A stretch of DNA of 24,000 bases. It comes from Candidatus Bathyarchaeota archaeon B26-2. GTDB taxonomy: Archaea > Thermoproteota > Bathyarchaeia > Bathyarchaeales > B26-1. The stretch covers positions 45,772 to 69,771 of the forward strand of contig LUCE01000002.1 of assembly GCA_001593935.1 (NCBI GenBank). The letters are read 5' to 3'. Within the stretch, counting starts at the first letter, position 1. Each line of letters opens with the position of its first letter. Positions 1 to 24,000 of this stretch are shown here, piece after piece. Both the position numbers and the translations under genes were made by a program. A model generated the notes under the pieces. The model was not told the DNA's origin and made no database searches. It worked only from the letters and a program-made list of their open reading frames with translations.

Positions 1-1076
1 ACTCAATGATCTCACTCCCAGGCCTAACGCTTGTAACCGGGAGGTTCAGTTTGGCAAGAGATGTTCTCCTCAACTTCAGTCGATACTGTAGGCAAGGCTT
101 GATACCGAACAGCTTCCCTGAGGGTGTTCATGATTCAGAGCCGTCCTACAACTCTGTGGACGCTTCTCTCTGGTTCGTCAACGCGGTCTTCCATTACGTT
201 AAGTACACTGGGGACATGGAGTTCGTCTCTCGAAGGCTGTGGGGCACCTTGAAGTCCATAATCGAGGCTTACATTGAAGGAACCCTCTTCGGCATACGTA
301 TGGACAGCAGCTGCCTGATCGAGCATGGTCCTAGACTCACCTGGATGGATGCGGCTGTCGGAGGGGTTCCTGCTACTCCTAGAGGCGGGAAGGCCGTTGA
401 GGTTGAGGCTTTATGGTATAACGCCTTGAGGGTCATGGAGGCCCTCGCTTCTAGGCTCGGATTCTCAGATGAGGCGCATAGATACAGTAGCATCGCCTAC
501 GAAGCGTATGAGAGTTTCAATAGGGAGTTCTGGAACCCTAAAGGCGGATATCTCTTCGATGTCGTTGAGGGTGGACGTAGAGACTCGTCCTTAAGGCCGA
601 ACCAGATAATCGCTGTCTCATTGGACTTTCCTATACTCGAAGGGTCGAGGGCGGCTCGTGTGGTCGAGGTCGTCTGGAGGCGGCTCTGGGCGACTTACGG
701 ATTGAGAACTCTAGATAGGGATGACCCGGAATACGTTGGGTGTTACATAGGAGATTGGGCTCATAGAGACAAGGCTTACCACAACGGAACAGTCTGGACC
801 TGGCTTCTGGGACCCTTCGTCACAGCGTTCCTCAAGGTGAGAAGACATGAGGAGAGATGGAGGAGATTCGCCATAGAGGCCTTCTTCAGACCGCTCTTCG
901 TAGACGAGCCCTTCAGAGCGGGATTAGGCACCTTCAGCGAGATCTTCGACGGAGATCCACCCCACACACCGCGGGGATGCATATCTCAAGCTTGGAGCGT
1001 GGCGGAGCCTCTGAGGTCCCTTGTGGAGGACGCCTTGTATTTGAGGCCTCCGTTCGAGTGTGACTTCCTCGGTTAG
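1..1076 (+). CDS. glycogen debranching enzyme, archaeal type (amylo-alpha-1,6-glucosidase / GDE_C domain), 5'-truncated by the window edge
   Basis: The reading frame stays open to the left edge, so the Met at position 6 is probably internal. Motifs typical of the GDE_C six-hairpin domain are present: LTWMDA, GKAVEVEALWYNAL, RPNQIIAVSL, YHNGTVWTWLLGPF, ISQAWSVAEPLR. Confidence 0.8.
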   Translation, partial: SMISLPGLTLVTGRFSLARDVLLNFSRYCRQGLIPNSFPEGVHDSEPSYNSVDASLWFVNAVFHYVKYTGDMEFVSRRLWGTLKSIIEAYIEGTLFGIRMDSSCLIEHGPRLTWMDAAVGGVPATPRGGKAVEVEALWYNALRVMEALASRLGFSDEAHRYSSIAYEAYESFNREFWNPKGGYLFDVVEGGRRDSSLRPNQIIAVSLDFPILEGSRAARVVEVVWRRLWATYGLRTLDRDDPEYVGCYIGDWAHRDKAYHNGTVWTWLLGPFVTAFLKVRRHEERWRRFAIEAFFRPLFVDEPFRAGLGTFSEIFDGDPPHTPRGCISQAWSVAEPLRSLVEDALYLRPPFECDFLG

Positions 1077-2053
1077 GCAGATAGGACCTCTGCGAGCCTG
1101 TAGAGTCTCATGTCAAGTTCTTTCTGTCCTTTCCAAGAGTAGTCGAGGTCTACTGAGATTATTTTTCCTCCTCTGATCCCTACCATCTCTCTCTTGGCCC
1201 CTTCGAGGAGCAGGTCTATAGCTTTACTTCCAAACTCGCATGCGAGAACCCGGCTGCGGGCCGTTGGGGAGCCGCCTCTCTGAATGTGGCCTAGTACGGT
1301 TAGGCGGACTTCATATCCTGTCTCCTTCCCTATGTGGGAGACTATGGCTCTCGAGTCTCCGGCTCCCTCAGCCATCACTATGATCTCGGAGGTCTTTCCC
1401 TCGCTTCGAGCCTTCTTGAGTTTTCTGCAGATGTCTTCTATTCGGAACTCTATCTCGGGGACGAGTATGACCTCTGCCCCCTCGGCGAGCCCAACCTCTA
1501 AGGCTAGGAACCCCCTCCGGCGGCCCATGACCTCGACGACGAAGACCCTCTCGTGGGATGTGGCTGTGTCCCTTATTCTGTCTATAGCGAAGAGGGCGGT
1601 GTTGACGGCCGTATCAAAGCCTATCGTGGTGTCTGTTCCCGCGACGTCGTTATCGATCGTCGCTGGGACGCCGATCACAGGAACTCCGCTGACCTTGTAG
1701 AGTTCGCTTGCACCCCTAAAGGTTCCATCTCCACCGATCGCTACAAGCCCGTCAAGTCTGTGGCTCTTAAGAGTCTCCGAGGCCTTCTCTAGGCCTTCAG
1801 GGGTCTTCATTCTCTCGCATCGAATCGTTTTGAGGATTGTTCCCCCGAGGTTGATTATTCCGCTTACTGACCTCGGTCCCATGCGACGGAACTTATCGTC
1901 TATGAGCCCGGCGTATCCCCTCTCGAACCCTATAACCTCTAGACCGTTATGCAGGGCTGACCGAACTATCGCCCTTATCGCGGCGTTCATCCCTGGGGCG
2001 TCTCCACCGGCCGTAACCACACCGATCCTTCTCATGCCAGAACACCGTCCCAC
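1073..2053 (-). CDS. pfkA: 6-phosphofructokinase, PfkA family (ATP-type signature residues)
   Basis: 326 aa with PfkA motifs GVVTAGGDAPGMNAAIRAIV, AIGGDGTF, GVPATIDNDV, MGRRRG and GHIQRGG. Its stop overlaps the stop of the convergent debranching-enzyme gene by 4 bp (1073-1076). Confidence 0.88.
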   Translation of the reverse strand: MGRCSGMRRIGVVTAGGDAPGMNAAIRAIVRSALHNGLEVIGFERGYAGLIDDKFRRMGPRSVSGIINLGGTILKTIRCERMKTPEGLEKASETLKSHRLDGLVAIGGDGTFRGASELYKVSGVPVIGVPATIDNDVAGTDTTIGFDTAVNTALFAIDRIRDTATSHERVFVVEVMGRRRGFLALEVGLAEGAEVILVPEIEFRIEDICRKLKKARSEGKTSEIIVMAEGAGDSRAIVSHIGKETGYEVRLTVLGHIQRGGSPTARSRVLACEFGSKAIDLLLEGAKREMVGIRGGKIISVDLDYSWKGQKELDMRLYRLAEVLSA

Positions 2054-2260
2054 AGATCAAAACAACACGCTTACAGGCTAATCTTATGGTCCGAGACGCC
2101 TTATAAACGGTTTAGAAGATTGATCTGCTTGTGAATACTCCGATGGTTTATGTCTCCCCTTTTTGGGTTGAAGTCTCAGCCTTGTCTCAAAATATTCATT
2201 AGGCGCCGGTCAATATTCTTGGTCGAGTTGGAACGGTTTACGTCGTGAGGATGGCTCGGA

Positions 2261-3568
2261 ATGGCGGAAGTGTTCTTAGATGTATCTCGAATCCTCTCCG
2301 GCGGGTTTGAAGGGGAGAGGGTTAGGGTTAGAGGGTGGCTTCATAACAAGAGGTCTAGCGGGGGGATACACTTCCTCCTCCTTAGGGATGGAACGGGCAT
2401 AATTCAGTGCACCATGAAGAGGGACGCTGTGGACAGCCGTCAATTCGAGCTGGCAAAAGAGATCACCCAAGAATCCTCGATCGAGCTGACTGGGATTGTC
2501 AGGAGAGACACGCGGGCGCCAGGAGGATACGAGATAGCCGTCGAGGAGCTGAAGGTCATCCACATGGCTGAGGAGGGCTTCCCAATAGCCAAGAAGTATC
2601 ATGGACCAGAGTTCCTCTTAGACCACCGCCACCTATGGATAAGGAGCCGTAAGATGCAGAATATACTCCGTGTCAGAGCCAAGTTTCTAGAGGCCGCTAG
2701 GGAGTGGTTCAAGCTAAATGGGTACACCGAGTTCCATTCACCTATCCTCATAACGGCTGCGTGTGAAGGGGGAGCCACACTCTTCCCTGTTAAGTACTTT
2801 GATATGGAGGCGTACTTAACCCAGAGCTGGCAGCTCTACGCGGAGGCCGCCATAGCCAGTCTGGGTAAGATATACACGGTGGCGCCTTCCTTCAGGGCTG
2901 AGAAGTCGAGGACTAGGCGTCACTTAACTGAGTACTGGCATCTGGAGGTCGAGATACCTTGGTGCGGTCTAGACGGAATAATGGAGGTTGAGGAGGAGCT
3001 ACTGAGTTACGTATGCCGTAAATTGGTTGAGGAGTCCTCAAGGGAACTCAAGGAGCTGGGAAGAGAAGTAGAGGACCTCTTGAGGGTGGAGCCTCCCTTC
3101 GAGAGGCTCACTTACGACGAGGCTGTTGAGATGCTTCACGAGGATGGCTTCGAGTTCGAGTGGGGGAAGGACCTCGGCAGAGTTGAGGAGAGGCATCTGG
3201 CCTTGAAGTTCGATAAACCCTTCTTCATCACTCATTACCCAACTAGCGCTAAGGCGTTCTACCATAAGCCCGACCCGAACCGTCCAGACGTGACGCTCTC
3301 AGTCGACTTGATGGCTCCTGAAGGGTACGGAGAGATAACGGGGGGTGGACAGAGGATAGACAGCCTAGACGAGCTTCTGAGGAGAATCAAAGAGAACAAC
3401 CTAGACCCCAAAGATTACGAGTGGTACATAGACCTTAGGAGGTACGGTTCAGTCCCTCACGCAGGCTTCGGACTCGGGGTTGAGCGGACAGTCTCATGGA
3501 TATGTAGACTCGACCACATAAGGGACGCCATAGCCTTCCCAAGGCTGATAAATAGGGTTTACCCATAA
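2261..3568 (+). CDS. asnS: asparaginyl-tRNA synthetase (class IIb, archaeal type)
   Basis: 435 aa with an N-terminal OB-fold. Motif 2 is FRAEKSRTRRHLTEYWHLEVE, and DPKDYEWYIDLRRYGSVPHAGFGLGVERTVSWI follows. The C-terminus is AFPRLINRVYP and lacks the FPRD..RL.P ending of AspRS. The protein resembles Pyrococcus-type AsnRS as I remember it. Confidence 0.88.
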   Translation: MAEVFLDVSRILSGGFEGERVRVRGWLHNKRSSGGIHFLLLRDGTGIIQCTMKRDAVDSRQFELAKEITQESSIELTGIVRRDTRAPGGYEIAVEELKVIHMAEEGFPIAKKYHGPEFLLDHRHLWIRSRKMQNILRVRAKFLEAAREWFKLNGYTEFHSPILITAACEGGATLFPVKYFDMEAYLTQSWQLYAEAAIASLGKIYTVAPSFRAEKSRTRRHLTEYWHLEVEIPWCGLDGIMEVEEELLSYVCRKLVEESSRELKELGREVEDLLRVEPPFERLTYDEAVEMLHEDGFEFEWGKDLGRVEERHLALKFDKPFFITHYPTSAKAFYHKPDPNRPDVTLSVDLMAPEGYGEITGGGQRIDSLDELLRRIKENNLDPKDYEWYIDLRRYGSVPHAGFGLGVERTVSWICRLDHIRDAIAFPRLINRVYP

Positions 3569-3586
3569 CAATAAGGGCGAAGAGCC

Positions 3587-4504
3587 GTGTCGTATAGAAG
3601 AGAGACTATGCACGCAGTTTTTCGTTGGGCTCCTTCGAGGCGGACCCTTCTAGCGGTCGCGGTATACTCACTCATCGCGCTCGCGTTGGAGTACTTCCTA
3701 ACGGTGACGTTCATCACCCACGGCCTCTCTGAGGGAGAGATGCTCACGTTGAGCCTAAGGGTTCCCGCGTCCGACATCACTCTTACGGCTTCGGTGAGCC
3801 CCCTAATCCACCTGATACCGGCGTGCGTCATGATAGCCTTAGTCTCGAGCTGGATGCACGTAACAGAGTACGCTCTTCGCATTCCGATGCGGAAACCAAC
3901 GAAGTTCAGAGCGCCTAAGCGAGTTAGACGGAGCGTACGACGCGGGAGAAAGGGTCTCCTCTTCGCTGTTAGGAGGCGGCTGAAGCCCCTGATCGACCTT
4001 TGGGGTAGGGTCAAGTGGAAGGCGAGGTCTCCCTTCGTCTCGTTGTGGAGAAGCCTAGACCTTGGACGTGTCTCAGCTCGTCTCCAGAGGATGCCCTTCA
4101 CAGTGGCCGCCGTTAAGGGGGCGCTGATAACACTCTTCGCCTTTTCCGTCCTAGCTGTGCTTGTCTACCTCTTGGAGTACCCCCAAACCCTATATGAGGC
4201 GACGGTCAATCTCTACCAAGGGAACCCGCTGCTCCTAAACCTTGTGTTTGGGCTTCATGAGGCGATTAGGGGCTTAGCAGTTGCCGTTGGACCCTTGGGC
4301 TGGCTTCCCTCCGCCGTGAACGACGCGCTTCTGAAATCGGCGCCGAGCTTCAAGAAAGCCTTAGACTTGTCGCTTAAGCCCGTACTTGAGGCGTTCTCCG
4401 GGCTGAACATTACGTGGAGGTACTTGGTATGCCAGAACCTAGCGGCATTGACGTCGGCGTCCATAGCTATCGTCTACGGGCGTTATAGAACCACAAAGCG
4501 ATGA
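3587..4504 (+). CDS. hypothetical integral membrane protein with a highly basic loop
   Basis: GTG start, with an alternative ATG at 3608; 305 aa. Several hydrophobic helices are present (LLAVAVYSLIALALEYFLTV, LIHLIPACVMIALVSSW, GALITLFAFSVLAVLVYLL, NLAALTSASIAIVYG). There is also an Arg/Lys-rich loop (RKPTKFRAPKRVRRSVRRGRK). I recognise no family. The gene fills what would otherwise be a 1-kb gap downstream of asnS. Confidence 0.55.
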   Translation: MSYRRETMHAVFRWAPSRRTLLAVAVYSLIALALEYFLTVTFITHGLSEGEMLTLSLRVPASDITLTASVSPLIHLIPACVMIALVSSWMHVTEYALRIPMRKPTKFRAPKRVRRSVRRGRKGLLFAVRRRLKPLIDLWGRVKWKARSPFVSLWRSLDLGRVSARLQRMPFTVAAVKGALITLFAFSVLAVLVYLLEYPQTLYEATVNLYQGNPLLLNLVFGLHEAIRGLAVAVGPLGWLPSAVNDALLKSAPSFKKALDLSLKPVLEAFSGLNITWRYLVCQNLAALTSASIAIVYGRYRTTKR

Positions 4505-4675
4505 GGCGGCTGAAGGGCTCACGTTCTATAAGAGTAATTTCTTGTCTTCCTCTTTGGAGAGTTACGTTCAGACCTAAACCTTTATCGAGGAAATGTGGAG
4601 ATAGTAGTAAGAGTCTTAAGGGATGAACGAACCCAGATGTGAGGTCGCTTATCTAACGGGAAGGACGCGTGGGCC

Positions 4676-6607
4676 TTGAGAGAGGTGGTCGTTGGAATAA
4701 TCGGCTGTGGAACGGTTGCGGAGTCTATACATCTCCCTGCTCTGAAGATGATCTCTGAGATTGAGATTGGAGCTCTAGCGGACATAGATGAGAGGAGAGC
4801 CTCACACCTCCTGGAAAAGTTCCACTTAGAGGACGCCTCGGTCCACAGAGATTACCGGGATCTCCTGAAGAACCCGGAGATCGAGGCGGTCTGGGTTCTA
4901 ACCCCTCCGAGGTTCCACGCCGAGATCTCTCTCGAGGCCCTGAAGAACGGGAAGCACGTCCTCGTCGAGAAGCCTTTGGCCACTAGCCTTGAGGAAGCCG
5001 AGGTCATTAGGGAGACCCTGAGGAAACATGGCGCCGGGGGATGTGGAGACCGACCCAAGGGACCGGTTCTCATGCCCGCTCACAACTTCGCCTTCACCCC
5101 ATGCTTCGAAAGGGCGCTCGATCTTCTAGAAGGAGACGCTTTAGGTGACATTAAGGAGATTAGGGGACGAACGGTCTCGAACCTCGCCTTCTACAAGGCT
5201 AGGACAGACTTCAGGCTTCAAGCTAAGGGCGGAGTGATCGAGGACCAGATGCCCCACATCCTATACTTGGCTAGGAGGGTTGGAGGCCCGTTTCGGAGGG
5301 TTCTCTCGCTTGAGCCGTATGGTGAGGGGAGACCCCTGATTGAGGACGCTCGGGTGAGGGCTGAGCTCGGAGATGGGGTGAAGGCGGACCTCTCAGCTGC
5401 TTGGTCAGGGTTTATTCCAACCTTTAAGCTCACGGTCGTTGGAGATGAAGGTCGGCTAGAGATGGATCTCCTCAGGAGACCCTACAACCTCACGGTCTTT
5501 AGAGGTGACGAACGTGAGGAGATTAAGTTGGGTCGGGGCTTCCTCCAGTATCTAGACGTCTTGAGGGGTAGACATCCGTCTTATCTTAGGGAGGACCTCC
5601 ACTTCGTCGAGGTTGTGAGGGGTGAGGCTGAGCAGAGGATAACCGTAGACGAAGGCGTCGAGGTTGTGAGGGTTCTGGACGAGATTATGGAGGTCCTTGA
5701 GAGCCGACCTAAACCCTCAGTTGGGATGGAGAGAGTTGCTCTGGTCCGTGTTGAGGACGGGGACGTGAAGAGGGCGATTCGCGAGTCCATAGCCCTCCTC
5801 GGAGGCCTAAACTTTAAGAGTGGGTCTCACGTAATCGTCAAGCCTAACATCTGTTTCTGGAAGAACACCGAGAACATGGTTATAACGGACCCGAGGATAC
5901 TTAGGGCTGTTCTGGAGATTCTGGATGAGAGAACAGACCAGATCACCGTCGTCGAGTCTGATAACAACTCCGGCCCAGCCGAGAAGCGGGCTGAGAAGAC
6001 CGGGGTTCTAGAGGTGGTCGAGGAGTGTGGAGCCGAGTTCCTGAACCTAAGCCATGACGAGTACGTTGAACACGAGGTCGCCGGCTTCAAGATAAGGCTT
6101 CCAAAGACCGTTCTGGACGCGGACTACCTCGTTAACCTCCCGAAGATGAAGACCTGTAATGTAGCCAACACGTTGATCACGGTAGCGATGAAGAATATGT
6201 TCGGGGTCATAGCCGACAAGAAGAAGGTCCGACTCCACAAGAGGCTGGTTGATGTTCTCCTATACGTGAATAGGACTATCCGCCAAGACCTCATCATAGT
6301 CGACGGCGTAACGGCCATGGAGGGACTCGGCCCAATATGGGGAACCCCGGTCCAGCTCAACCTCATAGTCGCCGGAAGAAACCCAGCGACCGTTGATACG
6401 CTCTGCTGCCACATCATGGGGATAAATCCCTACTCGGTTGAGGTTCTCTGGAGAGCCTACAAATCCGGCATGAGCGAGATAAATATAGAGCGTATAGAGG
6501 TCCTCGGCGAGAAGGTTGGAGATGTGAAGAGAAGATTCTCATACCCAATCTTCCTAAAGAAGAACATCACAGGGGCAATAAGGACGGCTCTAAAGACGTA
6601 CCTATAA
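4676..6607 (+). CDS. two-domain fusion protein: Gfo/Idh/MocA-family NAD(P)-dependent oxidoreductase (N-terminal) + DUF362 domain (C-terminal)
   Basis: TTG start at 4676, with GTG at 4685 also possible. The N-terminal part has a Rossmann signature VVVGIIGCGTVAESIHLPAL and HVLVEKPLA (the EKP motif of the Gfo/Idh/MocA family). From Met351 (nt 5726) the sequence looks like DUF362: RVALVRVED.., SGSHVIVKPNICF, DNNSGP, VNLPKMKTCNVANTLITVAMKNMFG, IIVDGVTAMEGLGPIWGTP, VAGRNPATVDTLCCHIMGINP. No stop codon separates the two parts. Confidence 0.7.
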   Translation: MREVVVGIIGCGTVAESIHLPALKMISEIEIGALADIDERRASHLLEKFHLEDASVHRDYRDLLKNPEIEAVWVLTPPRFHAEISLEALKNGKHVLVEKPLATSLEEAEVIRETLRKHGAGGCGDRPKGPVLMPAHNFAFTPCFERALDLLEGDALGDIKEIRGRTVSNLAFYKARTDFRLQAKGGVIEDQMPHILYLARRVGGPFRRVLSLEPYGEGRPLIEDARVRAELGDGVKADLSAAWSGFIPTFKLTVVGDEGRLEMDLLRRPYNLTVFRGDEREEIKLGRGFLQYLDVLRGRHPSYLREDLHFVEVVRGEAEQRITVDEGVEVVRVLDEIMEVLESRPKPSVGMERVALVRVEDGDVKRAIRESIALLGGLNFKSGSHVIVKPNICFWKNTENMVITDPRILRAVLEILDERTDQITVVESDNNSGPAEKRAEKTGVLEVVEECGAEFLNLSHDEYVEHEVAGFKIRLPKTVLDADYLVNLPKMKTCNVANTLITVAMKNMFGVIADKKKVRLHKRLVDVLLYVNRTIRQDLIIVDGVTAMEGLGPIWGTPVQLNLIVAGRNPATVDTLCCHIMGINPYSVEVLWRAYKSGMSEINIERIEVLGEKVGDVKRRFSYPIFLKKNITGAIRTALKTYL

Positions 6608-6675
6608 CTGTCTGGAACGGGACTTCCTCTGGGTGGGAGTTGACGGTATTAACCACGAAGCATGTTAAGGACGTT

Positions 6676-6990
6676 CTACTGGTCTGAGATTCTCTCCAGC
6701 TTGAAGATCACCGGTCTATAACCGTCTGTGCAGCACGTAACGAAGAGTCTAGGTCCTCCTCGAGCCATCCCCCAAACGATCTTCTGTATATCGGCCCACG
6801 CCCAACCGCAGAAGCCCTTGGGCATAACCCAAGGTGTGTCCTTAGACACTGTAAACTCTTGCCCCTCCTTGAACTTCTGGCATGGTCTCCAGCCTGAGGG
6901 GTTCTCCGTATACTTCTCCACCAAATCCTTGTGGAAGAGCCTCTTTACCACCGTGATCTTGACCTCGTAACGTTCTGGAAACAATTCCAC
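6676..6990 (-). CDS. small Cys-containing conserved hypothetical protein, TIGR04076-like
   Basis: The core is YEVKITVVKR...CQKFKEGQEFTV...PKGFCGWAWADI...FVTCCTDGYRPVIFKLERI, which matches my recollection of the ~90-100 aa TIGR04076 family. The ORF track extends it to a GTG at 7071. However, a strong TATA-like box (minus strand AAATATTAAAG, 7042..7032) lies inside that extension. In-frame GTG (6990) or TTG (6984) starts follow a GGTGG motif, so I call the shorter form. Confidence 0.55.
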   Translation of the reverse strand: MELFPERYEVKITVVKRLFHKDLVEKYTENPSGWRPCQKFKEGQEFTVSKDTPWVMPKGFCGWAWADIQKIVWGMARGGPRLFVTCCTDGYRPVIFKLERISDQ

Positions 6991-7004
6991 AAACCACCAT
7001 AATT

Positions 7005-7025
7005 CAAGTATTCCAAGTATTCCAA
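7005..7025. repeat. perfect tandem 9-nt repeat (CAAGTATTC x2.3)
   Basis: CAAGTATTC occurs at 7005-7013 and again at 7014-7022, followed by CAA. The repeat lies between the TATA-like box and the likely start of the TIGR04076-like gene. In the extended ORF it would encode GIL-GIL. Confidence 0.6.
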
Positions 7026-7031
7026 TCCCTA

Positions 7032-7042
7032 CTTTAATATTT
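7032..7042 (-). promoter_or_regulatory. TATA-like box (AAATATTAAAG on the minus strand) upstream of the TIGR04076-like gene
   Basis: An A/T-only 11-mer sits about 40 nt upstream of the in-frame GTG/TTG starts at 6990/6984. GGTGG lies just before those starts. Confidence 0.4.
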
Positions 7043-7089
7043 CTTCTTGACACCTCCGGGGGAAGGCTCACTCAGGGTCTACGGGTCCG

Positions 7090-9096
7090 TTAAACTGAAC
7101 GACCGGTTAGGTTCTCCTCCAAGAGGTTGAGTATTTCTCCGGCCAGTTCGGCTTTCTTCCCATCGAAGTCTCGAACTCTACCTCTCTGGTCTATTAGGTA
7201 CGCCTTATGGCATTCGCCTCTTATCTCTGATAGGTCGTTGGCGACGATTATTGCGGCTTTGACTCTCTCAAGTTCGTCTTGAGCTCTCCTTATGAGCTCC
7301 TCTCTGGAGACCTTATACTCAAGTTTGAAGCCGACTATCCTCACGTCCGGATATCTCCTAGAGACCTCGCCTATAACCTTGACCGTCGGGATGAGGTTAA
7401 CGGTCCACTCGGCTCCGGACTTAACCTTCTCTGCTTCGTATGTGGCGGGCTTGAAGTCGAGTATGGCGGCTGAGAAGACCGCAACTTCGTATCTTCCGGT
7501 CTCGAGCTCAGTCAGGGCCGCCTTCAGCATCTCCTCAACCGTGTAGACCTTCACGACCGGTATATACTCAGGGAATCTCACAGTCCCAGGCCCATATATG
7601 ACCTTGACCTCGCAGCCTCTCTGGAACGCCTCCTTCGCTAGCCAGTACCCGATCTTACCCGAAGCCTTGTTGGATACGTACCTAACCGGGTCTATGTCGT
7701 AGCGTGTCGGGCCGGTGAGGATGAGGATTCCTCTACCCTTCAAGATGCTTGTTGAGAGGCTTCTGATGACGTAATCTACCGCCTTCTCCACAGAGGCGAC
7801 CTTGGCGGCCCCCTCACTTATCCTCGGCTCAACTAAGGTTACGCCGAGCCTCTTAAGCCTCTTTAATGCCTCCCTAAAAGCCGCGTTCATATAGAGCCTC
7901 AAGTTCATGGCTGGAGCTACAACGAGACGAGTCGGACTGGTCGAAGCGCAGAGCGTCGTAACAGCATTATCAGCTACACCCCGGGCAACTTTACAAACCG
8001 TATTCAACGTCGCAGGATAGACCAAGACAAGGTCGTAATCCACCAAGTGTTCAGCCGCACCTGTGAGCCCCAAGACGACCGGCCTCCCAGTCGCCCACTC
8101 CATAACCTTCGGGCTTACGCCATACTCAACGGCGGCCGAGGTCATGTAACATTGTACCTCAGCGCCGTGTCTCCTGAGCCATCTAGCCAGCTTGGGAGCT
8201 TCAATCGTTGCGACACTCCCAGTTAGGCAGAGTGCCACCCTCTTACCGGAGAGCTTCATGCTCTCCTTGGAGAGTTCGATAACTGGAGCAGCGGCGTCCA
8301 CAGTGGTGTAGGCGGCGTCTCCACCACCTTTAGGGAGTATGTGACTGTAATCTAGGAACCGGCCTTCACAGGGGTTTCCCCGGCAGTAGAGGATTCTAGA
8401 GTCTCCCAGATTCTTGGCTACAGCCATGATAGTTGAGGAAGACATGTACCAACCGACCTCCCCATGGTAGCAGATCGAACCCCTACCACGCTCCTCTCCA
8501 TGGTCGGAGGCCACGCGTCTCAACTCCTCGAGAACTCCTTTCAGCCCTTTAGGTTCAATCTGGGAGGCGAGCTCTACCGCTCGCTTTCTTCTCATCTCCA
8601 CGTACTTCATGAGGTCTTCGGGAACCCGCTCAGTTCTGACCCATTCTTTAACAGTCAGGTTTGTGAAGATGTGTACGCCGGGGTTTAGAGGCGTAATCTC
8701 TACTCTCTCATCTTTGAGTATATGGAACGCCTCCCTCGAATCGGCTAGGAGAAAGTTTCCCCTCCTGTACCCTTTGGTGAGCTCCATCTCCATGTAATCT
8801 GCAGCCTCAGAAGCCTTAGAGAAGTGGGTTAAGACATCCATCAGGAGGAGGCCCCTACTCCTATAGGCTTTTAAGGGTCCATCTGTATGCTGGTCGGTAG
8901 CAGCGGCGAAGAGACCTACTTTGTTAAAGCCTACCCACGTTCCCTTGGAGGATGCGTCCACCGGATGATAAGCCTCGAACCTACCTTTAGATACTCTAGG
9001 CGGCTCCTCGAATGACCCTGTTCTGGCGTAGCGGTTATGCATCGCCACAACGTGGAAGCCTTCTAGAAGCCGATACAACATTATCAGAGTGCACAT
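7090..9096 (-). CDS. coaBC: three-domain fusion: TANGO2/NRDE (DUF833)-like domain with N-terminal Met-Cys + phosphopantothenoylcysteine decarboxylase (CoaC) + phosphopantothenate-cysteine ligase (CoaB)
   Basis: A single 668-codon ORF. Residues 1 to about 256 carry TANGO2/NRDE blocks: MCTLIML, HNRYAR, KGTWVGFNKVGLFAAATD, SRGLLLMDVL, GNFLLAD, PGVHIFTNL. Residues 280-445 form the flavoprotein CoaC domain: KRVALCLTGSVATIEAPKLARWLRRHGAEVQCYMTSAA, YPATLNTVCKVARGVADN, APAMN. Residues 452-668 form CoaB: ILILTGPTRYDIDPVRYVSNKASGKIGYWLAKEAFQRGCEVKVIYGP, SAAILDFKP, EKVKSG. Confidence 0.85.
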   Translation of the reverse strand: MCTLIMLYRLLEGFHVVAMHNRYARTGSFEEPPRVSKGRFEAYHPVDASSKGTWVGFNKVGLFAAATDQHTDGPLKAYRSRGLLLMDVLTHFSKASEAADYMEMELTKGYRRGNFLLADSREAFHILKDERVEITPLNPGVHIFTNLTVKEWVRTERVPEDLMKYVEMRRKRAVELASQIEPKGLKGVLEELRRVASDHGEERGRGSICYHGEVGWYMSSSTIMAVAKNLGDSRILYCRGNPCEGRFLDYSHILPKGGGDAAYTTVDAAAPVIELSKESMKLSGKRVALCLTGSVATIEAPKLARWLRRHGAEVQCYMTSAAVEYGVSPKVMEWATGRPVVLGLTGAAEHLVDYDLVLVYPATLNTVCKVARGVADNAVTTLCASTSPTRLVVAPAMNLRLYMNAAFREALKRLKRLGVTLVEPRISEGAAKVASVEKAVDYVIRSLSTSILKGRGILILTGPTRYDIDPVRYVSNKASGKIGYWLAKEAFQRGCEVKVIYGPGTVRFPEYIPVVKVYTVEEMLKAALTELETGRYEVAVFSAAILDFKPATYEAEKVKSGAEWTVNLIPTVKVIGEVSRRYPDVRIVGFKLEYKVSREELIRRAQDELERVKAAIIVANDLSEIRGECHKAYLIDQRGRVRDFDGKKAELAGEILNLLEENLTGRSV

Positions 9097-9123
9097 ACCA
9101 AACTACTCTGCCCCAATCTCCTT

Positions 9124-9143
9124 AAAAAGGGTGCCTCGGCACC
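9124..9143 (-). terminator. hairpin plus T5 run downstream of pncA
   Basis: The minus strand reads GGTGCC-GA-GGCACC followed by CTTTTT, 10 nt after the pncA stop and about 30 nt before the coaBC-fusion ATG. Confidence 0.4.
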
Positions 9144-9152
9144 GGCTCCCCT

Positions 9153-9776
9153 CTACTCCAAGTCTGAGAGGATTACCCTCTTAACTCCCTTCCGGGTCAT
9201 CTCCTCGACCGCTCTCTCACTGTCTCCAGGTTGAACGTCGACTCCTTGTATGGCGTCTAATAGCAGGAAGGTCTCGAAGCCGTATCTAAGCGCGTCGAGA
9301 ACTGTGCTCTTAACACAGTAGTCGGTTGCTAGCCCCCCAACGAAGACTCGTTTAACGCCTCGACTCTTCAAGTTCTCCTTGAGGTTTGTGCCCTCAAACC
9401 CTGAGTAGGCCTCCTTGTCGCGTTCTGTTGCCTTCGAGATTACTATGGTGTCGTCTGGAAGCTTAAGGTCGGGGTGAAACTCGGCGCCTCGTGTCCCTCG
9501 TATACAGTGAGGCGGCCAGTCGCCTCCATACTCCCTAAACGACTTGTGGTCTGGTGGATGCCAATCCCTCGTCGCGTATATGGGCGCCCCAACCTTCCTG
9601 AATCTCTCTATATACTCGTTCAGAACCGGGACGACCTCGTCACCCTTTGGGACGGGTAGGGCTCCTCCAGGACAGAAGTCCCTCTGAACGTCTACAACGA
9701 TTAAGGCGTCTCCCTTACCGATCTTAACCTTCATAGCCAACCTCCCAACGGCTCCGTCTCTTGAGATACACATCAT
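9153..9776 (-). CDS. pncA: nicotinamidase/pyrazinamidase (isochorismatase-like hydrolase)
   Basis: Motifs are ALIVVDVQRDFCPGGALPV, the metal site ATRDWHPPDH, and the catalytic Cys in GLATDYCV. The start could be ATG 9776 or ATG 9734 (MKVKIGKGDALIVVD). A T-rich TATA-like element (minus strand TTTATTTTTT, 9809..9800) about 24 nt upstream of 9776 would fit a leaderless long form. Confidence 0.85.
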   Translation of the reverse strand: MMCISRDGAVGRLAMKVKIGKGDALIVVDVQRDFCPGGALPVPKGDEVVPVLNEYIERFRKVGAPIYATRDWHPPDHKSFREYGGDWPPHCIRGTRGAEFHPDLKLPDDTIVISKATERDKEAYSGFEGTNLKENLKSRGVKRVFVGGLATDYCVKSTVLDALRYGFETFLLLDAIQGVDVQPGDSERAVEEMTRKGVKRVILSDLE

Positions 9777-9844
9777 AAAGGGAAGGAGGCAAAAAATAAA
9801 CCTATAGTGAGAGTGAATCGGCTCTAAGCCGAGAAGGAATCCCT

Positions 9845-12367
9845 CTAACAGACGGGTTCGATCTCCATCCTTAGATTCACTATCTCGTGGGGTTTGACCT
9901 TCACCCTCCGAAACTCTTCAACATCGATCTTTTGAATAACGTTACCTAAGAAATCCGTCTTCCTAGGATTTCTCAAAGTGAAGCCCGTCTCTATCTCGGC
10001 TACGACAGGCTTCCCGTGGGCATCATAGAACCTTATGTTGGCTTCTCCATCCTCGATTTTCAGTGATGTGAGGATGAGGTTTGAGGGTTCAATGTGTAGG
10101 AAGGTCTTCTCTTGGGGGAGGCCTCCTCTGCCCCGAGATGCTTGAATCCCTACTAGTGGATGTCTATACTCGAAGGACCTTCTACAGACCTCTCCGTCTC
10201 TCCAGCCTCCCACGTGTGGATAGAGGGAGTACCGGAAGACGTATCGACCTAACCCAGCCATCTCCCGTAATCGACAAACCCTGTAGTGTTCCAGTTTCTC
10301 CGGTTCAGATGAGAGGTGTAGAATCAACGAGAGGTTGTTGTCCTCGTAGCGGTACCCGTTGTCTCCGATGTTCAGGAGGGCGACTCCGTAATCTCCATTC
10401 TCGACCTCACACCAGCTCAACGCGTGGGTTACGCCGCTAGAGCCCTCCCAGCCGTAACTCCTCTCCATCCCGACCAGAGGCTCATCGTTTGGTTCTCTCT
10501 CCTCAGCCCCGAAGGGGAAGTCGCAGTAGAGTCTTCCTCTAGAAAAATTGAGCGGAAAGACCGTTCTGAACCTCGCCTCCTTGACCTTGCAGTCTATAAC
10601 TGTCTCGAAGTCTATCCTCGGAACGTCATCGTACAGGGTTACGTACTGTTCAACGGGGTTCCCGGCGGTCTGACACTTAATCCTTAGTCTCATCCTTACG
10701 GGTCCTTCCTCCACCAGCTCAACCCTTTCCACATCAGACCCATAAACTCTATCGAACTTAGCGACCAAGAGGCGGACGTCTCCCTTCTCGCAGAGTATCT
10801 CGTTCGCCGAGTACCGGCTTGGAGCCACGATCTCCCTTCCATTAACCTTGTCGTAGACGCTTACGATCTTCCCGTCGTCCAGCTTGATCCTGTAAAACCT
10901 GTTCTCAAAGATTCCTTTGGAGAACCTCAGAGTCGTTTCGAACCTTGGAGGCTTCGAGGGTACAACGTATAGGGCCTTATATCCCAGCGGAGGAGCGTCT
11001 GTGGCCACAAGAATCTTAGCTCTCTTGTATGTTGCTCCATCCATCTCTGCCTCCAAGATTTGGTAGGGCTGAGGTTTCCCGTTGAAGTCGACGACTGAGA
11101 ACGCCTCCACGGTGTCCTCGAATTTAAGATCTACCTCTACGATGTCTCTTCTTCTCCAAGAGAGGGGGTTGAAGACCATTATTGGGATGCCATCTCCTCT
11201 CATCGATACGCGCCCGGCGACCCAGCGGAGGCTCTCCTCGGTGATTTCTTCGGCTCTTACCTTTATCTCCTTCAGAGTCTTCATCTCCTCTCTGTAGTCT
11301 TCGTCGAACTGGTAGAGGTTATCGTGGAACTCCATTAGCGAGAGTGATGTCCAGAGGCTTTCAATGTCTTCTTCGGGATAGGGTTTCCCGAGTAAGTGAG
11401 CTATGAACGCAGCCTTCTCAGCAGTCAAGAGGTTGTTAGTTGCCTCAGTTATTACGTGTAGGACCTCGCTTCTCCGGCCGTACATAGCAACCCAGCCCAT
11501 CGTGTCTAGGGTGCCTCTAACAACGGGTATGTCTTTAACCTTCTCGAGGTCTCTGAAGTAGTCGGTTAACGTCCCCACTGTGAGCATGATCTCCTCTTCT
11601 TGATTCCATCGGCGGACGAACTCCAAGAGTCCAAGGGAGGGTAGCCCCCAGTCCGACCCGTCCATGAGGAGAATAAAACCGGTCTTGGAGTGTTTCGCCA
11701 GCTCCTCCAGCAGCTCCTTAAGCCTTTTCGACGCTTCTCCATAATCCGTGTGCACGGACCCGTGGCCTCCCAGAAGCCTTCCGACCCTATGAAAGTTGCT
11801 GTAGATCGTTCTGGAGCATAGAACCCTCGTCCCATCTAACCCCTCCCAGTAAAACTCTAGCGGAACCCCTTTATGGTCGTAGACCTCCCACGGCCTCTCG
11901 AACTTGTAATACTTGAAACCGAGTTTCTTTGTCAGCTGAGGCATCTGGGAGTGATGGCCTACGGGGTCCGCCATGTGCAAGACTTGGTTCTTCCCTTTCA
12001 CGAGGGCTTCAAGACCAAATAGCCTCTCGAAGTATTTTCTTCCGTAGACCGCGTTGTTTATGAAGGCCTCCCCTTCATATTGGTGTGGTTGAGGAGTGCT
12101 CGTCATAGTCCCTCCGAGATCGATACGCCCTTTCAAGAGGAACTCCTTGAGGCCTTCAATCAGCCACGGGTAGCGGCAACCCATAATGTTGTGAACCTTA
12201 TGGAGTCCACACCACACGTAGCCACGCTCGTTCCTCATATAATCGACCACAGCAAAGAAGATCTGAGCGTTCTTCATCAAGAAGTATCGCCGGGTGTTCC
12301 TCCAAGCATAATCCATGTGCGAGTAGGGGGCGATGAAGGCCCTCCTTAATCTCTCCAAGTAAGCCAC
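9845..12367 (-). CDS. glycoside hydrolase family 38 (alpha-mannosidase-like) protein
   Basis: 840 aa with a GTG start. The GH38 N-terminal signature is PYSHMDYAW, matching the H-x-D metal site. KGRIDLGGTM...EGEAFINNAVYGRKYF follows. The nucleophile region is LHMADPVGHHSQMPQL. The long beta-rich C-terminal half is consistent with GH38 architecture. Confidence 0.65.
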   Translation of the reverse strand: MAYLERLRRAFIAPYSHMDYAWRNTRRYFLMKNAQIFFAVVDYMRNERGYVWCGLHKVHNIMGCRYPWLIEGLKEFLLKGRIDLGGTMTSTPQPHQYEGEAFINNAVYGRKYFERLFGLEALVKGKNQVLHMADPVGHHSQMPQLTKKLGFKYYKFERPWEVYDHKGVPLEFYWEGLDGTRVLCSRTIYSNFHRVGRLLGGHGSVHTDYGEASKRLKELLEELAKHSKTGFILLMDGSDWGLPSLGLLEFVRRWNQEEEIMLTVGTLTDYFRDLEKVKDIPVVRGTLDTMGWVAMYGRRSEVLHVITEATNNLLTAEKAAFIAHLLGKPYPEEDIESLWTSLSLMEFHDNLYQFDEDYREEMKTLKEIKVRAEEITEESLRWVAGRVSMRGDGIPIMVFNPLSWRRRDIVEVDLKFEDTVEAFSVVDFNGKPQPYQILEAEMDGATYKRAKILVATDAPPLGYKALYVVPSKPPRFETTLRFSKGIFENRFYRIKLDDGKIVSVYDKVNGREIVAPSRYSANEILCEKGDVRLLVAKFDRVYGSDVERVELVEEGPVRMRLRIKCQTAGNPVEQYVTLYDDVPRIDFETVIDCKVKEARFRTVFPLNFSRGRLYCDFPFGAEEREPNDEPLVGMERSYGWEGSSGVTHALSWCEVENGDYGVALLNIGDNGYRYEDNNLSLILHLSSEPEKLEHYRVCRLREMAGLGRYVFRYSLYPHVGGWRDGEVCRRSFEYRHPLVGIQASRGRGGLPQEKTFLHIEPSNLILTSLKIEDGEANIRFYDAHGKPVVAEIETGFTLRNPRKTDFLGNVIQKIDVEEFRRVKVKPHEIVNLRMEIEPVC

Positions 12368-12591
12368 CCAGCATATCTACATCTCTAACCGTTTTAAGGT
12401 TTTTACTACCTAACAGAGAGGTTTTACAGCCATTTCCATCCGTTTGGAAAAACGTAATTCAAGGTTTCACTGCTGACGGGGAGACGGCTTCTAATTGTTC
12501 CGGGTTAATGGATGACCTTGCTGGGATTCTCTAACTCTCCGTCGGGAGGCTGCATAGACTGAAGGCGCTTATATGAAGAGGCGTCCATCCT

Positions 12592-13056
12592 TTAGAACTG
12601 TTGGAGTATGTCGTTCTTCTCCATTATGCGTCCGCAGTAGTGGCATCTAAGCCTTAAGGGTTCCTCTTTCTCGACGTAGAAGATGGATTTTATTGGTTCT
12701 CCACTGTTCGAGATGCAGGCGGGGTTTACGCACTTAACTATGCCTTGTATCATGTGTGGGAGCTTAACCCTCTGTTTATCGACGACTCTGTAGTTTCGGA
12801 TGATGTTTATGGTCGCGTGAGGCGCCAGCAACGCTATCTTGTCGACCTCTTCGGGGTTGAGTTCCCTCCCTTCAACCTTAACTATGTCCTTTGAGCCGAG
12901 CTTCTCACTTGGGACGTTCATGGCTATGGTTACGACGCCTCCGGAACGCCCATTTATCCCCAAAATCTTTATGACATCGAGGGCGTGGCCCCTCATTATG
13001 TGGTCGATGACTGTGCCGTTCCTGATCTTCGAGACCCTGAGAGTCCTCTTGGACAT
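12592..13056 (-). CDS. pyrI: aspartate carbamoyltransferase regulatory subunit
   Basis: 154 aa with LRVSKIRNGTVIDHI and a zinc domain with four Cys (CVNPACISN ... RCHYCGR). Confidence 0.9.
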   Translation of the reverse strand: MSKRTLRVSKIRNGTVIDHIMRGHALDVIKILGINGRSGGVVTIAMNVPSEKLGSKDIVKVEGRELNPEEVDKIALLAPHATINIIRNYRVVDKQRVKLPHMIQGIVKCVNPACISNSGEPIKSIFYVEKEEPLRLRCHYCGRIMEKNDILQQF

Positions 13057-13137
13057 CTAGATGAACCCCCAACCAAACCACCTAATCATTAGCAACGTGG
13101 AAAGATAAATGTTCTCTCTACACGGCTATAAGGGTGA

Positions 13138-14121
<984 letters not shown>

Positions 14122-14140
14122 TCTTTCAAGGATTTCTTCA

Positions 14141-15184
14141 TCAACCAAGCGAGGCCAGATCCAAGAATATCTGGGAGCAGCAGAGAGAGGAGAAGGAGAC
14201 CTCCAGCCCTAGTCTCTCAGCCTCCTCTATGGCCGCGTCACTCGGGAACGCTATGGCGTTGATGCCGGCCCTAACGGCTAGTACATCCGTCGCGTTTCTG
14301 TGTTCCCCCTTCGGCCTTGCACATCCAAGCGCCATAGGGACATCCGGCATCATGAACCTGGCTTCAGTTAAGACTTTGGCGACGACGTTTGGCGGGGGAG
14401 GACTAACAGACTCCATCAATGTGCCCTTAATCGGAAAGAATACTATCAATATTAGGGCTGAGGGCCGATATCTCGAGATCATCCTCAGAGCTTCTAGTTC
14501 ACCCCTGAGTTCCCCGTAATGGAGCCCTACCAAGACGTGTGGAACAAACTGGATTCCAGACTCCTTGAGAGCCCTCAAGGACCGCTCGAAGTCTCGTGTG
14601 GTCGCGTTGAGCCTATAGACGTCCTTGACAGTCTCGTCTGAGCCGATTATATCGATCAGGACAGCGTCCACGCCAGCGGCCTTGAGCATCTCAGCGGTCT
14701 CCAGATCGATGAGGCCTGTATGGACAACGACGGTCAGTCCAAATCTCTCCTTTACCTTGGAGATCGTTTCGATGAAGGGTTTGATCGGGACTTTGCCGTC
14801 GATCGTGCATCCACCGCTTATCAAGCACCCGACTCCGCCTCTCCGCTTTATCTTTGAACAGACTTCTAGGAGCCTCTCAGGAGACTGGGCTGGGATCATC
14901 GTTCGCAGCAGTCTCCCACCACAGTGTCTACAGTTGAGGGCGCACCTAACCCCTGTTATGGAGATCGATGGAAAGATTCCACTCGGCCGACGGATAAGTT
15001 TACTCTCGTGGTGAATAAAGCTCGGGAGATAGAACCAGATATGTCTCCCGAAGTTTCTCCAGCTGATACTCCCAGCCCTCGAGATGGCATCCTCTAGACC
15101 CTCCAACTTCATGAGGCTCTTCTCTGCAGAGTAGGTGCCTCCCTCCGGCATCTTCATGTCCAGGGCTCCTCTAGGGCTTCTCAA
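14141..15184 (-). CDS. radical SAM protein, BioB/LipA-like (candidate LipS-type lipoyl synthase subunit)
   Basis: The CX3CX2C motif is in GVRCALNCRHCGG. Other motifs are GCLISGGC, VVHTGL and ALGCARPKG, with a C-terminal CC. The start is uncertain: TTG 15184, or ATG 15157/15151. Confidence 0.7.
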   Translation of the reverse strand: MRSPRGALDMKMPEGGTYSAEKSLMKLEGLEDAISRAGSISWRNFGRHIWFYLPSFIHHESKLIRRPSGIFPSISITGVRCALNCRHCGGRLLRTMIPAQSPERLLEVCSKIKRRGGVGCLISGGCTIDGKVPIKPFIETISKVKERFGLTVVVHTGLIDLETAEMLKAAGVDAVLIDIIGSDETVKDVYRLNATTRDFERSLRALKESGIQFVPHVLVGLHYGELRGELEALRMISRYRPSALILIVFFPIKGTLMESVSPPPPNVVAKVLTEARFMMPDVPMALGCARPKGEHRNATDVLAVRAGINAIAFPSDAAIEEAERLGLEVSFSSLCCSQIFLDLASLG

Positions 15185-15313
15185 CGGTCACTTAAGGTAG
15201 AGACCCAAGACCCTCGTAATTTACCTCTTCCATACATAATTCTTTTTTCTCTTATAATCCCATCTTTAAGATGGTGAGTCTCTAACCTAGAGCCGTTCCT
15301 CGCCCGCGTCTGG

Positions 15314-16984
15314 GTGACGGTGACCCGTTTAAGACTTGAGGCTCCCATTACTCTGTGGCGGTTTAAGAAGTTGAACGCGGAGGCCCTGACATTAGAGGAT
15401 TATAGAACTGTCTGCAGGGTTATGGGTGAGAGTTGTAGGAGAAAACTTGGAGAAGCCTTCCAGTCTATATACAGCAAGCATAAGGTGTTAGACCTGACCC
15501 CGGGCTACAGCGACCTCGATTTGAGGGCGGTCTGTAGCGGAAAGACTGTCGAAGAATGGTCAAAGATAGGTTTCGCGATCTCCCAAGTTTACCTCGAACT
15601 CCTACGTAACAACCCGAGATACAGCAGAATCCTAGAGCATCCTCCCGGCTTCATAATCTCAACCGAAGAGGTACCCAACTACATACGATACCACCCAGCT
15701 GTAGCTGAGTGGGACCTAATGTTCGGCTTCCCCCTCATAGATGCGGATTCGTCCATACCCTTCGACCAAGCCAAGAGAGCCATCCTGAAAAGTTTCATGG
15801 CCTTATACGGAGTCTACAGACCGGAGCTCGACCCTCCCGTAAACATCGACAAAGGACTACTGGGAACCTATCACATCTACGGCAGAATCATGCACCATCT
15901 GGCTCCAGCCTTGAAGGCGGGTATGAGCCTAATACTCGGACGCCAACTGAAAAGCAAGGTGGAGGCCTTTAATGAGGCTCTCCAACACTTCCCGGATAAC
16001 TCCCTCTTGAAGGATATCCAAACGATAATGGGGCGAGCATATAGGGTAAGCGCTCCCCCACACAGCCGTTGCCTGCGAGAACTCGACCTAAAGGTCATCG
16101 AGTTTCTAAGTTCCATCTTCGAGGCGATCCGTGAGAGGCACCCTTTAGAGAGTTGGCTAGAGAATACTCGTCCCGCGAGGCTTTGCCAAGAGAAGCCTAA
16201 CGGCGAGCCGGTTAAGACTATAGAGCGTTTAGAGGAGGCATTACGTGAATGGGTTGAACATTCCAGAATGGAGGAAAACCTGCGGACGGCTATCCTCTAT
16301 AAGAGCCCAATAACTAACGCACGCCATCTGATCCTAGTCTTCCGTGAAGGAAGCCTACGGGGAATAACTCGCGTGAGAGGCATCCCTAAAAGACTTGTCT
16401 CAAAGGTCAGATACGCCCTTAAAGGAGGGCGAGAAACCAATCTCTCCTCAATACTGATCTCGACAGAGGGAGAGTTCCTCTATAGGTATCTGTTGGCTTA
16501 CCCCACCGATCTATACTCGATCTTTTACAGCGGGGAGACGATCTTCGGAGAGGACTTTATGGAGTGGGTTCCTCACCCTAGAAAGGAGATGCTCATGGAC
16601 GAGGCTCTGGGAAGGATGTGCATCCTTACGGGAGTCTGTAGGTCTAGGGTCGGCATCCTCGCGTACTTGAGGGACGCCCCACCCTTCTTCGCTACGTCCT
16701 TCCTCAAGAGGAGGTGCTTTGAGGAGATAAATGAGATCATGGTCTCGATGCTGGTATCACACGGATTGACGGCACAAGGATGCGTCCCCATGACCTTAAA
16801 GGATGGACTCAACATCCTTAAGGACGGTCTGGCGGGGCGTCGTGAGTTGAGAGCCTTGGATGATCTCTACTCTCTGACCTTAAACCCTAAGAGAGTAACC
16901 AACGGCGCCATAAACTTGGCTATCGAACTCTTACCGGTTCTAAACCGGGTTGCTGAGAGGGTTTACTCGGAGGTCTTTTCTTGA
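15314..16984 (+). CDS. hypothetical protein, 556 aa, no family recognised (weak nucleotidyltransferase-like SDLDL motif)
   Basis: A long GTG-initiated ORF with codon usage like its neighbours, predicted mostly helical. The only motif I can point to is PGYSDLDLRAV (aa 63-73), with a downstream acidic EWDLMFG (aa 132-138). Confidence 0.6.
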   Translation: MTVTRLRLEAPITLWRFKKLNAEALTLEDYRTVCRVMGESCRRKLGEAFQSIYSKHKVLDLTPGYSDLDLRAVCSGKTVEEWSKIGFAISQVYLELLRNNPRYSRILEHPPGFIISTEEVPNYIRYHPAVAEWDLMFGFPLIDADSSIPFDQAKRAILKSFMALYGVYRPELDPPVNIDKGLLGTYHIYGRIMHHLAPALKAGMSLILGRQLKSKVEAFNEALQHFPDNSLLKDIQTIMGRAYRVSAPPHSRCLRELDLKVIEFLSSIFEAIRERHPLESWLENTRPARLCQEKPNGEPVKTIERLEEALREWVEHSRMEENLRTAILYKSPITNARHLILVFREGSLRGITRVRGIPKRLVSKVRYALKGGRETNLSSILISTEGEFLYRYLLAYPTDLYSIFYSGETIFGEDFMEWVPHPRKEMLMDEALGRMCILTGVCRSRVGILAYLRDAPPFFATSFLKRRCFEEINEIMVSMLVSHGLTAQGCVPMTLKDGLNILKDGLAGRRELRALDDLYSLTLNPKRVTNGAINLAIELLPVLNRVAERVYSEVFS

Positions 16985-17020
16985 GGAACTCCAAAAAAGT
17001 TTATAGTTCTCTGAGCTAGG

Positions 17021-18067
17021 ATGTTCTCTGGGTTAGAGGATCGGATGAGGAAGACTGAGAAGCCGGAGGGTGAGACCTTCTCGCACGGTATGGTCCGCGT
17101 CTCTTTAGGTTCTGCCATCCTGCTCGGTCTGATGAGGGGCCGGCTTGACGCCGAGCCTACAACCATCTATCTGCTCACTTATAGACGTGGAAGATGCACG
17201 GCCAACTGTGGCTTCTGTCCTCAAGCGAGGGGCTGCACGGGGCGAGCTGACATGCTCTCTAGGGTTGTTTGGCCACCGTTCCCAGCGGCCAATGTTATAG
17301 AACGCATAGGAAAAGCCTACATAGACGGAAGGGTCAAAAGGGTCTGCATCCAAGCTCTAAACCATCCGGATATACTCGAGGAGATAATCTCCCTTGTAAG
17401 AATGATAAGGCTTACTTCATCGGTTCCGATCTCGGTCTCCTGTCAACCTCTACAGAAGGAGGAGATGGTCCGCTTACGTGAGACGGGGGTTAACCGGGTC
17501 AGCATAGCCCTAGACGCCTCAACCCGAGACATCTTCAACGAGGTTAAGGGCACCTCTGCTGGAGGCCCATACACTTGGGATGGACATATGAGGGCGCTTA
17601 AGGATGCAGTTGAGGTCTTTGGAGAGGGCTCCGTCACAACCCATCTAATAGTCGGCTTAGGTGAGTCTGAGGAGGAGGCTGTTCGAACGATACAGTTATG
17701 CCACGATATGGGGGTCTATCCCGCCCTCTTCGCTTTCACACCTATACCCGGAACCAGAATGGCGAAACGTCCAAGCCCACCTCTCGAAAAGTATAGGAGA
17801 ATCCAGGTCGCCCAGTATCTTATAACCCACAACTTGGCACGCTACGCGGATATGACCTTTGAGGAAGGCCGCCTCAGAGATTTCGGGGTTCCAAGGAACC
17901 TTCTATTGAAGATCGTGGAGTCCGGTAGGCCCTTCATGACGACGGGATGCCCGGGATGCAACAGGCCGTACTACAATGAGAGGCCGGGCGGACCCCTCTA
18001 CAACTATCCGAGGAAGCCTAAGCTCGAGGAGGTAACCGAGATCAAGAGGCAGCTCGGTCTTCAGTAG
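17021..18067 (+). CDS. radical SAM protein, biotin-synthase-related family (candidate LipS-type lipoyl synthase subunit)
   Basis: The CX3CX2C motif is in RGRCTANCGFCPQ, followed by LSRVVWPPF. Other motifs are SIALDA, THLIVGLGESEEE and a C-terminal TTGCPGCNRPYYNE Cys pair. A TATA-like AAAAAAGTTTATAG at 16993-17006 sits close to ATG 17021. ATG 17045, preceded by GAGGA, is therefore an alternative start. Confidence 0.7.
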   Translation: MFSGLEDRMRKTEKPEGETFSHGMVRVSLGSAILLGLMRGRLDAEPTTIYLLTYRRGRCTANCGFCPQARGCTGRADMLSRVVWPPFPAANVIERIGKAYIDGRVKRVCIQALNHPDILEEIISLVRMIRLTSSVPISVSCQPLQKEEMVRLRETGVNRVSIALDASTRDIFNEVKGTSAGGPYTWDGHMRALKDAVEVFGEGSVTTHLIVGLGESEEEAVRTIQLCHDMGVYPALFAFTPIPGTRMAKRPSPPLEKYRRIQVAQYLITHNLARYADMTFEEGRLRDFGVPRNLLLKIVESGRPFMTTGCPGCNRPYYNERPGGPLYNYPRKPKLEEVTEIKRQLGLQ

Positions 18068-18225
18068 GTAACTCATTGGCGCCATAAAGAAAGTCTAATG
18101 CGGTTTTATGCCCGTTAAGGCATAGGACACGCCTCGTCTTGACGACTCAGAGCTAGTGATGGAAAAGCTTTTATTCGGCTTCAATATAGTAAAGTTATAA
18201 GTATACTATTTCCGGAGGCTCAAGA

Positions 18226-18978
18226 TTGAAGCGAACCGAAAGTCCCCAGAAGAGGCTCTTAGGACCCCTCGACTTGGCGGCCTCAGCCGTCTTCTCAGCG
18301 TTCGTGTGTGTGGCAACCATAATCTTCACCGTATATGTCCCACAGACGAGGGGGTTCTTCAACATAGGTGAGACGATGATCTACGTAACGGCTCTCCTCT
18401 TCGGGCCCATAGTCGGCGGTATAGCCGGTGGGTTCGGCTCGATGCTGGCCGACGTAATCTTGGGCTACATGGAGTTCGCGCCCGCAACCCTCGTCATAAA
18501 GATGTGCGAGGGCGCTGTTGTCGGCTTCCTAGGCAAGAAGAATCCGAAGAAAGAATCGAAGGATTACTGGAGAGCTACAACCGCCATTCTGGGGATAGTT
18601 ATGGGGCTTCTACTCGCAGTCATAGGCTCAACATACTACAGCGGAGAAGTCGAGATATACTTCGGAACATCAGCTGAGCCCACCTTTACGCCGTGGATTC
18701 CCGCGGAGGTTTGGTACCTGATCGGGGGGCTCGCCGCCTTCTCGATAGTACTCGCCGGGATCAAGCTAGAACCCGAACTGGGATGGACGATCCTCTCGAT
18801 AACTGTTGGAGGCCTAATCATGGTCACGGGATACTTCATCTACGAGTTGTTCTTGGTGGGTCCCGGTGCCTTCGCCGAGATTCCCGTCAACATAGGGCAG
18901 ATGTCAGTCGGTTTGATGGTCTCGATGCCCGTCGTGAGGGCTGTATGGAGATACCTTCCATCCCTAAGAGGGCGATGA
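18226..18978 (+). CDS. ECF-transporter S-component-like membrane protein (substrate unknown)
   Basis: TTG start preceded by GGAGG (18214-18218). The protein has about 6 TM segments. The signature LLFGPIVGGIAGGFGSMLADVILGY..APATLVIKMCEGAVVGFLG is typical of ECF S components. No EcfA/EcfT genes are present in the window. Confidence 0.5.
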   Translation: MKRTESPQKRLLGPLDLAASAVFSAFVCVATIIFTVYVPQTRGFFNIGETMIYVTALLFGPIVGGIAGGFGSMLADVILGYMEFAPATLVIKMCEGAVVGFLGKKNPKKESKDYWRATTAILGIVMGLLLAVIGSTYYSGEVEIYFGTSAEPTFTPWIPAEVWYLIGGLAAFSIVLAGIKLEPELGWTILSITVGGLIMVTGYFIYELFLVGPGAFAEIPVNIGQMSVGLMVSMPVVRAVWRYLPSLRGR

Positions 18979-18988
18979 AAACACTGTA

Positions 18989-19006
18989 AGATCATGAAAA
19001 TGATCT
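18989..19006 (+). terminator. perfect 7-bp hairpin with GAAA loop after the S-component gene
   Basis: AGATCAT-GAAA-ATGATCT begins 11 nt after the stop codon (18976-18978) and is followed by TTTC. Confidence 0.3.
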
Positions 19007-19115
19007 TTCAGACATTACGTGTTTCTCTTCGGAGGTGATACCCTCAAGAAGGAACTAATTTATGTAAGCGGACGTCTAGAACTCTGGAGATACTACGAAC
19101 TGGAAGGGCGGGAAC

Positions 19116-19632
19116 TTGACTTGGAGAATAGACGTTAGGAGGCGGCCTTCACTTCCGCTCTCGCTGGCGGTTCTCTTCGTTGCCGCCCTCATCTTTATGG
19201 GTGTATGGAATCTCATCCAATCTACGGACGAGGCTTCAGAGTTCACTTTGACCGATATAGAGTCTAAGCGACTTTAGGGGAAAAGTTGTTCTCTTAGACT
19301 TCATGGCTACTTGGTGTGGCCCTTGCAGGGAATCCATGCCCGTGCTTAAAGTTCTCTGGGAGAAGTATGAGGGGGAGATCGTCATCATAACGATAGCGGT
19401 TGACCCCGCCCATGACACCGTCGAGAAGATGCAGGACTGGGTTCGCGTCCACAACGCCACATGGATACACGCCAGAGATACCGCTAACCCTCCGGTAGGA
19501 CAACTTTATAAGGTCACAAGTATCCCAACTTTTGTGCTCATAGATAAAACGGGTAAAATCCGGTATAGGCACGTAGGCCTAACATCCGAGGACATCCTCA
19601 TGTCCGAGATATCTGCCCTACTTAAGGAGTAG
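19116..19632 (+). pseudogene. TlpA/ResA-like membrane-anchored thiol:disulfide oxidoreductase, split between two reading frames
   Basis: Frame 0 (from TTG 19116 to TAG 19275-19277) encodes LTWRIDVRRRPSLPLSLAVLFVAALIFMGVWNLIQSTDEASEFTLTDIESKRL*, a signal anchor plus the start of the Trx-like domain. Frame +1 (open from 19261) encodes SLSDFRGKVVLLDFMATWCGPC... through 19632. The ATG at 19303 used by the ORF track lies 3 codons before the WCGPC active site. Starting there would delete the first beta-strand, so it is not a credible native start. Confidence 0.7.
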
Positions 19633-19642
19633 ATGAGGAGAC

Positions 19643-20326
19643 ATGGGAGCCGTTGCGATCGACATGTTTGGGGTTGCTCTCTCCTTTGCAGCCGGAGTCT
19701 TCTCCCTCCTCTCCCCATGTGGATACGCGTTACTACCGGGATACCTCTCCTATTACCTAGGCTCCAACCTCTCTTCGAGGAAAGCCATCTTGGGAGGCCT
19801 CTTATGTACCGCAGGCCTAGTGGCAGTCTTCTCTACTGTTGGAGCCTTAGCCTCTGCCCTAGAGGTATTCAGCCCCCAGCTCACATCCATCTTCAGCTTG
19901 ACCGCCGGATTGATCGTGGCTCTCATGGGTCTCTTCATGATCCTCGAGGTTAGGGTGCCACAAATCTCCAAGATAACCTTCCTTAAGACCTCTCAGAAGA
20001 GGGGCCTCTTCAACCTTCTAATATTCGGTTTGGCTTACGGGATGGCCTCCGTCGGGTGTTCAGCCCCAATCTTCCTCTCGATGATCCTCTACGCGGCGTC
20101 CAGAGGCTTCATCAACGGCGTGGCTGCGTTCGTAGCCTTTGCGGCTGGTATGGGTGTCCCCCTAACCTTAACAGGAGTACTCGTGGCTGAGGCTAGGGTC
20201 CTCATACTAAAGAAGATAACTGACCTCACGCCTCGTCTCCATAGGATCAGCGGCTTGCTCCTCGTGGCGGTCGGCCTTTACATGGTATACTTATCGGCTC
20301 AGCAACCTCTCCAATTAGGTAGTTAA
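19643..20326 (+). CDS. ccdA: CcdA/DsbD-family transmembrane thiol:disulfide electron transporter
   Basis: 227 aa with about 6 TM segments. The two conserved Cys motifs are LLSPCGYALLPGYLSY and SVGCSAPIF. The gene lies directly downstream of the thioredoxin-like gene. Confidence 0.8.
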   Translation: MGAVAIDMFGVALSFAAGVFSLLSPCGYALLPGYLSYYLGSNLSSRKAILGGLLCTAGLVAVFSTVGALASALEVFSPQLTSIFSLTAGLIVALMGLFMILEVRVPQISKITFLKTSQKRGLFNLLIFGLAYGMASVGCSAPIFLSMILYAASRGFINGVAAFVAFAAGMGVPLTLTGVLVAEARVLILKKITDLTPRLHRISGLLLVAVGLYMVYLSAQQPLQLGS

Positions 20327-20344
20327 ACCTTTATTTTTGATTTA

Positions 20345-20359
20345 CCTAAATCTTTTAGG
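20345..20359. promoter_or_regulatory. palindrome CCTAAA-TCT-TTTAGG between the TATA-like box and the start of the DtxR-family gene (candidate auto-operator)
   Basis: The 6-nt arms are perfect. The palindrome sits between CTTTATTTTT (20329-20338) and the TTG start at 20371. TTAGGTAGTTAAACCTTTA at 20315-20333 is a further half-matching box. Confidence 0.4.
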
Positions 20360-20370
20360 GAAGGTTAGAT

Positions 20371-20844
20371 TTGAGCGGCGTCATCTCCAGAAGAGCTGAG
20401 GACTACTTAAGGACGATATACGAGATCGTTGAGCAGAGGGGTTTCGCCCGTGTGAAGGACGTGGCTAGAGAGATGAACCTTAAGCCCTCCACCGTCGTCG
20501 AGATGGTTAGGAAACTCCACAAGCGCAGACTTGTAAACTACGAGAAGTATGGGGGCATAACGCTTACTCCTCATGGTAGGGAGATCGCTGAGTCCATAAA
20601 AGAGAGACATGAGACCTTCAGAAGGTTCCTCGAGATCATTCTGGTCCCCCGGGAGATAGCCTTGAAAGACTCTCACATCCTTGAACATCAGCTCGACCCC
20701 AAGACGATACTACAGTTCTCACGGTTCGTCAGATTCATAACAGAATCGGCGGAACGCCCAAAGTTCGTTAGCAGGTGGCTGGAACAGTTCAAGGAGTACT
20801 GCAAAAGAGAAGAAGCAGACCAATCCTCAACTGCAAGGGAATAG
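20371..20844 (+). CDS. DtxR/MntR-family metal-dependent transcriptional regulator (no SH3 domain)
   Basis: 157 aa with RRAEDYLRTIYEI, a winged-helix region (ARVKDVAREMNLKPSTVVEMVRKL), and a dimerisation/metal region (TPHGREIAESIKERHETFRRFL, HILEHQLD). Confidence 0.85.
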   Translation: MSGVISRRAEDYLRTIYEIVEQRGFARVKDVAREMNLKPSTVVEMVRKLHKRRLVNYEKYGGITLTPHGREIAESIKERHETFRRFLEIILVPREIALKDSHILEHQLDPKTILQFSRFVRFITESAERPKFVSRWLEQFKEYCKREEADQSSTARE

Positions 20845-20922
20845 TCTTATAAAAAGAGGAAGTTTTCCCACAGGCTTCAGCCCCCTACAAATTGTGGCAA
20901 CACGAACGTTTACGCCATAATT

Positions 20923-20946
20923 TTAGGTGTTAAGCCTTAAACCTAA
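20923..20946. promoter_or_regulatory. DtxR/IdeR-operator-like palindrome TTAGGT-N12-ACCTAA
   Basis: The sequence is TTAGGTGTTAAGCCTTAAACCTAA. The outer 6-nt arms are perfect inverted repeats, and an inner TTAAG-C-CTTAA palindrome is nested within them. Confidence 0.4.
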
Positions 20947-20950
20947 CTTC

Positions 20951-20968
20951 TTTAGGATAACTCCTAAA
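20951..20968. promoter_or_regulatory. DtxR/IdeR-operator-like palindrome TTTAGG-N6-CCTAAA
   Basis: TTTAGGATAACTCCTAAA resembles the classical tox-operator type TTAGGATAGCTTTACCTAA as I remember it. Confidence 0.4.
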
Positions 20969-21000
20969 TAGACCTAAAAGGATTACTTATCAAACCAAAG

Positions 21001-21014
21001 TTAGGGAACCCTAA
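21001..21014. promoter_or_regulatory. palindrome TTAGGG-AA-CCCTAA overlapping a TATA-like box
   Basis: The 6-nt arms are perfect. The palindrome is contiguous with TAAATATTT (21012-21020), a candidate TATA box for a transcript running toward feoAB. Confidence 0.4.
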
Positions 21015-21231
21015 ATATTTGTTGCAAGTCGAGCAGGGAAGCCCCAATGGAAAGAACTCTAAGCCGACATCAGCCCTTAAAGAACCGCACGCTCTCGGGA
21101 ACCTCTGAAGCGTCTCCAAAAGGAGACATTCGCTTCACGGTTATGCGCACCATCGTTTACAGAATGTTTAGTCTAGCGCCGAAGAGTGTACGCCCATAAC
21201 CACCACCAAAAGATGCGCCTGTAGGTGATTA

Positions 21232-21498
21232 ATGATGAAGAGACCTCTAACATCTCTGAGAGACGGCGAGACCGGGATAATAACATCCATAATGATAGGC
21301 TCGGGGGACGGAAGACGTAGAGGAAGAGCATGGGGCCTAAGGAAGAGGCTCATAGACATGGGCCTAACCCCCGGAACAAAGGTTACCGTTATAAAATCCG
21401 CGCCGTTCCGCGGGCCCGTAGAGATACTCGTCAGAGGGTCAAGGTTGGCCTTAGGAAGAGGCATGGCAGAGAGAGTCTACGTGGAGACAGATAGATGA
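21232..21498 (+). CDS. feoA: ferrous iron transport protein A (FeoA, SH3-like)
   Basis: 88 aa with LTSLRDGETGIITSI, RLIDMGLTPGTKVTVIKSAPFRGPVEILVRGSRLALGRGMAERVYV. GGTGA lies upstream. The stop overlaps the feoB ATG (ATGA, 21495-21498). Confidence 0.85.
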   Translation: MMKRPLTSLRDGETGIITSIMIGSGDGRRRGRAWGLRKRLIDMGLTPGTKVTVIKSAPFRGPVEILVRGSRLALGRGMAERVYVETDR

Positions 21499-23966
21499 CC
21501 AAAAAGAAGCTAAGAATAGCTTTAGCCGGAAACGCCAACGTTGGAAAATCCCTAACCGGAGACTCTGAGGTTATCATCTATCACGAGGGAAAGTGGAAGA
21601 TAGCTCAATTACGAGAGATAGTTGAGCACTCTCTACGCCGCCGACCGGCCGCAAGATACGGGGAGACAGAGATCTCCACACCGAACAATCTCTTCACAAT
21701 ATCACTAGATCCAAAGACGATGAAGGCTGTGAAGGCCAGAGTCTCGAAGGTTCTACGCCACAGAGAGACCCGACGCTTGGTACGGATAAGGACAAAGTCA
21801 GGCCGCGTATTGACCGCCACCAAGGACCATAACTTCATCGTTATGGCGGACGGCGAGCTAAGGGGCTTGGAAGGCGAACACCTATCCTTGGGGGACCGCG
21901 TCCCCGTGGCCGACGGACCGACGCCACCTACTCTGGAAAGACTTGCCTCCATAAACATCTCTTGGGACGTCATAGAGGAGATCGAAGAGGTAGACCCCCA
22001 AGATGGATACGTGTACGACTTGGCCGTTGAAGGTTACGAGAACTTCATGTTGGCCAACGGGCTCTTCGTTCACAACAGCGTGATCTTCAACCAGCTGACT
22101 GGTCTCCATCAACATATCGGGAACTGGCCGGGTAAAACCGTTGAAAAGGCTGAGGGAACCCTCCACTTCAAGGGTTACGAGATCGACATCATAGACCTGC
22201 CGGGCATATACTCTCTCTCAACATTTTCCTTGGAGGAGCTCATCTCGAGAGAGTACATCGCCGTCGAGAGACCTGACCTGGTCATAAACGTCGTAGACGC
22301 CTCGGTTCTAGAGAGGAACCTCTTCTTCACTCTACAGCTGATGGAGCTGGAGACCCCCATGGTGATCGCGCTGAACCAGATGGACGTCGCCGCCAAGAAA
22401 GGGATAAAGATCGACTGCCAAAGACTTGAGGAGCTCCTAAAGGTACCCGTCATTCCGACAGTAGCAATAACCGGGAGAGGAATCTACCAGCTACTGGAGA
22501 GGTCGATCGAGGTCATCGAGAGAGGAGGAATAAAACCCCCACGGATAGAGTACGGAAGAGAGATCGAGAAGAGGATCGAGAAGCTAACAGACTTAGTCAA
22601 GGAGGTTGGGTTCAAGTATCCAGCCCGATGGACCGCCATAAAGCTCTTGGAGGGAGACAGAGAGGTCGAGAGGGAGATCCAGAGGGTTAAACCGGAGATC
22701 ATCCGGACTGCGAGGAGACTCTCCAAGGAGATCGAGAGAATACACGGGCATCCATGTCCAACAGTAATAACTTCTGAACGATACGAGGTTGCCGGTCGAA
22801 TCGTTAGAGAGGCTCAACGGATAGTCGCCCCGATAAGGCCGAGCCTAAGCGAGAGGATACACGCAATCACAACGCACAGGGTTCTCGGCTACTTGGTGAT
22901 GAGCCTTGTCCTGCTCGCGGTCTTCTACGCGATCTTCTCTTTCGGAGACTACACTTCAGGATTACTTGGAGACCTCCTCTACGGGTTGGAACATCCCTTT
23001 AGGACGATCTTCGGGAACGGGTTACTTGGAGACCTCCTCTGGGGAGGAGTCATGGAGGGGCTTATAGCAGGAGTGACGATAGTACTGCCCTACATCGTCC
23101 CTTTCTACCTGATACTCTACATGCTGGAAGACTCAGGCTACTTGAGTAGGATAGCCTTCCTCACCGACTCAATTATGCACAGAATGGGACTCCACGGTAA
23201 AGCATTCATCCCCATAATGTTGGCTTACGGTTGCAATGTTCCAGCGTGCCTCAGCTGCCGGATTATGGAGACTCAGAGGGAACGCCTCTTAGCGGCCTTC
23301 GTCGTAACTCTCGTGCCGTGCGCCGCAGTGACGGTTATAGTACTTGGGCTCGTCGGGAAGTTTGTCGGTATGAACTGGGCTCTGACGCTATACATAATCA
23401 ACATAGCCCTTGTCTTCGCTCTTGGGAGGATGGCCTTCAAGACCTTACCGGGTGAACCCACATCTCTCATCATGGAGATGAGCGAGTATAGGATGCCCCA
23501 CCTCAAGACCGTCCTGAAGCAGACATGGTTTAGGCTGGAAGAGTATATCAAGATGGCCTTCCCGCTAATAATTGTCAGCAGCTTCGTGATTAAGACTATA
23601 GAGGTTCTCGGCCTCCTCGATCTATCTCAAGCCGTGCTCAGCCCCATAACCACGGTTTGGCTTGGACTACCCCCAGAGGTCGGAGTCACCTTGATCTTCG
23701 GAATCCTGAGGAAAGAGCTCATGTTGATAATGCTTGCAGCCCTCCTCGGGACAACAGACTTCGGAAACGTTCTAACACCCACACAGATGATAGTCTTCAC
23801 CCTAGTCGCGATGCTCTACATACCATGCATAGCAACGATAGCCGCCCTCGTAAAGGAATTCGGCTGGAGAAAAGCCCTCCTCATCACAGTCTTCGAGATA
23901 CTCTTCGCGATCTCGGTGGGAGGAATAGCGTTTAGACTACTCAGCCTTATAAATCCCCCTTACTAA
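21495..23966 (+). CDS. feoB: ferrous iron transporter FeoB (GTPase + permease), interrupted by an in-frame mini-intein in the G1/P-loop
   Basis: The G1 motif GNANVGK/S is split. G3 is DLPG and G4 is NQMD. The membrane domain has LEDSGYLSRIAFLTDSIMHRMGLHGKAFIPIMLAYGCNVPA and a second gate region. After removal of residues 19-194 the protein is about 647 aa, a normal size for FeoB. Confidence 0.9.
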   Translation: MTKKKLRIALAGNANVGKSLTGDSEVIIYHEGKWKIAQLREIVEHSLRRRPAARYGETEISTPNNLFTISLDPKTMKAVKARVSKVLRHRETRRLVRIRTKSGRVLTATKDHNFIVMADGELRGLEGEHLSLGDRVPVADGPTPPTLERLASINISWDVIEEIEEVDPQDGYVYDLAVEGYENFMLANGLFVHNSVIFNQLTGLHQHIGNWPGKTVEKAEGTLHFKGYEIDIIDLPGIYSLSTFSLEELISREYIAVERPDLVINVVDASVLERNLFFTLQLMELETPMVIALNQMDVAAKKGIKIDCQRLEELLKVPVIPTVAITGRGIYQLLERSIEVIERGGIKPPRIEYGREIEKRIEKLTDLVKEVGFKYPARWTAIKLLEGDREVEREIQRVKPEIIRTARRLSKEIERIHGHPCPTVITSERYEVAGRIVREAQRIVAPIRPSLSERIHAITTHRVLGYLVMSLVLLAVFYAIFSFGDYTSGLLGDLLYGLEHPFRTIFGNGLLGDLLWGGVMEGLIAGVTIVLPYIVPFYLILYMLEDSGYLSRIAFLTDSIMHRMGLHGKAFIPIMLAYGCNVPACLSCRIMETQRERLLAAFVVTLVPCAAVTVIVLGLVGKFVGMNWALTLYIINIALVFALGRMAFKTLPGEPTSLIMEMSEYRMPHLKTVLKQTWFRLEEYIKMAFPLIIVSSFVIKTIEVLGLLDLSQAVLSPITTVWLGLPPEVGVTLIFGILRKELMLIMLAALLGTTDFGNVLTPTQMIVFTLVAMLYIPCIATIAALVKEFGWRKALLITVFEILFAISVGGIAFRLLSLINPPY
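21549..22076 (+). mobile_element. mini-intein (176 aa, no homing-endonuclease domain) inserted in the feoB P-loop
   Basis: Block A is SLTGDSEVIIY, with Ser1. Block B is TATKDHNF (T-x-x-H). Block F is VYDLAVEGYENFMLANG. Block G is LFVHN followed by +1 Ser. Joining the exteins gives GNANVGK+SVIFNQLTG, which is a canonical FeoB G1 motif. Confidence 0.85.
22962..23040 (+). repeat. exact 19-nt direct repeat spaced 60 nt apart inside feoB
   Basis: TTACTTGGAGACCTCCTCT occurs at 22962-22980 and again at 23022-23040. Each copy encodes LLGDLL. Confidence 0.6.
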
Positions 23967-24000
23967 CTGAAGATACATCTGAACGAACCATCTTAGACCT

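Follow-up and report, generated by a model that had tools for sequence, protein, structure and literature searches.

A TANGO2/NRDE-family domain joined to the coenzyme A biosynthesis enzyme CoaBC in one archaeal clade

Introduction

A 24,000-nucleotide stretch of DNA from Candidatus Bathyarchaeota archaeon B26-2 (contig LUCE01000002.1; hereafter the window) carries a gene that raises two questions, namely whether a TANGO2/NRDE-family domain is truly joined there to CoaBC, an enzyme of coenzyme A (CoA) synthesis, and what such a fusion would say about TANGO2. Deficiency of TANGO2 causes a lethal metabolic disease in humans. What the protein does biochemically is disputed, the published proposals being heme trafficking, acyl-CoA binding and a hydrolase activity of unidentified kind. 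The benefit of vitamin B5 in TANGO2 deficiency is empirical and, to our knowledge, comes without a molecular explanation. Vitamin B5 rescues fly and human-cell models of TANGO2 (bioRxiv 10.1101/2022.11.04.514597), and a CoA salvage defect has been suggested (PMC11179719). The human protein has an Ntn fold in which Met1 is lost to expose C2, the proposed nucleophile; its crystal structure holds a phosphate site (R32/K56/R88), and in docking, the pantothenate amide of palmitoyl-CoA comes to lie near C2 (PMC12359130).

Results

Gene and domain organisation

The window contains a single uninterrupted open reading frame (ORF) of 668 codons plus stop at 7090..9096 on the minus strand, as read from the ORF list and its translation. 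This ORF was the subject of the original prediction, and all of the peptide blocks named there were found in it (MCTLIML, HNRYAR, KGTWVGFNKVGLFAAATD, SRGLLLMDVL, GNFLLAD and PGVHIFTNL), together with the Ala/Gly/Thr-rich linker. The gene, its parts and the preceding intergenic site were assigned as follows.

7090..9096 (minus strand): whole gene, encoding a TANGO2-linker-CoaC-CoaB fusion protein (ORF list, translation)
8335..9096 (minus strand): TANGO2/NRDE-family domain, residues 1-254, with a predicted Cys-Ntn-hydrolase-type alpha-beta-beta-alpha fold (Pfam, profile, AF2, Foldseek)
8260..8334 (minus strand): variable, disordered linker, residues 255-279 (pLDDT, conservation)
7747..8259 (minus strand): CoaC domain (phosphopantothenoylcysteine decarboxylase, flavoprotein), residues 280-450 (PF02441, TIGR00521, Foldseek)
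7093..7746 (minus strand): CoaB domain (phosphopantothenate-cysteine ligase), residues 451-668 (PF04127, TIGR00521, Foldseek)
9121..9143 (minus strand): intergenic hairpin GGTGCC-GAGG-CACC, then CTTTTTAAGG, a terminator-like site (sequence)

The 90% protein cluster of the ORF has 7 members, drawn from NCBI, JGI, ENA and Logan and located on contigs 18-146 kb long, among them KYH42109.1 (Ca. Bathyarchaeota archaeon B26-2, 668 aa). The fusion is genuine and encoded by one gene, in a Bathyarchaeia archaeon. TANGO2-CoaBC proteins are named simply CoaBC in databases, and no paper on this architecture was found in the literature.

The hairpin may serve the upstream gene as terminator. Some 28 nt ahead of the fusion gene's ATG lies a TATA-like element that might be read as a promoter or as a sign of a leaderless gene. 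Several orthologous loci have AT-rich elements at a similar distance before the start.

Identity of the N-terminal domain

The Pfam TANGO2 model (PF05742) matched residues 41-170 with 44.8 bits (E=2.3e-11; gathering cutoff 22.6), spanning profile positions 41-180 of 257, and the clade profile matched the human TANGO2 PDB chains 8sv7/9bwa (E=1e-9). The predicted AF2 model of the domain had a pLDDT of 92.1 and a pTM of 0.91, and the top PDB match returned for it by Foldseek was human TANGO2 (8sv7; E=3.4e-12, TM 0.68), followed by CV2077, acyl-CoA:isopenicillin N acyltransferase, bile-salt hydrolase (BSH), penicillin V acylase (PVA) and NAAA. The acyltransferase entries 2x1e/2x1d were among the best structural matches (E about 1e-9, TM 0.68-0.70). 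Three independent tests (Pfam, the profile match to human TANGO2 and the predicted fold) thus agree on the TANGO2/NRDE identity first proposed from the sequence blocks, and homologs of the domain carry the annotation 'NRDE family protein'.

By its sequence, the N-terminal domain is a divergent TANGO2/NRDE subfamily and not a canonical member, since the Asp-Glu of NRDE is replaced. It shares with human TANGO2 (8SV7, 9BWA, 9N1S; PF05742, formerly DUF833) the Met-Cys start, the GTW and SRG motifs, R81, which aligns with R88 of the human chain, and the predicted Ntn fold, whereas identity is about 17% and the NRDE motif reads NRY(A). No conserved residue corresponds to human R32, which aligns (by sequence alignment only) with a non-conserved position in the fusion proteins, and K56 has only a partial counterpart, as it falls in an insertion near K51, with Lys or Arg at residue 51 in 22/40 fusion proteins. 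Human, bacterial and most archaeal TANGO2 homologs are single-domain proteins of about 250-280 aa, whereas the domain is here covalently joined to CoaBC.

Conserved residues and selection

Four sites of the TANGO2 domain were followed through the alignments.

9091..9093 (minus strand): TGC codon of Cys2, immediately following the start ATG; candidate N-terminal nucleophile (sequence)
9025..9036 (minus strand): N21-R22-Y23-A24, degenerate NRDE motif with Asn and Arg kept and Asp-Glu replaced (alignment to human N25-R26-D27-E28)
8851..8859 (minus strand): S80-R81-G82, invariant in the 35-sequence alignment and in 40 fusion proteins
8368..8502 (minus strand): invariant set H199, C209-x-H211, S220, Y237 and C243 in the C-terminal half of the domain (alignments)

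Cys2 was kept in 34/34 fusion proteins with complete N-termini, and ATG or GTG followed by TGY was found in fused, split and stand-alone loci alike, excepting L021, whose annotated start lies two codons upstream of the Met-Cys (MPMCTL...). The degeneracy of NRDE noted earlier for this one protein extends, as NRY(A), across the whole archaeal clade: R22 and Y23 were each present in 40/40 fusion proteins, N21 in 36/40 and A24 in 33/40, and HNRY occurred throughout the clade, while canonical relatives in the same alignment retained NRDE. The C-terminal set showed no variation, either among the fusion proteins (40/40) or in an alignment of 35 sequences with canonical NRDE proteins among them, and the domain has 30 invariant columns. 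The dN/dS values against B26-1 were 0.11 for the TANGO2 domain and 0.09 for CoaBC, so that both halves are under equally strong purifying selection.

The CoaBC half

NCBIfam TIGR00521 (coaBC_dfp) matched residues 283-658 with 288.2 bits (cutoff 219.7) at model positions 2-390 of 392, covering both halves and bearing out the complete CoaC plus CoaB that had been claimed for residues 280-668. Pfam Flavoprotein (PF02441) corresponded to residues 285-445 and DFP (PF04127) to residues 452-624. Foldseek matched 6tgv CoaBC (E=4e-28); the hits bearing on the CoaC part were 6tgv and EpiD, and those on the CoaB part were E. coli and M. smegmatis CoaB with TM 0.85-0.9 (normalised by target). The CoaC His and PXMN and the CoaB Lys are conserved catalytic motifs whose roles are known from E. 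coli Dfp; H350 was present in 40/40 fusion proteins, PAMN lies at residues 395-398, and K557 was invariant across fused, unfused archaeal-type and bacterial-type sequences. As judged from these matches and motifs, the fusion carries a complete CoaC-CoaB, which catalyses steps 2 and 3 in the making of CoA, starting from 4'-phosphopantothenate.

The fusion has in common with CoaBC/Dfp (E. coli Dfp; M. smegmatis 6TGV) the TIGR00521 match, the CoaC-CoaB order, the fold, the His, PAMN and the Lys, to which it adds a 279-residue N-terminal extension. Unlike that of bacterial CoaBC, its CoaC flap is of the short archaeal type (SEGAAK), without the ACG..G.GR segment and its Cys. We take E. coli Cys158 to be the Cys of the CoaC substrate-recognition flap; the aligned SEGAAK segment has no Cys and the flap is 6 residues shorter, as is also the case in unfused archaeal-type homologs. 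Since the flap Cys is missing from these and from some bacterial-type CoaBC homologs, it is not universal among TIGR00521-passing sequences.

Distribution and history of the fusion

The PF05742+PF02441+PF04127 architecture was found in about 45 clusters at the 90% level (636-681 aa, 42-100% identity), with the TANGO2 domain N-terminal in every fusion protein, and in-frame fusions were seen in independent MAGs (L006-L009, L012, L013, L030, L031). At the 50% identity level, with 1.84 billion clusters in all, they reduce to essentially a single full-length representative, and the fusion proteins thus form one clade. Overlapping split TANGO2/coaBC gene pairs were found at at least three loci (L004, L010 and L024/L025, the last seen in two assemblies), and in an 81% cluster some database entries give the two parts as separate proteins of 237 and 457 aa. 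Split and fused forms differ only by a frame change inside the linker. The fusion is thus not unique to this genome but conserved in one archaeal clade, alternating there with adjacent overlapping gene pairs in related lineages.

Many close archaeal homologs stand alone with coaBC not nearby (Nezhaarchaeota L001, L019/L020, L021, L022), so physical coupling to CoaBC is not obligatory. Stand-alone archaeal NRDE proteins (Nezhaarchaeota P0004; Bathyarchaeia P0016-P0034) have HNRY, Cys2 and all invariant residues in common with the fusion at 42-60% identity, but carry CoaBC neither attached nor nearby. A rough NJ tree places some stand-alone proteins within the fused clade, which suggests an old fusion and a secondary origin for some of the split or stand-alone forms. 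The view that two adjacent genes had been fused is therefore upheld in part: overlapping split pairs exist, but joining is only one possible direction, and the rough tree favours an old fusion. The Rosetta-stone link between TANGO2 and CoA that had been drawn from this gene stands as a conserved association, fused or adjacent. Taken jointly, the anatomy and the conservation of the fusion gene are in our view nearly certain.

Among other neighbours, a pncA-like gene was conserved in close relatives only, and none of the loci retrieved showed a TIGR04076 gene. One canonical NRDE gene lies in an apparent operon with an acyl-CoA dehydrogenase gene, with a 4HBT thioesterase gene nearby (L026-L029; a single anecdote).

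Linker and candidate internal start

Residues 257-273 of the linker (pLDDT < 50) were the sole low-confidence segment of the full-length AF2 model, which had a pTM of 0.89; in this model, the short, linker-only disorder and the pTM suggest a fixed domain arrangement. Majority-residue conservation was 0.27 in the linker versus 0.60-0.73 in the domains. The linker segment ranged from 11 to 26 aa among fusion proteins, mostly 11-15 aa between flanking motifs, and that of the window is the longest. It ends at the following site, which had been put forward as a possible internal ribosome-binding site, fossil or still working, and start for a separate CoaBC.

8257..8268 (minus strand): AAGGAG, AGC and ATG (Met280), candidate internal start (coordinates confirmed, not conserved)

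Both elements are present, the ATG of Met280 at 8259..8257 and AAGGAG at 8268..8263, 3 nt upstream of it, but conservation speaks against their use: Met occupies the residue-280 column in 1/40 fusion proteins, the others having G, D, E, S or T, and the B26-1 ortholog (83% identical) reads ...EESGKLSG... without Met280. In our own judgement the 3-nt gap is poor for a ribosome-binding site, and AAGGAG is better explained by the Lys-Glu codons encoded there.

Discussion

What the TANGO2 domain does beside CoaBC can be answered with graded confidence. A functional coupling of the domain to CoA-precursor metabolism is likely, and a catalytic rather than purely regulatory role is slightly favoured. 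The best explanation overall, which we hold tentatively, is that the domain would be a Cys2 enzyme acting on a pantetheine-type compound and feeding 4'-phosphopantothenate to CoaB. Removal of Met would leave a free N-terminal Cys2, which would attack the acyl-type carbonyl of such a compound, the likeliest target being a 4'-phosphopantothenoyl-amine that is non-productive, damaged or mis-ligated, cut at its pantothenoyl-amide bond. The 4'-phosphopantothenate set free could then be re-ligated to cysteine by the attached CoaB and decarboxylated by CoaC, and the TANGO2 domain would be a salvage or proofreading module of CoA-precursor synthesis. Such a special substrate must be postulated, because hydrolysis of normal 4'-phosphopantetheine beside its maker would be a futile cycle, and any one specific amidase, salvage or proofreading reaction remains doubtful.

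Because the nucleophile would be residue 1 of the mature chain, the TANGO2 domain must be N-terminal in any fusion, and this is the arrangement in every fusion protein. In the alignments, Cys2 in 34/34 and the family-invariant polar residues in 40/40 form the pattern expected of an active site. The Cys-Ntn enzymes (bile-salt hydrolase, penicillin V acylase, NAAA, acid ceramidase, acyl-CoA:isopenicillin N acyltransferase and the peptidase C45-like CV2077) have the fold and the N-terminal Cys candidate in common with the domain, at a sequence identity of 10-17%. Fold neighbours among them cleave 2-substituted-ethylamine amides (taurine/glycine for bile-salt hydrolase, ethanolamine for NAAA) or use acyl-CoA. 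Several require internal autoproteolysis, whereas here Met removal would suffice to expose Cys2. A comparable layout is known from the class II (Ntn-type) glutamine amidotransferases GlmS, PurF and AsnB, in which an N-terminal Met-Cys Ntn domain feeds a downstream synthase domain and the nucleophile requirement forces its N-terminal position; they belong to a different Ntn family, however, channelling in the fusion would be hypothetical, and since the co-substrate of CoaB is cysteine, ammonia chemistry is not expected. Vanin-type pantetheinases cleave the pantothenoyl-cysteamine amide with a Cys nucleophile, as we favour for the TANGO2 domain, but are extracellular animal enzymes of the nitrilase superfamily and not homologous to it.

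Other observations count against the Cys2-enzyme reading. In Cys-Ntn hydrolases such as BSH and NAAA, an Asp at the position of the NRDE Asp assists the N-terminal Cys; this Asp, which follows a conserved Arg, is Tyr here at what we take to be the equivalent position. We know of no TANGO2 protein that has been shown to catalyse any reaction. Mutation of the whole NRDE to AGAA abolished acyl-CoA binding by human TANGO2 (PMC11867700), which also weighs against this reading. So do the many stand-alone homologs at a distance from coaBC and the restriction of the fusion to one clade.

The main rival, which we consider rather unlikely, is a regulatory sensor, in which the domain would bind CoA, acyl-CoA or 4'-phosphopantetheine without turnover and tune CoaB/CoaC by feedback. 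Binding of acyl-CoA, observed for purified TANGO2, is the sole demonstrated biochemical property of a TANGO2 protein (PMC11867700), and CoA and acyl-CoAs inhibit mycobacterial CoaBC, which makes this step a known point of control (PMC7794376). The short linker and high full-length pTM suggest, at the level of the model, a rigid packing that would suit allostery, and with D/E gone from NRDE the domain could have abandoned hydrolysis. The active-site-like conservation of Cys2 and the polar residues nevertheless speaks against a pure sensor, NRDE, needed for human acyl-CoA binding, is itself degenerate here, and the stand-alone members of the clade have no attached CoaBC to regulate.

A thioesterase or acyltransferase is improbable in our assessment. 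Cys2 would then attack the thioester of acyl-CoA or acyl-4'-phosphopantetheine, freeing the thiol or moving the acyl group, and the link to CoaBC would serve to keep the thiol of new or recycled phosphopantetheine unblocked or to lift acyl-CoA inhibition of CoaB, an inhibition seen in mycobacteria. Acyl-CoA hydrolysis was proposed by the crystal-structure authors (PMC12359130), an acyl-CoA-using acyltransferase is among the top structural matches, and the canonical NRDE locus with acyl-CoA dehydrogenase and 4HBT thioesterase genes points the same way, if only as one anecdote. Yet it is not obvious why a generic acyl-CoA thioesterase should be attached to steps 2-3 of the pathway and not to enzymes that use acyl-CoA, no TANGO2 has been reported to act as a thioesterase, and the D/E of NRDE implicated in acyl-CoA binding are gone.

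A neutral fusion, in which overlapping neighbours were joined by a one-base change and the domains act independently, with TANGO2 serving for example in heme trafficking (HRG-9, HtpA), is quite improbable. Since only a frame change within the linker separates split from fused forms, joining or splitting the genes is mechanically simple; many homologs lie apart from coaBC, and heme-trafficking roles are published for bacterial and nematode homologs (PMC10470608). The fused or adjacent association nonetheless holds down to 42% identity while all other neighbours change, linkers are kept short, the heme role is contested (PMC12782551), and independent functions do not explain why coaBC is the only recurrent partner. 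Finally, a stop codon lost through sequencing or assembly error, or a separate CoaBC made from the AAGGAG-ATG at 8268..8257, is very improbable despite the existence of that site, of split loci and of split entries in the 81% cluster, because the 7 database members from different sources and the roughly 45 fused clusters effectively exclude an artefact, answering the earlier worry over a lost stop, and because Met280 is nearly unique and its spacing, by our own judgement, poor, although an extra internal product in this one genome keeps a small probability.

The Cys2-enzyme reading may be carried further. That the whole TANGO2 family, human included, consists of Cys2-dependent pantothenoyl-amide hydrolases that salvage, repair or proofread pantetheine/CoA-type molecules, wired to CoaBC in Bathyarchaeia, is unlikely, but if true, such a hydrolase would recover 4'-phosphopantothenate (or pantothenate), to which CoaBC would re-ligate cysteine at once, and would explain acyl-CoA binding, the phosphate pocket and the vitamin B5 rescue. 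In a bolder variant, the three domains would run a closed cycle from cysteine to cysteamine with 4'-phosphopantothenate as carrier.

For annotation, proteins that databases name only 'CoaBC' call for correction to TANGO2-CoaBC. The conserved and selected fusion is independent evolutionary evidence that sets the TANGO2 family beside CoA-precursor chemistry, and, its partner being the enzyme that forms phosphopantetheine's cysteamine end, the fusion narrows the TANGO2 substrate candidates. The archaeal fusion protein, likely thermostable, would permit direct assay of catalysis, Cys2 dependence and CoaB/CoaC coupling, and the clade-wide fusion offers a concrete, testable lead on TANGO2 function.

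The fusion reading frame and its domains

One unbroken open reading frame (ORF) of 668 codons occupies 7090..9096 on the minus strand of the window (ORF listing and translation), and all of the peptide blocks named in the original prediction of a TANGO2-CoaBC fusion are found in its translation. Domains were assigned with Pfam and NCBIfam.

Domain matches in the fusion protein
aa 41-170: TANGO2 domain PF05742 (Pfam), E=2.3e-11 and 44.8 bits (gathering score 22.6)
aa 283-658: bifunctional CoaBC equivalog TIGR00521 (NCBIfam), nearly end to end, 288 bits (cutoff 219.7)
aa 285-445: Flavoprotein (Pfam)
aa 452-624: DFP (Pfam)

At 90% identity the product falls in a cluster of seven members, which includes KYH42109.1 (Ca. 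Bathyarchaeota archaeon B26-2, 668 aa; annotated as ‘phosphopantothenoylcysteine decarboxylase’) and further copies in JGI, ENA and Logan assemblies, whose contigs measure 18-146 kb. A sequencing error or lost stop codon is ruled out by the occurrence of the ORF in these seven database members and of in-frame fusions in about 45 clusters and many metagenome-assembled genomes (MAGs), and the fusion is not an artefact.

Some gene callers place the start of the fusion protein 16 residues late, at GTG; conservation of the MCTLI... N-terminus in homologs shows the ATG at 9096 to be the true start. A hairpin and T-run (9143..9130) precede this start and TTTTTAAG lies ~28 nt upstream of it, a layout that may reflect a promoter of the gene's own and a leaderless transcript.

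An internal start at Met280, possibly served by an AAGGAG ribosome-binding site, had also been suggested. The ATG (8259..8257) and the AAGGAG (8268..8263) lie where the original prediction placed them, with a spacing of 3 bases, and the start is rejected as a conserved feature: of 40 fusion proteins, that of the window alone has Met280. The column is G, D, E, S or T in the others, with Met missing even from the 83%-identical ortholog of the related B26-1 MAG. The AAGGAG supplies Lys-Glu codons within a conserved K-x-x-K-L-x-G segment, with which unfused CoaBC homologs begin as well, and it is presumably too near the ATG for a good ribosome-binding site. Translation of a separate CoaBC in this genome is improbable, with nothing to support it.

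The substrate flap of CoaC is short (PRISEGAAKV; window 7800..7830, minus strand; aa 423-432) and, unlike the bacterial-type Dfp flap, has no Cys-containing ACG..G.GR segment. The same short, Cys-less flap is common to unfused archaeal-type CoaBCs and one Spirochaetota CoaBC; that the archaeal-type enzymes share it without fusion rules out TANGO2 making up for the missing flap Cys. The manner in which such enzymes complete the reduction step of the decarboxylation may merit attention.

Fold and family of the N-terminal domain

A profile of the archaeal clade matched the sequences of the human TANGO2 structures 8sv7, 9bwa and 9n1s (E=1e-9). Using an AlphaFold2 model of aa 1-265 (mean pLDDT 92.1, pTM 0.91), the best Foldseek match in the PDB was human TANGO2 (E=3.4e-12, TM 0.68), followed in order by CV2077 (3gvz), acyl-CoA:isopenicillin N acyltransferase (2x1c/d/e) and then bile-salt hydrolases, penicillin V acylase, NAAA and acid ceramidase. 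The same fold neighbours were reported for human TANGO2 by the authors of its structure, a Cys-Ntn-hydrolase fold in which C2, bared by loss of Met1, is the likely nucleophile (PMC12359130). In an alignment to the human chain, N25-R26 of the eponymous NRDE motif correspond to N21-R22 of the archaeal domain, whereas D27-E28 are replaced by Y23-A24; the human phosphate ligand R88 corresponds to R81, within an invariant S-R-G.

The full-length AlphaFold model (mean pLDDT 89.6, pTM 0.89; below 50 only at aa 257-273) suggests that the three domains hold a defined arrangement. It matched CoaBC 6tgv, E. coli CoaB and human TANGO2, each separately, and none of its structure matches was a PDB entry spanning all three domains.

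Conservation and selection

dN/dS was calculated against the B26-1 ortholog, the only pair for which it is usable (dS is saturated in more distant pairs); the TANGO2 domain gave 0.11 and CoaC+CoaB 0.09.

Majority-residue conservation across 40 full-length fusion proteins
TANGO2: conservation 0.60, 30 invariant columns
Linker: conservation 0.27, 1 invariant column
CoaC: conservation 0.73, 36 invariant columns
CoaB: conservation 0.66, 27 invariant columns

Cys2 was present in all 34 fusion proteins with complete N-termini, and R22, Y23, Q69, R81, Y110, N114, H199, C209, H211, S220, Y237 and C243 in all 40. Most of the TANGO2 residues found in 40/40 stay invariant when canonical NRDE proteins are added to the alignment, so that, of the family constellation, just the NRDE Asp-Glu pair has been lost. 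The linker measures 11-15 residues between its flanking motifs in most fusion proteins, the longest (26) being that of the window.

Distribution of fused, split and stand-alone forms

A whole-protein search returned about 45 clusters (90% identity level) with all three Pfam domains, which range from 636 to 681 aa in length and share 42-100% identity with the query, drawn from NCBI, JGI, ENA and Logan; the named entries in public databases are called just CoaBC, with the N-terminal domain unmentioned. When 1.84 billion 50%-identity representatives were searched exhaustively, the fused pattern was found in essentially one full-length protein (P0081) and one partial one (P0013), and no other CoaBC with a comparably large N-terminal extension was present among the best 150 matches. 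With essentially one full-length representative at this level, the fusion is therefore confined to one clade. Record titles of the fusion loci are mostly those of Bathyarchaeia/Bathyarchaeota MAGs, in a thin taxonomic survey of 12 loci from a genome scan with the narrow homolog alignment A2; we take the sample and isolate labels to point to Guaymas Basin and hot-spring sediments.

Arrangement of homologous genomic loci, classified by tblastn on the fetched loci
In-frame fusion: L006, L007, L008, L009, L012, L013, L030, L031
Two adjoining, overlapping genes: L004 (14 nt), L024/L025 (11 nt; two assemblies), L010 (about 10-30 nt, by start codon)
Stand-alone TANGO2, coaBC absent from the fetched flanks: L001-L003 (Nezhaarchaeota), L019, L020, L021, L022

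At the split loci the two frames are offset by one base inside the linker. In a neighbour-joining tree of the N-domains (built without support values), fused forms flank a stand-alone Bathyarchaeia subclade on both sides, and split forms and some stand-alone forms nest within the fused clade. Taken at face value, this topology suggests that the fusion is old and the fissions secondary.

Several loci carry irregular forms. The 303-aa protein P0001 (L005, 2673..3584; 66% identical) consists of TANGO2 and the first ~35 CoaC residues before a stop, after which unrelated genes follow (TusA, PAPS reductase), which points either to decay of a fusion or to chimeric assembly. Two otherwise orthologous fused genes change frame, that of the B26-1 MAG in CoaB (L007, 7653..7662) and that of L015 in TANGO2 (6624..6627), probably through assembly errors or pseudogenisation. 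Some NCBI entries of an 81% cluster are likewise divided, into proteins of 237 and 457 aa.

Gene neighbourhood

Genes adjoining the fusion gene in the window
9153..9776, minus strand: nicotinamidase-like isochorismatase gene (pncA-like; nicotinamidase/pyrazinamidase), PRK11609 at 169.6 bits, just under the cutoff of 174
6676..7071, minus strand: Cys-rich TIGR04076-family gene, starting 18 nt past the stop codon of the fusion gene

The isochorismatase gene is the immediate upstream neighbour, in the same orientation, a pairing kept in L006-L008 and not in more distant fused loci. The TIGR04076 gene was seen in none of the other fetched loci, which is weak evidence, several close loci ending at or soon after the fused gene. 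No conserved wider operon was found around the fusion gene in the fetched loci, and the window holds no further CoA-pathway gene. Since other neighbours are not kept beyond close relatives and no further CoA-pathway gene is present, coaBC is the sole recurrent partner of this TANGO2 clade.

The window contains a second gene fusion, a 643-aa ORF at 4676..6607 (plus strand) that joins a GFO/IDH/MocA oxidoreductase (aa 6-339) to DUF362 (aa 386-579). In L019 and L020 the same two parts are separate adjoining genes, with the stand-alone TANGO2 gene a few kb away, which hints at shared synteny. The stand-alone TANGO2 gene also has a myo-inositol-1-phosphate synthase gene within 2-3 kb in L001 (Nezhaarchaeota), L019 and L020 (Bathyarchaeia subclade), which may be mere synteny. 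In L026-L029 a canonical NRDE-motif TANGO2 homolog, P0046 (5001..5747 in L026), sits in a same-strand run of an AidB-like acyl-CoA dehydrogenase, a 203-aa ORF, TANGO2 and Amidohydro_2, with a 4HBT thioesterase gene near; this is another acyl-CoA-flavoured context, anecdotal in that it represents one lineage (four contigs shown of the eight with the protein).

Elsewhere in the window, a FeoB ferrous-iron transporter (21495..23966, plus strand) contains an intein (Pfam Intein_splicing, aa 31-194) that either precedes or interrupts the N-terminal G-domain; the G-domain sequence continues from aa 194. Two radical-SAM genes (14141..15184, minus strand; 17021..18067, plus strand) flank a 556-aa ORF without a Pfam match (15314..16984), and the second is followed by an ECF-type riboflavin-transporter S component (18226..18978).

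Proposed function

These comparisons document a conserved, selected association, covalent or adjacent, of a Cys2-bearing Ntn-fold domain with CoaBC, from which we infer that the two are functionally coupled. Whether the TANGO2 domain is catalytic on a pantetheine-type compound we judge to be about evenly balanced. We favour a catalytic role because no member lacks the Cys at the very N-terminus or the polar constellation, because the domain invariably comes first in the chain, as an Ntn nucleophile needs, and because the enzymes nearest in fold either use acyl-CoA or hydrolyse amides of 2-substituted ethylamines (taurine, glycine, ethanolamine). Pantetheine-type compounds contain a pantothenoyl-cysteamine amide that would fit this series, and hydrolysis of that amide would give 4'-phosphopantothenate, the exact substrate of the attached CoaB. 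Because a futile cycle must be avoided, the substrate would be a non-productive species, for example one whose thiol is damaged or whose amino acid was mis-ligated, and the domain would serve as a salvage or proofreading module. We offer this specific reaction tentatively, as a rather unlikely proposal in itself.

This catalytic salvage reading fits the phosphate pocket of human TANGO2 and the docking of a pantothenate amide near C2 (PMC12359130), acyl-CoA binding by TANGO2 (PMC11867700), rescue by vitamin B5 (bioRxiv 10.1101/2022.11.04.514597) and a suggested CoA-salvage defect (PMC11179719). Against it stand the loss of the NRDE Asp-Glu from the archaeal domain, close homologs that are unlinked to coaBC and a substrate that is hypothetical. 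To our knowledge, enzyme activity has been demonstrated for no TANGO2, which also counts against it.

A CoA/acyl-CoA-sensing regulatory domain, a doubtful but credible alternative, would rest on the sole demonstrated property of TANGO2, acyl-CoA binding, and on the inhibition that CoA thioesters exert on mycobacterial CoaB (PMC7794376). An unlikely alternative is thioesterase or acyltransferase activity towards acyl-CoA or acyl-phosphopantetheine; in its favour are the predicted structural likeness to acyl-CoA:isopenicillin N acyltransferase and a single, anecdotal case in which a canonical NRDE gene shares an apparent operon with an acyl-CoA dehydrogenase. That overlapping neighbours were fused neutrally and serve independent functions, such as heme trafficking, seems very unlikely.

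Both domain families are known. In the full-text literature, mostly outside subscription journals, we found no paper linking TANGO2 to CoaBC, PPCS or PPCDC by fusion or neighbourhood, and we rate TANGO2-CoaBC as a new, conserved domain architecture. Its high interest lies in opening the biochemical function of TANGO2 to direct testing in a tractable archaeal enzyme.
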